From the NCBI GenBank assembly GCA_041687695.1, contig JAWLBL010000030.1, positions 1-64,000 of the forward strand: a stretch of DNA of 64,000 nt. Reading direction: 5' to 3'. Positions within the stretch are counted from its first letter, which is position 1, and the number at the start of each line of letters is the position of its first letter. The translations under genes were made by a program, and so were the position numbers. Positions 1-64,000 of the stretch are shown in pieces. This stretch comes from Myxococcota bacterium. Lineage in GTDB: Bacteria; Myxococcota_A; UBA9042; PHBI01; JAWLBL01. Below the pieces are notes generated by a model that was not told where the DNA came from, searched no databases, and was given only the letters and a program-made list of their open reading frames with translations.

Positions 1-206
1 CGCCGGCTTCCAGCCGGTGTCGTATTGATGCCGGCGGAGGCGGCCTTGGAGTGCTCCGGCTTGCCGGAGCCCCGGCCCCGGCGGCTTGCCGCCGGGATCT
101 GGCCGCCAAACCCGGCGCAGCAAGCTGCGCCGGATGGGGGCTCCACCAAGGTGGAGCACTCCGGTTTGAACTTTCGCCACAGCCTCTGGAAGCCGGCGAT
201 CCCAGG
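1..206. repeat. REP/MITE-like composite palindromic element, copy 1 (left end degenerate)
   Basis: The 115-bp core at 48-162 is identical to 10345-10459. It has four hairpins and GGAGTGC...GCACTCC ends, and is flanked by GCCGGCTTCCAGCCGG and TGGAAGCCGGCGATCCCAGGG. Confidence 0.85.
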
Positions 207-284
207 GGGCGCTGCCGTCGATGCTTGGAGCGCGGGCGTTGGCGCGGTATGGGGCGGCCGTCGTGGACGACGCCGGCGGGTGAG

Positions 285-908
285 ATGAGCGAGCAGCGCG
301 AGCGGGGATATTGGGAGCGCCACGCGGGGCGGTACGACCGGTCGGTGCGGCTGCTGACGCGGTCGTGGCCCGAGGTGCAGCGGCTGACGGGCGAGGCGCT
401 GGCCGGTTGCGAGCGGGCGCTGGAGGTCGCGGCCGGGACCGGACTGCTGACGGGGACCCTCGCCGGGGCGGCGCGCGAGGTGATCGCGACCGACTACGCC
501 GAGGCGATGGTCGCCCAGCTGGAGGCGCGGGTGCGGGCGGAGGGGCTGGACAACGTCCGCTGCGAGACGGTGGACGTCTACGCGCTGCCGTACGAGCCGG
601 CCTCGTTCGACGCGGTGGTCGCGGCCAACGTGTTGCACCTGCTGCCCGATCTGGAGGGCGCGCTGGCGGCCCTGCGGCGCGTCCTGAAGCCGGGCGGGCG
701 GCTGGTGGCGCCGACCTTCTGCCACGACGAGACCTTCGGGGCGAAGGTGCTCTCGCGCCTGGCGTCGCTGACCGGCTTCCCGCAGCACCGGCGGTTCACC
801 GTGGCCGGGCTGCGCGGCGCCATCGAGGGGGCCGGCTTCGAGGTGGCGCGGGTCGAGACGCTGCCGGGGCGCTTCCCGATCGGCTTCGTGGCCGGTCGGG
901 TGAGGTGA
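285..908 (+). CDS. class I SAM-dependent methyltransferase
   Basis: Motif I ALEVAAGTG, then DYAEAM, FDAVVAANVLHL and RVLKPGG. Start moved to ATG 285 because the longer ORF from 51 runs through the repeat. Confidence 0.85.
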   Translation: MSEQRERGYWERHAGRYDRSVRLLTRSWPEVQRLTGEALAGCERALEVAAGTGLLTGTLAGAAREVIATDYAEAMVAQLEARVRAEGLDNVRCETVDVYALPYEPASFDAVVAANVLHLLPDLEGALAALRRVLKPGGRLVAPTFCHDETFGAKVLSRLASLTGFPQHRRFTVAGLRGAIEGAGFEVARVETLPGRFPIGFVAGRVR

Positions 909-1502
909 TCAGCCCGCGGCGGCCTCGCGCAGGATGCGTAGGCCGCCACGCAGGACGACCACGGCGACGATCGCGCCGATGACGAGATCGGGCACATGGG
1001 TGCCTAGCAGCAGCACCAGCGCGCCCCCGGCGACGACGCCCAGGTTGGCGATGACGTCGTTGGCCGAGAAGATGAAGGCGGCGCGCAGGTGCACCTCGCC
1101 CTCGCGGTACCTCGAGATGAGCTTCAGGCAGGTCACGTTGGCGGCGAGGGCGACGGCGCCGACGGCCAGCATGTAGGCGGGCTCGGGGTCGCTGCCCTGC
1201 ACGGCGCGCCGGATGACCTCGGCCAGCGCGAAGAGGGCGAGGGCGACCTGCAGGAGCCCGCTGAGGCGCGCGGCGCGGGCCTTGCGGGCAGCGGAGGCCG
1301 CGACGGCGAGCAGGCTGACCGTGTAGACCGCGGCGTCGGCGAACATGTCGAGCGAGTCGGCGACGAGCGCGGTCGAGTCGGCGACCAGGCCCGCGGTGAG
1401 CTCGGCGACGAACATGACGGCGTTGATGGCGAGCAGCCAGCGCAGGACGCGGCGTTGCTCGCGCGTGTCGGCCTCCATCTGACAGCCGCAGCAGTCGCTC
1501 AT
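909..1502 (-). CDS. cation diffusion facilitator (CDF) transporter lacking the C-terminal cytosolic domain
   Basis: STALVADSLDMFADA and FSANDVIAN CDF motifs; several TM segments; N-terminal CCGC; only 197 aa. Confidence 0.85.
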   Translation of the reverse strand: MSDCCGCQMEADTREQRRVLRWLLAINAVMFVAELTAGLVADSTALVADSLDMFADAAVYTVSLLAVAASAARKARAARLSGLLQVALALFALAEVIRRAVQGSDPEPAYMLAVGAVALAANVTCLKLISRYREGEVHLRAAFIFSANDVIANLGVVAGGALVLLLGTHVPDLVIGAIVAVVVLRGGLRILREAAAG

Positions 1503-1660
1503 CGGTGCAGACCTTCGGCCCAGCGCTGGCGCTTGTCCAGTGTCGAGGAGGGCGGCTGGTCACGGGGCGCGGCGATCCTGTATGTTGCCGCGACCGAACG
1601 ACCGCTGATGGGAGCCCCGCCGGCGGCGAGCCGCGCCGACAGGGGCGCGAGGAGGACCGA

Positions 1661-4516
1661 ATGCGAGGCATCTCCGGGCTGTGGGCGCGTGCGCTGGTGG
1701 TGACGACGGTGGCGCTGATGGGCGCGGCCGGGTGCGACGGCGAGGGGGGCGGCGAGGCCAAGCGCTGGTCCGTCGTGGCGGAGGGGCTGGACGAGGCGCT
1801 GCTGGCCGTGCACGGGACCTCGTCGACGGACGTGTGGGCGGTGGGCGCGGACCGGGGGCAGGGGCCGCTGGTGCTGCGCTACGACGGGCAGGCCTGGACG
1901 CGGCTCGAGACCGGCACCCAGGGCGACCTGTGGTGGGTGCACGCGGTGCCGGAGGGGCCGGTGTTCCTGGCCGGCGGCAACGGGACGGTGCTGCGCTACG
2001 AGGACGGCGTGTTCACCCGCGAGGCGACGCCGGGGGTCGCGGCGCACACGGTGTACGGGATGTGGGCGCGGGCGGCGGACGACGTCTACGCGGTCGGCAG
2101 CGTGGCGGGGCGCGACGGGTTCATCTGGCGCTACGACGGGCAGGCCTGGCGGAACGTCGATCTGCCGGCGACGACCGAGCTGGGGCCGACCGGCAGCCTG
2201 CCGGGGTTCTTCAAGGTGTGGGGCGACGACGACGAGACGTTCGTGGTCGGCGGCCACGGGCGCATGTTCCGGCTGGGCGACGACGGGTCGCTCGAGCGGG
2301 TGGGCGAAGGCGCGACCAGCAGCACGCTGTTCACGGTGCACTCGGCGGGCGGGCCGTTCGTGGCGGTCGGCGGGGCCAGCGGGGGCGTCATCGTCGAGGG
2401 CGAGCACACGACCGTGGTGGAGGCGACGCCCCAGGGGTGCCCGCTGCTGCAGGGCGTGTGCGTGACCGAGGACGGCCAGGGCTACGCCACCGGGTTCCAG
2501 GGGACCATCTATCGGCGCGACGGGCCGGGGCAGTGGAGCGAGGTGGACCACGGGCTCGAGCTGGCCGTCGAGTCGCTGCACGCGGTGTGGATCGACGACC
2601 GGGGCGGCGTGTGGTCGGTGGGTGGCAACGTCGTGACCTCGCGGCTGAACGAGGGGGCGCTGGTCCATTACCCAGGTGCGTCGGGGGGCGCGAAGGTGCC
2701 GACGTACGTGCCGCCGCCGCCCGAGGACAAGCCGACGCCCAAGGTCGAGTGCCCGGCGGGGCAGATTGACCCGGTGCCGAACGGGTCGATCGCGCGGCGC
2801 TGGAACGAGGCGAACCTGAACGCGATCCGGCGCGCCATCCCGCGGCCGGGCGTGCACGCGCGGAACCTGTTCCACACGTCGGTGGCGATGTACGACGCCT
2901 GGGCGGCCTGGGACGAGGTGGCCGACGGCTATCTGGTGACGGACAAGGCGGCGCCGGCGGCGGATCTGGACGCGGCGCGGCGCGAGGCCATCAGCTACGC
3001 GGCCTATCGGGTGCTGACCCACCGCTACACCATCGAGAACGGCGGGGCGGTGTCGCTGGCGTGCTTCGACGCGCTGATGGACGAGCTGGGGTACGACCCG
3101 GCGGACACGGCGGCGACCGGCGACTCGCCGCGCGCGGTGGGCAACCGCATCGGGGCGGCGGTCGTGGCGGCCTTCGCGGAAGACGGCGCCAACGAGGCCG
3201 CGAACTACGCCGACACGACCGGCTACGTGTTCGTGAACCCGCCGCTGGTGGTGGACCAGCCGGGGACGAAGCTGAACGACCCCTCGCTGTGGCAGCCGCT
3301 GAACCTGGCGGTCGCGGTGACGCAGAACGGCATCATCACCGACGCGGGCGTGCAGGGGTACATCGGCGCGAACTGGGGGCACGTGGCGCCCTTCGCGATG
3401 GAGAGGCCGGCCGAGGGCGCGCCGTACTTCGATCTGGGCGAGGGGCCGGTGTTCGACGAGGCGATGGTCCCGCACGTCGTCGAGCTGATCGAGAAGTCGG
3501 CGCTGCTGGACCCGCGCGACTCCGAGCTCGTCGACCTGTCGCCGGGCGTGTACGGCAACAACCCGCTGGGGACCAACGACGGGCAGGGGCACGGGCTGAA
3601 CCCGGTGACGGGGCAGGCCTACGCGCCGAACCCGATGCCGCTGAACGACTTCGCGCGCGTCATCGCCGAGGTCTGGGCGGACGGGCCGCAGAGCGAGACG
3701 CCGCCCGGGCACTGGGTGAAGATCGGCAACGAGGTGAGCGACACGCCCGGCTTCGAGCGGCGCCTGTGGGGCGAGGGCCCCGAGCTGCCGCGGCTCGAGT
3801 GGGACGTGAAGCTGTACCTGGCGGTCGCGGGGGCGGTGCACGACGCGGCCATCGCGGCCTGGGAGGCCAAGCGGAACTACAACTCGGCGCGCCCCATCTC
3901 GCTGGTGCGCTACATGGGCGGCCTGGGCCAGCGCACGACGCCGGCGCTGCCCGGCTACGACCCGGACGGGCTGCCGCTGGTCGACGGGCTCATCGAGCTG
4001 GTCACCGAGGAGACGGCCGCGCCAGGCGGGCGGCACGCGCACCTGGCGCCGTACCTGGGCGAGGTGGTCGTGCGCTCGTGGCGCGGCGAGCCGGGAGACC
4101 GCGACGCCGAGTTCGGCGGGGTCGGCTGGATCCGCGCGGTCGACTGGATCCCCTACCAGCGGCGCACCTTCGTGTCGCCGGCCTTCCCGGGGTTCGTGTC
4201 GGGGCACAGCACCTTCAGCCGGGCCGGGGCCGAGGTGCTGACCGAGATCACCGGGTCGCCCTACTTCCCGGGGGGCCTGGGCGAGTGGGTGGCCAAGGCG
4301 AACCAGTACCTGGTGTTCGAGGCCGGGCCGTCGGTCGACGTGCACCTGCAATGGGCCAGCTACTACGACGCGGCCGACCAGGCCGGCCAGTCGCGCCTGT
4401 GGGGCGGCATCCACATCGCCCCCGACGACTTCGAGGGCCGCAAGATCGGCAGCGTGGTCGGCAAGCAGGCCGCCGCGCTGGCGCGGACCTACTTCGAGGG
4501 CAGCGCGCACCCGTAA
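1661..4516 (+). CDS. lipoprotein: N-terminal beta-propeller-like repeats fused to a vanadium-dependent haloperoxidase (PAP2 superfamily) domain
   Basis: GGAGG RBS before ATG 1661; lipobox AAGC; repeated units such as AVHGTSSTDVWAVG; catalytic motifs KRNYNSARP, PGFVSGHS and SRLWGGIH. Confidence 0.85.
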   Translation: MRGISGLWARALVVTTVALMGAAGCDGEGGGEAKRWSVVAEGLDEALLAVHGTSSTDVWAVGADRGQGPLVLRYDGQAWTRLETGTQGDLWWVHAVPEGPVFLAGGNGTVLRYEDGVFTREATPGVAAHTVYGMWARAADDVYAVGSVAGRDGFIWRYDGQAWRNVDLPATTELGPTGSLPGFFKVWGDDDETFVVGGHGRMFRLGDDGSLERVGEGATSSTLFTVHSAGGPFVAVGGASGGVIVEGEHTTVVEATPQGCPLLQGVCVTEDGQGYATGFQGTIYRRDGPGQWSEVDHGLELAVESLHAVWIDDRGGVWSVGGNVVTSRLNEGALVHYPGASGGAKVPTYVPPPPEDKPTPKVECPAGQIDPVPNGSIARRWNEANLNAIRRAIPRPGVHARNLFHTSVAMYDAWAAWDEVADGYLVTDKAAPAADLDAARREAISYAAYRVLTHRYTIENGGAVSLACFDALMDELGYDPADTAATGDSPRAVGNRIGAAVVAAFAEDGANEAANYADTTGYVFVNPPLVVDQPGTKLNDPSLWQPLNLAVAVTQNGIITDAGVQGYIGANWGHVAPFAMERPAEGAPYFDLGEGPVFDEAMVPHVVELIEKSALLDPRDSELVDLSPGVYGNNPLGTNDGQGHGLNPVTGQAYAPNPMPLNDFARVIAEVWADGPQSETPPGHWVKIGNEVSDTPGFERRLWGEGPELPRLEWDVKLYLAVAGAVHDAAIAAWEAKRNYNSARPISLVRYMGGLGQRTTPALPGYDPDGLPLVDGLIELVTEETAAPGGRHAHLAPYLGEVVVRSWRGEPGDRDAEFGGVGWIRAVDWIPYQRRTFVSPAFPGFVSGHSTFSRAGAEVLTEITGSPYFPGGLGEWVAKANQYLVFEAGPSVDVHLQWASYYDAADQAGQSRLWGGIHIAPDDFEGRKIGSVVGKQAAALARTYFEGSAHP

Positions 4517-4587
4517 CTGTCATCGCCGGGCGGGCGGCGGAGCCGTCACCTTGGGCAGCGCAGGCCCGGCGCGGCGTGGCGTCGGGT

Positions 4588-4745
4588 TGACCGCGCGCCT
4601 TTTTGCCAACAGCAGCCGCATGGCGGTCGACCCGGTCAGCGGCAAGGCCGTCGACAAGGCCACCGCGACCATCGGCGCCACGCCCGACGGCCAGGTGCTG
4701 TACCTCGAGAGCCCCGAGACGCTGGCCCGCTACGGCAAGCGACCC
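4588..4745 (+). pseudogene. C-terminal remnant of a TRASH/YHS-like metal-binding protein
   Basis: Translates as ...SRMAVDPVSGKAVDKATATIGATPDGQVLYLESPETLARY. No signal peptide or Cys-containing N-terminal half is seen upstream. Confidence 0.5.
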
Positions 4746-4767
4746 CAGCGCGGGCCGCCCGGCCGGG

Positions 4768-6039
4768 TCAGTGACCGCCGCCGCTGGGCTGGGCGCTGCC
4801 CATGAACCAGTCCATGTCGTAGTCGTGCAGGATGACCAGGTAGTCGCGGTCGAGCTCGGCCTCCTCGTCGGCCGACTTGACGACCAGCGCGCCGAACAGG
4901 CCGCGGCCGACGTTCTCGATGGTGCGGGCGTGGTCGTGCAGCGGCCAGGTGCCCGGCGTGTCGGCCGTCCAGGTGTAGGTGACGGGCTCGCCGCCGGGCC
5001 AGGCGACGCTGCCGGGCATGGTGCCGTCGTCGGCGGGGCTCGTGATCACCGCGTGCGGGTGCAGCGACGCCGGGTGCTCGGGCATCAGGTTCTTCAGGTG
5101 CACCCGGACGGTGGTGCCCTCGCGCAGCGACAGGATCCAGGGCTGCCAGGTGGCCTTGTGCGGGCGCACCGTCGCCTGCACGGACGACGCGGTGGCCGCT
5201 TCGAAGGCCTCGGCGTCGGGCATGGGGACATAGGCGCGCACCATCCGGTCCACCTCGACCAGCTGGGTGAGCGCCGGGAAGTACTCGCGCGTGACGGTCA
5301 CCGGGACCTCGGCGGCGACCACCCAGATGTCGACCGTCTCGCCCGGGCCGCCCCGCGGGGGCGGGACCTCGTTCGGGAACCGTCCGTCGTCGCCCAGCGC
5401 CTGGTCGTCGTCGCCCGGCTCGAGCACGCGGAACACCCCCCACATGCCCGAGGCGGCGTGGGTCTCGACGTGGCAGTGGTACATCCAGTCGCCCGCGCCC
5501 ACCCGCTCGTCGGGCGTCGCGTGGCCGGCCCCGGCGAAGAAGTCGGCCTGGTGGACCTCGGCGGGGCCCAGGGTGCGGTTGTCGATGAGGGTGTCGCCGT
5601 CCAGCCACAGGTGCCCGTGGATGTGGAAGGTGTGGAACTCGGGGCCGTAGGACATCACGCGCACGCGCGTGCGCTCGCCGACGTGGGCGCGCAGGGTGGG
5701 CGTGAGCGGCGGCGGGAGGGTGGCGCCGGTCTCGTGCGCGTCGGCGGGCCCCATCATGAGGTCGGCGTCCGAGGGGGCGTCGTAGCCCAGGTCGCGCAGG
5801 TACAGCCAGCGGGCGTAGAGGTTGTCCGACCGATAGTTGAAGCTGTGGCCGTGGTTGCACATGACGTGGGCGGCGTCGCCTTCGCCCATGACGGTGCAGC
5901 CGAGGGCGACCTGGTCCCAGTCGAGCTGGAGGGCGCCGTGCTCGCCGCCGTGGTCGTCCCGAGTGTCGTGGGGGTGGGTGTCGCCGCAGGCGGGCGCGGC
6001 CAGGGCCAGCGCGAGCGCCGAACATCGGAGCAGCTTCAC
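4768..6039 (-). CDS. two-domain multicopper oxidase (small-laccase-like) lipoprotein with reversed domain order
   Basis: HTFHIHGH and WMYHCHVETHAASGM come before SLHPH and WPLHDH; lipobox APAC; GTG start overlaps the upstream TGA (GTGA). Confidence 0.85.
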   Translation of the reverse strand: MKLLRCSALALALAAPACGDTHPHDTRDDHGGEHGALQLDWDQVALGCTVMGEGDAAHVMCNHGHSFNYRSDNLYARWLYLRDLGYDAPSDADLMMGPADAHETGATLPPPLTPTLRAHVGERTRVRVMSYGPEFHTFHIHGHLWLDGDTLIDNRTLGPAEVHQADFFAGAGHATPDERVGAGDWMYHCHVETHAASGMWGVFRVLEPGDDDQALGDDGRFPNEVPPPRGGPGETVDIWVVAAEVPVTVTREYFPALTQLVEVDRMVRAYVPMPDAEAFEAATASSVQATVRPHKATWQPWILSLREGTTVRVHLKNLMPEHPASLHPHAVITSPADDGTMPGSVAWPGGEPVTYTWTADTPGTWPLHDHARTIENVGRGLFGALVVKSADEEAELDRDYLVILHDYDMDWFMGSAQPSGGGH

Positions 6040-6563
6040 TGGACCGCGACCTCGTAGGTGACCGAGTCGCCCGGGGCGAAGGTCAGGGTGAGCGCCCAGG
6101 TGCCGGCCATCGAGGCCTGGACGTCGTGGACGAGGTACTCGCCGCCGCCGACCTCGGTGACGTAGGGGGCCTTGGCCCCGCCGTGGCCCATCCCCTTGTG
6201 AATGAAGGCGACCTGCGGGGTGAGCCCCGAGGCGGGCCCGCCCGACACGGTGTGGATGGTCACCGGGAGCTCGAGGGTGGCGCCGACGCCGACCGGGCCG
6301 TCGAAGTCGCGGATCCAGACCTGATGGGTGCCGGCGGTCGAGGTCTGCTCCTGGCCGGTCGGCGGCGCGATCGCCGTGTCTTCCGCGGCGTCGGGGCCGG
6401 CGGCGTCGGGGGCGCTCGCGTCGGGCTCGGCCGCGTCCTCGTCGGCGCTCGTCTCCTGCAGGACGTCCTGCTGGGCGGCCGTGTCGGCCTGGGGGACCTC
6501 GCCGTCGTTCGAGTCGCAGCCGGCCAGGGCCACCAAGGCGATGCAGATCGTTCTCTTCAGCAT
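6036..6563 (-). CDS. YtkA/FixH-like lipoprotein
   Basis: Lipobox LAGC, acidic linker, then HKGMGHG...GEY...SMAGTWALTL, typical of YtkA-like Ig folds. Confidence 0.7.
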   Translation of the reverse strand: MLKRTICIALVALAGCDSNDGEVPQADTAAQQDVLQETSADEDAAEPDASAPDAAGPDAAEDTAIAPPTGQEQTSTAGTHQVWIRDFDGPVGVGATLELPVTIHTVSGGPASGLTPQVAFIHKGMGHGGAKAPYVTEVGGGEYLVHDVQASMAGTWALTLTFAPGDSVTYEVAVQ

Positions 6564-6761
6564 GTCCCACCCTCCGTCCAGTCAGCGCGCCGGCGCGGGT
6601 GCGGCCGGCCTTCGTGGCGGCAGTGTAAGCGGCGGCCCATGTCGACGTAAACGCCGCACGCGCGGCTTTCGCGCCTGCAGCCTTGGCCCGGGGCCTCAAC
6701 GGCACTAGTCAGGATCATCCCCGAACAGCAGGACGGCCGAAGCACCGGCTGGAGGTGACCC

Positions 6762-7400
6762 TTGGACGCGTTGCGCAGGTCGCTGGCAGCGAGCGCATCG
6801 TGGATGCTGGCCCTGACGGGGTGCGCCCCGCCGGGCGTGGTGCCGGCTGGCAGCGATCACCCGGCCGTGGTCGGCACCGAAGCGCCGCGCCCGGCCGCGC
6901 CGGCGGCGCGGGACGAGGCGCTGGCGCGGTGGCCGGCCGAGGTGACGCCGCGACATCTGCCCGGCCGGGATCACGACCGGACTCGCGGGGCTCGTGACGA
7001 GCGCGCGGCCATCGCGGCGGCCGAGCAGGCGACGCTGGCGCAGGCGCGGCCGGTCTTCGAGCGCCACTGCGCGCGGTGTCACACGGCGGGCGGGGCCAAG
7101 GCGCGCCAGGGCATCCTGGAGCACTTCGACATGACCGGGTACCCGTTCGGCGGCCACCACGCCGACGAGGTCGGCGAGCGGGTGAGGCGCGTCCTGGGCG
7201 TCACGGGAGAGCCGCCGACCATGCCGCGGGACGAGCCGGGCGCCGTGCAGGGGGCGGAGCTCGAGGCTGTGATCGCCTGGACGGTGGCCTTCGATCGGGC
7301 GCAGGCCGCGGGCCTGCACGGGCCGGCCGGCGGCGAGGGCCACGACCACGAGGCGCCGGCGCCCGCCGACGGCGGCCACGGCGAACACGGGGGGCACTGA
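6762..7400 (+). CDS. monoheme c-type cytochrome lipoprotein with His-rich tail
   Basis: Lipobox LTGC, CARCH heme motif, PPTMP candidate axial Met, C-terminal HDH/HGEHGGH. TTG start follows GGAGG but is uncertain. Confidence 0.7.
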   Translation: MDALRRSLAASASWMLALTGCAPPGVVPAGSDHPAVVGTEAPRPAAPAARDEALARWPAEVTPRHLPGRDHDRTRGARDERAAIAAAEQATLAQARPVFERHCARCHTAGGAKARQGILEHFDMTGYPFGGHHADEVGERVRRVLGVTGEPPTMPRDEPGAVQGAELEAVIAWTVAFDRAQAAGLHGPAGGEGHDHEAPAPADGGHGEHGGH

Positions 7401-8806
7401 TGCGGACGACGGTCGCGCTGATGGTGACGGCGGGCCTGCTGGGCGCCACGGGGTGCGCGCCGAGCCGTGACGAGCTGTTCGCGCCGGTCCGCGAGGACGC
7501 GCGGGCCCGGCTCGGGGTGGCTCCCGAGTGGCGGTCGGAGGGGCGGGCCAGTGCCCAGGTGAGCGAGCAGGTGGACGCGCTGCTCGCCGAGCCTCTGGAC
7601 GCGGACGCCGCGGCCCGCATCGCGGTCCTGAACAGCCCGCGGCTGCAGGCCGAGTACGCGCGGCTCGAGGCGGCGCGGGCGCGGCTGCTGGGCGCACGCA
7701 CGCCGCCGAACCCCGAGGTCGAGGCCGAGCTGCGCTTCCCGGTGGACGGCGGGGGCGGCGCCGAGGTCGAGCTGGGGGCCATGATCCCCTTGACGGACCT
7801 GCTGACGCTCGGGACGGCGTCGAGCGCGGCCGGCGCCGAGCTGCGGGCGCGGCAGCGGCGCGCGGTGGCGGCGACCCTGCGCGTCGCGGCCCAGGGGCGC
7901 ATGGCCTACCTGCGGGCGGCCGCCGCAGAGGCCCGACTGGCGGTGCGGCGCGGGGTGGCGGAGGCGGCGGCCGCGAGCGCGCAGCTGGCCGAGGAGCTGC
8001 GGCGGGCGGGGAACGTCACCGAATTCGACCGGCTGCTGGAGGCGGCGCTGGCCGAGGACACGGCGGTCGCCGTGCGCGCCGCCGAGGCCGAGGCGGCGGC
8101 CGCGCGGGCGGACCTGGCGGCGACGCTGGGGCTCCACGGGCGGCGGGCCGAGCTGAGGCTGGCGGCCGAGCTGCCGGCCGTCCCGCCCGACCTGGACCCC
8201 CGGCCCCTCGAGGAGGCGAGCGTAGCGGCGAGCGAGGCGCTGGCCGCGGCGCGGCTGGAGCTGGAGGCGGCGGGCGCGCGGGTCGGCCTGGCGCGCTTCA
8301 GGTCGGTGCTTCCGGGGCTGGCGGTGGGCGTGTCCGCCGAGCGCGACGAGGGCTGGGGCGTGGGGCCGGCGGTCGCGCTGGAGGTGCCGCTGTTCGACTG
8401 GGGGCAGGGCGAGCGGGCCGAGGCCTGGGCCGAGGTGCGTCGCCTTCAGCAGGCGTACGCGGCCCAGGCGCTGGACGTGCGGGCGGCGGCGCGGCGGACC
8501 GAGGCGCGGCTGGTGGCGGCGCACGCGCGGGCGAGACGGCTGCGGGAGGTCGTGGTGCCCTTGCGGCGGCGGCTGCTCGCGCGCGGCGTGCTGCAGTACA
8601 ACGCCATGAACCTGAGCCCGTTCGAGCTGCTGATCCTGCGGCGCGATCTCTTCGAGGCCGAGCTGAGGCTGGTCGAGGCGACGGCCGACTTCTGGATGGC
8701 GCAGGCCGGGGCCGAGGCGCTGCGGGGCGGCGCGCTGCTGGACGACGACGGGCGCGGGGCCGAGGCCGGCCTCGAGCGCTCGCTGGACCGGGGGGACCAC
8801 CGATGA
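7400..8806 (+). CDS. TolC-family outer membrane protein of the copper-oxidase operon type
   Basis: Lipobox ATGC; AARIAVLNSPRLQA, EVPLFDWGQ and QYNAMNLSPFELL; TGATG coupling to the upstream gene. Confidence 0.85.
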   Translation: MRTTVALMVTAGLLGATGCAPSRDELFAPVREDARARLGVAPEWRSEGRASAQVSEQVDALLAEPLDADAAARIAVLNSPRLQAEYARLEAARARLLGARTPPNPEVEAELRFPVDGGGGAEVELGAMIPLTDLLTLGTASSAAGAELRARQRRAVAATLRVAAQGRMAYLRAAAAEARLAVRRGVAEAAAASAQLAEELRRAGNVTEFDRLLEAALAEDTAVAVRAAEAEAAAARADLAATLGLHGRRAELRLAAELPAVPPDLDPRPLEEASVAASEALAAARLELEAAGARVGLARFRSVLPGLAVGVSAERDEGWGVGPAVALEVPLFDWGQGERAEAWAEVRRLQQAYAAQALDVRAAARRTEARLVAAHARARRLREVVVPLRRRLLARGVLQYNAMNLSPFELLILRRDLFEAELRLVEATADFWMAQAGAEALRGGALLDDDGRGAEAGLERSLDRGDHR

Positions 8807-10248
8807 GCGGGGTGTCGCGTCGAGACGTCCTGGTGGCCGGGGCGGCGCTGGGCAGCGCGCTGCTGAGCGGGCGGGCCAGGGCCCAGCACGACCACGACCA
8901 CGATCACGGGCCCGAGCCCGAGGCGCCGGCCCCAGCCGTGCCTACCACGCCAGCGCCGTCGTCCGCGCCGGCGCCTCCCACGCCCGCGTCGGACCAGGGG
9001 GGACACGGCGGCCATGGGGCCTCGGGCCCGCACCCGCCGCCCCGGCGCACGCCTCGGCCCACCCCGCCCGGCTGGCGCGACGACGGGACGGTCGTCACGC
9101 CCAACGGCGCCCGCATGCCGTGGCGCGAGGTCGACGGGGTCAAGGTCTTCCACATCGTCGCCGAGCCCATCGTCCACACCTTCGTCGAGGGCCTGACCGT
9201 CGAGTGCGTCGGCTACAACGGGCGCACGCCGGGGCCGACCATCGAGGTCACTCAAGGCGACCGCTGCCGCTTCTACGTGACCAACCGGCTGTTCGCCGAG
9301 ACGACCGTCCACTGGCACGGTCTGCTGGTGCCCAACGGCATGGACGGCGTCGGGGGGCTGACCCAGCCTTCGATCCCGCCCGGCGAGACCTTCGTCTACG
9401 AGTTCACCTTCGACAACGCCGGCACCTTCATGTACCACGCGCACTTCGATGAGATGACCCAGATCGCCCTGGGGCTGATGGGCATGATCGTCGTCCACCC
9501 TCGGCGGCGGCCGCCGCGGCGCGTACGCGACTACGCGCTGATGCTGCACGAGTGGCGCGTCGAGCCGGGGGCGGCGCGGCCCAACCCGCTGGAGATGCTG
9601 GAGTTCAACGTCCTGACGATGAACAGCCGCGTCTTCCCGGGCACCGAGCCGCTGGTGGCCGAGCGCGGCGACCTGGTCCGCGTCCGGCTGGGCAACCTGA
9701 GCGTGCAGAACCACCACCCCATCCACCTGCACGGCTTCCACTTCCAGCTGGTCGAGACCGACGGCGGGCCCGTCCCGCCGAGCGCGCGCTGGCCGCTGGC
9801 GACCATCCTGGTGCCGGTCGGGACCGTGCGCGTCTTCGAGTTCGTGGCCGACGCGCCGGGCGACTGGGCCATGCACTGCCACATGCTGCACCACGTCATG
9901 AACCAGATGGGGCACGACCTCCCGAACATGGTCGGGGCCCAGGCGGCCGCGGCCCACCGGCGCATCTCGGCGCTGGTCCCCGGCTACATGGGCATGGGGC
10001 AGGACGGGATGAGCGGCATGGGCGAGGCGCACATGCCGGTGCCCGAAAACAGCATCCCCATGAAGGGCGGCGCGGGGCCGTTCGGCTTCATCGACATGGG
10101 CGGCATGATGACCATCGTCAAGGTGCGCGACCGGCTGCCCGCCTCGGGCGACCCCGGGTGGTACCAGCACCCGCCCGGGGCGGTGGCCTGGGCGGCGAGC
10201 CCGGCCGAGCTGCGCCGCGACGGCATCGATCCCGACGTGCAGCCGTGA
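8803..10248 (+). CDS. Tat-exported two-domain multicopper oxidase with Met-rich C-terminus
   Basis: SRRDVL Tat motif; VHWHG, MYHAH, HPIHLHG and HCHMLHHVMNQM in canonical order. Confidence 0.9.
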   Translation: MSGVSRRDVLVAGAALGSALLSGRARAQHDHDHDHGPEPEAPAPAVPTTPAPSSAPAPPTPASDQGGHGGHGASGPHPPPRRTPRPTPPGWRDDGTVVTPNGARMPWREVDGVKVFHIVAEPIVHTFVEGLTVECVGYNGRTPGPTIEVTQGDRCRFYVTNRLFAETTVHWHGLLVPNGMDGVGGLTQPSIPPGETFVYEFTFDNAGTFMYHAHFDEMTQIALGLMGMIVVHPRRRPPRRVRDYALMLHEWRVEPGAARPNPLEMLEFNVLTMNSRVFPGTEPLVAERGDLVRVRLGNLSVQNHHPIHLHGFHFQLVETDGGPVPPSARWPLATILVPVGTVRVFEFVADAPGDWAMHCHMLHHVMNQMGHDLPNMVGAQAAAAHRRISALVPGYMGMGQDGMSGMGEAHMPVPENSIPMKGGAGPFGFIDMGGMMTIVKVRDRLPASGDPGWYQHPPGAVAWAASPAELRRDGIDPDVQP

Positions 10249-10298
10249 GACCTCGTGTCTGTCCGCGAGCGCAGCGCCGCCCCGTGGCGCGAGCCGGG

Positions 10299-10503
10299 GC
10301 CGGCTGGAAGAGGGTGTCGTATCGATGCCGGCTGAGGCGGCCATGGAGTGCTCCGGCTTGCCGGAGCCCCGGCCCCGGCGGCTTGCCGCCGGGATCTGGC
10401 CGCCAAACCCGGCGCAGCAAGCTGCGCCGGATGGGGGCTCCACCAAGGTGGAGCACTCCGGTTGGGCTTCTGCGACACCCTCTGGAAGCCGGCGATCCCA
10501 GGG
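10299..10503. mobile_element. MITE-like element (10310-10482) inserted in a REP hairpin, copy 2
   Basis: Terminal inverted repeats GAGGGTGTCG (10310-10319) and CGACACCCTC (10473-10482). Direct repeat TGGAA at 10305-10309 and 10483-10487. Excision restores GCCGGC-TGGAA-GCCGGC. Confidence 0.75.
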
Positions 10504-10552
10504 TCGGCGTCGGTGCCCGCTGGAGTGCCCGCGCTCGCGCGGGCTCGTTGGA

Positions 10553-10861
10553 TCAGCGCCGCTCGCGGCGCTCGGAAAGCATCTTGATTCTGAGGCCTTG
10601 TCCTCGGATCGACCGCTGAGGGGAACGGCTGACGTCCAAGCGCCTGACCGTCACGCGGCGGACCGCTTCGAGCGTAATCGGGCGCGCATCCGGGCCGACC
10701 TCGAAGACGGGGAACCCACCGTGGGCGTGGACGCCGGGAGCGCTGGAGAGCGCCTTGGGCATCAGCTCGGAGGCGACCCGACCCATGGGGACGCGGCGTG
10801 CTTCGGCGAGGCGCTTCACGGCGCGAAGCGCATCGTCGTCGATTCGGAGCGTGGTGCGCAT
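10553..10861 (-). pseudogene. VapB/CopG-like ribbon-helix-helix antitoxin, orphan, probably a decayed toxin-antitoxin pair
   Basis: MRTTLRIDDDAL...GFPVFEVGPDARPITLEAVRR; no intact toxin gene follows. Confidence 0.6.
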
Positions 10862-10922
10862 GCTGAGAGGTCGGTGCACCGATGTCCTGACGTCCAGGTG
10901 CGGCGCCTTCGACCGGGCTCCG

Positions 10923-13280
10923 CTATCGGAGGGGGGCCCGGCGCAGGCGTAGGGCGTTGGCGACGACCGAGACCGAGCTGAAGCTCATCGCGGCGGCGGC
11001 GAACATCGGGCTCAGCAGCAGGCCGAAGAACGGGTAGAGCAGGCCGGCCGCGATGGGGACGCCCAGGGCGTTGTAGCCGAAGGCGAACCACAGGTTCTGC
11101 TTGATGTTGCGCAGGGTGGCGCGGCTCAGGGCGCGGGCGTCGGCGATGGCGCCCAGATCGCCGCGGACCAGGGTGACCCCGGCGCTCTCCATGGCGACGT
11201 CGGTGCCCGTGCCCATCGCCAGGCCGACGTCGGCGCGGGCCAGGGCCGGCGCGTCGTTGATGCCGTCGCCGGCCATGGCCACCACGCGGCCCTCGCGCTG
11301 CAGACGCTCGACCACGGCGGCCTTGTCGTCGGGGCGGACCTCGGCGATGACCTCGTCGAGATCCAGCCGCCGCGCGACCGCCTCGGCCGTGGTGCGGCTG
11401 TCGCCGGTCAACATCACCAGCCGCAGGCCGTCGGCGTGCAGGCGGGCGATGGCCTCGGGCGTGGTCTCCTTGACCGGGTCGGCCACCGCGACCAGGCCCG
11501 CCGGCGCGTCGTCCACCGCCACGAACATCACCGTCTGGCCGTCGCGCCGGCCCGCCTCGGCGGCCTCGACCAGCGGGCCGAAGGCGACGCCGCGCTGGGC
11601 CATCAGGGCCGCGTTGCCCAGCGCGACCTGGCGGCCCTCGACCTGTCCCATGACCCCAAGCCCGGTCAGCGATTCGAAGCCGGCGGTTTGTCCCAGGGTC
11701 ACCCCGCGCGCCTCGGCGCCTTCGACGATGGCCGCGGCCAGCGGGTGCTCGCTCGCCCGCTCGAGGGTCGCCGCCAGGCGCAGTAGATCGGCCTCGTCCC
11801 AGCCGGGCGCCGCCGTCACCCTGGCCAGGCGCGGGCGGCCCTCGGTCAGGGTGCCGGTCTTGTCGACCACCAGCGTGTCCACCGCGCGCAGGCGCTCGAT
11901 GGCCTCGGCGTTCTTGAACAGCACGCCCATCGTGGCCCCGCGCCCGGCGGCGACCATGATCGACATCGGGGTCGCCAGGCCCAGGGCGCAGGGGCAGGCG
12001 ATGATCAGGACCGCCACCGCGTTGACCAGCGCGAAGGTCAGCGCCGGGTCGGGCCCGAAGAGGGCCCAGACGATGAAGGTCGCCACCGCTATGAGGACCA
12101 CCGCCGGGACGAACCAGGCGGCGACCAGATCGGCCAGGCGCTGGATGGGCGCCCGGCTGCGCTGCGCGTCGGCCACCATCTGCACGATGCGCGACAGCAG
12201 CGTGTCGGCGCCGACCTTGTCGGCCCGCATCACTAGGGCGCCGGTGCCATTGATGGTGGCGCCGATCAGCCCGTCGCCGGCGCGCTTTTCGACCGGCATG
12301 GGCTCGCCGGTGACCATCGCCTCGTCGACGCTGCTCGCGCCCTCCAGGACCACGCCGTCGACCGGGACCTTCTCGCCCGGCCGCACGCGCAGGCGGTCGC
12401 CCGGGTGGACGCGCTCGAGCGGGACGTCCTCCTCGCGCCCGTCGTCGGTCAGCCGGCGCGCCGCCTTGGGCGCGAGGCCCAGCAGGGCCTTGATGGCGGC
12501 GCCGGTGCGGCTGCGGGCGCGAAGCTCGAGCACCTGCCCCAGCAGCACCAGCGTGACGATGACCGCCGCCGCCTCGAAGTAGACGCCGACCGCGCCGCCG
12601 TGGCTGCGGAAGGCCGCCGGGAACAGCCCGGGGGCGACCGTCGCGACCACGCTGTAGACCCAGGCCACCGACACGCCCAGCGCGATGAGCGTGAACATGT
12701 TGAGGTTCCAGGTCACGACCGAGCGCCAGCCGCGCACGAAGAACGGCCAGCCGCCGTACAGGACCACCGGGGTCGCCAGGACCAGCTGGACCCAGGTCAG
12801 GTCCTGCGGCGCCAGCAGGCCGTCCAGCGGCCGGCCGGGCAGCATCTCGCCCATCGACAGCAGCAGCACCGGCAGGGTCAGCGCGGCCGAGACCCAGAAG
12901 CGGCGCGTCATGTCGACCAGCTCCGGGCTGGTCTCCTCCTCGGCGCTGGGCGTCATCGGCTCGAGCGCCATGCCGCAGATGGGGCAAGCGCCGGGCCCGT
13001 CGCGCACGATCTCGGGGTGCATCGGGCAGGTCCACTTGGCCCCGGCGGGGGCCTCGGGCTGGCGCGCAGCCGCCGCCCGCGTGTCCAGGTAGGCCGCCGG
13101 GTCGGCCGCGAAGCGATCGCGGCACTTCGCGCTGCAGAACAGGACCTCGCGGCCCTCGTGCGCCAGCCGGTAGGGCGTCTCGGGGCCGATCTGCATGCCG
13201 CACACCGGGTCGACGCCGGTGACCTGGTCCGTCGGTCCGTGGGGCTGGGCCGAGCCGTGTCCGTGGTGCTGGTGGGTCAT
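10923..13280 (-). CDS. copA: Cu(I)-translocating P1B-type ATPase with His-rich, YHS and CPMHP metal-binding N-terminus
   Basis: DPVCGM...[14 protein letters not shown]...[38 protein letters not shown] and MSFSS. Confidence 0.92.
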
Positions 13281-13282
13281 GG

Positions 13283-15607
<2,325 letters not shown>

Positions 15608-15665
15608 CGTCCGTCTCCGTCTCGGGTCTCGCCCCGCCACGCCACGCGGGGGGCTCACCAGGACG

Positions 15666-15691
15666 GACGCGGCCGGACCGATGCGATGACA
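15666..15691 (-). promoter_or_regulatory. candidate ECF sigma promoter TGTCATCGC-N13-CGTC upstream of the ATPase pair
   Basis: The same motif with the same spacing occurs at 27139-27164 upstream of the HMA gene. It lies directly after the ECF sigma stop codon. Confidence 0.65.
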
Positions 15692-15692
15692 G

Positions 15693-16250
15693 TCAGTGCC
15701 CGCAGGTGCAGTCGACGCAGCCCAGCTCGGCGCAGCGCCCGCAGGTCGCCGCCACCCGCTGCTTGAGCGCCTGCCGCGCCCGGAAGACGCGCTGCGCCGC
15801 GTTGGCCCGCGTGACCCCCGCCTCGTCGGCGAAGTCCTTGACCGCCACCCCGTCCACCTCGATGCGCTGCAGCGCCTCGGCGTACTCGGGCTTCAGCTCG
15901 CCCGCGAGGCGGCTCACGCAGCGGCACACCGATTCGGCCAGCGCCTCGGGCGGGTCGTCGACCGCGGCGATGCCCTCGAGCTCGCGGCTCAGCGCCTCGC
16001 TGGCCCGCTGGGCGCTGGCCTTGCGCCGCCGCCAGTCGATGGCCGCGTTGCGCAGGGTCGCATGGAACCAGCCCATGACGGCCTCGCCCTCTCGCAGCGT
16101 CGCCGCCCGCGTGATGGCCCGCGCGAAGGCCTCCTGCAGCAGATCCTCGGCTACGGCCCGGTCTCCGACCCGCCGCTCGAGGAAGCCCAGGAAGGCGTCC
16201 CGCTCGGCCATCAGCCGCGCCATGACCTCGTTCGTCCGTGCGTCGCTCAT
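15693..16250 (-). CDS. corE: ECF sigma factor with C-terminal Cys-rich domain (CorE-like, metal-activated)
   Basis: Sigma2 region [17 protein letters not shown], a CRC motif before sigma4, and C-terminal [14 protein letters not shown]. Confidence 0.8.
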
Positions 16251-16260
16251 CGCTCCCTCC

Positions 16261-19410
<3,150 letters not shown>

Positions 19411-19414
19411 GGCG

Positions 19415-21190
19415 CTACCTCCCCGCCCGCGGCGCGTGCCGCACGGCGCCCAGGCCGCGCACGGTGACCCGCTCGCCCGGGGCGAGGCCGCCGGTCACCT
19501 CGACCCGCCCTCCGTCGCGCCGGCCCAGCGCCACCTCGCGCGCCTCGAACCGCTCGGGCGCGGTGTGCACGAAGACCAGCCGCCGGCCCTCGACCTCGAG
19601 CACGGCCGCCTCGGGGACGGCCAGCGTCTCGCGGGGCGCCCCCGCCGTCAGCGCCACCCCGGCGAACATCCCGGCCTTGAGCCGCTCGGCCCCCTCGCGG
19701 ACCTCGAAGAGCACCTCGAGCGTCCGCGTCGCCGGGTCGACCGCCTCCCCGACCGCCACCCGCCGCCCGGCGAAGCGCTCGCCAGGCCACGCCTGCACCG
19801 TCACCTGGGCGGCCTCGCTGGCCAGGGCCCGCCCCACGTCGGCCTCGAAGACCCGCGCGCGGGCCCACACCACCGACGGGTCGACCACCGTCCACAGGGC
19901 CTGCCCGGGCTCGACCACCTCGCCGGCGCTGGCCCCGACGGCGGTCACGACGCCCGCGATGGGCGCCCGCACCTCGAGCCGCGCCGTCGCGCCCGCCTCG
20001 CTGAAGGCCGCCCCGGCCGCCCGCGCCGCCTTGACCTCGGCCTGCGCCCCCGCCAGCTCGGCCTCCGCCGCCTCGACATCGCGCCGCGCCACGATGCCCT
20101 CGAGCCCGCGCAGCCGCTCGAGCTGCTTCTTCGCCGCCGCGGCCCGCGCCGATGCAGCCTGCGCCTCGGCCGCGGCCCGTCCGCGTTCGCTCGCGAAGCT
20201 GGCCCGCTCGGTCGCCCCGAGCACCGCCTCGACCACCCCCAGCACCTGCCCGCGCTCGACCCGCTCGCCCACCGTCGGCAGCCGCCCGCCCTCGCCCGCC
20301 GTTCGCAGCTGGCCACCCTGCGGGGCCAGCACGCCGGCCTTGCGATCGGGCGGGGTCACCACCTCGCCCGTGACCTCCAGCCGCTCCACCAGCGCCGCCG
20401 GCGCCGCCAGCGCGGTCTCGACCTCGAGCAGGAACTGCGTCTCCTTGCGGACGACCTGACCCGACCCGCCGCCTGAGCGCGCGAGCGGCGCGGAGACCAC
20501 CGGAGCCTCGTGCGCGTGGTCGTCGCCGCCGTGGGCCATGGCCCGCCAGCCGCCCATCGCCAGCACCGGCGCGACCACCGCGCCGGCCAACGCTGCGATC
20601 TTCACCGCCCGCCGCCCCGCGACGTAGGCCACCCACAACAACAGCAGCAGGGCCAGCGCCCCGCTGGCCGTCCAGACGTTCAACCACCCGTGCGCGTGGT
20701 CGCCGTGGTCGTGGTCCTGGTCGTGGTCGTCGTGTCCGGTCGCCACGGCGGCGGACGGCCCCACCTCGACGCCCGGCACGGCCAACACCTCGGCCTGGCC
20801 CCCGCCGACCGCCGTGACCGTCAGAGCGTACCGGCCCGGCGTCGGGAAGGCGACGCTGGCCTCGTAGATCCCGGCGGCCCCGGTCGCCTCCGCGTGCGCC
20901 TCGACCGAGCCCGGCCCCGCGAAGCTCAGGTCCAGGTCCAGCCCGGCGATCGGCCGGTTGGTGGCCCAGTCCGCGACGAACAGGCGCATCGGCACGGCCT
21001 GGCCCGCCTCGGTGGCCGGCCATCGCACCAGCAGCTCGAGATCGCGGCTCGCCGCCTCGGCCGTCCGCTCCTCGGTCGTCGCGCTCGGCGGCGGAATCGG
21101 CGCCCCGTGGTCGTGGCCTTCGTGGGCCCCGGCCGAGCCGGCCAGGCCGAGCACCAGCGCGGCCACCATCGTCGTCAACGTCCGCTTCAT
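19415..21190 (-). CDS. RND periplasmic adaptor (CusB/CzcB-like) with extra N-terminal Ig-like, His-rich and TM region
   Basis: Signal peptide then AHEGHDHG; C-terminal MFP motifs VRAPIAGVV, VDPATRTLEV and LKAGMF. Confidence 0.85.
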   Translation of the reverse strand: MKRTLTTMVAALVLGLAGSAGAHEGHDHGAPIPPPSATTEERTAEAASRDLELLVRWPATEAGQAVPMRLFVADWATNRPIAGLDLDLSFAGPGSVEAHAEATGAAGIYEASVAFPTPGRYALTVTAVGGGQAEVLAVPGVEVGPSAAVATGHDDHDQDHDHGDHAHGWLNVWTASGALALLLLLWVAYVAGRRAVKIAALAGAVVAPVLAMGGWRAMAHGGDDHAHEAPVVSAPLARSGGGSGQVVRKETQFLLEVETALAAPAALVERLEVTGEVVTPPDRKAGVLAPQGGQLRTAGEGGRLPTVGERVERGQVLGVVEAVLGATERASFASERGRAAAEAQAASARAAAAKKQLERLRGLEGIVARRDVEAAEAELAGAQAEVKAARAAGAAFSEAGATARLEVRAPIAGVVTAVGASAGEVVEPGQALWTVVDPSVVWARARVFEADVGRALASEAAQVTVQAWPGERFAGRRVAVGEAVDPATRTLEVLFEVREGAERLKAGMFAGVALTAGAPRETLAVPEAAVLEVEGRRLVFVHTAPERFEAREVALGRRDGGRVEVTGGLAPGERVTVRGLGAVRHAPRAGR

Positions 21191-22482
21191 CGCGTCCCTC
21201 CTTCGTCCTCGGCGGCCGTCCCGACCGCCCGGGCCAGCGCCAGCCGCGCCGCGGCCAGCTCGATGCGGGCCTCGGCGCGCGCCAGCTCGGCCCGCACCAG
21301 CCGGTCCCGTTGGTTCAGGTAGCTCTCCAGCGACAGCGCGCCCGCCTCGTAGCCGCGGGCCAACCACGCCAGCGTCTCGGCCACCGCCGGCTCCGTCTCG
21401 GCCCAGGCCGCGGCCCGCGCGCGGGCGGCCTCGAGCCGCGTCCACGCCTGCCGCACCTGCTGCGCCACGGCCACCCGCAGCGCCTCGACGTCGGCCTGGG
21501 CCGCCCGTCGCTCCGCCCGCGCCGCCGTCACCTCGGCCGCCCCCGAGCCCCACAGGGGCAGCGGCACCGACACCGACAGCTCGATCCGCTGCTCGGCCTC
21601 GCGGGTGAACGGTCCGTCGACCTCCTCGCCCTCACGCGCCCAGCCCAGCCCGACCGTCGGGACGGGGATGCGGTCGCGCTCGGCGCCGCGCACCGCGTGC
21701 CCGGCGGCCTCGACCTCGCGCTCGGCCGCGGCCAGCTCGGCCCGGCGGGCCACCGCCGTCGCCACCAGAGCCGCCTCGTCGTCCGCCATCGGGCCGCCGA
21801 TCTCGGGATCCACCTCGCCTACGGCGCACGGCTCCAGCGCCAGCCGGCCACACAGCGCCAGCTCGGCCAGGCGGGCCTCGCGCTCGGCCTCCAGCGCCTC
21901 GGCCCGGGCCGCCGCCGCCTCGACCTTCGCCAGGTTCAGCGCCGACGGCGGCAGCTGCCCGGCCTCGACCTGCGCGCCGGTCGCGCGGACCACCTCGTCC
22001 GCGAGCGCGGTCAGGTCCTGGCGCATCGCCGCCACCGCCCGCGCCCCTTGCAGGCGGGCCGCGCGCTCGCCGGCGTCCAGCCGCAGGGCCTGCCGGGCCG
22101 CATCCAGCCGCGCCTCGGCGGCGCGCACCCGAGCGCGCTGCTCGGCCACCCGCGCCTGGCGGGTCCCGAAGACGGGCAGCGCCTGCCGCACCCCGACGGC
22201 CACCTCCGAGCGCCCCTCGGCCCACGGCGCGCCCACGCCGATCTCGGCCTCCAGCTCGGGGTTGGGCAGCGCGCGCTCGGCGGCGGACAGCTCGGCCTCG
22301 GCGCGAGCCAGCTCGGCCCGGGCGCGGGCGACGGCCGGCGAGCGGGCCTCGGCTTCGCCGACGAGGCGCGCCCAGGGTGTGACCGAATCGGTCTCGCCCC
22401 CCGGCGGCAGGGCCCGCGCCGGCAGCGCGGCGGCCAGCAAAGCCAGGGTCAACAGGGCGGTGAGCGGGGTAGGGACGTTCAT
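21187..22482 (-). CDS. TolC/CzcC-family outer membrane factor
   Basis: LPNPELE, SVSVPLPLW and GYEAGALSL; first gene of the CBA operon. ATG 22482 chosen because it lies downstream of the sigma54 motif. Confidence 0.85.
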   Translation of the reverse strand: MNVPTPLTALLTLALLAAALPARALPPGGETDSVTPWARLVGEAEARSPAVARARAELARAEAELSAAERALPNPELEAEIGVGAPWAEGRSEVAVGVRQALPVFGTRQARVAEQRARVRAAEARLDAARQALRLDAGERAARLQGARAVAAMRQDLTALADEVVRATGAQVEAGQLPPSALNLAKVEAAAARAEALEAEREARLAELALCGRLALEPCAVGEVDPEIGGPMADDEAALVATAVARRAELAAAEREVEAAGHAVRGAERDRIPVPTVGLGWAREGEEVDGPFTREAEQRIELSVSVPLPLWGSGAAEVTAARAERRAAQADVEALRVAVAQQVRQAWTRLEAARARAAAWAETEPAVAETLAWLARGYEAGALSLESYLNQRDRLVRAELARAEARIELAAARLALARAVGTAAEDEGGTR

Positions 22483-22495
22483 GCCGCCGGAACAA

Positions 22496-22511
22496 AGCAG
22501 CTTCCGTGCCA
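22496..22511 (-). promoter_or_regulatory. sigma54 (-24/-12) promoter TGGCACGGAAGCTGCT
   Basis: GG-N10-GC with a perfect TGGCACG; adjacent to a divergent sigma54 activator operon. Confidence 0.8.
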
Positions 22512-22574
22512 CTTCGAATCCCCGCGCCACGTCTGGTCCTGTGAGCCGTCGCGGCGCCACGCCGGGTGCGCAGG

Positions 22575-22613
22575 TGAGACCCGGCTCGTCATAGCGTGAC
22601 CGACTCGGTTACA
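22575..22613. promoter_or_regulatory. candidate upstream activator sites: two 17-bp TG-N13-CA boxes
   Basis: TGAGACCCGGCTCGTCA (22575-22591) and TGACCGACTCGGTTACA (22597-22613), 22 bp apart and about 90-130 bp upstream of the predicted sigma54 start. Confidence 0.5.
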
Positions 22614-22645
22614 GTCCGGCGCCACCCCGCGCGCCCGAGGTCCCC

Positions 22646-24100
22646 ATGCTGCCCCGCGGCATCCGCCGACGCATCTTCGCCGCCTTCGCCGTCCTGGTCG
22701 CCTTCGTGGCCGCCGCGGCGGGCTTCGCGCTGGTGCAGCACGACGAGTACCACGCCCTGCTGGACGACGTGGCGCACGCCGAGGAGGTCATCCACGCGTC
22801 GCTCGAGCTGGGGGGCGCGGTGCGCGACCAGTACGCCCACGAGGCGCACACCCTCATCCTGGGCAACACCAGCCACCACGGGCACCACGCCGAGGCGGTG
22901 GCGCGGGTCGAGGCAGCGCTGGTGGCGCTGCGTCGGCAAGTCGCGACCGAGACCGAGCGCGCCGCGGTGGAGGCGCTGGCCGAGACGACGCGGGCGCTGC
23001 GCCGCAACTACGACGAGAAGATCCTGCCGCGCCTGGGCGGCGGCTCGGTGGCCCTCGCCGAAGCCCACGCGCGCGCGCTGGGCCTGGTGGACGACGCCCT
23101 GAGCCGCCTCGACGCGCTGACGGCGCCCCATCGCGCGCGCGTCGCCGCGGCGCCGGTCCATTCGCACGCTGGGCGCTGGGAGGACGCGGGGCGGTCGCTG
23201 CTGTTCGTCCTGGCGGCGCTGGTCTTCGCGGCCGCGGTGGGCTTCTACGTCGACCGCTCCATCACCGAGCCGCTCCGGCGCCTCGAGGAGGGCGCCGCGC
23301 GGCTGGCGACCGGCGACCTCGCCACGCGCGTGGCCGAGGGGCGCGACGACGAGCTGGGTGTGCTGGCGCGCGCCTTCAACCGCATGGCCGAGGAGCTGGC
23401 GGCTCGGCAGGCGCGCCTGGTCGAGACCGAGAAGCTGGCGGGGTTGGGGCGGTTGGGCGCGGGCGTCGCCCACGAGATCAACAACCCGCTGGCGGTCATC
23501 TTGGGATACGCGCGCCTGCTCAGCCGTCACCCGGACGCCCAGGTGGCCGCCGACGCCGGGCAGATCGCGGCCGAGGCCGAGCGCTGCCGGGCCATCGTTG
23601 CGGATCTCTTGGATCTGGCGCGGCCGGCGCGGCTGCACCCGGGGCCGGTGGAGCTCGTCGAGCTGGCGCGCGAGGTGGCCGAGCAGCTGCCTCAGGCCGG
23701 CCTCGAGGCCGACTGCGTGGTCGAGGGCGACGCCGAGGTCGAGGTCGAGGGCGACGCCGGGCGTCTGCGTCAGATCGTCTGGAACCTGGTGCGCAACGCG
23801 GCCGAAGCGGCCCCCGCGGGCACGGTGCGCGTCACGGTGAGCCGCGACGGCGACGGGGCCCTCCTGCGCGTCACCGACGAGGGCCCGGGGGTCCCGGCGG
23901 CGGCGCGCGCCACCCTGTTCGAGCCGTTCCAGACCACCAAGGACGGCGGCACCGGCCTGGGGCTGGCCGTCTCGGCGGCCCTGGCCCGCGCCCACGGGGG
24001 CGAGCTGACCCTGGCCGACGAGCCCGGGCCTGGGGCCTGCTTCGTCCTGCGGCTGCCGGCCCAGGTCCCCGTCGCCGGCCCGATCCACGAGGCCGCATGA
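22646..24100 (+). CDS. HAMP sensor histidine kinase with His-rich periplasmic domain (possibly CorS-like)
   Basis: Two TM segments; DQYAHEAH...SHHGHH; HAMP motif DELGVLARAFNRM; AHEINNPL; GTGLGL. Confidence 0.9.
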   Translation: MLPRGIRRRIFAAFAVLVAFVAAAAGFALVQHDEYHALLDDVAHAEEVIHASLELGGAVRDQYAHEAHTLILGNTSHHGHHAEAVARVEAALVALRRQVATETERAAVEALAETTRALRRNYDEKILPRLGGGSVALAEAHARALGLVDDALSRLDALTAPHRARVAAAPVHSHAGRWEDAGRSLLFVLAALVFAAAVGFYVDRSITEPLRRLEEGAARLATGDLATRVAEGRDDELGVLARAFNRMAEELAARQARLVETEKLAGLGRLGAGVAHEINNPLAVILGYARLLSRHPDAQVAADAGQIAAEAERCRAIVADLLDLARPARLHPGPVELVELAREVAEQLPQAGLEADCVVEGDAEVEVEGDAGRLRQIVWNLVRNAAEAAPAGTVRVTVSRDGDGALLRVTDEGPGVPAAARATLFEPFQTTKDGGTGLGLAVSAALARAHGGELTLADEPGPGACFVLRLPAQVPVAGPIHEAA

Positions 24101-25488
24101 GCCGCATCCTCATCGCCGAAGACAAGGACAGCCTGCGGGGGCTGCTCCGCCGGATCCTGCAGGGGCAGGGCGAGCTGACCTTCGCCGCCGACGGCGCGGC
24201 CGCCCTGGCGGCCCTGAGCGTGGGCGAGTTCGACGTCGTGCTGTCGGACCTGCGGATGCCCGGCGCCGACGGGCTCGAGGTGCTGCGCGCGGCGCGCCAG
24301 CGGCCGTCCCCGCCGGTGGTCATCCTGATGACCGCCTACGCCACGGTGCAGAGCGCCATCGAGGCCATCCGCGAGGGCGCGTGGGACTACCTGCCCAAGC
24401 CCTTCGAGCCCGACGACGTGCTGGTGCGCGTCCGGCGCGCGCTGGAGCACAAGCACCTGCGCGACCGCGCCGACCACCTGGCGCGCGAGGTGCGCGAGCG
24501 GTACGCCTTCGAGCAGCTCCTGGGCAAGAGCCCGGCCATGCAGCGGGTCTTCCAGCTGCTCGAGAAGGCGGCCGACCGCGACCTGACCGTCCTGGTCACC
24601 GGCGAGAGCGGGACCGGCAAGGAGCTGGCCGCGCGCGCGGTCCACTACGCCAGCGCGCGCGCCGAGCGGCCGTTCGTCGCCGTCAACTGCGGCGCCTTCC
24701 CGGCCGAGCTGATGGAGAGCGAGCTGTTCGGCCACGCCCGCGGGGCCTTCACCGGCGCGACCGGCGACAAGCGGGGGCTCATCGAGGCGGCGGCCGGCGG
24801 CACCCTGTTCCTCGACGAGGTGGGCGACCTGCCGCTGCCGCTGCAGGTCAAGCTCAACCGCGCGCTGCAGGAGCGCGAGTTCCGGCGCGTCGGCGAGACC
24901 ACGGCGCGCAAGGTCGAGGCGCGGGTCATCGCGGCGACCAACGTGGATCTGCGCGCGGCCATCGCCGAGGGCCGCTTCCGCGAGGACCTCTTCTACCGGC
25001 TCAACGTCTTCCCCGTGCGCCTGCCCAGCCTGCGCGAGCGCCCGGAAGACGTGCCGCTGCTGGCCTCGACCTTCCTCGAGCGGGCGCGCGGTCGCGCCAG
25101 CCGCGGCCCCACCGGCTTCGCCCCCGAGGCCTCGCGGGCCATGCTCGCCTACGCCTGGCCCGGGAACGTGCGCGAGCTCGAGAACGCCATCGAGCGCGCC
25201 GCCGCCGTCGCCGACGGGGAGCTGGTCACCCGCGACGACCTGCCGCCCGAGGTCTCGGAGGCGGCGGCCCCGGCGGCGCTGCCCGGCGACGCGCTGGCCG
25301 AGCTGCCCTACCGCGAGGCGGTCGAGCTCATCCGCGACCGGGCCACCACCGACTACCTGCGGGCCCTGATGCGCCGCGCCGGCGGCAACGTCTCGCGCGC
25401 CGCCGAGCAGGCCGGGCTGGCCCGCGAGTCCCTGCACCGGCTGCTCAAGAAGCACGGCGTCGAAGCCGACCGCTTCCGGCCCGACTGA
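24097..25488 (+). CDS. sigma54-dependent NtrC-family response regulator (possibly CorR-like)
   Basis: Receiver [33 protein letters not shown]; Fis-type HTH. Confidence 0.93.
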
Positions 25489-25503
25489 AGCGCGGCTCGG
25501 CCG

Positions 25504-26994
25504 TCAGCGGACGAAGCGGTCCCAGCGGCCGTAGTGCTCGCGTTGCGGGCCCTTGGGCAGGGCCAGGGCGGCCAGGGCGAGGCCGGCGGCGACGGCGATG
25601 ACGATGGCCAGGACGGGCGCCTGCAGGACCAGGGTCAGGACGGCGAGGGCGAGCCCCAGCGGGACGATGAGGTAGCGCAACAGGCGGAAGACCTCGCCCA
25701 TGGCGACGACGGCGGTGGCGATGACCAGCAGGCCCGTCAGGTGGAAGACGTTCGAGGCGAGGCGGTCGAGATTCAGCCAGCCGGGGACGAAGACGACGGC
25801 CAGGGCGAGCAGGCTGGCGGCTGCCAGGGTCCAGGGGACGCTGAAGCCCCAGACCGAGGCCTTCAGGACGCGGACCGGGTGGTCGTGCATGGCGCCGAGG
25901 TCCGGCGAGCGCTCGTCTTCGGTGGCGCCCTCGGGCTCGGCGCCCTTCCAGAAGGTGCGCCAGAGCGAGGCGCCGCGGCGCCTGGCGCGGACGAGGTGCT
26001 GGCCCATGGCGACGACCTCGTCGCCCTCGAGCGGCAGCATGGGGAGCATGATGACCGCGGCGAGCAGGCACAGGGTGCACCACGCGCCGACCAGGATGGG
26101 CTGCGAGATGACCAGCAGGATGTGCACGGCGCCCAGCGGGATGACCAGGAAACCGTACAGGGTGACCATCCAGGGCATGGTGCGCCAGCGCTTGGGGCTG
26201 CCCATGAAGCCCATCAGGAACTCGAGCGTGTAGGCGAAGGCGCCGAGGCCCGCGTCGGAGATGGGCCACATGTGGGACATGGCCGAGTCGAGGACCGCCG
26301 CGCTCTGCGGGCCGAAGAAGGGGTCCCACACCTGGTCGATGTAGCCGAGCTGGTAGGCGGTCAGGTAGCGCGAGACGACGAGGCCGACGAAGCCGAGGGC
26401 GATGAGGATCCAGCGCTGCGCCCAACTCGACGGGTTGTAGGTCCAGCCCTTGGGGACCGCGCCGCCCATCTTCATGTACATCAGCATCCTGGGCATGCCG
26501 GGGATGAGGATGGTCAGGGCGATGACCCACATGCCGACGAGGGTGTCGCTCATGTAGGCGGCGGCCGAGGGCGACCAGAACAGGATGGGCGCGAAGGTGA
26601 GCCAGACCCCGACCAGGCAGGCCGCCCAGCGGGCGATGGCGGCGCCCGGCTTCAGCGAGCGCCAGCCCAGCAGGACGAGGAGCGCGCCGCAGACGATGTC
26701 GTTCCACTTCGTCACCGCGCGGCGCATCTCGAGGCTGCCCAGCCACACCTCGCGGCCGCCGCTGGGCATGGCGTCGGCGCTCGAATACTCGAACGTCAGC
26801 GGCGCCAGCAGCACCCACAGCCCCAGCAGGATGAGCGTCCAGGGGATCCACAGCGTCTGCCGGTGGTGCTCCAGCATCATCCGGTGGCGCTCGTCGCGGC
26901 TCAGGCCGTCGTCGCCGCCCCCGCCGTGCTGCATGCGGGTGACGCCGCGCTGACCCATGTCGGAGTCGCCGGAGCGCTCGTCGTGGTCGGACAT
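25504..26994 (-). CDS. vitamin K epoxide reductase family membrane protein with SPW-type repeats
   Basis: PKGWTYNPSSWAQR, YLTAYQLG, WDPFF, PISDAGLG and WCTLC; many TM segments; GGAG RBS. Confidence 0.8.
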   Translation of the reverse strand: MSDHDERSGDSDMGQRGVTRMQHGGGGDDGLSRDERHRMMLEHHRQTLWIPWTLILLGLWVLLAPLTFEYSSADAMPSGGREVWLGSLEMRRAVTKWNDIVCGALLVLLGWRSLKPGAAIARWAACLVGVWLTFAPILFWSPSAAAYMSDTLVGMWVIALTILIPGMPRMLMYMKMGGAVPKGWTYNPSSWAQRWILIALGFVGLVVSRYLTAYQLGYIDQVWDPFFGPQSAAVLDSAMSHMWPISDAGLGAFAYTLEFLMGFMGSPKRWRTMPWMVTLYGFLVIPLGAVHILLVISQPILVGAWCTLCLLAAVIMLPMLPLEGDEVVAMGQHLVRARRRGASLWRTFWKGAEPEGATEDERSPDLGAMHDHPVRVLKASVWGFSVPWTLAAASLLALAVVFVPGWLNLDRLASNVFHLTGLLVIATAVVAMGEVFRLLRYLIVPLGLALAVLTLVLQAPVLAIVIAVAAGLALAALALPKGPQREHYGRWDRFVR

Positions 26995-27138
26995 CGCGGT
27001 CTCCTGCCAAGAAGCGTTGGATCAACAGGAGGTTAGGCGCGAGTGGCGGCCGGTGAACCGCGGCGGCCTCAGCCCGCCTGGTGGTCGGCGTGGTCTGGTC
27101 GCGGGGCGACGGGGCGCCGGGAAAAGTCGCGCCGCGGG

Positions 27139-27164
27139 TGTCATCGCCAATGAGCGGGTGCGTC
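27139..27164 (+). promoter_or_regulatory. candidate ECF sigma promoter TGTCATCGC-N13-CGTC upstream of the HMA gene
   Basis: Matches 15666-15691 in both boxes, in spacing, and in a downstream GGTGA. Confidence 0.65.
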
Positions 27165-27218
27165 GGTGGGGGTGAAGGCGGGGCGATGAGGCCCCGCGAC
27201 AACGCAGGAGAGGACGCG

Positions 27219-27464
27219 ATGATCGGCACCGGAAAGCGCGAGACGACCAGCCAGCAGACGGCGTTCGAGGTGGAGGGCATGACCTGTGGGTCCTGCGTGC
27301 GGCACGTGAACCACGCGCTGGAGGGCGTCAGCGGCGTGGAGGCGGTCGAGGTGCGGCGCGGGGAAGGCCTGGTCCTGGTGCGCCATGGGGCGCTGGCCAC
27401 CCCAGCGGCGATGATCGATGCTCTGAGCGAGGCCGGCTACCCGGCGCGGGTCACCGGCCGCTGA
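27219..27464 (+). CDS. heavy-metal-associated (CopZ-like) chaperone
   Basis: FEVEGMTCGSCV...AGY; AGGAG RBS. Confidence 0.88.
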   Translation: MIGTGKRETTSQQTAFEVEGMTCGSCVRHVNHALEGVSGVEAVEVRRGEGLVLVRHGALATPAAMIDALSEAGYPARVTGR

Positions 27465-27564
27465 TCGCCTGGGCCCGCGGGGAAGAACGAGCCGAGCCGC
27501 GGGCTTTCCAACCACCTCGGGGCGCGTGCCGACGGGCGCGCGCCCACCCCCTCTGGAGAGACTC

Positions 27565-28803
27565 ATGCGACTCGTATCCCGTTCGCTCCTCGGGCTAGGC
27601 CTGGCCGGGCTGCTCTTCGTCGCCTGCGGCAAGCACGACGACCATTCCCACGCGCCCGGCACGCCGGCGGACCACCACCAGGCCGGGGCCGCCGCGGCGG
27701 GTCACCACGCCGAGGGTGGCCATGGCGAGCACCACGGCGACCGGCCACACGCGCACCAGGCGCCGCACGGCGGGCAGGTGGTCGACGTCGGAGGCGACCG
27801 CCACCTCGAGGCGGTGCCGCACGCGAGCGGGCTGCTGGTCTACCTGCTGGACGAGGACCTGAAGACGCTGCCGCTCGACGGCGTGAGCGCCAAGGGCACG
27901 CTGGTCTCGAAGGCCAAGGGCGAAGCGGCCGACCTGGGCTTCCACGTCATGGGCGACCACCTGCACGCGATGACGTCGCTCGAAGGCGGCTGGGCGGCCG
28001 TGGTCAACGTGACGGTCGGCGGCGAGGTGCTGACCGCCCGCTTCGAGGGGGTGGGGGCCAAGGCCGGCCGCTCGGTCCGCATGGAGGTCACGACGACCCC
28101 GGCCGAGGTCGTCGCCGGGCAGCCCGCCCAGTACGTGTTCCGCTTCTTCGACGCCGCGGGCGGCGAGGCCGTGAAGGACTTCCAGGTCGTGCACGACAAG
28201 AAGCTGCACACCTTCGTGGTCAGCCGCGATCTGAGCTTCTTCGACCACGTCCACCCCGAGCCGCAGGCCGACGGGAGCTTCGTCCTGACCCAGGTGGTGC
28301 CGAGGCCCGGCGACTATCGGGTCTTCGGCGACGTGACGCCCGAGGGCGCCGGCAACCTGGTCGTGCACCAGGACCTGAAGGTCGGCGGCGGCGCGGCCGA
28401 GCCGATGGCGGCGCTGGTGGCCGATCGCGAGGCGGCCAAGACGGAAGGCGGCGTGCGGGCCAGCCTGGGCGAGGTCGCGCTGAAGGCGGGCGAGGAGGCG
28501 ACGCTGCGCTTCTCGCTGGTGGACGCGGCGAGCGGGCAGGCGGTGACCGATCTGCAGCCCTACCTGGGCGCGCTGGGGCACCTGATGGTGCTGCACGAGG
28601 ACGTCGAGACGGCCGTGCACGCCCACCCGCTGGGCGACCACGGCGACGGTGGGCACGGCGGCCACCACGGCGCGGCGCCAGCGCCAGCGGGTACCGTCGA
28701 GTTCAAGGCTCGCTTCCCCAAGGCCGGCAAGTACAAGCTGTGGGCCCAGTTCTCGCGCGGCGGCGAGGTCCTGACCTTCCCGTGGGTGGTCGAGGTGCGC
28801 TGA
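27565..28803 (+). CDS. His-rich putative metal-binding lipoprotein
   Basis: Lipobox FVAC; His-rich N-terminus; PHGG, VHDKKLH, DHVHP, DLQPYLGALGHL and HAHP motifs. Confidence 0.75.
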   Translation: MRLVSRSLLGLGLAGLLFVACGKHDDHSHAPGTPADHHQAGAAAAGHHAEGGHGEHHGDRPHAHQAPHGGQVVDVGGDRHLEAVPHASGLLVYLLDEDLKTLPLDGVSAKGTLVSKAKGEAADLGFHVMGDHLHAMTSLEGGWAAVVNVTVGGEVLTARFEGVGAKAGRSVRMEVTTTPAEVVAGQPAQYVFRFFDAAGGEAVKDFQVVHDKKLHTFVVSRDLSFFDHVHPEPQADGSFVLTQVVPRPGDYRVFGDVTPEGAGNLVVHQDLKVGGGAAEPMAALVADREAAKTEGGVRASLGEVALKAGEEATLRFSLVDAASGQAVTDLQPYLGALGHLMVLHEDVETAVHAHPLGDHGDGGHGGHHGAAPAPAGTVEFKARFPKAGKYKLWAQFSRGGEVLTFPWVVEVR

Positions 28804-28812
28804 GGCGGAAGC

Positions 28813-29148
28813 GGACCCCGTCTTCAGGGGTCCGCGGGACGGTCTCGGAGGGGGTTCGACCCCCTCGTCGGGGGTCCGCGGGACGGTCTCGGAGGGGGTT
28901 CGACCCCCTCGTCGGGGGTCCACGGGACGGTCTCGGAGGGGGTTCGACCCCCTCGTCAGGGGGCCCAGGGGCGGTCTCGGAGGGGGTCCGACCCCCTCGT
29001 CAGGGGGCCCAGGGGCGGTCTCGGAGGGGGTTCGACCCCCTCGTCAGGGGGCCCAGGGGCGGTCTCGGAGGGGGTCCGACCCCCTCGTCAGGGGGCCCAG
29101 GGGCGGTCTCGGAGGGGGGCCGACCCCCTCGTCAGGGATCTGGGGTCG
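28813..29148. repeat. tandem array of seven 44-bp units plus a partial unit
   Basis: GGTCTC starts at 28841, 28885, 28929, 28973, 29017, 29061 and 29105; each unit carries the hairpin GAGGGGG-N5-CCCCCTC. Confidence 0.95.
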
Positions 29149-29218
29149 GGAGGCGAGGGGTTCACGGGCCTTGGAGGCCGACGCCGGGACGGTTGAAGGG
29201 GGGCGACCCCCTGCGGCT

Positions 29219-29818
29219 TCAGGGCCGGGCGGCGAGGGCGGCGCAGAAGTCGCCGATGGCGTCGTAGGCGCTGGGGCGGTCGAGGCAGCTCGCGAGGAGC
29301 TCGATGTCGAGGTCGGGGAGGGCCAGGCTCTTCGGCTCTACGACGTAACGGCCGCGGCGCAGGACGTGGACCGCCAGCGTGCCGCGCTTCCAGACCCAGA
29401 CCTCGCGCACGCCGAGGCGTCGGTAGATGGACAGCTTGTCCAGGGCGCCCTTCCAGGCGACCTCGATGGCCAGATCCGGTCGGTCCTTGGCCATGTCGCC
29501 GAAGATGAAGCACTCGTCGGGCTCGACGCCGGCCTCTCGCGGCTGCTCTTTGAGTGTCCAAGCGCCGACGGCCTCGAACCGGAGGCCGTGATCCAGACAG
29601 TAGGCTTCGACGAGCTGCCCGATGCGCGAGGCGAGGACCCCGTGTGACCGGCACGGTTTCAGCAGGTGGGCCTGGCCGTCGAGGTAGGCGATGCGGGGTG
29701 AGCGAGCCTCTCCGCGCATCGCCAACAGCCGTTGATAGTCGGCCCAGGACACCTCGCGCAGCGAGACGACGTGATCCTCGTCCTGGGCGTCGTCGTGGGT
29801 CGGCCGCAGCGAATCCAT
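29219..29818 (-). CDS. Uma2 family PD-(D/E)XK endonuclease-like protein
   Basis: VSWADY, EPDECF, PDLAIEV and KLSIYRRLGVREVW. Confidence 0.85.
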   Translation of the reverse strand: MDSLRPTHDDAQDEDHVVSLREVSWADYQRLLAMRGEARSPRIAYLDGQAHLLKPCRSHGVLASRIGQLVEAYCLDHGLRFEAVGAWTLKEQPREAGVEPDECFIFGDMAKDRPDLAIEVAWKGALDKLSIYRRLGVREVWVWKRGTLAVHVLRRGRYVVEPKSLALPDLDIELLASCLDRPSAYDAIGDFCAALAARP

Positions 29819-29877
29819 GGCGGTGAGGGTAACACGCGCGCGCCCGGCGGCGAGGGGCGCGGCGCGCGCGGTCGGGG

Positions 29878-30300
29878 TCACAGCTCGATGGAGCGGAAGC
29901 CGCGGTCCTGCAGATGGACGGCCTCGACCAGGGCGTTGGGGACCTGGTCGACGTGGGGCGACAGCTCGGCTGGGTCGACCTGCTTGTCGGTCAGCGACAG
30001 GCCGCAGGCGACGACGCGTGTGCCCTGGGCCTTGGCGGCCTCGAGCGCGGGCTCGAGGGGAGCGCCGCGGCGCAGGGCGGTCACCGCGTCGCCGCAGACC
30101 AGGACGTGGACCTCGCGCGGGTGGGCGGCGCGGAGGTCGGCGGCGGTCTTCAGGGCGACCTGCAGGTGGCGCTCGGTGCGGACCAGCAGGACGACGCCGG
30201 CGTCGGCGCCCGCGGGGGGCGTCGCGGCCGAGGTGGTGGCGCAGGCGCCCAGCAGCAGGGCGGCCAGGGCGAGCAGGATGAAGGGGCGGCGACTACGCAT
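29878..30300 (-). CDS. DsrE-family lipoprotein
   Basis: Lipobox LGAC; VLVCGDAV, VACGLSL and VPNALVE. Confidence 0.75.
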   Translation of the reverse strand: MRSRRPFILLALAALLLGACATTSAATPPAGADAGVVLLVRTERHLQVALKTAADLRAAHPREVHVLVCGDAVTALRRGAPLEPALEAAKAQGTRVVACGLSLTDKQVDPAELSPHVDQVPNALVEAVHLQDRGFRSIEL

Positions 30301-30739
30301 GGGCGGCTCCGGCCGGGGCGGCGGCGGGGGCGCGGCGGGCGTCGAGGCTGAAGGCGCCGGCGCCGGCGAAGAGGAAGTGGATGAGGCCGCCGAAGAGGGC
30401 GACGTTCTTGAAGAGCGGGCCCATGGCGCCCGGGGCGGTCTGCACGGTGAGGGTGATGGGGACGAGCACGCCGATGAGCAGCAGGGCGGCGAGGCGGGTG
30501 CGGTAGCCGACGAGCAGCGCCAGGCCGGCGAGCAGGAGGGCGACCCCCGAGGCGACCACCAGCGGTGTGGCGGGCAGCAGCGCGCCCAGCCAGGCGCCGA
30601 GCGGGGCGGAGAGCAGGCGGCGGACGATCCCGTCGGGGTTCACCAGGTGTCCGTAGCCGGCGGTGACGAAGATGAGGCTGAACAGGACGCGGAAGGCGGC
30701 GTCGGCGGTGGGGCGGTGGCGGTCGAGCAGGTGGGTCAA
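30293..30739 (-). CDS. DoxX family membrane protein
   Basis: RVLFSLIF, LVGYRTRLAA, FKNVALFGG and GAFSLDA; TTG start inferred. Confidence 0.8.
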   Translation of the reverse strand: MTHLLDRHRPTADAAFRVLFSLIFVTAGYGHLVNPDGIVRRLLSAPLGAWLGALLPATPLVVASGVALLLAGLALLVGYRTRLAALLLIGVLVPITLTVQTAPGAMGPLFKNVALFGGLIHFLFAGAGAFSLDARRAPAAAPAGAAHA

Positions 30740-30741
30740 GG

Positions 30742-31431
30742 TCAGGCCTCGGGGGTGGGGGTGGACAGGGGGCGGCCCTGGGCGCGCCACTCGAGGGCGC
30801 CTTCGGGCAGGCGGGTGGCGGTCAGGCCGTGGGCGAGCAGCTTGGCGGTGCCCTCGACGGCCATGACGCAGTAGGGGCCGCGGCAGTAGGCGACGACGCG
30901 GCGGTCGCGCGGCAGCTCGGCCAGGCACGCCTCGAGCCCGGCGAAGGGGATGGAGCGCGCGCCGGGGAGGTGGCCGGCGGCGTACTCGTCGGGCGGGCGC
31001 AGGTCGAGCAGGGTGATCTCGCCGTCGCGGGCGAGGGCGACGACCGCGTCGGTGTCGAGGCGCTCGAGGCGCTCGGGGTGTCGACGGTACAGGCGCATCA
31101 GCTCGCGGACCTCGGGCAGGTGGGCCTCGGCGGCCTCGCGCAGGGCGAGCCACAGGGTCAGCACCTTGGAGTCGGCGACGCCGTAGATGACGTGCTTGCC
31201 GTCGCGGCGGGTGCGGACCAGGTGGCAGGCGCGCAGCACCTTGAGGTGGGCGCTGGTGGCGGCCAGCGACTGGCCGATGCGCTGGGCCAGGACCTCGACG
31301 GGCTTGTCGCCGTGGCCCAGCAGGCTCAGCAGGCGCAGGCGGTGCGGGTTGGACAGGGCCTGGCCGACCCGGGCCAGCTCGCCGAAGAGGGCGTCGCGGG
31401 CCTCGAAGTCGATGGGGGTCTCGTCGCTCAA
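30742..31431 (-). CDS. ArsR/SmtB regulator fused to a rhodanese domain
   Basis: ALSNPHRLRLL and TSAHLKVL; DLRPPDEYAAGHLPGA; YCRGPYC. Confidence 0.9.
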   Translation of the reverse strand: MSDETPIDFEARDALFGELARVGQALSNPHRLRLLSLLGHGDKPVEVLAQRIGQSLAATSAHLKVLRACHLVRTRRDGKHVIYGVADSKVLTLWLALREAAEAHLPEVRELMRLYRRHPERLERLDTDAVVALARDGEITLLDLRPPDEYAAGHLPGARSIPFAGLEACLAELPRDRRVVAYCRGPYCVMAVEGTAKLLAHGLTATRLPEGALEWRAQGRPLSTPTPEA

Positions 31432-31563
31432 GGGGAGGGCTCCGGGTCAGCGTTGGGTGCGCAGGGGCGAGGGCAGGTCGAGGCCGACGACGCGGCCTTC
31501 GCGGCGCGGGGCCGCCTGGGGGTGGAGGGGGAGGGTCAGCGTGACGACGGCGAGCAAACGATC

Positions 31564-31591
31564 AATCACTCAATAAACCCTTTGAATGATT
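31564..31591. promoter_or_regulatory. candidate ArsR-family operator
   Basis: AT-rich inverted repeat AATCACTCAA-N8-TTGAATGATT between the divergent genes. Confidence 0.65.
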
Positions 31592-31726
31592 GTGTGTCTA
31601 CGGGCCCTGGCCCCTCGGGTCAAGCCTTGGGATCGAAGCTGTGCCTACCCCGTTTTGGGGCTCCAGATCTGCGTCTGCGCGCTCGCGGTGGGATACTGGC
31701 GCCCCGCACCACAGATGGAGGCCTCC

Positions 31727-32479
31727 ATGATCTTCCGCCAGCTCTACGAGCCCACGTCCTCGACCTACACCTACCTGCTGGGCTGCCCCGAGCTGGGGCA
31801 GGCCATCCTGGTCGACCCCGTCATGGAGACCGTCGACCGCGACCTGGCCGCCTTGCAGGAGCTGGGCCTGCGGCTGGCCTACACGCTGGACACCCACGTC
31901 CACGCCGACCACATCACCTCGGCCTGCCGCCTGCGCAGCCTGACCGGCTCCAAGGTCGCCCAGCCGGCCATGGACGGCCTGCCCTGCACCGACGTCGGCG
32001 TCGCCGAGGACCGCCCCCTGACCCTCGGCTCGGTGACCGTGCAGCCGCTCTTCACGCCCGGCCACACCGACACCCACCACGCCTACCTCGTCGACCGCGG
32101 CGCCACCCCGCGCGTCTTCACGGGCGACGCCCTGCTCATCGACGGCTGCGGCCGCACCGACTTTCAGAACGGCGACGCCGAAGCCCTGTACCGCTCGGTG
32201 CGCGACACGCTCTTCTCGCTGCCGGGCGACACGCTGGTCTACCCGGCCCACGACTACCAGCACCGCCACGTCTCGACCATCGCCCAGGAGCGCGAGCGCA
32301 ACCCCCGCCTCGGCGGCGACACCTCCTTCGAGACCTTCGCCGACATCATGGCCAACCTGAACCTGCCGTTCCCCAAGAAGATCGACGTCGCCGTCCCGGC
32401 CAACCGCAAGTGCGGCGACTGCGTCGAGGATCTCGTCGAGGAGCTGCACCGCATCGGCGGCAAGACGCCTCAGGGCTGA
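31727..32479 (+). CDS. persulfide dioxygenase (ETHE1-like MBL-fold protein)
   Basis: MIFRQLYE..SSTYTYLL, THVHADH, TPGHT, GDALLIDGCGRTDFQ, YPAHDY and NPRL. Confidence 0.9.
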   Translation: MIFRQLYEPTSSTYTYLLGCPELGQAILVDPVMETVDRDLAALQELGLRLAYTLDTHVHADHITSACRLRSLTGSKVAQPAMDGLPCTDVGVAEDRPLTLGSVTVQPLFTPGHTDTHHAYLVDRGATPRVFTGDALLIDGCGRTDFQNGDAEALYRSVRDTLFSLPGDTLVYPAHDYQHRHVSTIAQERERNPRLGGDTSFETFADIMANLNLPFPKKIDVAVPANRKCGDCVEDLVEELHRIGGKTPQG

Positions 32480-32539
32480 GCGGACCAGAGGCGGGTCCGG
32501 CCCCCGGGCCGCGGTCACCTCACGCTGGCCGCGGCCCGG

Positions 32540-33439
32540 TCACGCCTCGTCGCGGACCACGTCCTCGCGCTCGAGCACGAGCAGCACGTTGCCCCGCCCG
32601 TCGTGGCTCACCAGATCCGTGCGCACCCGCGCCTCGGCCAGCTTGCGCCGCAGCCGCCCCAGGTTGACGTCCCACCGGGCCCGCAGCTGCGCCGGCTCCA
32701 CCTCGTGCGGCCACAGCTCGCGCGCCAGCGTCTCCCAGGTCACCGGCGCGCCGAAGGCCACCAGCTCGCTCAGGATGCGCGCCGACACCCCCGTCACCGT
32801 CAGCGCCGGCTCGTCCGGCCGGTACAGGGTCGCGCTCTCGTAGCGCGTCACCAGCTCCAGCGGCGCCCCCACCGCCCCCTTGGCGGTCGTCACCTGCGCG
32901 CCGTGCGCCTCCAGCGCCAGCCACACCACCTCCAGCGCGACCCCAGCGACCTCCTCGCGCTCGCCCGGCACGAGCGTCCGGTCGGCCCCGCCCCGCCGCC
33001 GCAACCGAACGCTGCCATCACCCGACCACACGTAGGCGATGGCCGCCTCGTGAAACCCGGTCCGCAGCTCGCACGGCGCCGGCCCGAACAGCGACGCCAC
33101 CCCCGCCAGGACCCGCCCCTCGACGCCCCCCCACCGCACCGCGACCAGGCGCTCGGGCAGGCACACCTCGACCACCTCGAGCACCAGATCCTGCGCCAGC
33201 TGCACCACCAGCCCCGGCTCCAGCACGACCTCGGCGACCCGCCGTCCCTCGACGCCGAGCCGCCCCCGCAGCGCCAGCAGCTTCAGGGTCGCGCCGCGCA
33301 GGCTGACCATCGCGTGCGCCTCGGACACCCGCGGGTCGGACAGGTGCAGGGCCGCCGCGTCGAGCCGCCCGACGAGGTCCCCGTGTCCCAGCGCGACGGT
33401 CCGGCCGTCGGGCGTGCGGATGCGCGCGTGAGGATGCAT
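32540..33439 (-). CDS. FHA-domain protein with C-terminal winged-helix-like domain (putative transcriptional regulator)
   Basis: VGR...PRVSEAHA FHA motif; C-terminal ILSEL...LARELWP...NLGRLRRKL. Confidence 0.7.
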   Translation of the reverse strand: MHPHARIRTPDGRTVALGHGDLVGRLDAAALHLSDPRVSEAHAMVSLRGATLKLLALRGRLGVEGRRVAEVVLEPGLVVQLAQDLVLEVVEVCLPERLVAVRWGGVEGRVLAGVASLFGPAPCELRTGFHEAAIAYVWSGDGSVRLRRRGGADRTLVPGEREEVAGVALEVVWLALEAHGAQVTTAKGAVGAPLELVTRYESATLYRPDEPALTVTGVSARILSELVAFGAPVTWETLARELWPHEVEPAQLRARWDVNLGRLRRKLAEARVRTDLVSHDGRGNVLLVLEREDVVRDEA

Positions 33440-33476
33440 GCCGGCACCGTACCACCGGCGCCCTCCGCGCGCACCG

Positions 33477-36400
33477 TCACCACAGATCGGCCCGCGTCGC
33501 GTGCTCCAGCCCGACGCCCCAGGTCGCCTCCAGCCGGCGCACCCACTCGGCCGCCGGCCGCTCGAGGCCCCGCAGGTCCCAGCGCAGCGCCACGCCGTCC
33601 CAGCCCGCGCTCACCAGCCCCTCGCCGCCGAGGAACGCAAGCCCCGACACGCGCTCGAGGTGCCCCGCGCCGACCATCTCCGGCGCGGCTCCCGCGCCCC
33701 ACACCCACACCTGCCCGTCCACGGTCCCGACCGCCACCCGCGCGCCCCCCGCCGCCACCGCGACCTCGCGCAGCCGCTCCCCCGGCACGGTCACCGCCCT
33801 CCGCACCCGCCCGCTCGCCACCTCTAACACCCGCACCTCGCCCTGCCGCGCGACCGCCACCACCTCGCCCGCCTCGTCCAGGGCCACCCGGACCGCCCCG
33901 GGCGCATCGGCCACGGCTCGCGCCGCTCCGAGCGCCTCGCCCACCCGCGCGACCTCGACCCGCCCGCGCGACGACAGCCAGGCCACCACCCGCCCGTCGG
34001 CGGACGCGACCGCGTCGATGGGCGAGCCGCCGTCCCCCACCGGGATGGCCCGCCCGGGGCCCTGTCGCGGCTCGAGCCACAGCGCCACGCCATACCCGGC
34101 CAGCAACAGGTCCCCGTTGGCGGCCGCCACCACGCGCCGGTAGTTCGTCGCGGGCCCCATCGTCCGCGCGTCCGCCTCCCCGAGGCGCCATCGCGCGACT
34201 CGGAACCGCCCAGGCCAGATCACGGCCAGCTCGTCCGGCGCGTCGTGCAGGAAGGCCGCGTCCTTGGCGACCGCCCGCAGGGGATCGGGCGGCAGCTCGC
34301 CCAGCGGTTCGCCCGTGCCGACCGCGACCACCTGGACCGCCCCCGACCCCGCGACCGTCACCAACGCGCGGCCGTCGGGGCTCGTCGCCAGCGTCGCCAG
34401 CCCCGCTCCGCCCCCATGGGCGCGGGCCTCGGCCGCTTCGGGCGGCCGCACCACGCGCAGCTCGTCCCCCAGCAGCACCAGCTCCAGAGCCCCCTCGTGG
34501 CGGCGCCACGCGAAGTCGCGGGCGCGCAGCCGCGGCAAGGCCAGCCAGGCCCGCCCGCGCGCCTCGTGCAGCGAGACCCAGCCCCGCTCGTCGCGCACGG
34601 CCAGCCAGGCGTCGTCGGGCGACCAGCGCAGGTCCGTCAGCGCACGGTCGGTCACCGCTCGCAGCCACGTCGTCTCACCGCTCGCCATGTCGACCACGCG
34701 CAGCTCGCCCCGCGTCCCGCCGAAGGCCGCCCGCGCCCCTACGTGGTCCAGCGCCGCGCTGATCGGGCCCTGCGCGGAGCCGGGCAGGGCCGGCATGGGG
34801 TGGTGGTCGCCCGTGGTCAGGTCGACCCGCAGCGGCCGATGGGTGTCCTCGCCGAAGGTCAGCGCGACCTGGCCGTCGCCGCTGACGGCCCGCGGCTGGC
34901 GGGCCTGAACGAGCAGCGGCGCGACCTCGTGCGTGGCCTCGCGCCACAGGACGAGGCGCTCGTCGAGGTCGCCGAGCGCCACGCCGGCGCCCGTGACCAC
35001 GCGCTCGATGACGACCGGGAACCCCGACGGCAGGACCGCGCCCACCTCGAGGTCCAGCGGGTGGGCCTGGTGCTGCTCGTCGCTGACCAGGGCGAGGGCC
35101 TCCGAGGCGAAGGCGACGGCCTCGGGGCGAGCGTCGATGCGCCACAACAGCCGCGTCGGCGCCACCGACCACAGCGAGGTCGCGTCGCCCTCGCGGCACA
35201 GCAGGCGGGTGCCCGCGGGAGACAGGCGGGCGGTCAGGCAGACCGGGGCGGGCTCGACGTGCACCAGATCCACCCGCGGCGCGTCGCCGTGGCGGGCCAG
35301 CACGCCGCGCGCCTCGGCGGACGCACCTCGCAGCAGCGCGTGGGCGGCCAGCAGCTCGGCCTCGGCCTGGGCCCCGTGGCGCTGGGCGAGCTGGGCCTGC
35401 TGCACCAGCAGGGCGGCGAAGCTGTGGTCGGCCTGCGTCAGCGCCGCGGCGGCCCGATCGCTCGCCGAGACGGCCTGGTCGCGCGCCGCCGTCGCCTGCG
35501 CCTCGGCGTCCCGGGCGCGGTCGCGCTCGGCCAGGGTCTGGGCGAAGGACGCGGCGAAGACCAGCGCGGTGACGAGCAGCCCCGCGGCCGCCACCAGCAG
35601 CGGGACCCGGAAGGCCCGGCCGAAGCGGCGCGCGTGGTCCCAGGGCGAGTAGCGGTAGGCCGCGACCGGGCGGCCGTCCAGCCAGGCGGCCAGGTCGTCG
35701 GCGAGCTGCTTGGCGTCGGCGTAGCGCTCGGCCGGGTCGCGCTTCAGGGCCCGGATCAGGATGGCGGCCAGCTCCGGCGGGGCGAAGGGCGCTGCGTCGG
35801 CCGGGTCGAACGCGGGGCCGTGCTCGAGCCGGGCGAAGGCCTCGTCGGCGGTGCGCGCGGCGATGAGCGGGCGGCGGGTCAGGATCTCGAACAGGATGGC
35901 GCCCAGGCTCCAGACGTCGGCGGCGCGGCTGGGTGCCTCGGCGCGGGCCTGCTCGGGGCTCATGTAGGCGGGCGTGCCGACCCGGACGCCGAAGGTGGTC
36001 CGCGCGGCCAGGTCGCCCGGGGGGGCCGGGACCCTGGCGCCCCCGTCGCCCGGGCCGTCGTCCAGCACCCGCGCGACGCCCCAGTCGACCACCAGGCTCT
36101 CGCCGAAGGCGCCCAGCATCAGGTTCGCGGGCTTCAGATCGCGGTGCACGACCCCGCGCGCGTGGGCGTAGGCCACGGTCTGGCAGACGCCCAGGAAGTG
36201 GCGCAGCAGCGTCGGCAGGTCCAGGTCGCCGTCGGCGAGGGCCGTCCGCAGCGACCGGCCCCGCACCAGGCGCATCGTGAAGAACAGGCGCCCGCGCGCG
36301 CCCCGTCCGGCGTCGTAGACCGGGACGACCCCCGGGTGCTCGAGCCGGGCCGTGATCCACGCCTCCTGCGCCAGGCGCTGCTCGAGCCCCGCCGCGCCCG

Positions 36401-36668
36401 GTTCGCCCGGCAGCACCTCCTTCAGCGCGACCTCGCGACGCAGCCGCACGTCGGTCGCCACCGACACCTGCCCCATCCCGCCGCGGGCCATCGGTTGCGC
36501 GTCGCGGTAGCGCGCCCCCTCGGCGGTCGCGAACGGATGGATCGCCCCTTCGGGCCCCTCGCCCCAGCAGGCGGCCGAGCTCGCCGGCCGCTCCGTCAGC
36601 GCCAGCGCCGAGTCCATCCACCAGGACGAGACGTCCTCAGCCCCCTCCGCGTCGTCGTCCCCCGTCAT
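33477..36668 (-). CDS. Hanks-type Ser/Thr kinase with hydrophobic segment, coiled coil and WD40 repeats
   Basis: RGGMGQV, VALK, HRDLKPAN, DWG and GTPAYMSPEQ; C-terminal GHLERVSGLAF...SAGWDG. Confidence 0.9.
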   Translation of the reverse strand: MTGDDDAEGAEDVSSWWMDSALALTERPASSAACWGEGPEGAIHPFATAEGARYRDAQPMARGGMGQVSVATDVRLRREVALKEVLPGEPGAAGLEQRLAQEAWITARLEHPGVVPVYDAGRGARGRLFFTMRLVRGRSLRTALADGDLDLPTLLRHFLGVCQTVAYAHARGVVHRDLKPANLMLGAFGESLVVDWGVARVLDDGPGDGGARVPAPPGDLAARTTFGVRVGTPAYMSPEQARAEAPSRAADVWSLGAILFEILTRRPLIAARTADEAFARLEHGPAFDPADAAPFAPPELAAILIRALKRDPAERYADAKQLADDLAAWLDGRPVAAYRYSPWDHARRFGRAFRVPLLVAAAGLLVTALVFAASFAQTLAERDRARDAEAQATAARDQAVSASDRAAAALTQADHSFAALLVQQAQLAQRHGAQAEAELLAAHALLRGASAEARGVLARHGDAPRVDLVHVEPAPVCLTARLSPAGTRLLCREGDATSLWSVAPTRLLWRIDARPEAVAFASEALALVSDEQHQAHPLDLEVGAVLPSGFPVVIERVVTGAGVALGDLDERLVLWREATHEVAPLLVQARQPRAVSGDGQVALTFGEDTHRPLRVDLTTGDHHPMPALPGSAQGPISAALDHVGARAAFGGTRGELRVVDMASGETTWLRAVTDRALTDLRWSPDDAWLAVRDERGWVSLHEARGRAWLALPRLRARDFAWRRHEGALELVLLGDELRVVRPPEAAEARAHGGGAGLATLATSPDGRALVTVAGSGAVQVVAVGTGEPLGELPPDPLRAVAKDAAFLHDAPDELAVIWPGRFRVARWRLGEADARTMGPATNYRRVVAAANGDLLLAGYGVALWLEPRQGPGRAIPVGDGGSPIDAVASADGRVVAWLSSRGRVEVARVGEALGAARAVADAPGAVRVALDEAGEVVAVARQGEVRVLEVASGRVRRAVTVPGERLREVAVAAGGARVAVGTVDGQVWVWGAGAAPEMVGAGHLERVSGLAFLGGEGLVSAGWDGVALRWDLRGLERPAAEWVRRLEATWGVGLEHATRADLW

Positions 36669-36725
36669 GACGGCACTCTAGGGCGCTTTCCCGTGGGCTG
36701 TCGATTGGTTCGCCAGCGCGCGCGT

Positions 36726-36766
36726 TGTTGCGTCGCAGCAACACCGGCCTAACACGGTTCTGACAT
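36726..36766. promoter_or_regulatory. candidate winged-helix regulator sites (11-bp-period direct repeats plus a palindrome)
   Basis: AACAC at 36740 and 36751, GACAT at 36762; TGTTGC-N6-GCAACA at 36726-36743. Confidence 0.45.
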
Positions 36767-36861
36767 CGTCACGCCGCCCATGGCGTGCGACGCCATCTCG
36801 CGCGTAGGCTGCGCTCGGCGGCCCGGCCGCCCCACGCGCACCGCCCACCCCAGGACCACCC

Positions 36862-39800
36862 GTGACCACTCGATCTCTTCGCGCCGCGATGCGGCTGACC
36901 CTGTGCCTCGCCCTGGTCGCCTGCGGCGACGCGGGAGACGGCGCCCCGACCGGGCCCGTCGGCTCCATGGCCGCTCGAGGCGGCGAGCTCGCCGACCCGG
37001 CCACCTTCACCGTGTCCAGCGCCACCCTCGACGCCGACGGCTGGGTCGCCGTCTGGCACGAGCTCGGCAGCACCCACGAGCTCGCCGGCGCCGTCTTCAT
37101 CGCCCGCGGCGCCCACCAGGACATCGTGGTCCCGCTCGACCCGCCGGTCGGCACGCTCGCCAGCCTGAGCGGCCTGAAGCTGCGCGTCTCGCTGCACGTC
37201 GACGACCCGGCCGACGGCAAGTTCACCGCGAAGGACACCCGCCTCGACGGCGACGACCCCGTCGTGAAGAACGCGGACGGCGTTCCGGTCCTGGGCGTGC
37301 TCGAGGTGTCGCTGCCTCCCGAGGAGCCGAACACCCTGGTCATCGCCGACCAGACCATCACCCAGGACCCGCCCAAGGTGACCGTCGCCGCCTCGCTCGA
37401 CGAAGCGCCTGCCCAGCTCGTCATCACCGACGCCGCCGGGGCGGTCGTCGGGACCGAGCGCATCTGGGACAAGCACCCGCGCAACTATCCAGTCTCGGTC
37501 ACCCTGACCCGCTCGTGGACCCCGGCGGTGCTGACCGGCGCCCTGTACGCCGACGCCGGCGGTGTGGCCGACCTCGACGCGCCCGTCCTGAACCTGGCGG
37601 GCCAGCCCGTCAAGGCCACCTTCGAGGCCACCTACCCGCCCGACAACGGCCTGCAGGTCGCCGACCAGACGCTGAAGAGCTGGGGCTACAAGATCAAGGT
37701 GGCCAACGTCGCCGTCGACGAGCTGCCTGCGTGGGTCGCCGTGTACGAGGACGACGACGGCGCGCCCGGGGCGCTGCTGGGCGCGGTCGCCGTGACCACC
37801 AGCCCGAAGGTCGGCCTCGACGTCGACCTCGACCGCTTCGTGGCGGGCGTCGAGACCCTCTGGGTCGCCGTGCACGCCGACGCGCCCGCCGACGGCGTGC
37901 TCACCGCCGCCGACCCCTACCTGCTGGGCGCCGACGCGCAGCCGCTGCTCGTGGCCATCGTCGTGACCAACCAGGCCTGCGGCGGCGGCAAGACCAAGCG
38001 CTGCGATCCGGCCAAGCCCAACGCCATCAGCTGGCTCGACCACTGCGGCGAGCCGCTCGCGACGACCACGCCCTGCCCGGGCGGCGGCACCTGCGACGAC
38101 AGCGGCCCCTACGTGACCTGCACGACGCCGGTCGACCCGTGCGCGGGCGTCGGCCAGACGGTCTGCCTCGCCGAGGACCCGACCGCCACCTACTTCACCG
38201 ACAAGTGCGGCGTCCCGACCAAGGTCGCGACCAAGTGCGGCGCCACCTCGGAGTGCGTCGACTCGGGCACCTTCGCCACCTGCAAGCTCGCCCCGAGCTG
38301 CGCCGGCAACACCACGACCTTCTGCGATCCGAGCGACCTGACCAAGGTCTTCTGGCTCGACAGCTGCGGTGAGCCCAACGGCAACTCCTGGCCCTGCGGG
38401 GCTACCTCCGTGTGCGACGACAGCTCCGGTAGCCCGGCCTGCGTCGCCGCCGACTCCTGCGCGGGCAACTCGGTCCTGACCTGCAACCCCGACGACCCCG
38501 GCAACCTGTACTGGCTCGACAAGTGCGGCGAGCTGAGCGGCGCGACGCTGCCTTGCGGCGCCGGCCTGGTCTGCGACGAGAGCGCGGGCGAGGCGGTCTG
38601 CGTCGACCCGAACCCTTGCACCGGCACGGCGCAGAAGTTCTGCGACCCGGCCGACCCGTCGAAGGTCAAGTGGCTCGACGCCTGCGGCGAGGTGATGGCC
38701 AGCGCCTACCCGTGCGGCGCCGGGTACGCCTGCAGCGAGGCGTCGGGCGAGGCGACCTGCGTCTCGACCGATCTGTGCGGCGGCAACACGGCCACCGTGT
38801 GCGTCGACGAGGACCCGGGCAACGTCTACTGGGTGGACGGCTGCGGCGAGCTGACCGGCAGCACCTACCCGTGCGGGGTGGGCACCTGCGACGACGGCGG
38901 CGGCGCGGCCAAGTGCACCTTCGTCGGCTCGTGCGAGGACGACAAGCGGCGCGTGTGCGACCCCGGCGACCCGACGCGGGTCCTGCTGACCAACGCCTGC
39001 GGCGACGACCTGGGCGTCTTCTCGACCTGCGCCAACGGCAAGCGGTGCAGCGAGGCGACCCCGGGCGAGGCGACCTGCGCCTGCGTGCCGACCGACGACG
39101 TGGTCTGCTTCGGCAAGCACTTCCTGTATGAGCCCAGCGGCGTCCGCAAGGTCGACTCCTGCGGCTACCCGAGCGGACCGGTCGTCACCGAGTGTGACAA
39201 CGGCGAGATCTGCTTCGAGGGCCCGAGCGGGCCGGAGTGCACGACCTCGCTGAGCGACGAGACCTCGCCGATGGTCCACCGCGGCTGCAGCTTCATCGAC
39301 CACGTCACCTACAAGACGGCGCTCGAGGTCGACTGCCGCTGCCGTCGCCACGCGGCGACCAAGGACGACATCGACCACTACGACATGGGCGGCAACCAGG
39401 CCTGCCAGCCGCAGGCCAGCTCGTGGGACGACGGCTGGACCATGGGCGAGGGGCCGCACTTCCGCCACATGGTCCACAGCTTCAACGGCGGCGGCGTCTA
39501 CTCGCCGGCCCACGGCGAGCTGTTCGCGACCAAGCACTTCACCGACCCCAGCTACGAGGGGGCGGGGATGGTCGTCGCCTACGACATCCAGAGCGGCGCG
39601 CGGCGCATCGTCAGCGGGCGCTTCCCAGAGCCCGACGGCGGCTACACGATGCACGGCAGCGGCTACGAGTCGCAGCGGTCGGTGGGGACGCAGCTGTTCG
39701 AGGCGACCACGCTCCCCGGCGCCTGGGACCTCGAGCTGGGCGCGGACGGGATGCTGTACGTCTGGGGCAGCCGCGCCGGAAACAAGGAGATCACGCGCGT

Positions 39801-40569
39801 CCACCCCGACACCGGCGCCCGCACACTGGTGTGGAAGCAGGCGCTCGAGGGCGACGCCGCCGCGCCGGCCTTCGGGCAGTGCTACTCGACCCGGGCCAAG
39901 GCCACCTGGCACGGCGGCTTCGCCCCGGTGCAGCTCGAGCACCACGCCTTCGCCATGGGCCCCGACGGCAGCTTCTACCTGGGCTTCCGCAACGACGCCT
40001 CCGAGGGCAACGGCGTCGTCCGCATCGCGCCCGACGGGGCGACCTGCACGGTCGTGTCGCGCTGGAACGGGACGATGGGCGAGGTCGGCGGCGGCGCCTC
40101 GCCCCAGTACAGCAACCTCGAGGGCTTCCTGGTCCGGGACGGCAAGCTGTACGCGACGCTGCAGATCGGCAAGGTGCTGCTGTCCATCGACGTCGCCACG
40201 GGCCAGCGGACGGTCATCGCCAACCCGCCCGGGTCGGTCGCCTCGACCCCCGGCCAGAGCACGATGTTCTGGGACACGACGCGCGATCTCCTCATCACGG
40301 CGGGCGGCGTGCAGGCCTACCTGGCGGTCGCCGTCGACGTCGACTCGGGCGAGCGGCAGGCCCTCTTCCTGACCAGCCCGGACGCGATGATCAAGAGCGC
40401 CCCGCCCTGGGAGACCGGCGCCCACGGCGCCATCGACAACGGCAACTACATGGGCTACGGCGCGCTCGCCATGGACCCGGTCAACCCCGACCACCTCTAC
40501 CTGGTCATCAAGTACGGCCTGCTCAAGTACGAGATGTCGACCGGCAACAGCTACGTCATGTCGCAGTGA
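36862..40569 (+). CDS. large lipoprotein with N-terminal beta-sandwich repeats, eight six-Cys repeats and a C-terminal propeller-like domain
   Basis: Lipobox LVAC; repeats of about 53 aa with the pattern C-x7-C-x3-DP-x4-W-x-D-x-CG; 1235 aa. Confidence 0.8.
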   Translation: MTTRSLRAAMRLTLCLALVACGDAGDGAPTGPVGSMAARGGELADPATFTVSSATLDADGWVAVWHELGSTHELAGAVFIARGAHQDIVVPLDPPVGTLASLSGLKLRVSLHVDDPADGKFTAKDTRLDGDDPVVKNADGVPVLGVLEVSLPPEEPNTLVIADQTITQDPPKVTVAASLDEAPAQLVITDAAGAVVGTERIWDKHPRNYPVSVTLTRSWTPAVLTGALYADAGGVADLDAPVLNLAGQPVKATFEATYPPDNGLQVADQTLKSWGYKIKVANVAVDELPAWVAVYEDDDGAPGALLGAVAVTTSPKVGLDVDLDRFVAGVETLWVAVHADAPADGVLTAADPYLLGADAQPLLVAIVVTNQACGGGKTKRCDPAKPNAISWLDHCGEPLATTTPCPGGGTCDDSGPYVTCTTPVDPCAGVGQTVCLAEDPTATYFTDKCGVPTKVATKCGATSECVDSGTFATCKLAPSCAGNTTTFCDPSDLTKVFWLDSCGEPNGNSWPCGATSVCDDSSGSPACVAADSCAGNSVLTCNPDDPGNLYWLDKCGELSGATLPCGAGLVCDESAGEAVCVDPNPCTGTAQKFCDPADPSKVKWLDACGEVMASAYPCGAGYACSEASGEATCVSTDLCGGNTATVCVDEDPGNVYWVDGCGELTGSTYPCGVGTCDDGGGAAKCTFVGSCEDDKRRVCDPGDPTRVLLTNACGDDLGVFSTCANGKRCSEATPGEATCACVPTDDVVCFGKHFLYEPSGVRKVDSCGYPSGPVVTECDNGEICFEGPSGPECTTSLSDETSPMVHRGCSFIDHVTYKTALEVDCRCRRHAATKDDIDHYDMGGNQACQPQASSWDDGWTMGEGPHFRHMVHSFNGGGVYSPAHGELFATKHFTDPSYEGAGMVVAYDIQSGARRIVSGRFPEPDGGYTMHGSGYESQRSVGTQLFEATTLPGAWDLELGADGMLYVWGSRAGNKEITRVHPDTGARTLVWKQALEGDAAAPAFGQCYSTRAKATWHGGFAPVQLEHHAFAMGPDGSFYLGFRNDASEGNGVVRIAPDGATCTVVSRWNGTMGEVGGGASPQYSNLEGFLVRDGKLYATLQIGKVLLSIDVATGQRTVIANPPGSVASTPGQSTMFWDTTRDLLITAGGVQAYLAVAVDVDSGERQALFLTSPDAMIKSAPPWETGAHGAIDNGNYMGYGALAMDPVNPDHLYLVIKYGLLKYEMSTGNSYVMSQ

Positions 40570-40629
40570 CAGCGGGCGAGCGCGCCGGCGCCTCCCAGGC
40601 GACGACCTGGGGGCGCCGACGCGCGGTGC

Positions 40630-43600
40630 TCAGTACATGCCGGTCATGCGCAGGTAGAAGCCGCCGTGGTCGCGGTCGGGGTCGTCCAGCAGATCGTCCG
40701 AGAAGTCGGTGAAGTTGTAGCCGGCGCCCAGGCGCACGTGGCGGGCGATGGTGTAGGCCAGCTCGACCAGGGCGCCGTGCTGGGTCCCCCCGGCCAGCGC
40801 CGAGTGCAGCAGGCGATACTCGACCGCGGCGTCGAAGCCGTCGACCAGGTGGTAGCCCAGCCGGTTGACCCACAGGACCAGGTCGTCGGTGGCCTCGGGT
40901 GAGCCCGACAGGCGCGTGGTCACGTGCTTCCAGGCCACCTTCTCGGCCAGCTGGAAGCGCCAGGGCAGCTCGAAGATGGCGGCCACGCTGAACAGGCTGC
41001 TGAGCTGGCGCTGCGTCAGGCCCAGCGGGGCGCCGTCGGGGCCGACCAGGACCAGATCGCGGTGGCGCAGGTGGCGCGTGGCGCGCGCGACGAGGGTCAG
41101 CCAGTCCGCCTCGACCGGGCGGTAGGCCAGGCCGGCCGTGGCCTCGAGCGCCTCCTCCTCGACCGAGCGGTTGGTCAGGTTCTGGGTCAGCGTGTAGTTG
41201 CCGACGCCCAGGAAGGTCAGATCCTCGGTCAGCTTGAAGTCCAGGCCGTTCATCAGCAGCGCCTGGATGCGCTCGCTCCCGTCCTGCACCTGGTCGCCGC
41301 GGTCCCAGCGCACCTCGTAGCGCCCGCCCAGCTTCAGCCGGTCCCAGGCCAGCACCTCGAGCCCGGCGCTGACCACGTCGCGTCCGCCGCGCCCCTCGTA
41401 GCCCCCGAAGGTCTGCGTGTGCTCGTACGCGCCCGACAGCGACACGCCCTCGGCCAGCGGGAAGCGCCGCGACAGCCCCAGCACCGCCCGGTTCGTGCGC
41501 GCCGCGACCCCAGTGTCCAGGCGGTACTCGCCCCAGGCCCGCCCCAGCCCGGCCTCGTCCAGGTTCGTGTCCGCGCCCACCACGGTCGCGTGCACGAGAT
41601 CCCCCGTCTCGCGCTGGGTCTGGAACCGCTCCTCGAGGTACACGTTGGCCGAGTCGACCAGCCGCGTCCGCACCCCGACCCGCGTCGCGTTGTCGCCGTT
41701 CCACCGCAGGATCTCACCCACGCTCAGCGCGAAGTCGTCCGTCAGCTTGTAGATGAGCCCGACGTTCGTCGTCATCCGGTCGCCCAGGCTGCTGCCGACC
41801 ACCGCGTCGTCGCCCGCCAGCACGGCCTCCTGCGACAGCGTGCCCGTCAGGCGGTCCGTGAACGCCCAGCTGCCGCCCAGCGCCACCGCCGCCGTGTCGT
41901 GCACCACCCCGTCGCCGTCGTCGCGGTGCTGCGCCCACGCCCCCTCGGCCAGCAGCCCCAGCCGCCCGATGCGCCGCCGGTACTGCCCCGAGTAGCGCAG
42001 CCGAGTCAGCGCGTCGAACCGGTCCCGGTCGGTCTCGCGCTCGGTCAGCAGGACCGTGTCCAGGTCCGCCCGCAGCAGCACCTGGTCGTGCTCGGTCGGC
42101 CGGAACAGCGCCTGCCCGCCGACCTTCTCCATGCCGCGCTGCAGCGTGTGCCCCCACGCGTGGAAGCCCGGGTCCATCGACTGGTACCACCCGGTCACCC
42201 GCAGATCGAGCGCCTCCTCCCCGACCAGCTTGCCCACGTGGCTGTCCAGGCCCGCCTTGAACCCGAACCCGTGCCGCTCGCCGCCCGACCGGTCCAGCTG
42301 TCGATAGTTCAGGCCGCCGTCGTTCGACACCCGCGTCGCCCCGTCGCTCGACAGCGACTCGGCGAACTCCAGCGTCAGCCGCGTGTCCTCGGTCACGTCC
42401 ACCTTCGCGTGCGCGCCCAGCAGCTCGTAGTCCTCGCCCGCCCGCCGCTGCTCGCGCACGTAGCCGCCGCCGATCTCCAGGTGCTTGCCCAGCCGCTGCG
42501 CGCCGTGCACGCCATAGGCGTACTGCCCGGCCACCCCGCCGTCGCGCGCCTCGTAGGTCGCGACCACCCACACCTCGTGGCCGTCCAGGATCTCGCGCCC
42601 GCCGAACGGCTGCAGATCCCCGATGGTGAACAGCGCGTCCACCGTCGACGCCAGCGGCGCCTTCATCGTCACGCGCCCGTCGCGGTAGTCGACGCGGTAG
42701 TCCCGGTCGCGCAGCAGCGTGACGCGCGCCAGCTCCATGCCGGTCAGCTGCTCGCGCACCACGATCTCGATCTTGTCGGACCCCTCGATGAGCTCGCGGT
42801 GCGACAGGTAGTACAGGCTGCCGCCGGTGGCCCGCAGCTCGTCCTGGCCGCGCACCAGGGTGTCGTTGTCGTCGGTCGCGAAGCCCTGCAGGCGCGTGTC
42901 GAACCCCTCGGCCACGGCGTGGTTCAGGTCGACCTCGACGCCGTAGAACGTGCGCTGGTAGCGCAGCAGCTCGATGCCCTGCAGATCGGTCCGGAAGTTG
43001 CCGACCTTCAGCCGCGACCGGTCCGCCTCGACCAGCACGTACAGCGGCCCGCGCGCCTGCGCGTCCTGGATGTCCGCCGACGCGTCGCCGAAGACGGCGT
43101 AGTCCCGCGCCGGGTCGATGACCTGCTCGTAGAACGGCGTGAACTCGCGCCGCCGCGCCGTGTCCAGGTGCGCCGTGACGAACAGCTCCTCGGCCAGGGC
43201 CGACCCGCTGACGCGGCCCTTCAGGTACAGCGCCCCGCGCCCCTGCAGGAACACGCCGTCGGTCTCGGTGGACGTCGCCTCGGTGCGCTCGGCCAGCCGC
43301 GCCCCGACCTGTCCGACCGCGCCGTCGGCCAGCGCCAGCAGGAAGAACTCGCGGTCGGTGACCTCGACCGGCCAGGTGACGCGAGCCGTGTAGCCCGCCG
43401 CGTCGGTGCTGACGATGACCAGCTCGCTCTTGCCGGTCGGCAGCGGCGCCGTCGTGGAAAAGCGCCCCTGGTCGTCGACGCCGACCGCGACACCGTTGAC
43501 CGTCACCCGGTTGTCGGGGTGCGTCTCGCCCGCCAGGAACAGCCGGTTGGTCCCCAGCGGCAGCCCGCGCGGCGGCAGCTTCACCTTCAGCTGGTCGGCC

Positions 43601-46600
43601 GTCACCGGCTTGCCGCCCGGCGCGACCCCCGAGGGCGCCACCACGGCCTGCTCGCCCAGCGCGCGGGCCAGCGCGTCGCCGCCGAAGCGCCGCAGCGGAT
43701 CGGCGGCCAGCGCGCGCTGCTCGGCCGGCTCGAGCTTCACCGGTCCGCCCGCCGCCGGAACGTCCGCGACGACCACCCGGGTCGCGCCGCTGGGGGCCAC
43801 CACGCGCACCGCCAGCTTGCCGTTCCGAGGCCGGTCGACCGAGCGCGCAAAGGGCCCGGCGTCGGCCCCGTCCGCGGCCAGCCCCTGCACGAAGGCCGCC
43901 GCGCGCGCCTCGGCCGCCGGCGGGGACGCCAGGCTGGCGGCGTCGACGGCCGGCAGCACCCGGATCTCGACGCGCCGGTTGAACTGGCGGCTGCGCTCGT
44001 CGAAGCCCAGCCGCAGCGGCACCGTCGACCCGCGGCCGACCACCGTGAACCGGCGCGGCTCGAGGCGCAGCCGCTTGGCGAGCACGTCGGCGACGGCCAT
44101 CGCGCCGCGCCGGGTCGCCGTCATGTCCAGCTCGGGCGTGCCCGAGTCGTCGCTGTGCACCTCGACCACCAGCCGCGCGCCGGGGTTGGCCGCCAAGACC
44201 GGCCGCACGCGGTTGAGCCGCGAGATCAGCGGCCCGCGCGGCGCCATGCCGGCGTCGAACAGCTGCCCGCGCACGGTCTCCTCGTACAGCGGCGCGCCCG
44301 CGGCCCCCCAGCTGACGCCCAGCACCACGTCGGGGCTCACCGCCAGGCCGGCCGCCGGGTGCGCCACGTGCAGCCGCACCCGGTGCAGGGCCCCACGCTC
44401 CAGCACGCTGGCCGTGCCCGCGGGGTCCAGGCCGCGCCAGACGATCTCGTCGGGCGGCGCCCCCTGCCCGAACAGCTCGCGCACCAGCTGGTCGTTGCCG
44501 TCGCCGACGCGCACCACCTCGAGGCGCCAGGTCGCGCCCGTCGCGTCGGGCAGCGTCACCCTGGGCTGGAAGGTCAGCGGCGCTTCCAGCGCCAGCGGCG
44601 CCCAGGGGACGTTGACGGCGCGGGTCGGCGCTGCGCCGGGCAGGCGCACGGTCAGATCGGCGGCCAGGTCGGGCAGCGTCCGGCCGTCCAGGCTCAGGGC
44701 CAGCGTGCGGGTGTCGCCCGCCACGGTGACCACCGGCAGCGGCGCCAGCGCGACCTCGCCCGGCGGCGCCTGGCCGGCCTGGGCGGGCGCCTCGGCGCGC
44801 CCGGCGCTGACGACCTCGTGGGGGCAGGTCACGCCGAAGCGCACCTGCAACACCAGGCCCGGCGTGAAGTAGACCAGGCGCCGCACCGGCGTGGTGGGCT
44901 TCGCGCCCGGCGGCAGGGTGGCCTCGTCGACCTTGAACAGGTGCTGCCCGGGCTCGAGCTTCTTCAGGTGGAACTGCCCGGCGCGGTCCGTGTCGGAGAA
45001 CCAGCCGTGGTCGGCGTAGACGCGCACGCCGCCCAGGCCCCCTTCGCCGGGGTCCTGCTCGCCGTCGCCGTCCGCGTCGCAGAAGACCTGGCCCAGGACC
45101 AGGCTCTCGTCGAACTCGGCCTCACGCTCGAGGCGCACGACGGCCGCGCTCTGCGGCGTCAGCGCCTCGCCGCCCATCCGCAGGGCCAGGGCGCGGACGG
45201 TGTGCTCGGCGTCGACGGCGGCCGAGGGCGCCGCGACGGCCTGCAGCGTGACGAGCTGGCGCGCGCCGGCGAGCAGCTCGAGGCCCGCGAGCGCGCCGTC
45301 CTCGTCCGACACACCCAGCAGCAGCGTCCGGCGGTCGTCGGGTTCGCGCAGCGGCACCAGGGTGCCGGCCGCGTTGCGCAGGCGCGCGCTGCCCGAGACG
45401 TAGCGCAGGCCTTCGGGCAGGCGCACCTCGAGGGCCAGCGCGCCCTCGGCGCCGGGCGTGAAGTCGAGGGTGCCCTCGTTGCGCAGCTCGAGCGTGAAGG
45501 TGGCGGCCTCGCCGCGGCGGAGGGTGCGATCGAGCGCGGTGAGCGTCAGCGAGACCTGGGCGACGGCCGGGTCGAGGGCCAGGTGGTTGTGCGAGAAGGC
45601 GGCGGCGCCGGGCGCGGGGGCCCACAGCAGGAACCAGGGCGGCGCGGTCGCGGCGGCGAGCGGATCGGCCTGCGCGGTGACGGCGCCGGTGGGGCCGGTG
45701 ACGCCGGGGCCCACTTGGGGCGGGAAGCGGCGCGAGGGGAAGAGGAGATCGCTGCCCTGGGTGACGACCTCGAGGCGGTAGCGGCGCTCGGGGGGCAGGT
45801 CGAAGCGGTACAGGCCGTGGCGGCCCAGCGCCTGGTCTTGCTGGCCCAGGCCGAGCAGCTCGGCGGGGACGGGCTGCCCCGGGGCCAGCGGGTCGTCGTC
45901 GGCGTACAGGGCGCGGACCGGCAGGCCGGTGACCAGCGTGCGATCGTCGGTGCGCCACACGCGCCCCGAGGGGGTGACGGCCAGCTCGAAGCGGTTCGTG
46001 TTGGCGGTGACCTCGCGGATCTCGCGGTGGAACTGGGCGCCGGTGTCCGACAGCACGACCAGCTGGTAGCGGTCCAGCGGCAGGTCGGGCAGGACCGCGG
46101 CGCCGTCGGGACCGGCGATCGCGGCGGCAACGGGGGCGCCGGGCAGCGGGCCCGCGTCGCCGTCGGCCGGGGCGGGGTACAGGCGAACGCGGAAGCCGGG
46201 CAGGGCGAAGTCGGCGCTGCGGGTGAAGGCGCCGTCGCCGTCGCGATCTTCGTAGAGCTGGACCACCAGGCGCTGGGTGACGGCCGAGACGCCCACGGTG
46301 ACGCAAGCGGGCTCGCTGAGCAGCGGTGGGCGGCCCGACAAGGCGAGCTGGGCCGTGTTGCAGATGGCGGCGCCGTCGTTCAGCGCCGGCTTGACGGTGG
46401 CGCGGATGACCACGGTGGCCGGCGCGTCGGGGGTGGCGGTGAGGCCCTCGACCACGACCCGGGGCCCCTGGCCGGGCGAGGGCGGGGCGACGGTGGTCTT
46501 GGCGCCGGGGGGCGCCTCGACGCCCGCAAGGTCGACGGTCGGGGGCAGCGGGTCCTCGAGGCGCAGCGGGCCGGGCAGGGTGGGGCCGTCGACGTGCAGG

Positions 46601-48156
46601 TCGACCGTGTAGACGAGGGTGTCACCGGGGGCGACGGCGCCGCCGTTGGGGTCGGCGACGCGCTTTTCGACGCGCACGGCCGGCGGGGGCGGGGCGTCGG
46701 TGAGCTTGACGACGGCGGGGCCGACCGGGTGGGCGATGGGCTTGGCGGCGCCGGGGTAGCCGTAGGTCAGGCGGGCCAGGGCCTGGATCTGGTCGAGCTG
46801 CGTCGTGGGCAGGACGCGCAGGGTGAAGGTGACGGAGCGCGCCTGGTTCGGCTGGACCAGGCCGATGTTCACGCCGGAGGCCAGCTGCTGCGCGGTGATG
46901 GGGGTGTCGCCCAGGAACATCGTCCCGGGGACCACCTCGGTGCCGGGGGGCGGGAAGCTCTCGATGCGCGCGACCAGGTTCAGCGAGTGGATGGAGCCCT
47001 CGTTGACCAGATCGAGCGTGAACTTCACGTGCTCGCCCTTGGCGACCTCTTCGCGATCGGCGGTCAGGACGGACTTGGGCCCCTTGAAGCTGGGGGCGAG
47101 GCGGCTGATCGACAGGACCGAGTAGCCGAAGAAGAACACCTCGCCGTGGCCGTGGGAGGCGGGCTGGAACGAGACCACGCCGTCGCCCGAGCCGACCTGG
47201 ATGGTGGCCTGGGTCTGGCCGGGCTTGACCAGGTGCGACACGTCGACCGTGTCGATGTCGACGCCGAGGCCGTTGGAGCTGTTGAAGAAGTTCTTGGGCC
47301 AGCCCTTCTCGTCGGCCAGCTCGGTGCCGTTGAAGCGCAGGAAGTCCCAGCAGTGGCTGCACTGCACCGACGGGTCGGGGTCGGTGTCCTGGGGCGGGAC
47401 GCCGAGCGCGAAGTCGCCCTCGAGGGCGAAGGTGGTGAAGGTGGCCTGGGCGGGGTCGCCGACGTTGAAGCCGTCGATGGTGAAGGTGGCGATGCCGGCG
47501 GACTCGGGGGTCTCGTCGAGCATCATGAAGGCGTCGTACAGCAGCACGTCGCGCAGCATCGGCTCGCTGGGGGCCTCCCAGACCAGGACCAGGGACCAGC
47601 CGGCGTATTTCGCCTGGCAGCCGTTGCTGTTCGGGGCGCACTGCTTGGGGTTGAAGGGGTCGATGGCGCCGGGCTGGGCGTCGACGCCGCTGACGGACCA
47701 GGCGCCGGTCAGCTGCGGGGCGTCCTGCAGCGCGGCGGTCACGTCGGCGCGGCAGTAGTAGAAGCTGCCCAGCTGCGGGGTCCCGCGCTGCCGGCAGTCG
47801 TCGGCCTGGACGCCGATCGCGCCGCCGCTGGGCAGCTGGAGCGTCGCCGAGCTGTCGGGCGGGCCGTCCTTGCTGCCGCTCCAGAACAGGTAGGCGCCGG
47901 CGATCGTGGCGTCCTCGGGGATGGCGGCGGCCGTGACGACGGCGCTGGAGGACGGCAGCAGCTGGGCGTTGACCAGCGGGTTCTGCGGCGCGGTCGCCAT
48001 CAGCGTGTTGCCCACGCCGACGGCGCGGCCATAGACCGCGTGCTGCTTCCACAGCGTGGGCGGCTCGCCCAGGACGACGGCGCGGGCCGGGCCGAGCCAC
48101 CCGGCGGCGAGCGCGCACGCGACCAGGAGGGCGCCCAGGGAGGGGGTGCGGACCAT
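40630..48156 (-). CDS. giant outer-membrane protein: DUF3344-like, DUF11-like and SdrD-like domains, OmpA-like domain, C-terminal beta-barrel
   Basis: Signal peptide; AYLFWSG/YAGWSLVLVW; EKRVAD...PGDTLVYTV; GQVFCDADGDG; HSDD...NRRVEI; terminal FYLRMTGMY beta-signal. Confidence 0.75.
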   Translation of the reverse strand: MVRTPSLGALLVACALAAGWLGPARAVVLGEPPTLWKQHAVYGRAVGVGNTLMATAPQNPLVNAQLLPSSSAVVTAAAIPEDATIAGAYLFWSGSKDGPPDSSATLQLPSGGAIGVQADDCRQRGTPQLGSFYYCRADVTAALQDAPQLTGAWSVSGVDAQPGAIDPFNPKQCAPNSNGCQAKYAGWSLVLVWEAPSEPMLRDVLLYDAFMMLDETPESAGIATFTIDGFNVGDPAQATFTTFALEGDFALGVPPQDTDPDPSVQCSHCWDFLRFNGTELADEKGWPKNFFNSSNGLGVDIDTVDVSHLVKPGQTQATIQVGSGDGVVSFQPASHGHGEVFFFGYSVLSISRLAPSFKGPKSVLTADREEVAKGEHVKFTLDLVNEGSIHSLNLVARIESFPPPGTEVVPGTMFLGDTPITAQQLASGVNIGLVQPNQARSVTFTLRVLPTTQLDQIQALARLTYGYPGAAKPIAHPVGPAVVKLTDAPPPPAVRVEKRVADPNGGAVAPGDTLVYTVDLHVDGPTLPGPLRLEDPLPPTVDLAGVEAPPGAKTTVAPPSPGQGPRVVVEGLTATPDAPATVVIRATVKPALNDGAAICNTAQLALSGRPPLLSEPACVTVGVSAVTQRLVVQLYEDRDGDGAFTRSADFALPGFRVRLYPAPADGDAGPLPGAPVAAAIAGPDGAAVLPDLPLDRYQLVVLSDTGAQFHREIREVTANTNRFELAVTPSGRVWRTDDRTLVTGLPVRALYADDDPLAPGQPVPAELLGLGQQDQALGRHGLYRFDLPPERRYRLEVVTQGSDLLFPSRRFPPQVGPGVTGPTGAVTAQADPLAAATAPPWFLLWAPAPGAAAFSHNHLALDPAVAQVSLTLTALDRTLRRGEAATFTLELRNEGTLDFTPGAEGALALEVRLPEGLRYVSGSARLRNAAGTLVPLREPDDRRTLLLGVSDEDGALAGLELLAGARQLVTLQAVAAPSAAVDAEHTVRALALRMGGEALTPQSAAVVRLEREAEFDESLVLGQVFCDADGDGEQDPGEGGLGGVRVYADHGWFSDTDRAGQFHLKKLEPGQHLFKVDEATLPPGAKPTTPVRRLVYFTPGLVLQVRFGVTCPHEVVSAGRAEAPAQAGQAPPGEVALAPLPVVTVAGDTRTLALSLDGRTLPDLAADLTVRLPGAAPTRAVNVPWAPLALEAPLTFQPRVTLPDATGATWRLEVVRVGDGNDQLVRELFGQGAPPDEIVWRGLDPAGTASVLERGALHRVRLHVAHPAAGLAVSPDVVLGVSWGAAGAPLYEETVRGQLFDAGMAPRGPLISRLNRVRPVLAANPGARLVVEVHSDDSGTPELDMTATRRGAMAVADVLAKRLRLEPRRFTVVGRGSTVPLRLGFDERSRQFNRRVEIRVLPAVDAASLASPPAAEARAAAFVQGLAADGADAGPFARSVDRPRNGKLAVRVVAPSGATRVVVADVPAAGGPVKLEPAEQRALAADPLRRFGGDALARALGEQAVVAPSGVAPGGKPVTADQLKVKLPPRGLPLGTNRLFLAGETHPDNRVTVNGVAVGVDDQGRFSTTAPLPTGKSELVIVSTDAAGYTARVTWPVEVTDREFFLLALADGAVGQVGARLAERTEATSTETDGVFLQGRGALYLKGRVSGSALAEELFVTAHLDTARRREFTPFYEQVIDPARDYAVFGDASADIQDAQARGPLYVLVEADRSRLKVGNFRTDLQGIELLRYQRTFYGVEVDLNHAVAEGFDTRLQGFATDDNDTLVRGQDELRATGGSLYYLSHRELIEGSDKIEIVVREQLTGMELARVTLLRDRDYRVDYRDGRVTMKAPLASTVDALFTIGDLQPFGGREILDGHEVWVVATYEARDGGVAGQYAYGVHGAQRLGKHLEIGGGYVREQRRAGEDYELLGAHAKVDVTEDTRLTLEFAESLSSDGATRVSNDGGLNYRQLDRSGGERHGFGFKAGLDSHVGKLVGEEALDLRVTGWYQSMDPGFHAWGHTLQRGMEKVGGQALFRPTEHDQVLLRADLDTVLLTERETDRDRFDALTRLRYSGQYRRRIGRLGLLAEGAWAQHRDDGDGVVHDTAAVALGGSWAFTDRLTGTLSQEAVLAGDDAVVGSSLGDRMTTNVGLIYKLTDDFALSVGEILRWNGDNATRVGVRTRLVDSANVYLEERFQTQRETGDLVHATVVGADTNLDEAGLGRAWGEYRLDTGVAARTNRAVLGLSRRFPLAEGVSLSGAYEHTQTFGGYEGRGGRDVVSAGLEVLAWDRLKLGGRYEVRWDRGDQVQDGSERIQALLMNGLDFKLTEDLTFLGVGNYTLTQNLTNRSVEEEALEATAGLAYRPVEADWLTLVARATRHLRHRDLVLVGPDGAPLGLTQRQLSSLFSVAAIFELPWRFQLAEKVAWKHVTTRLSGSPEATDDLVLWVNRLGYHLVDGFDAAVEYRLLHSALAGGTQHGALVELAYTIARHVRLGAGYNFTDFSDDLLDDPDRDHGGFYLRMTGMY

Positions 48157-48328
48157 CGTGCTCCGATCGGGAAGACCGGCGGCGCGAGGGAGGGTGGCCG
48201 CCGGAAAAGCCCGCGCATGCTAGCGCGAGCCTTTGTCGCGATCCAATTCGTCCCGAGGCGTCAACGTCGGGTGCCGTTTCGGCGCGTCCCTGCAGGGGCG
48301 TCGGACGCGGAGGTCGCCCCGCTCGGGC

Positions 48329-49954
48329 CTACTCGGGGTTGAAGAGCAGGAGGTTCGTCGGGTGCGTCAGGGCGCCGGCGCCGTCGGTGCCGATGCCGCC
48401 GACCAGCAGGGCCATCCCGCTCTCGAGCGACGCGGCCTGCGCGCCGGCCAGGAACTGCGGCAGGTAGGGCACGCCCCCCGCCGCGCTGGGGGCCACCGCG
48501 ATGACGAAGATGTTGTTGGTCGGATCGAGGAACTCGTGGATGACCTCTACGTCACCCAGCAGCGCCCCGCCCGGTCCCACGCCGCCCGCCAGCAGCACGC
48601 CGTTGCGCGGCAGGGCCGCCGCCGTGTGGCCGCCGCGCGGGGTGGCCAGCTGGAAGCCGCCGATCTCGTTCTGGAAGACGTTGTTGCCGATGTCGTAGAC
48701 GCTGATCGCGCTCGAGGCCGCGCTGCGATCGAGCGCCGTGAAGCCGCCCGCCAGGTAGATGTAGCCGCGGCTCTCCACCCAGGTCGCCGTGTGCTGCGTC
48801 CGGCCCTCGCCCAGGCCGGTCGGCAGCGGGAACATGACGTCGCCGCCGATGTCGTAGACCAGCGCCGAGGCGAGCGGCCCGTCGTCGGACTCGCCGCCCG
48901 TGATGAGCACGTAGGGGCTGGCCTGGCCGGGGATCTCGAACAGCGTCGCCTGGTGATGGCGGCGCGGCGAGCCGTCGGGCAGGTCGGCCCGCTTCTGCAT
49001 CCCGGTCAGCGGGTTCCAGATCTCGTAGGTGCCCACCCCGTCCATGTCGCCGCCGACGAACAGGATGGTGTGCGAGAAGCCGTCGACCAGCGTCGCCGTG
49101 TGCCCGGCGCGGGCCTTGTCGAGCTGCCGGTCGAGCCGGTCGACCGTGCCGGTGGGGCCAGGGTTGTAGACGTCGACGTCCTTGCGCGCGACCGGCGGGC
49201 CTCCGTCGACCGGGGCCCACCCGCCCGCGAGCAGGACCTGCCCGGTCTCGAGCGCCGTGCCGGTGTGCCACACGCGCCCCTGCACCATCGCGGCGTGCGG
49301 GCGGCGCGTGTTGGTCCGCTCCTCGATCACCTCGACGGCGTTGCTGATGGCGGCCACGCCCTCGCCCGTCCACCACGGGTCCGACGCGTCGGCCAGCGTG
49401 CCTCCGCCGGCCACGACGATCTCGCCGCGCACCGTGCGCGTGACCGTGTGCCCGACGCGCCCCTGGCTCAAGGCCTGCGGCGCGCGCTGCACGGCGTCGG
49501 CCATGGGGAAGATCGAGTTGACGCGCGCCATCAGCACGTTGAGCGCCTGCTCGCCGCCGCCCTGCTGCACGCGGGCGCGCACGCTGCGTCCTCGGCTGAC
49601 CACCGCGCCCGGTTTGCCCGAGGCGTTGCGGGTCCAGCCCTCGATGGTCACCTGCCGCCCGTTGCCGAACGGGATGCCCTCGAGCGAGGCCGAGCCCTCG
49701 CTCGAGAAGGAGACCACCTTCTCGTAGGCCTGCGAGAGCCCGTCGCCCTCGACCAGCACCCGCAAAAAGCCCACGTTCTCGAAGGGGTCGGGCGCGCCGG
49801 GCGCGGTGTACAGCGCCACCGCCAGGCCCTTCTCCGACGGCGCCTCGTCACAGGCCGCCATCCCGAACCCGGCGAGCGCCCCGAAGAGCCCCGCCGCGCG
49901 GAGCCAACCGAACGCCCTGCCCACGCCAACGCTCCCAAGCACCTTCGACGTCAC
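48329..49954 (-). CDS. Kelch-repeat lipoprotein
   Basis: Repeated R-x-x-H-T-A-T...GG units; lipobox MAAC. Start uncertain (GTG 49954 coupled to the upstream stop, or GTG 49924). Confidence 0.8.
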   Translation of the reverse strand: MTSKVLGSVGVGRAFGWLRAAGLFGALAGFGMAACDEAPSEKGLAVALYTAPGAPDPFENVGFLRVLVEGDGLSQAYEKVVSFSSEGSASLEGIPFGNGRQVTIEGWTRNASGKPGAVVSRGRSVRARVQQGGGEQALNVLMARVNSIFPMADAVQRAPQALSQGRVGHTVTRTVRGEIVVAGGGTLADASDPWWTGEGVAAISNAVEVIEERTNTRRPHAAMVQGRVWHTGTALETGQVLLAGGWAPVDGGPPVARKDVDVYNPGPTGTVDRLDRQLDKARAGHTATLVDGFSHTILFVGGDMDGVGTYEIWNPLTGMQKRADLPDGSPRRHHQATLFEIPGQASPYVLITGGESDDGPLASALVYDIGGDVMFPLPTGLGEGRTQHTATWVESRGYIYLAGGFTALDRSAASSAISVYDIGNNVFQNEIGGFQLATPRGGHTAAALPRNGVLLAGGVGPGGALLGDVEVIHEFLDPTNNIFVIAVAPSAAGGVPYLPQFLAGAQAASLESGMALLVGGIGTDGAGALTHPTNLLLFNPE

Positions 49955-51648
49955 TGACCTCTCCTCCACGTGACCGTCGTCGCGAACCCGGGCGCCTGCT
50001 CCTCGCTCGGCTGAGTCGCCAGCAGGACCGCCGTCACGCCCCCGGCGACCCCCGCGCCCACGGCCCACACCCACCAGTTCTCGTACCACCGCTTGTCGCC
50101 GTCGTCAGGTTGCTTCACCTGCCACGGCAGCTCGTCCGGGCGGCCGTAGTTGCCGAGGCCCCCGCGGCCGTCGTCGACCGGCGGGCGCTTGACCACCGAG
50201 TCGGCCGGGCGCGGCTCGACCCGCACGACGGGCTCGGGCTTGGGCTGGGGCCGGGGCTCGACCTTGGCGACCGGCACGGGCTTGGGCTCGACCTTGGCGA
50301 CCGGCTCGGGCTTGGGCTCGACCTTGGCGACCGGCTCGGGCTTGGGCTCGACCTTGGCGACCGGCACGGGCTTGGGCTCGACCTTGGCGACCGGCTCGGG
50401 CTTGGGCTCGACCTTGACCACCACGGGGGCCGGCTTCTCGTAGATCTTGCTGGTCCCCGCCACGACGCGGCTGCGCGGGAAGACCACCAGCGACTGCGCG
50501 ACCCGCTCCTCGAGCGAGAGCAGCGCCACCTGCATGTTGCTCAGCTCGCTGTCGAGCTGCACCCACTCGAGCTCGGCCACCTGCTTGATGCTGGGCTCGT
50601 ACAGGAACGTCGCCAGCTCGTACCCGCCGCCCGCCGGCGCGCGCCGGATGAAGGTCAGCACGATCGCGTCCAGCCGATGCGCCTCGGCGATGGCCCCCGC
50701 GTTGGCCAGGAAGGCCGCGTCCAGCTGCCCGCTCGCCACCGCCGCCTCGAGCGCCTTCGGATCGATGGACGCCGCCGGCCGCGCCACGACCGCGTTCGCG
50801 TCCGGCTTGAGCCGCGTGGTCACCGCCTGGTCCTTGGCCGACGCCGTGACCACCTTGGCCCACGGCTTGTGCCCGTCCTTGACCACCCGGACCACGTGCT
50901 TGCCGCGCGACAGCCCGTCGATGGTCACCGGCGTCTGCCCCTTCGGCACGCCGTCCAGGTACACGTCGGCGCCCTCGGGCTGGCTCGTCACCTCGACCTT
51001 GCCCAGCTCGGCCGCCCCGTAGATCGCCTTGAGCCGCGCCAGCGCCTGGATCGCCGCCGCAGGCACCTTGCGCTTGTCGAGCACGATGTCCGGCCGCAGC
51101 ACCAGCACGCGCCCCAGCGCGTCCTCGCCGTTGTCGTCGTACTCCGCCAGGAAGTAGCTCAAGGCCACCCCCAGCGCCGCGTCCACGTACTTGTCGAAGT
51201 CGACCAGATCGTCGAAGCCCTTCTCGTACAGGCCCATCGCCGACTTGAAGCCCTTCACCGCCTCCAGGTACTTGCCCTTGCCGGCCAGCTCCTTGGCGTC
51301 CCACAGGGCCTTGTCGGCCTTGACCAGCGTCGGGTTGGTCTCGACCGGCTTCTTCTCGGGCGGCGGCGGTCCGCCCGCCAGATCCGCCGGCGTGACCACC
51401 TTCACGCGCGCGTTCATGTCCAGGATCGTGTGCAGGTACTCCTGCACACGCCCCGGCACCACGCTCGATACGCTCTCGGCCCGCTGCAGCGGCACCAGCA
51501 GCACCCGCGCCGGCTCACCCTCGGCGGCCACCGCCATCCGCGGCGCCATCGGCGTCACCAGCGCCACCGCCAGGGTCACCGCCAGCGCGCGCCGCCACGG
51601 GCTGTGGCGCTTGCCGGCGGGTCGGGTCGTCGTGGTCGTGCCTCTCAT
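49951..51648 (-). CDS. PEGA domain protein with Pro/Lys/Glu linker and C-terminal hydrophobic segment
   Basis: VTSQPEGADVYLDG...TPVTIDGL; KRWYENWWVW followed by a hydrophobic stretch. Confidence 0.85.
   Translation of the reverse strand: MRGTTTTTRPAGKRHSPWRRALAVTLAVALVTPMAPRMAVAAEGEPARVLLVPLQRAESVSSVVPGRVQEYLHTILDMNARVKVVTPADLAGGPPPPEKKPVETNPTLVKADKALWDAKELAGKGKYLEAVKGFKSAMGLYEKGFDDLVDFDKYVDAALGVALSYFLAEYDDNGEDALGRVLVLRPDIVLDKRKVPAAAIQALARLKAIYGAAELGKVEVTSQPEGADVYLDGVPKGQTPVTIDGLSRGKHVVRVVKDGHKPWAKVVTASAKDQAVTTRLKPDANAVVARPAASIDPKALEAAVASGQLDAAFLANAGAIAEAHRLDAIVLTFIRRAPAGGGYELATFLYEPSIKQVAELEWVQLDSELSNMQVALLSLEERVAQSLVVFPRSRVVAGTSKIYEKPAPVVVKVEPKPEPVAKVEPKPVPVAKVEPKPEPVAKVEPKPEPVAKVEPKPVPVAKVEPRPQPKPEPVVRVEPRPADSVVKRPPVDDGRGGLGNYGRPDELPWQVKQPDDGDKRWYENWWVWAVGAGVAGGVTAVLLATQPSEEQAPGFATTVTWRRGQ
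50254..50416. repeat. in-frame 30-bp tandem repeat encoding VAKVEPKP(E/V)P
   Basis: About five near-identical units of GGGCTCGACCTTGGCGACCGGC(A/T)CGGGCTT plus a partial unit. Confidence 0.9.
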
Positions 51649-51793
51649 GGCTCCCCCCATGCTGCGGTCTCCGCCGATTGCCTCGGCCGGCCCGTTCGTG
51701 CCATGAACCGGGCCGAACACCTCCGCGGGACTCCCGCTCCGACGGCGTCGAGCCTCGCAGAGGTACCCCCAACGGCCCATCCAAGTCAATTCG

Positions 51794-52903
51794 TTGCAGA
51801 ATCCGCAACATCCGGGGCCCGCCCCGGCGCCCGGCCTCCGCCGCGAGATCACCGCCGCCCTGACGCTCCTGTTCGCGGCCACCGGGCTCATCGCCCTGGT
51901 CAGCCTGGCCCTGCCGTGGCTGCGCGGATACCAGCAGGCCCTGCTCGCCGTGGCCCTGTTCGTCGTCCCCACGGCCGTGCTGCGCCGCACAGCGACCCGC
52001 ATCGACGACCTCGGCGTCGATCTCGGCCCCTGGACCCGCACGGCCGCGCTCTCGGCCGCCGCCGTCGCCATCGTCTTCCCGCTCTTCATCGCCGGTCACC
52101 ACCTCGTCCAGACCCAGCTCCTCGGTCGCACCTTCCGCCCCGACCCCGACGCGCTCATGCGCTGGGGCGACGGCCGTGACCAGCCGCCCCCGAGGCCGTG
52201 CGCCGACGCCCCCGGCGCCCCCACCGTGGCCTGGTTCGGCGGGGGCGGCCTCTGGGTCGTCGGGCCCTCCGATGGGACGCTCGCCGTCACCGTCCGATCT
52301 CCCGACGACGTCATCGCCGCCCGGACCGTGACCTGCCGCGGCCCCGACGTCCCCGCCACCAGCCGCGTCGTCCGCCCCGGCCCCGACGGCCGCCTGGTCG
52401 CCGACGGCGCCCGCGGCCTGTGGATCCCGCTGGGCGACGCCCGCGATCTCGACGTCCGCGTCACCCTCGACGACCGCCCCGTCCCGGCCGCCGACCTGCG
52501 CTTGGGCGAGATCGCCGAGCGCGCCGACGCCGACGGCCACCTGACCGGCTCACGCGACCTCTGGTGGCTGCTGGGCTTCCTGGTCATCCACCTGGGTCTG
52601 GTCGCCCTGCCCGAGGAGTGGTTCTTCCGCGGCTACCTGCAGACCCGCCTCGACCAATGGCTCGGCACGCCCTGGCGCCTCATGGGCGCCTCCGTCGGCC
52701 CGGGGCTCCTCTTCGCCTCGCTGGCCTTCGCCCTGCTGCACCCGATCCTCATCCCCGGGCCGCACCGCCTGCTGGTCTTCTTCCCCAGCCTGCTCTTCGG
52801 CTGGCTGCGCGCCCGCGGCGGCAACATCGGCCCGGCGGTCGTCGTCCACGCCCTCGCGAACCTGCTGCAGGCCGTGGTCAGCCCGCTCTACGTCTCGGCC
52901 TGA
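51794..52903 (+). CDS. CPBP intramembrane glutamic endopeptidase, myxosortase (MrtC)-like
   Basis: VALPEEWFFRGYLQ, FALLH and LLVFFPSLLFGWLR...VHA. Confidence 0.75.
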   Translation: MQNPQHPGPAPAPGLRREITAALTLLFAATGLIALVSLALPWLRGYQQALLAVALFVVPTAVLRRTATRIDDLGVDLGPWTRTAALSAAAVAIVFPLFIAGHHLVQTQLLGRTFRPDPDALMRWGDGRDQPPPRPCADAPGAPTVAWFGGGGLWVVGPSDGTLAVTVRSPDDVIAARTVTCRGPDVPATSRVVRPGPDGRLVADGARGLWIPLGDARDLDVRVTLDDRPVPAADLRLGEIAERADADGHLTGSRDLWWLLGFLVIHLGLVALPEEWFFRGYLQTRLDQWLGTPWRLMGASVGPGLLFASLAFALLHPILIPGPHRLLVFFPSLLFGWLRARGGNIGPAVVVHALANLLQAVVSPLYVSA

Positions 52904-53838
52904 ACCCGCGCCCCGCCCGGATCGACCGCCCCGACCAGCCGCAGGCTCCCGTGCCCCGCCGCCGCGAAGGCCGCCACCATCGCGTCCGCCGCCGCCTCGG
53001 CCACCGCGCGCGCGCCCGCCAGCGCGAACACCGTCGGCCCCGACCCCGAGATCCCGCCGCCGACCGCCCCGGCCGCCACCGCCGCGGCCAGCGCCTGGTC
53101 GTACGCCGGGATGAGCCCCTTGCGGTACGGCGTCGCCAGCCGGTCCTCGAGGCACCGCCCGACCAGCGCCAGGTCGCCCTTGGCCAGCCCGGCCACCAGC
53201 CCGGCCGTCGCCCCTACGTTGGCGATGGCGTCCCCCAGCCCCACCTCGCGCGGCAGCACCCGCCGCGCGTCGGCCGTGCGCACCTCGACGTCCGGCTTGA
53301 CCGTCGCCACGAACAGCGGCGCCGCGCAGGGCAGGGTGACCACCTCGATCGCGCCGCCGGCCCTCGGCAGGCAGGCCACGATCCCACCCAACAGCGCCGG
53401 CGCCACGTTGTCCGGATGCGGCGACCCCGTCGCCAGCCGCTCGCCCTCGCGGCAGGCGTCCAGCAGCGCCGCTCGCGGCACCTCCGGGCACGCCAGCGCC
53501 GCCGTCGCCACCACCGCCGCCACCGCCGACGCGGCCGAGCTGCCCAGCCCCGACCCCAGCGGCAGCCCCTTGGTCAGCCACAGCCGCACCCCGGTGCGCC
53601 CGTCACCGAAGGCGTCCAGCACGGCCTGCGCCGCCACGGTCGCGCAGTTGCGGTGCGACGCGCGCGGCAGGCGCCCGCCGTCGCCCTCGACCCCGCCCAG
53701 GGTCGCCCGCCCGTCGGCCGTCGCCTCGGCCACGACGACGTCGCGCGGCCCCTCGAGGCACAGCCCCAGCACGTCGAAGCCCGGCCCCAGGTTGGCGACC
53801 GTCGCCGCCGCCGACGCCCGCACGCGCCGGCCCGTCAC
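52888..53838 (-). CDS. thrB: homoserine kinase
   Basis: ATVANLGPGFDVLG, PLGSGLGSSAAS, HPDNVAP and ISGSGPT. Confidence 0.93.
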   Translation of the reverse strand: MTGRRVRASAAATVANLGPGFDVLGLCLEGPRDVVVAEATADGRATLGGVEGDGGRLPRASHRNCATVAAQAVLDAFGDGRTGVRLWLTKGLPLGSGLGSSAASAVAAVVATAALACPEVPRAALLDACREGERLATGSPHPDNVAPALLGGIVACLPRAGGAIEVVTLPCAAPLFVATVKPDVEVRTADARRVLPREVGLGDAIANVGATAGLVAGLAKGDLALVGRCLEDRLATPYRKGLIPAYDQALAAAVAAGAVGGGISGSGPTVFALAGARAVAEAAADAMVAAFAAAGHGSLRLVGAVDPGGARVQAET

Positions 53839-54182
53839 GACAGGTCCTCCAGCCCCGGCAGATCGCTCGGCGCGACCACGACCCTGCCGTCGGGGCCGGC
53901 GTTCTCGAGCACCAACACCTCCTGCCCGCGCACCATCGGCTCGGCGGCCTCGTCGAGCCGCGCCGGCAGGACGCGCGTCACTCCGGCCCGGTCGGTCAGG
54001 CGCACCCGCCCGTCCGCCTCGTCCAGCCGGTCGCTGGCGACGACGCCCGTGCACCCGGCCACGTCCTGCGCCAGCAGCGCCTGGGTGCGCTGGTCGCCCT
54101 CGACGCGCGTCTGGCGGCTGCGCCAGAACAGGTAGACGCCCACGACCAGCGCGATGACGACGATGAGCTCGACGATCCCCAT
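53835..54182 (-). CDS. small membrane-anchored NfeD/YqiJ-like OB-fold protein
   Basis: N-terminal TM followed by G-x-T-G-V-V...GRV...RGQEVLV. Confidence 0.55.
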   Translation of the reverse strand: MGIVELIVVIALVVGVYLFWRSRQTRVEGDQRTQALLAQDVAGCTGVVASDRLDEADGRVRLTDRAGVTRVLPARLDEAAEPMVRGQEVLVLENAGPDGRVVVAPSDLPGLEDLS

Positions 54183-54289
54183 GACCGGGGACGATCCGTG
54201 AGATCGCGGGCCGTGTCCATAGTTGACACCGCCCGAGCCACCTAAGTATACGGGCGCACCCCCCGGCCCCCCGACGTCAGGAGCGCGCC

Positions 54290-55024
54290 GTGTCCCAGCA
54301 GCCCGATCAGCCCGTCGCCTCGATCGTCATCCCGGTCTACAACGAAGAGGCCCTGCTCGAGACCGCCATCAACGACCTCGTCGTGCGCCTCGGCGAGCAG
54401 CTGCCCGAGCTGACCTACGAGATCCTCATCACCGAGAACGGCTCGACCGACGACACGCTCGAGATCGCCTACCGCCTCGAGCGGCAGTACGACACCGTCC
54501 GCGTCCTGCACAGCCCGGAGCCGAACTACGGGCGCGCCCTGCGCCGCGGCATGCTCGAGGCGCGCGGCACCTACGTCCTGTGCGACGAGATCGACATCTG
54601 CGACGTCGACTTCCACAAGCGCGCCCTCAGCATCCTCACCGCCAACCAGGCGGACATGGTGGTCGGCTCCAAGGCCCACAAGGACGCCCAGGACCAGCGC
54701 CCGCTCGTGCGCCGCGCCGGCACCATGGTCATCAACGGCATGCTGCGCGTGGCCCTGGGCTTCCAGGGCACCGACACCCACGGCCTCAAGGCCTTCCACC
54801 GCGAGCGCCTGCTCCCGGTCGTCAGCCGCTGCATCGTCGACAAGGATCTCTTCACCAGCGAGTTCGTGATCCGCGCCGAGCGGGACAAGTACCGCATCCT
54901 CGAGATCCCCATCGTCATCCACGAAAAGCGCCCGCCCAGCATCAACCTCGCCAAGCGCGTCCCGCACGTCTTGAAGAGCCTGGCGCGCCTGACCTGGGCC
55001 ATCCGCTTCAAGGGCCAGGGCTGA
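54290..55024 (+). CDS. glycosyltransferase family 2
   Basis: SIVIPVYNEE, ENGSTDDT, DEID and DTHGLK. Confidence 0.88.
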   Translation: MSQQPDQPVASIVIPVYNEEALLETAINDLVVRLGEQLPELTYEILITENGSTDDTLEIAYRLERQYDTVRVLHSPEPNYGRALRRGMLEARGTYVLCDEIDICDVDFHKRALSILTANQADMVVGSKAHKDAQDQRPLVRRAGTMVINGMLRVALGFQGTDTHGLKAFHRERLLPVVSRCIVDKDLFTSEFVIRAERDKYRILEIPIVIHEKRPPSINLAKRVPHVLKSLARLTWAIRFKGQG

Positions 55025-55028
55025 GGCC

Positions 55029-55931
55029 GTGTCCTGGCGCGCCGCCGCGGTCAACGTCGACGTCGACAGCCTGTACCTGTACTACCGGCTGCACGGGCTC
55101 GACGAGGCGCGCGCCACCAACGCCGTCTGGGAGCGCGGGGTCACCCGCTTCGCCGAGCTGTTCGCCGAGCTGGGCGTCAAGGCGACCTTCTTCGTGGTCG
55201 CCGCCGACCTCGAGCGCTGGCCCGCCGCCGCCTCCCTGGCCCGCCAGCTGGCCGCCGACGGCCACGAGCTGGCCAGCCACACCTGGTCGCACCCCTACGC
55301 CCTGACCCGCCTCGACCGCGCCGGTGTCGCCGAAGAGGTCGACAAGGCCGCGGCCGCGCTCGCCGAGGTCCGCGGCACGCCCATCACGGGCTTTCGCGCC
55401 CCCGGCTACAACATGACCGACGCCGTCTTCGACGTGCTCGGCGAGCGCGGCTACGCCTACAGCAGCTCGGTCTTCCCGTGCCCGCCCTACTACCTGGCCA
55501 AGCTGGCCGTGCTGGCCAAGATGAAGGTCCTGGGCCAGACCAGCCAGGCCATCATGGGCGAGCCCAGCGTCCTGTGGGCGCCGCGCGGGCCGCACCGCCG
55601 CCGCGGCGTGCTCGAGCTGCCCATCACCGTCCTACCCGGGCTGCGCTTGCCCTTCATCGGCACCAGCCTGCTGATGATGGGCCAGCGCGGCTACGGCCTG
55701 ACCCGGCCATGGCTCGACCGGGTCGACTTCGTGAACCTCGAGTTCCACGGCATCGACCTGTGCGACCTGCAGGCCGACGGCATCGACCCGGCGCTGCTCA
55801 AGCAGCCCGATCTGCGGGTGCCGCTGGCCGACAAGCTGGCCCTGTTCCGGCGGGTCATCGGCGATCTGCGGGACGGCTGGGGCGTCCAGACGCTCGAGGC
55901 GCTGGCCCCCCGATACGCGGCCGCGGCATGA
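55029..55931 (+). CDS. polysaccharide deacetylase family protein
   Basis: VDVD, KATFFVV, HELASHTWSH and GFRAPG. Confidence 0.88.
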   Translation: MSWRAAAVNVDVDSLYLYYRLHGLDEARATNAVWERGVTRFAELFAELGVKATFFVVAADLERWPAAASLARQLAADGHELASHTWSHPYALTRLDRAGVAEEVDKAAAALAEVRGTPITGFRAPGYNMTDAVFDVLGERGYAYSSSVFPCPPYYLAKLAVLAKMKVLGQTSQAIMGEPSVLWAPRGPHRRRGVLELPITVLPGLRLPFIGTSLLMMGQRGYGLTRPWLDRVDFVNLEFHGIDLCDLQADGIDPALLKQPDLRVPLADKLALFRRVIGDLRDGWGVQTLEALAPRYAAAA

Positions 55932-56058
55932 CCGGGGCCCCCGCGCGGACGGCCCGCCAGGTTGTCCTTTCGCATCGCGTTGTTATGACTGATGGCGAGC
56001 GCGTGGCCCCGTGGCCGCGTCCCCGTCCGCCCCAGCCTCACGCGAGCGCGAAGTCACC

Positions 56059-57639
56059 ATGAGAGCCAAGGCCCCCTCCGGCGGCCCCGAGCGGCGCCTG
56101 ACCCGCCGCGAGCGCGACCGGGACCGCGCCAAGCACCAGACCGCCGACCCGCAGGCCGTCCGCAAGCGCCTGCTCGCCGCCGAGACCGGCACCATCGTCC
56201 GCGACGCCCCGCTGCGCATCGGCCTCGCCTACCCGAACCCGTACCACACGGCGATGAGCTCGCTCGGCTACCAGGTCATCTACCGGATGATGAACGGCCG
56301 GCAGCCCATCTCGGCCGAGCGCGTGGTCCTGCCCGACGACGTCGCCCACCACCGCCAGCGCGGCTGGGCGCCCATCTCGCTCGAGACCGGCCGCCCGCTG
56401 GCCAGCTTCGACGTGCTGGCCTTCTCGGTCACCTGGGACCTCGACATCCTGGGCTTCTTCGATCTGCTCGACCTCGCCGGCGTCCCGCTGCTGCGCGAGC
56501 AGCGCGGCGACCACCACCCGCCCATCCTGCTGGGCGGCCCCATCACCGCCTCGAACGTCCTGCCCTTCGGGCCGTTCATCGACCTGGCGGTCATCGGCGA
56601 CGGCGAGGTGGCCGTCTCGGCCCTGATGGATCTGCTCGAGACGGTGCGCGACCGCGACGAGCTGAAGCAGCGCGCGTCGGCCATCCCCGGCGTCTGGGTC
56701 CCCGAGCTCCACGGCGACGCCATCCCGCCGACCCAGAAGGTCACCGTCGGCCACCTGCCCGCGGTCGGGCAGATCGTGACGCCGAACACCGAGCTGTCGA
56801 ACATGTTCTTGCTCGAGGCCAGCCGCGGCTGCCCTCGCTTTTGTAAGTTCTGCGTGGTGCGTGCGCCCGAGAGCCCGATGCGCGAGCCCGAGCTGGACGA
56901 GGTCCTGAGCCACGTCCCCGAGCACGCGCCGCGCGTCGGCTTCGTGGGCGCGGCGGTCAGCGAGTGGGGCGGCATCCGCGAGGCGCTGCGCCGCGTGGTC
57001 GAGATGGGCAAGGGCGTGGGCGTGTCCAGCCTGCGCGCCGACCGCCTGGACGCCGACTTCGTGGGGCTGCTGGCGCGGGGCGGCTACCGGACCATGACGG
57101 TCGCCTCGGACGCGCCCAGCCAACGCCTGCGCGGCAAGCTGGCCAAGGGCATCCGCACGCGGCACCTGGTCGAGGCGGCGCGGCTGGCCAAAGACGCCGG
57201 CATGACGCGCCTGAAGATGTACGTCATCGTCGGCCTGCCCGACGAGCGCGACGAGGACATCGACGAGCTGATCGTGCTGAGCCAGGAGCTGAGCGAGATC
57301 CTGCCCGTCGCGCTGGGGCTGTCGCCGCTGGTGCCCAAGCTGCACACGCCGCTGGGCGACGCGCCCTTCGCCGGGGTCGCGGCCATCGACCACACCCTCA
57401 AGCGCCTCAAGCGAGAGCTGGGCGGCGTGGCCGAGGTGCGCTCCACGTCGGCCAAGTGGGCCTGGGTCGAGTACCGCATGAGCCAGGGCGCGCAGGACGC
57501 GGGCCTCGCGGCGCTCGAGGCCTGGGAGAACGGCGGCGGCTACCGCGCCTGGGAGAGCGCCCTGGGCGGCGCCGACGAGCGTGGCGCCCTCGACGCCGCG
57601 CGCCGGCACGCCCTGTGGGACGCCTCCGGCATGAAGTAG
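56059..57639 (+). CDS. radical SAM protein with B12-binding-like N-terminal domain
   Basis: YPNPYHTAMSSLG; EASRGCPRFCKFC; SSLRAD. Confidence 0.85.
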   Translation: MRAKAPSGGPERRLTRRERDRDRAKHQTADPQAVRKRLLAAETGTIVRDAPLRIGLAYPNPYHTAMSSLGYQVIYRMMNGRQPISAERVVLPDDVAHHRQRGWAPISLETGRPLASFDVLAFSVTWDLDILGFFDLLDLAGVPLLREQRGDHHPPILLGGPITASNVLPFGPFIDLAVIGDGEVAVSALMDLLETVRDRDELKQRASAIPGVWVPELHGDAIPPTQKVTVGHLPAVGQIVTPNTELSNMFLLEASRGCPRFCKFCVVRAPESPMREPELDEVLSHVPEHAPRVGFVGAAVSEWGGIREALRRVVEMGKGVGVSSLRADRLDADFVGLLARGGYRTMTVASDAPSQRLRGKLAKGIRTRHLVEAARLAKDAGMTRLKMYVIVGLPDERDEDIDELIVLSQELSEILPVALGLSPLVPKLHTPLGDAPFAGVAAIDHTLKRLKRELGGVAEVRSTSAKWAWVEYRMSQGAQDAGLAALEAWENGGGYRAWESALGGADERGALDAARRHALWDASGMK

Positions 57640-57645
57640 CTGGTC

Positions 57646-58749
57646 CTAGTCGGGCACCAGGCCCAGCAGCACGTCGTCCATGAAGCGCAGGCCCTCCTCG
57701 GTCAGCGTCGCCCGCGTCCCGTCCAGGACGACCCGCCCGCGCGCCGCCTCGCGCTCGAGCGCCTCGGCGAAGCGCGGCCAGTCCGCGCCCAGCTCGACCC
57801 CGTCGACCAGCGAGCGCAGGCCGGTCATCACCCGCTCGAAGGCCAGCGTCGCCTCGTCCAGCCGCTCGACCTCGGCCTCGGGCCGCGCGCCTGCCAGCGC
57901 CGCCTCGCGCCACCTGGCCGGCCGCGCGATGTTGCGCCAGCGCACCGGTGGCACGAAGCCGTGCGCGCCGGGGCCCAGCCCCAGGTACGGCCGCCACTGC
58001 CAATAGCCGCTGTTGTGCACCGCGCGGTGGCCCGGCTGGGCGTAGCTCGAGATCTCGTAGTGATCATAGCCGGCCCAGCGCAGCACGCGCCGCGCCGTGA
58101 ACAGCATCTCGGCCTGCGCCGCGTCGTCGGGGACCACCACCCGCCCGCGCTCGACGAAGCGCGCCAGGGTGGTGCGCGGCTCGACCGTCAGCGCGTACAC
58201 CGACAGGTGCGGCGCGCCCAGGCCGGCGATGCGCTCCAGATCGGCCTCCCACGCGGCCGGCGTCTGCCCCGGCAGCCCGAAGATGAAGTCCAGGCTGTAG
58301 GACCGGAAGCCGCCCTCCGCGACCAGCGCGATGGCCTCCAGGGCGCGCTCGACGCCGTGCTGGCGCTCGATCCGCGTCAGCAGCTCGTCGTGCAGCGCCT
58401 GCACCCCCAGCGACACCCGGCTGATGCCCATCCGCCGCCACGCCGCCACCCGCTCGGCCGTCACCTCGGCCGGGTTGGCCTCCAGCGTGACCTCGGCGTC
58501 CGGCTCGAGCCCCGGCGCCCGCCGCACCGCCTCGACGACCCGCGCCAGCTCGTCCGGAGCCCACAGGCTGGGCGTGCCGCCCCCGAAGTACAGGCTGCGC
58601 GTTGGCGCCCCCAGATCCCCAGCCCGCGTCGCCAGCTCGGCCAGCAGCGCGTCCGTGAAGGCCCGCTGCGGGATGCGACGCGGCGTCACCACGTTGAAGT
58701 CGCAGTACGAGCAGTGGTGGACGCAGTAGGGGAAGTGGACGTAGATCAT
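57646..58749 (-). CDS. hemW: radical SAM heme chaperone
   Basis: YVHFPYCVHHCSYCDF, GGGTPS, EANP, YEISSY and HNSGYW. Confidence 0.9.
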   Translation of the reverse strand: MIYVHFPYCVHHCSYCDFNVVTPRRIPQRAFTDALLAELATRAGDLGAPTRSLYFGGGTPSLWAPDELARVVEAVRRAPGLEPDAEVTLEANPAEVTAERVAAWRRMGISRVSLGVQALHDELLTRIERQHGVERALEAIALVAEGGFRSYSLDFIFGLPGQTPAAWEADLERIAGLGAPHLSVYALTVEPRTTLARFVERGRVVVPDDAAQAEMLFTARRVLRWAGYDHYEISSYAQPGHRAVHNSGYWQWRPYLGLGPGAHGFVPPVRWRNIARPARWREAALAGARPEAEVERLDEATLAFERVMTGLRSLVDGVELGADWPRFAEALEREAARGRVVLDGTRATLTEEGLRFMDDVLLGLVPD

Positions 58750-58752
58750 CCG

Positions 58753-60123
58753 CTAGCGGGTGTACACCTCGACCGTCTCGGGCAAGAGCCCCTCGTCGAA
58801 GGGCCGGTCGAAGCTGGGCCCCTCCACGCCGAAGATGCGCTCGGGCACGCCCTTGACGATGTCGACCACCACCAGCGACGACGGCTGCCGGAAGTCGCTG
58901 CCCGACAGGCGCCCGCCCGGCTCGGCCACCGCGCCCACGCTGACCACCGGCAGCGCGCCGTAGCGGCCCTTGAAGTAGACCCGGTAGCCGGCGCTGAACA
59001 GGGCCGTCACCCGCCCGCGCAGCAGCAGCTCGTAGATGCGGAACTTCTTGTCCAGCGTGCCGACGTGCTCGTCGCCGAACTTGTGCAGCGGCAGGTACGA
59101 CAGGACGAAGCGCGCCTCGTAGACCCGCGCCGCGGCCAGCTCGCTCTGCATCCACTTCAGCGCGTCCTCGGTCACGCCCTCGGTCTGGCCGGGCGACAGC
59201 ACCAGGAAGTAGGCGCCCTTGTAGGTGAAGCTGTAGCGCTCGGGGTAGTGCCGCCCGTCGATGATCTGCAGATCCGGAGTTTTGGCGCGCGCGCCCTCGG
59301 CCAGATCGGTCGGCGACGCGCCGAAGGCCACCGGCACCCCCAGCGCCAGCAGCGGCCGCTCGATGGCGTCGCGGATGGCCGACCAGCCGCTCTCGCCCGC
59401 GCCGCGCCCGACCAGGCCGCCGAGGTGGATGACCAGGTCCGGGCCCAACGTGTCGTCCAGCGCCCTGACCGCCGCGCCGATCTCCTTGGGCACCCCGCCC
59501 GAGGCCGCGGAGTCGGCCAGCACCGCGAACCGGAAGCTGGTCGCGTCGGGCTCGGGCCGCGCCGGCAGCTGCCCGGTCGCCAGCGCCGGGTCGTCCTCGG
59601 CCAGCCCCGACGTCACCGGCAGCCGCTCGAGCGGCACCGTGCGCGTCGCCGTGTACTCCCAGTCGCCGTCGGTCAGCGTCAGGGTGACGACCTGGTCCGC
59701 CTGCCCGCCGTGGAAGGTGTGCGAGACGTTGCAGCCGTGCTCGACCGGGCTGCCGTCGCCGAAGTTCCACCGGCAGGCCACCGTCTCGTGGCCCGCGGGC
59801 GCCGTGTCCAGCCGGAAGTGCACCGCCGTCGACCGGTAGACCTGCAGCTCGCCGGGCGTGAAGCTCCAGGTCAGCCCGATCTGCGCGTCGGCGGCCGCCG
59901 ACCCGTCGTCCGGCGGGCCCTCTCCGGGCTCGGCCTCGCGCGCGACCACCAGGCTCGGCGGGTTCACGACGCCGTGCGCGTCCAGCCGTGGCCGCAGCGG
60001 GCGCAGGGCCGCCGCGGTCGCGTCGTCGCGCACGATCAGGTCGTCGCCCTCGCAGGCGGTCAGCGCGGCCAGCGCGAGGGTCGCCAGGGCCAACGGGCGG
60101 AAGCTGAGGCGGTTGGGTCTCAC
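58753..60123 (-). CDS. lipoprotein with PKD domain and degenerate metallophosphoesterase domain
   Basis: Lipobox LTAC; WNFGDG; FRFAVLADS and PDLVIHLGG. Confidence 0.7.
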   Translation of the reverse strand: MRPNRLSFRPLALATLALAALTACEGDDLIVRDDATAAALRPLRPRLDAHGVVNPPSLVVAREAEPGEGPPDDGSAAADAQIGLTWSFTPGELQVYRSTAVHFRLDTAPAGHETVACRWNFGDGSPVEHGCNVSHTFHGGQADQVVTLTLTDGDWEYTATRTVPLERLPVTSGLAEDDPALATGQLPARPEPDATSFRFAVLADSAASGGVPKEIGAAVRALDDTLGPDLVIHLGGLVGRGAGESGWSAIRDAIERPLLALGVPVAFGASPTDLAEGARAKTPDLQIIDGRHYPERYSFTYKGAYFLVLSPGQTEGVTEDALKWMQSELAAARVYEARFVLSYLPLHKFGDEHVGTLDKKFRIYELLLRGRVTALFSAGYRVYFKGRYGALPVVSVGAVAEPGGRLSGSDFRQPSSLVVVDIVKGVPERIFGVEGPSFDRPFDEGLLPETVEVYTR

Positions 60124-61124
60124 GGCCGCGAGCCTAGGTCCGGCGGGGGAGGGTGGCAACTTTCGGCGAAGTGGGTGAACGGCCGCGCCTGCGGGGTGAC
60201 CCGGGTTCCGTCGCGCCACCACGCGACCCGCTCGCCGGCCGGATCGGCGGCGCGGGCCCGGCCCAGCGTCACGAAGCCGCGCTGCACGAACAGCGCCTCG
60301 CGCTCGGGCGGCACCATCACCAGCAGCCCGTAGTCCTCGCCGCCGGCCGCGCGCACCTCGGCGTCCACCCCGGCCAGCGCCTCGTCCGCGGGCAGGCGCC
60401 CCAGCTCGAGATCCAGCGTCACCCCGCTGGCCGCCGCCAGCCGCGGCGCGTCCGTCAGCAGCCCGTCCGACAGATCCATCCCCGCCGTCGCCCCGTGCTC
60501 CAGCGCCCACGGCCCGGCCGTCTCGTCCGGCTCCGGCCGCAGCTGCCACCGCAGGCACGGGTCCACGTCCGGCTCGCCGTCCTCGGCCCAGCCCTCGCGC
60601 CCGGACCGCGCCAACCAGCGCTCCAGCCCGACCCCAGCGCGCCCCACGGGCCCCAGCGCCATCACCAGGTCGCCCGCCCGCCCGCCGGCCCGCGTCAGCA
60701 AGCGCTCGCCCGCCGCCGCCCCCCACGCCGTCACCGACAGCATCAGCGGCCCCGGGCTGCGCACCGTGTCGCCGCCCACCACCCGCACGCCATAGCGCCG
60801 CGCGCACGCACCCAGCCCCCGGCAAAGCGCCAGCCAGTACGCCCGCGGCAGGTCCTCGGGCAGCGCCACCGTCAGCAGGAACCCCTCGGGCCGCGCGCCC
60901 ATCGCCGCTACGTCCGACACGTTGACCGCCAGCAGCTTCCAGCCCAGCCACGCCGGCGGATGCCCCCGCAGGAAGTGCACGCCCTCGACCATCGCGTCGG
61001 TCGTGACGACCCGCCGTCCGCGGGTCTCGCCCATCGCCGCCGCGTCGTCGCCCGCCCCAAAGACCCCCGAGACCGCCGGCACCGCCGCCAGCACGTCCGC
61101 GATGCGCGCCTCCTCGCCGCTCAC
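60120..61124 (-). CDS. thiL: thiamine-monophosphate kinase
   Basis: GDDAA, TDAMVEGVHF, NVSDVAAMG, GGDT, MDLSDGL and GGEDY. Confidence 0.92.
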   Translation of the reverse strand: MSGEEARIADVLAAVPAVSGVFGAGDDAAAMGETRGRRVVTTDAMVEGVHFLRGHPPAWLGWKLLAVNVSDVAAMGARPEGFLLTVALPEDLPRAYWLALCRGLGACARRYGVRVVGGDTVRSPGPLMLSVTAWGAAAGERLLTRAGGRAGDLVMALGPVGRAGVGLERWLARSGREGWAEDGEPDVDPCLRWQLRPEPDETAGPWALEHGATAGMDLSDGLLTDAPRLAAASGVTLDLELGRLPADEALAGVDAEVRAAGGEDYGLLVMVPPEREALFVQRGFVTLGRARAADPAGERVAWWRDGTRVTPQARPFTHFAESCHPPPPDLGSRP

Positions 61125-61134
61125 GGGCGCCCGC

Positions 61135-63162
61135 TCACCGCGGCCCGTCCGGTCCGACCGGCCGCCGCATCGCCGCCTCCTCGTCCTCGCTCAGCCGCGC
61201 GCGCAGCTCGTCGCCGTGCACCGTCAGCAGCTTCGGCCGCCGCACCACCTGCCCGCTCTCCAGCACGCTCAGCAGCCCGGTCGCCCCCTCCAGGTTCCTG
61301 ACGCCCTTGAGCGCCGCCAGCACCTCGGCCCGGCGCGCCGCTTGGTTCCCCTCCGGCGCCACCAGCGCTCGCGCGATCAGCGCCGCCGCGTCGTGCGCCT
61401 CGGCGTGGAACGCGAAGGGCTTGCGCTTGTAGCGCGTGAAGAACGCCCGCGCGAACCGGTCGCCCCGCGGCTCGTCCGGATCGTGGAAGAAGGGCGCGAC
61501 GAAGACCGCGTTCTCGGTCAGCCGCTGCGCCACGTCGATGACCACCGGGTCGTTCCACCCGGAAGACCCCAGCATCTGCAGCGCCGGCCGTTTGGATGTC
61601 CCGGTCAGCTCGGGCGAGGTCTTCACCAAAAGGCCCCAGCTGGCCAAAAACGGCAGCACCCGCTTCACGTCCCGTGCCTCGTCGGGCACGAACACCGCCT
61701 CGAAGTCGACCACCCCGCGCCCCGGCCGGGTCGCCGCGACGAGCCGCCCCACCGCCTTGCGCACCTCCTGCCCGTCCTTGCCGTAGGCCTCGACCGCCCG
61801 CACCTCGCCGCCGAGCCGCACGATCTCCTCGAAGAACGCCGCCATCGACGTCTCGCCCAGCGTCCCCTCGGGGTACAGGATGCCGACCCGCTGCACGCCC
61901 ATGTTGGTCACCGCATAGCGCGCCACCGCGGCCGCCTGCTCCTCGGGTGACAGCCGCGTCCGGAACACCCACGGCTTGCCCACGCCGACCTCGTGCGCGC
62001 TCGTCAGCAGCACGTGCGGCACCCCGAAGCGCTGCGTCACCTCGGCCACCGCCGCCGACTCCAGGTGCCCCACCGGCCCCAGCATCGCCGCCACGTGCCC
62101 CTCGAGCACCAGCGACTCGGCCTGCCGCGCCGCCTCGGCCGCGTCCCCCTTGGTGTCGCGCACGATCAGCTTCAGCCCCGAGTCGGCCCCGATCGCCAGC
62201 TGCAGCCCCTCGAGCGCGGCCCGCCCGATGCCCTCGTGCGGCCCCGACAGCGGCAGCAGCACCCCCAGCGTCCGCGGCTCGACCTGCCGCCAGGCCGCCA
62301 GCTGGGCCAGCAACGCCTCCGCCTCGGCCCGCTCCGCCGGATCCCGCGTCTCGGCCCGCACGGCCACCGCCGCCGCCTCGGCCGCCTCCATCTCGCCGGC
62401 CTGCCACCGCTCGCGCGCCACCTTCAGCGCCACCCAGGCCTTCCACGGGTTGCCGTCCGGGAGCCGCCCGTACAGCGCCTCCAGCACCTCGCCGGTCAGC
62501 ACCGGCTCGACCAGCTGCTCGAGGCGCTCGCTCACCGCCTCGGGCGTCGCTCCGGGCGCCGCGGGCGCCAGCGCCTCCGTCGCCTGCTCGGTCTCGCCGC
62601 TCAGAAACAGCGCCCGCGCGGCCCCCTCGGCGGCCTCCGCCGGCTCGTCCGAGTCGCCCAGCCCCAGCCAGATCCGCGCCGCCTCGTCCCATCGGCGCTG
62701 CCCCTCGTAGGCCAGCGCCCTCGCCCTGAATCCTCGATAGCGCCAGGCGTCGTCGGCGGGCTCCGCGTCGGCGGCCGGGATCCCCGCCGGCCCCTCGACC
62801 CAGGCCTCGGCCTCGGCCCACGCGCCGTGCGCGATCGCGTGCTCCGCCAGACGCACTCGCGCCCGCGCCGCCTCGGGCGTCCCGGGCGCCTCGCGGACCA
62901 GCCGCCGCAGGACGCGTCGCCCCTCGAACGGCCGCCCCTCCGCCTCCAGCGACGCCGCCTCCGTCCACATCGCCTCGGTCTCGGGTGTGCTCGCAGGCCG
63001 CTCGGGGAACGTCGGCGACGGCGGCACGTCCGTCACCTTGGCCGGACGGTCCACCGCGGGTGTCGGCGTCGGCCCGGGCGGCGGATCGCTGGGACGCACG
63101 ATCGGCGCGGGCCCGCAGCCTGCGACCATCACGACCATCGCGAGCAGGCAGGTTCTAAGCAT
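61135..63162 (-). CDS. LpoA/LppC-like penicillin-binding protein activator lipoprotein
   Basis: Lipobox VAGC; TPR-like N-terminus; GVLLPLSG...EGATG periplasmic-binding fold. Confidence 0.8.
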   Translation of the reverse strand: MLRTCLLAMVVMVAGCGPAPIVRPSDPPPGPTPTPAVDRPAKVTDVPPSPTFPERPASTPETEAMWTEAASLEAEGRPFEGRRVLRRLVREAPGTPEAARARVRLAEHAIAHGAWAEAEAWVEGPAGIPAADAEPADDAWRYRGFRARALAYEGQRRWDEAARIWLGLGDSDEPAEAAEGAARALFLSGETEQATEALAPAAPGATPEAVSERLEQLVEPVLTGEVLEALYGRLPDGNPWKAWVALKVARERWQAGEMEAAEAAAVAVRAETRDPAERAEAEALLAQLAAWRQVEPRTLGVLLPLSGPHEGIGRAALEGLQLAIGADSGLKLIVRDTKGDAAEAARQAESLVLEGHVAAMLGPVGHLESAAVAEVTQRFGVPHVLLTSAHEVGVGKPWVFRTRLSPEEQAAAVARYAVTNMGVQRVGILYPEGTLGETSMAAFFEEIVRLGGEVRAVEAYGKDGQEVRKAVGRLVAATRPGRGVVDFEAVFVPDEARDVKRVLPFLASWGLLVKTSPELTGTSKRPALQMLGSSGWNDPVVIDVAQRLTENAVFVAPFFHDPDEPRGDRFARAFFTRYKRKPFAFHAEAHDAAALIARALVAPEGNQAARRAEVLAALKGVRNLEGATGLLSVLESGQVVRRPKLLTVHGDELRARLSEDEEAAMRRPVGPDGPR

Positions 63163-64000
63163 CTTCCTTCCGGGTCAGGCGGGCCTCGAACGCGGCCGCG
63201 CGCGGAAAGGCCTCGCGCGTCGACGCCACCAGCCGCTCGAGGGCCGAACGCGCAGCCTCGTCCAGCGCTTCCGGCCACTCGAGCCGCAGGGTGACCCGCT
63301 GGTCGCCGTTGGCGCCCGTGCGCCGGTCCGTCACGCCGAAGCCGCTCATGCGCAGCACCGTACCATCGCCGGTGCCAGGCGGCACCACGAGGACGCGCGT
63401 CCCGTCGACGGTCGGCACCCGCACCCGTCCTCCGGCGATGGCCACGAACACCGGCAGGGGCCGCTCGCACACCACGTCCTCGCCTTCGCGCGCCAACACC
63501 GGGTCGGGCCTGACCTCGACCACCACGAAGCACCGCCCGGATTTGCCGCCGTGCCGCCCCGCCTCGCCCGCCTCCCGCACCACCAGCCGCTCGCCCGTGA
63601 CCACGCCCGGGGGCACCTCGATGGTCAACGGCTCGCGCCCCTCGACCTCGCCCTCGCCGCCGCAGCCCCCGCACGGCTCGACCACCACGTAGCCCCGCCC
63701 GCCGCAGCCGCCGCAGTCCTCGAGCCCCGAGCGCAGCACGCGCCGCACCTGCACCTCACCGGTCCCCTGGCACGGCTCGCAGACCTCGGGCAGCGTGCCC
63801 GGCGCGAAGCCCCGCCCCGCGCAGCCGCCGCACGGCCGGCGCCGCGGCAGCGCCAACGTGCGCGTGGTCCCGCGCGCGGCCTCGGCGAAGGTCACGGCGA
63901 CCTCGTACTTCACGTCGCGCCCGTCGATCGGCCGCCTGGGGCGGACGCCGAACAGCTGGTCGACCACCCGGCCCAGCGCCTCGGCCCAGGTCGCCGCGGG
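63155..64000 (-). CDS. dnaJ: DnaJ-class chaperone, zinc-finger and C-terminal part (N-terminus beyond the window edge)
   Basis: Four CxxCxGxG repeats; VPTVDG...VPPGT. Could be a paralog rather than the main dnaJ. Confidence 0.8.
   Translation of the reverse strand, partial: PAATWAEALGRVVDQLFGVRPRRPIDGRDVKYEVAVTFAEAARGTTRTLALPRRRPCGGCAGRGFAPGTLPEVCEPCQGTGEVQVRRVLRSGLEDCGGCGGRGYVVVEPCGGCGGEGEVEGREPLTIEVPPGVVTGERLVVREAGEAGRHGGKSGRCFVVVEVRPDPVLAREGEDVVCERPLPVFVAIAGGRVRVPTVDGTRVLVVPPGTGDGTVLRMSGFGVTDRRTGANGDQRVTLRLEWPEALDEAARSALERLVASTREAFPRAAAFEARLTRKEDA

Follow-up and report, generated by a model that had tools for sequence, protein, structure and literature searches.

Two-domain multicopper oxidases have been divided into types A, B and C, where type B carries its type 1 (T1) copper in the C-terminal domain and type C is defined by a T1 copper in the N-terminal domain, and they are described as trimers with a trinuclear site between protomers (main text of PMC13151041). 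Type B and C models are used in a genome survey of bacterial laccases (as set out in PMC3192119). For six-domain bacterial oxidases, the trinuclear site is placed between domains 2 and 3 (according to PMC3600357). In Bacillus subtilis, the lipoprotein YtkA, or CtaK, is described as supporting the assembly of the CuA centre (PMC13344008).

In the 64-kb window considered here (the whole stretch of DNA that was analysed), a gene at positions 4768..6039 on the minus strand encodes a two-domain multicopper oxidase of 423 aa, recognised by homology, Pfam and motifs, which has a permuted domain order. Its start codon, GTG, overlaps the TGA stop of the gene upstream. A longer open frame of 645 aa reaching 6705 was rejected as the oxidase gene, in that the homologues start with their signal peptides and the added stretch overlies the upstream YtkA-like gene in another frame. 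The original prediction had placed four copper-ligand motifs in an inverted order, and all of them lie in the 423-aa ORF where it put them: HTFHIHGH at residues 136-143 (5634-5611), WMYHCH at 185-190 (5487-5470), SLHPH at 325-329 (5067-5053) and WPLHDH at 365-370 (4947-4930). It had also put the T1 domain, which is of the domain-2 type, first in the chain, and this agrees with a Pfam scan, in which Cu-oxidase_2 (residues 182-206) is N-terminal to Cu-oxidase_3 (303-390), and with a PDB sequence search, in which residues 110-208 match domain 2 of the Streptomyces two-domain small laccases, while the match of residues 291-407 covers domain 1 and continues into the first domain-2 strand. The neighbouring oxidase at 8803 has the canonical order, as had been stated, according to its Pfam domains.

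The order in the permuted oxidase is thus domain 2 without its first strand, a 27-aa linker, domain 1, and the first strand of domain 2. The type-1 copper domain (residues 38-206; 5422..5928, minus strand), delimited by Pfam and PDB matches, includes a helical, MnxG-type insert at about residues 66-110. The new inter-domain linker (residues 207-234; 5338..5421, minus strand) is 27 aa long in 31 of the 44 rows of the family alignment described below, with G219, E224, P226, G230 and G233 near-invariant. It is followed by canonical domain 1 (residues 235-388; 4876..5337, minus strand) and by the displaced strand, DRDYLVILHD, with a tail (4771..4851, minus strand), identified by superposition on SLAC and by conservation. 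The tail has conserved D408, M409, W411 and M413 and a terminal His423. The chain had been predicted to end with DRDYLVILHDYD, a strand resembling the one that opens domain 2; the resemblance holds, but the chain continues for 15 more residues, and the last residue past the DRDYLVILHDYD tail is His in 43 of 44 rows. An AlphaFold model (44-row alignment, P0003 first) reached pLDDT 88.7 and pTM 0.86, with residues 391-410 at 92-97 and the linker blocks at 80-97. Because residues 231-406/407 of this model, tail strand included, superpose on SLAC 44-197/203 (rmsd 1.8 A, 128-131 residues), the tail strand occupies the usual start of domain 2, as expected from a true circular permutation rather than a simple swap of domains. 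We have great confidence that the circular permutation is real.

How widespread is this arrangement? A homology search yielded 85 proteins. One of them, P0003, is a near-copy of the window protein, from which it differs at the start residue and two other positions, and 43 others are full-length (91-100% coverage, 47-63% identity) with the same domain order. The resulting family alignment has 44 rows. Of 107 genomes from the window's class, 13 contain the permuted gene (the window's own genome is one of them), with no internal stop in any match; it is also present in 8 of 401 genomes sampled from the phylum, all eight belonging to that class; the source names of three homologues are Myxococcota or Myxococcales. 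At locus L127, the GC content is 42-46%, as against 73% in the window's genome, so at least one unrelated host also has a member of the family. The ESM Atlas clusters nearest the permuted oxidase are generic multicopper oxidases (0.91). A search for duplicated, fused or otherwise longer forms gave 18 matches among 8000 scored candidates of 742-2115 aa, and none of these was above E 5e-35. No close four-domain intermediate was found in these 8000 candidates or in a search of 1.84 billion representatives, which is weak evidence of absence.

Ligand roles were assigned by alignment to SLAC, for which we take the commonly given assignments to be correct. The T1 ligands H136, C189, H194 and M199 all fall in the first domain, and the trinuclear ligands H139, H141, H188, H190, H327, H329, H368 and H370 are divided four per domain. 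All 12 canonical ligands are invariant (44/44 rows), in agreement with the view that the ligand motifs are intact. Beyond these, the ends of the permuted chain have extra conserved His, Met and Cys residues, a new feature that was absent from the original prediction. A new N-terminal element (residues 48-65; 5845..5898, minus strand) contains the pair Cys48/Cys61, which probably forms a disulfide, and His58, Met60, His63 and His65, which on the basis of their conservation are a candidate extra metal site; His65 may correspond to a labile metal-site His of ceruloplasmin. C48, C61, H63, H65, H405 and D406 are invariant (44/44), H58, M60 and D408 are conserved in 43 and M409 in 42 of the 44 rows. 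H405 is not a new feature, because normal-order relatives have it too. These extra His, Met and Asp residues lie on either side of the cut and would be expected to come close together in the folded protein.

SLAC is exported with a twin-arginine (Tat) signal. The permuted oxidase instead begins with a Sec/lipoprotein signal peptide (residues 1-18, ending at Cys18; 5986..6039, minus strand), recognised from alignment and pattern. The lipobox Cys column is invariant (44/44) and the lipobox pattern is matched in 42 of 44 rows, whereas a strict Tat motif occurs in none of the 44 and a loose one in a single row. The proposal that a lipobox replaces the Tat signal thus holds for the type of signal, but the window's own lipobox, APAC, is atypical and is one of the two rows that fail the pattern. 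For the two-domain oxidase CjMCO, a Tat signal is stated (PMC13151041).

A second new feature, which the original prediction missed, is the pairing with the gene immediately upstream. This gene (6036..6563, minus strand; 175 aa), whose stop overlaps the oxidase start, encodes a YtkA/FixH-like lipoprotein assigned by a weak Pfam match and by synteny, with conserved motifs F-[IL]-H-x-x-M-[GN]-H and S-M-x-G-x-W. The window protein scores 20.4-22 bits against Pfam YtkA (PF13115), under the cut-off of 25.9, which 4 of 8 scanned orthologues exceed. A YtkA-like gene lies directly upstream of the permuted oxidase in 14 of 16 other testable loci. An orthologue is directly upstream in 10 of 12 other genomes, with G149 having its matches on other contigs and G314 left out of the count because its oxidase runs to the contig end; in further metagenome loci, after five duplicates were set aside, it is upstream in 4 of 5 (L125-L128, not L115). 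Three of the counted proteins were used to build the search profile and so match it necessarily. Within the class, 29 of 107 genomes have YtkA-like matches, which are therefore not confined to the permuted-oxidase operon. We regard the YtkA-like protein as a candidate copper chaperone; its tight pairing with the oxidase suggests that members of this chaperone family supply copper not only to CuA but also to multicopper oxidases, and the pairing offers a way into how a Sec-exported oxidase obtains its copper.

Several loci add detail to this association. At L094:13362-15201 (minus strand), at a distance of about 5 kb from the permuted gene, a three-domain oxidase lipoprotein is encoded with a second YtkA-like gene upstream of it, and YtkA-oxidase pairing may be general in this group. 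At L127:841-1638 (plus strand), the locus of 42-46% GC, the upstream partner has two tandem YtkA-like repeats. At L115:694-3660 (minus strand), the early-branching member P0088 has no YtkA-like gene and is flanked divergently by two proteins with a common His-rich motif, HGGIVLMQG, and by a possible outer-membrane protein; the one HGGIVLMQG protein that was scanned has no Pfam match.

In the window, the permuted oxidase lies among copper-export genes. A divergent operon at 6840-10248 (plus strand) encodes a cytochrome c-like protein (weak PF13442, CARCH motif), a TolC-type efflux protein and the normal-order two-domain oxidase, which has a His/Pro-rich N-terminus and a Met-rich tail. The region 10923-21553 (minus strand) encodes two tandem heavy-metal P-type ATPases (YHS/HMBD and HMA types), an ECF sigma factor, an RND pump, and a membrane-fusion protein containing a weak YtkA domain (19.1 bits). 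A small ORF at 10553-10879 (minus strand) has weak RHH/VapB antitoxin matches under the cut-off. On the other side, convergent with the permuted oxidase, the gene at 1625-4513 (plus strand) encodes a large secreted, vanadium haloperoxidase-like protein in which DUF6851 scores 66.8 bits and a VCPO second helical bundle 35.9 bits, and a SAM methyltransferase and a cation-efflux (CDF) gene at 51-1502 stand on the margin of the metal island. In a comparison with 12 other loci, only two had a CusA-like gene or a second oxidase nearby, with an RND pump near L101 and the second YtkA-like gene and three-domain oxidase near L094; the remaining loci have only the YtkA-like gene in common. A copper-handling role is therefore plausible, though not strongly supported, and the plausible role in copper detoxification draws largely on the neighbourhood of the 64-kb window itself.

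How might such an enzyme have arisen, and how might it work? With moderate confidence, we favour the view that a type B two-domain multicopper oxidase underwent circular permutation in nature and that the product is chaperone-loaded and trimeric. A normal-order gene resembling that of P0090, a protein discussed below, would have been duplicated in tandem and then have lost both outer ends, with the cut falling directly behind the opening strand of domain 2; it would also have gained a new signal peptide. The best reading of the sequence is a Sec-exported, lipid-anchored, oligomeric and probably trimeric oxidase that is loaded with copper in the periplasm. The oxidase is presumably active, as was originally predicted. 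The apo-protein would be exported unfolded by Sec and then be lipid-anchored, the Cys48-Cys61 disulfide would form, and the YtkA-like partner would assist copper insertion once the chain has left the cytoplasm. Passage of the unfolded apo-protein through Sec would account for a need for an external copper chaperone. The C-terminal strand would complete the type-1 domain of its own chain, and three chains would assemble into the six-cupredoxin-domain ring typical of these enzymes. Each interface between chains would hold a trinuclear centre, giving three T1 and three trinuclear sites in all. Electrons would pass from the substrate to the Met-ligated T1 copper and on, by way of the His-Cys-His bridge, to the trinuclear centre, where O2 would be reduced to water. 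The chemistry is probably ordinary oxidase chemistry. The substrate is probably a metal ion; Cu(I), in a role in periplasmic copper handling, which could bind at the His/Met/Asp cluster of the two new chain ends, would be about an even bet, Mn(II)/Fe(II) and phenolics would each be considerably less probable, and any other substrate would be the least probable.

The strongest competing explanation concerns the topology of the chain. The same permuted gene might encode a protein whose linker runs across the trinuclear interface, like the link from domain 2 to domain 3 of six-domain oxidases, giving each chain a complete trinuclear site, with the ring shut by donor-strand completion, in which the C-terminal strand of one chain inserts into the type-1 domain of the next. 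We consider this a possibility worth keeping in view, though a clearly less probable one. It would be the geometry required of a tandem-duplicated ancestor; the ligand order equals that of MnxG domains 2-3 (PMC3600357); the linker is conserved in length and sequence; and strand exchange is invisible to a one-chain prediction, which is biased to completing the fold within one chain and cannot show such an exchange. Against it, the prediction for one chain carries high confidence (pTM 0.86, linker blocks 80-97) and appears to pack domain 1 against domain 2 in the ordinary way. Its superposition on MnxG, the top Foldseek hit, gives an rmsd of 19.1 A and a TM of 0.29, so that the monomer model does not have the domain 2-3 packing needed for a one-chain trinuclear site; no solved chain among 48,161 representatives aligned to the model over both domains (the longest listed alignment covered 175 residues); and the linker is no more like six-domain linkers than shuffled sequences are, in that 1 of 97 real tails and 16 of 1940 shuffles reached at least 5 bits. 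A two-copy complex prediction (residues 36-418, four Zn) scored 0.05 against a mark of 0.42 and weighs neither way, and a single-sequence fold of P0090 reached a pLDDT of 29.5, too low for use. An oligomer seems to be required in either topology. With the strand kept at home, a second chain has to complete the trinuclear site; with the trinuclear site inside one chain, it is the strand that depends on a neighbour.

The tandem duplication that we favour as the origin of the permuted gene draws on its relation to P0090, a protein of 340 aa with the normal order. The kind of REARRANGEMENT was judged from an unfiltered search of 1.84 billion representatives, in which P0090 is the best match outside the family (E 4e-52). 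The top non-self matches of P0090 are in turn permuted-family members (E ~1e-52), with normal-order proteins at 1.6e-38 or weaker, so that the two are reciprocal best matches. The local alignment score of the permuted oxidase is 288 against P0090 and 534 against P0090 written twice, collinear over residues 92-407; in the same tandem-doubling test, the already-repeated six-domain proteins that were tested gave no rise in score. The cut site in the permuted family lies directly after the first strand of domain 2. P0090 represents one cluster of five members on short contigs, and a metagenome scan with it (63 loci) found, apart from permuted members, no normal-order locus above 80 bits on the domain-1 profile. 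Core identity of the permuted family is 49% to P0090, 41% to P0099, 39% to SLAC-like proteins and 28.5% to six-domain proteins.

Trees that took in 12 of 45 permuted-family members are consistent with this relationship. In both single-domain trees, the permuted family pairs with P0090 (SH-aLRT 84), and both these and the concatenated tree place it on a branch apart from SLAC. The concatenated tree, with 22 of 51 eligible six-domain proteins (P0096 being dropped for a missing motif), has the 22 six-domain proteins in a group of their own with support of 100 and the permuted family outside it. AU tests weakly reject a clade of the family and SLAC (p-AU 0.0405, on a quick tree of 185 columns) and reject neither the family with P0090 and P0099 (p 0.678) nor the family with the six-domain proteins (p 0.651; p-AU 0.127 for domain 1 alone), so that these two placements are not told apart. 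Because the constrained tree of family and six-domain proteins outscored the free search, the free quick tree is not optimal. The name 'small laccase', used in the original prediction, is therefore too narrow: the halves match SLAC domains, but the nearest normal-order relative is P0090 rather than SLAC.

Could the gene instead be the catalytic core of an MnxG-type six-domain oxidase or of its tandem ancestor, comprising domains 2-3 and the first strand of domain 4, and possibly be a manganese oxidase? A PDB search with the family profile puts MnxG (9BXA) first (E 1e-35): profile positions 66-211, in which the insert lies, align with MnxG 215-356, and positions 291-388 align weakly with 481-595. 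As in MnxG, the T1 domain precedes a domain of the trinuclear partner type; MnxG also heads the Foldseek hits, several six-domain proteins are collinear across both halves (e.g., P0094, 110-389), and the joint clade is not rejected by the AU tests. Such an excision nevertheless appears unlikely. The core identity to P0090 is far above that to six-domain proteins, 22 of which group alone; from these two observations, we consider excision from a modern MnxG in particular to be unlikely. Furthermore, the insert is also found in the normal-order two-domain proteins P0090, P0096 and P0099, and the permuted protein, with its two domains and 423 aa, scores 44.5 bits against NCBIfam MnxG (NF041487), for which the cut-off is 3100. 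The family may instead descend from a tandem ancestor shared with the six-domain proteins. P0096, P0099 and P0090 combine the normal two-domain order with MnxG-type inserts. Both single-domain trees place P0096 among six-domain proteins; it scores 89.6 with the MnxG model and is a candidate two-domain 'proto-MnxG'. P0092 (722 aa) has two tandem two-domain units with His motifs kept in the first and fourth domains only, and by sequence would be a four-domain analogue of the ceruloplasmin 1-6 arrangement.

It is very improbable that an ordinary type C oxidase has been misread as permuted. A T1 copper in the N-terminal domain does define type C (PMC13151041), and the order of HCH before HDH agrees with fragments of 3G5W; the likeness is, however, one of position only. 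The N-terminal half of the permuted protein matches 3G5W 175-261 and the C-terminal half matches 35-151, a crossed rather than collinear arrangement; Foldseek against 3G5W gives a TM of 0.17 and an rmsd of 20 A; and the first half belongs to Pfam Cu-oxidase_2 and the second to Cu-oxidase_3. Type B, in turn, does not fit by position, with all T1 ligands in the first domain, but does by the homology of the T1 domain to domain 2 (Cu-oxidase_2 class) and by the ligand set of eight trinuclear His, 4+4 per domain, plus four T1 ligands. An assembly or gene-calling artefact can for practical purposes be dismissed: no read set spans the whole gene (a sequencing-run search gave two DNA runs with a share of 0.07 in scattered short contigs and no RNA run among those listed), but one error-free 151-nt contig crosses 5360-5510 (end of the first domain and start of the linker), the same order in 43 independent full-length homologues excludes misassembly, and 13 of 107 class genomes carry the gene with no stop inside any match.

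The permuted family is consequently type C by position and type B by descent; it would work like a type B two-domain oxidase but fails the positional definition of that type. Two-domain multicopper oxidases are classed as A, B or C by the chain end that holds the blue copper, a scheme that the permuted family breaks, and classifiers based on motif order would misfile it. Motif order had been offered as a sign of permutation; the permutation stands, but the order is not unique to it, being found also in type C and in domains 2-3 of six-domain enzymes. No description of a natural permuted two-domain oxidase was found in open-access full texts, which agrees with the original prediction, in which no such family was known to have been described; a 2026 paper devoted to type B enzymes names types A, B and C, and the string 'permut' does not occur in its main text (PMC13151041).

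This family also lends itself to testing the standard view that six-domain enzymes arose from trimeric two-domain ones by tandem duplication, because its junction from domain 2 to domain 1 could come only from a duplicated gene. We speculate, as a doubtful extension, that it is a surviving intermediate of that duplication between two-domain and six-domain enzymes, with a full T1-plus-trinuclear unit per chain spanning the covalent link from domain 2 to domain 1, a strand-exchanged trimer, a new His/Met metal site made of the two cut ends and a dedicated YtkA chaperone that loads the copper. If so, it would be the smallest self-contained catalytic unit of a multicopper oxidase and a fourth structural class of two-domain enzymes. 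Whether the trinuclear site lies within a two-domain chain bears on the making of single-chain small laccases.

Compared with the type B small laccases SLAC and Ssl1 (3CG8, 3T9W, 8AIP) and CjMCO, the permuted oxidase likewise has two cupredoxin domains, a T1 site (His, Cys, His, axial Met) in the domain of the domain-2 type, and trinuclear His divided 4+4. It differs from these enzymes in its opposite domain order, in the cut after the first domain-2 strand and the new 27-aa linker, and in having a lipoprotein signal in place of Tat, MnxG-type inserts, the extra Cys pair, the His/Met cluster and the YtkA-like partner. With the uncharacterised P0090 (also P0099 and P0096) it shares the long domain-1 hairpin and helix and the domain-2 insert, whereas P0090 has the normal order, no lipobox that could be seen, and neither the Cys pair nor the terminal His. 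The MnxG-type six-domain oxidases (9BXA; NF041487) and algal Fox1 similarly have a T1 domain before its trinuclear partner (as described in PMC3600357), and MnxG also has the helical insert in the type-1 domain; these enzymes, in contrast, have six domains and at least 1200 aa as against two and 423 aa, share about 28% core identity, and pack differently from the monomer model. The type C Nitrosomonas BCO (3G5W) also has T1 in the first domain and HCH before HDH, but its second domain is homologous to the first domain here, and vice versa. Finally, YtkA (CtaK) of B. subtilis resembles the partner protein as a membrane-anchored PF13115 lipoprotein implicated in copper-centre assembly; it serves the CuA of cytochrome caa3, whereas the partner here is coupled to a multicopper oxidase (for the B. 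subtilis protein, PMC13344008).
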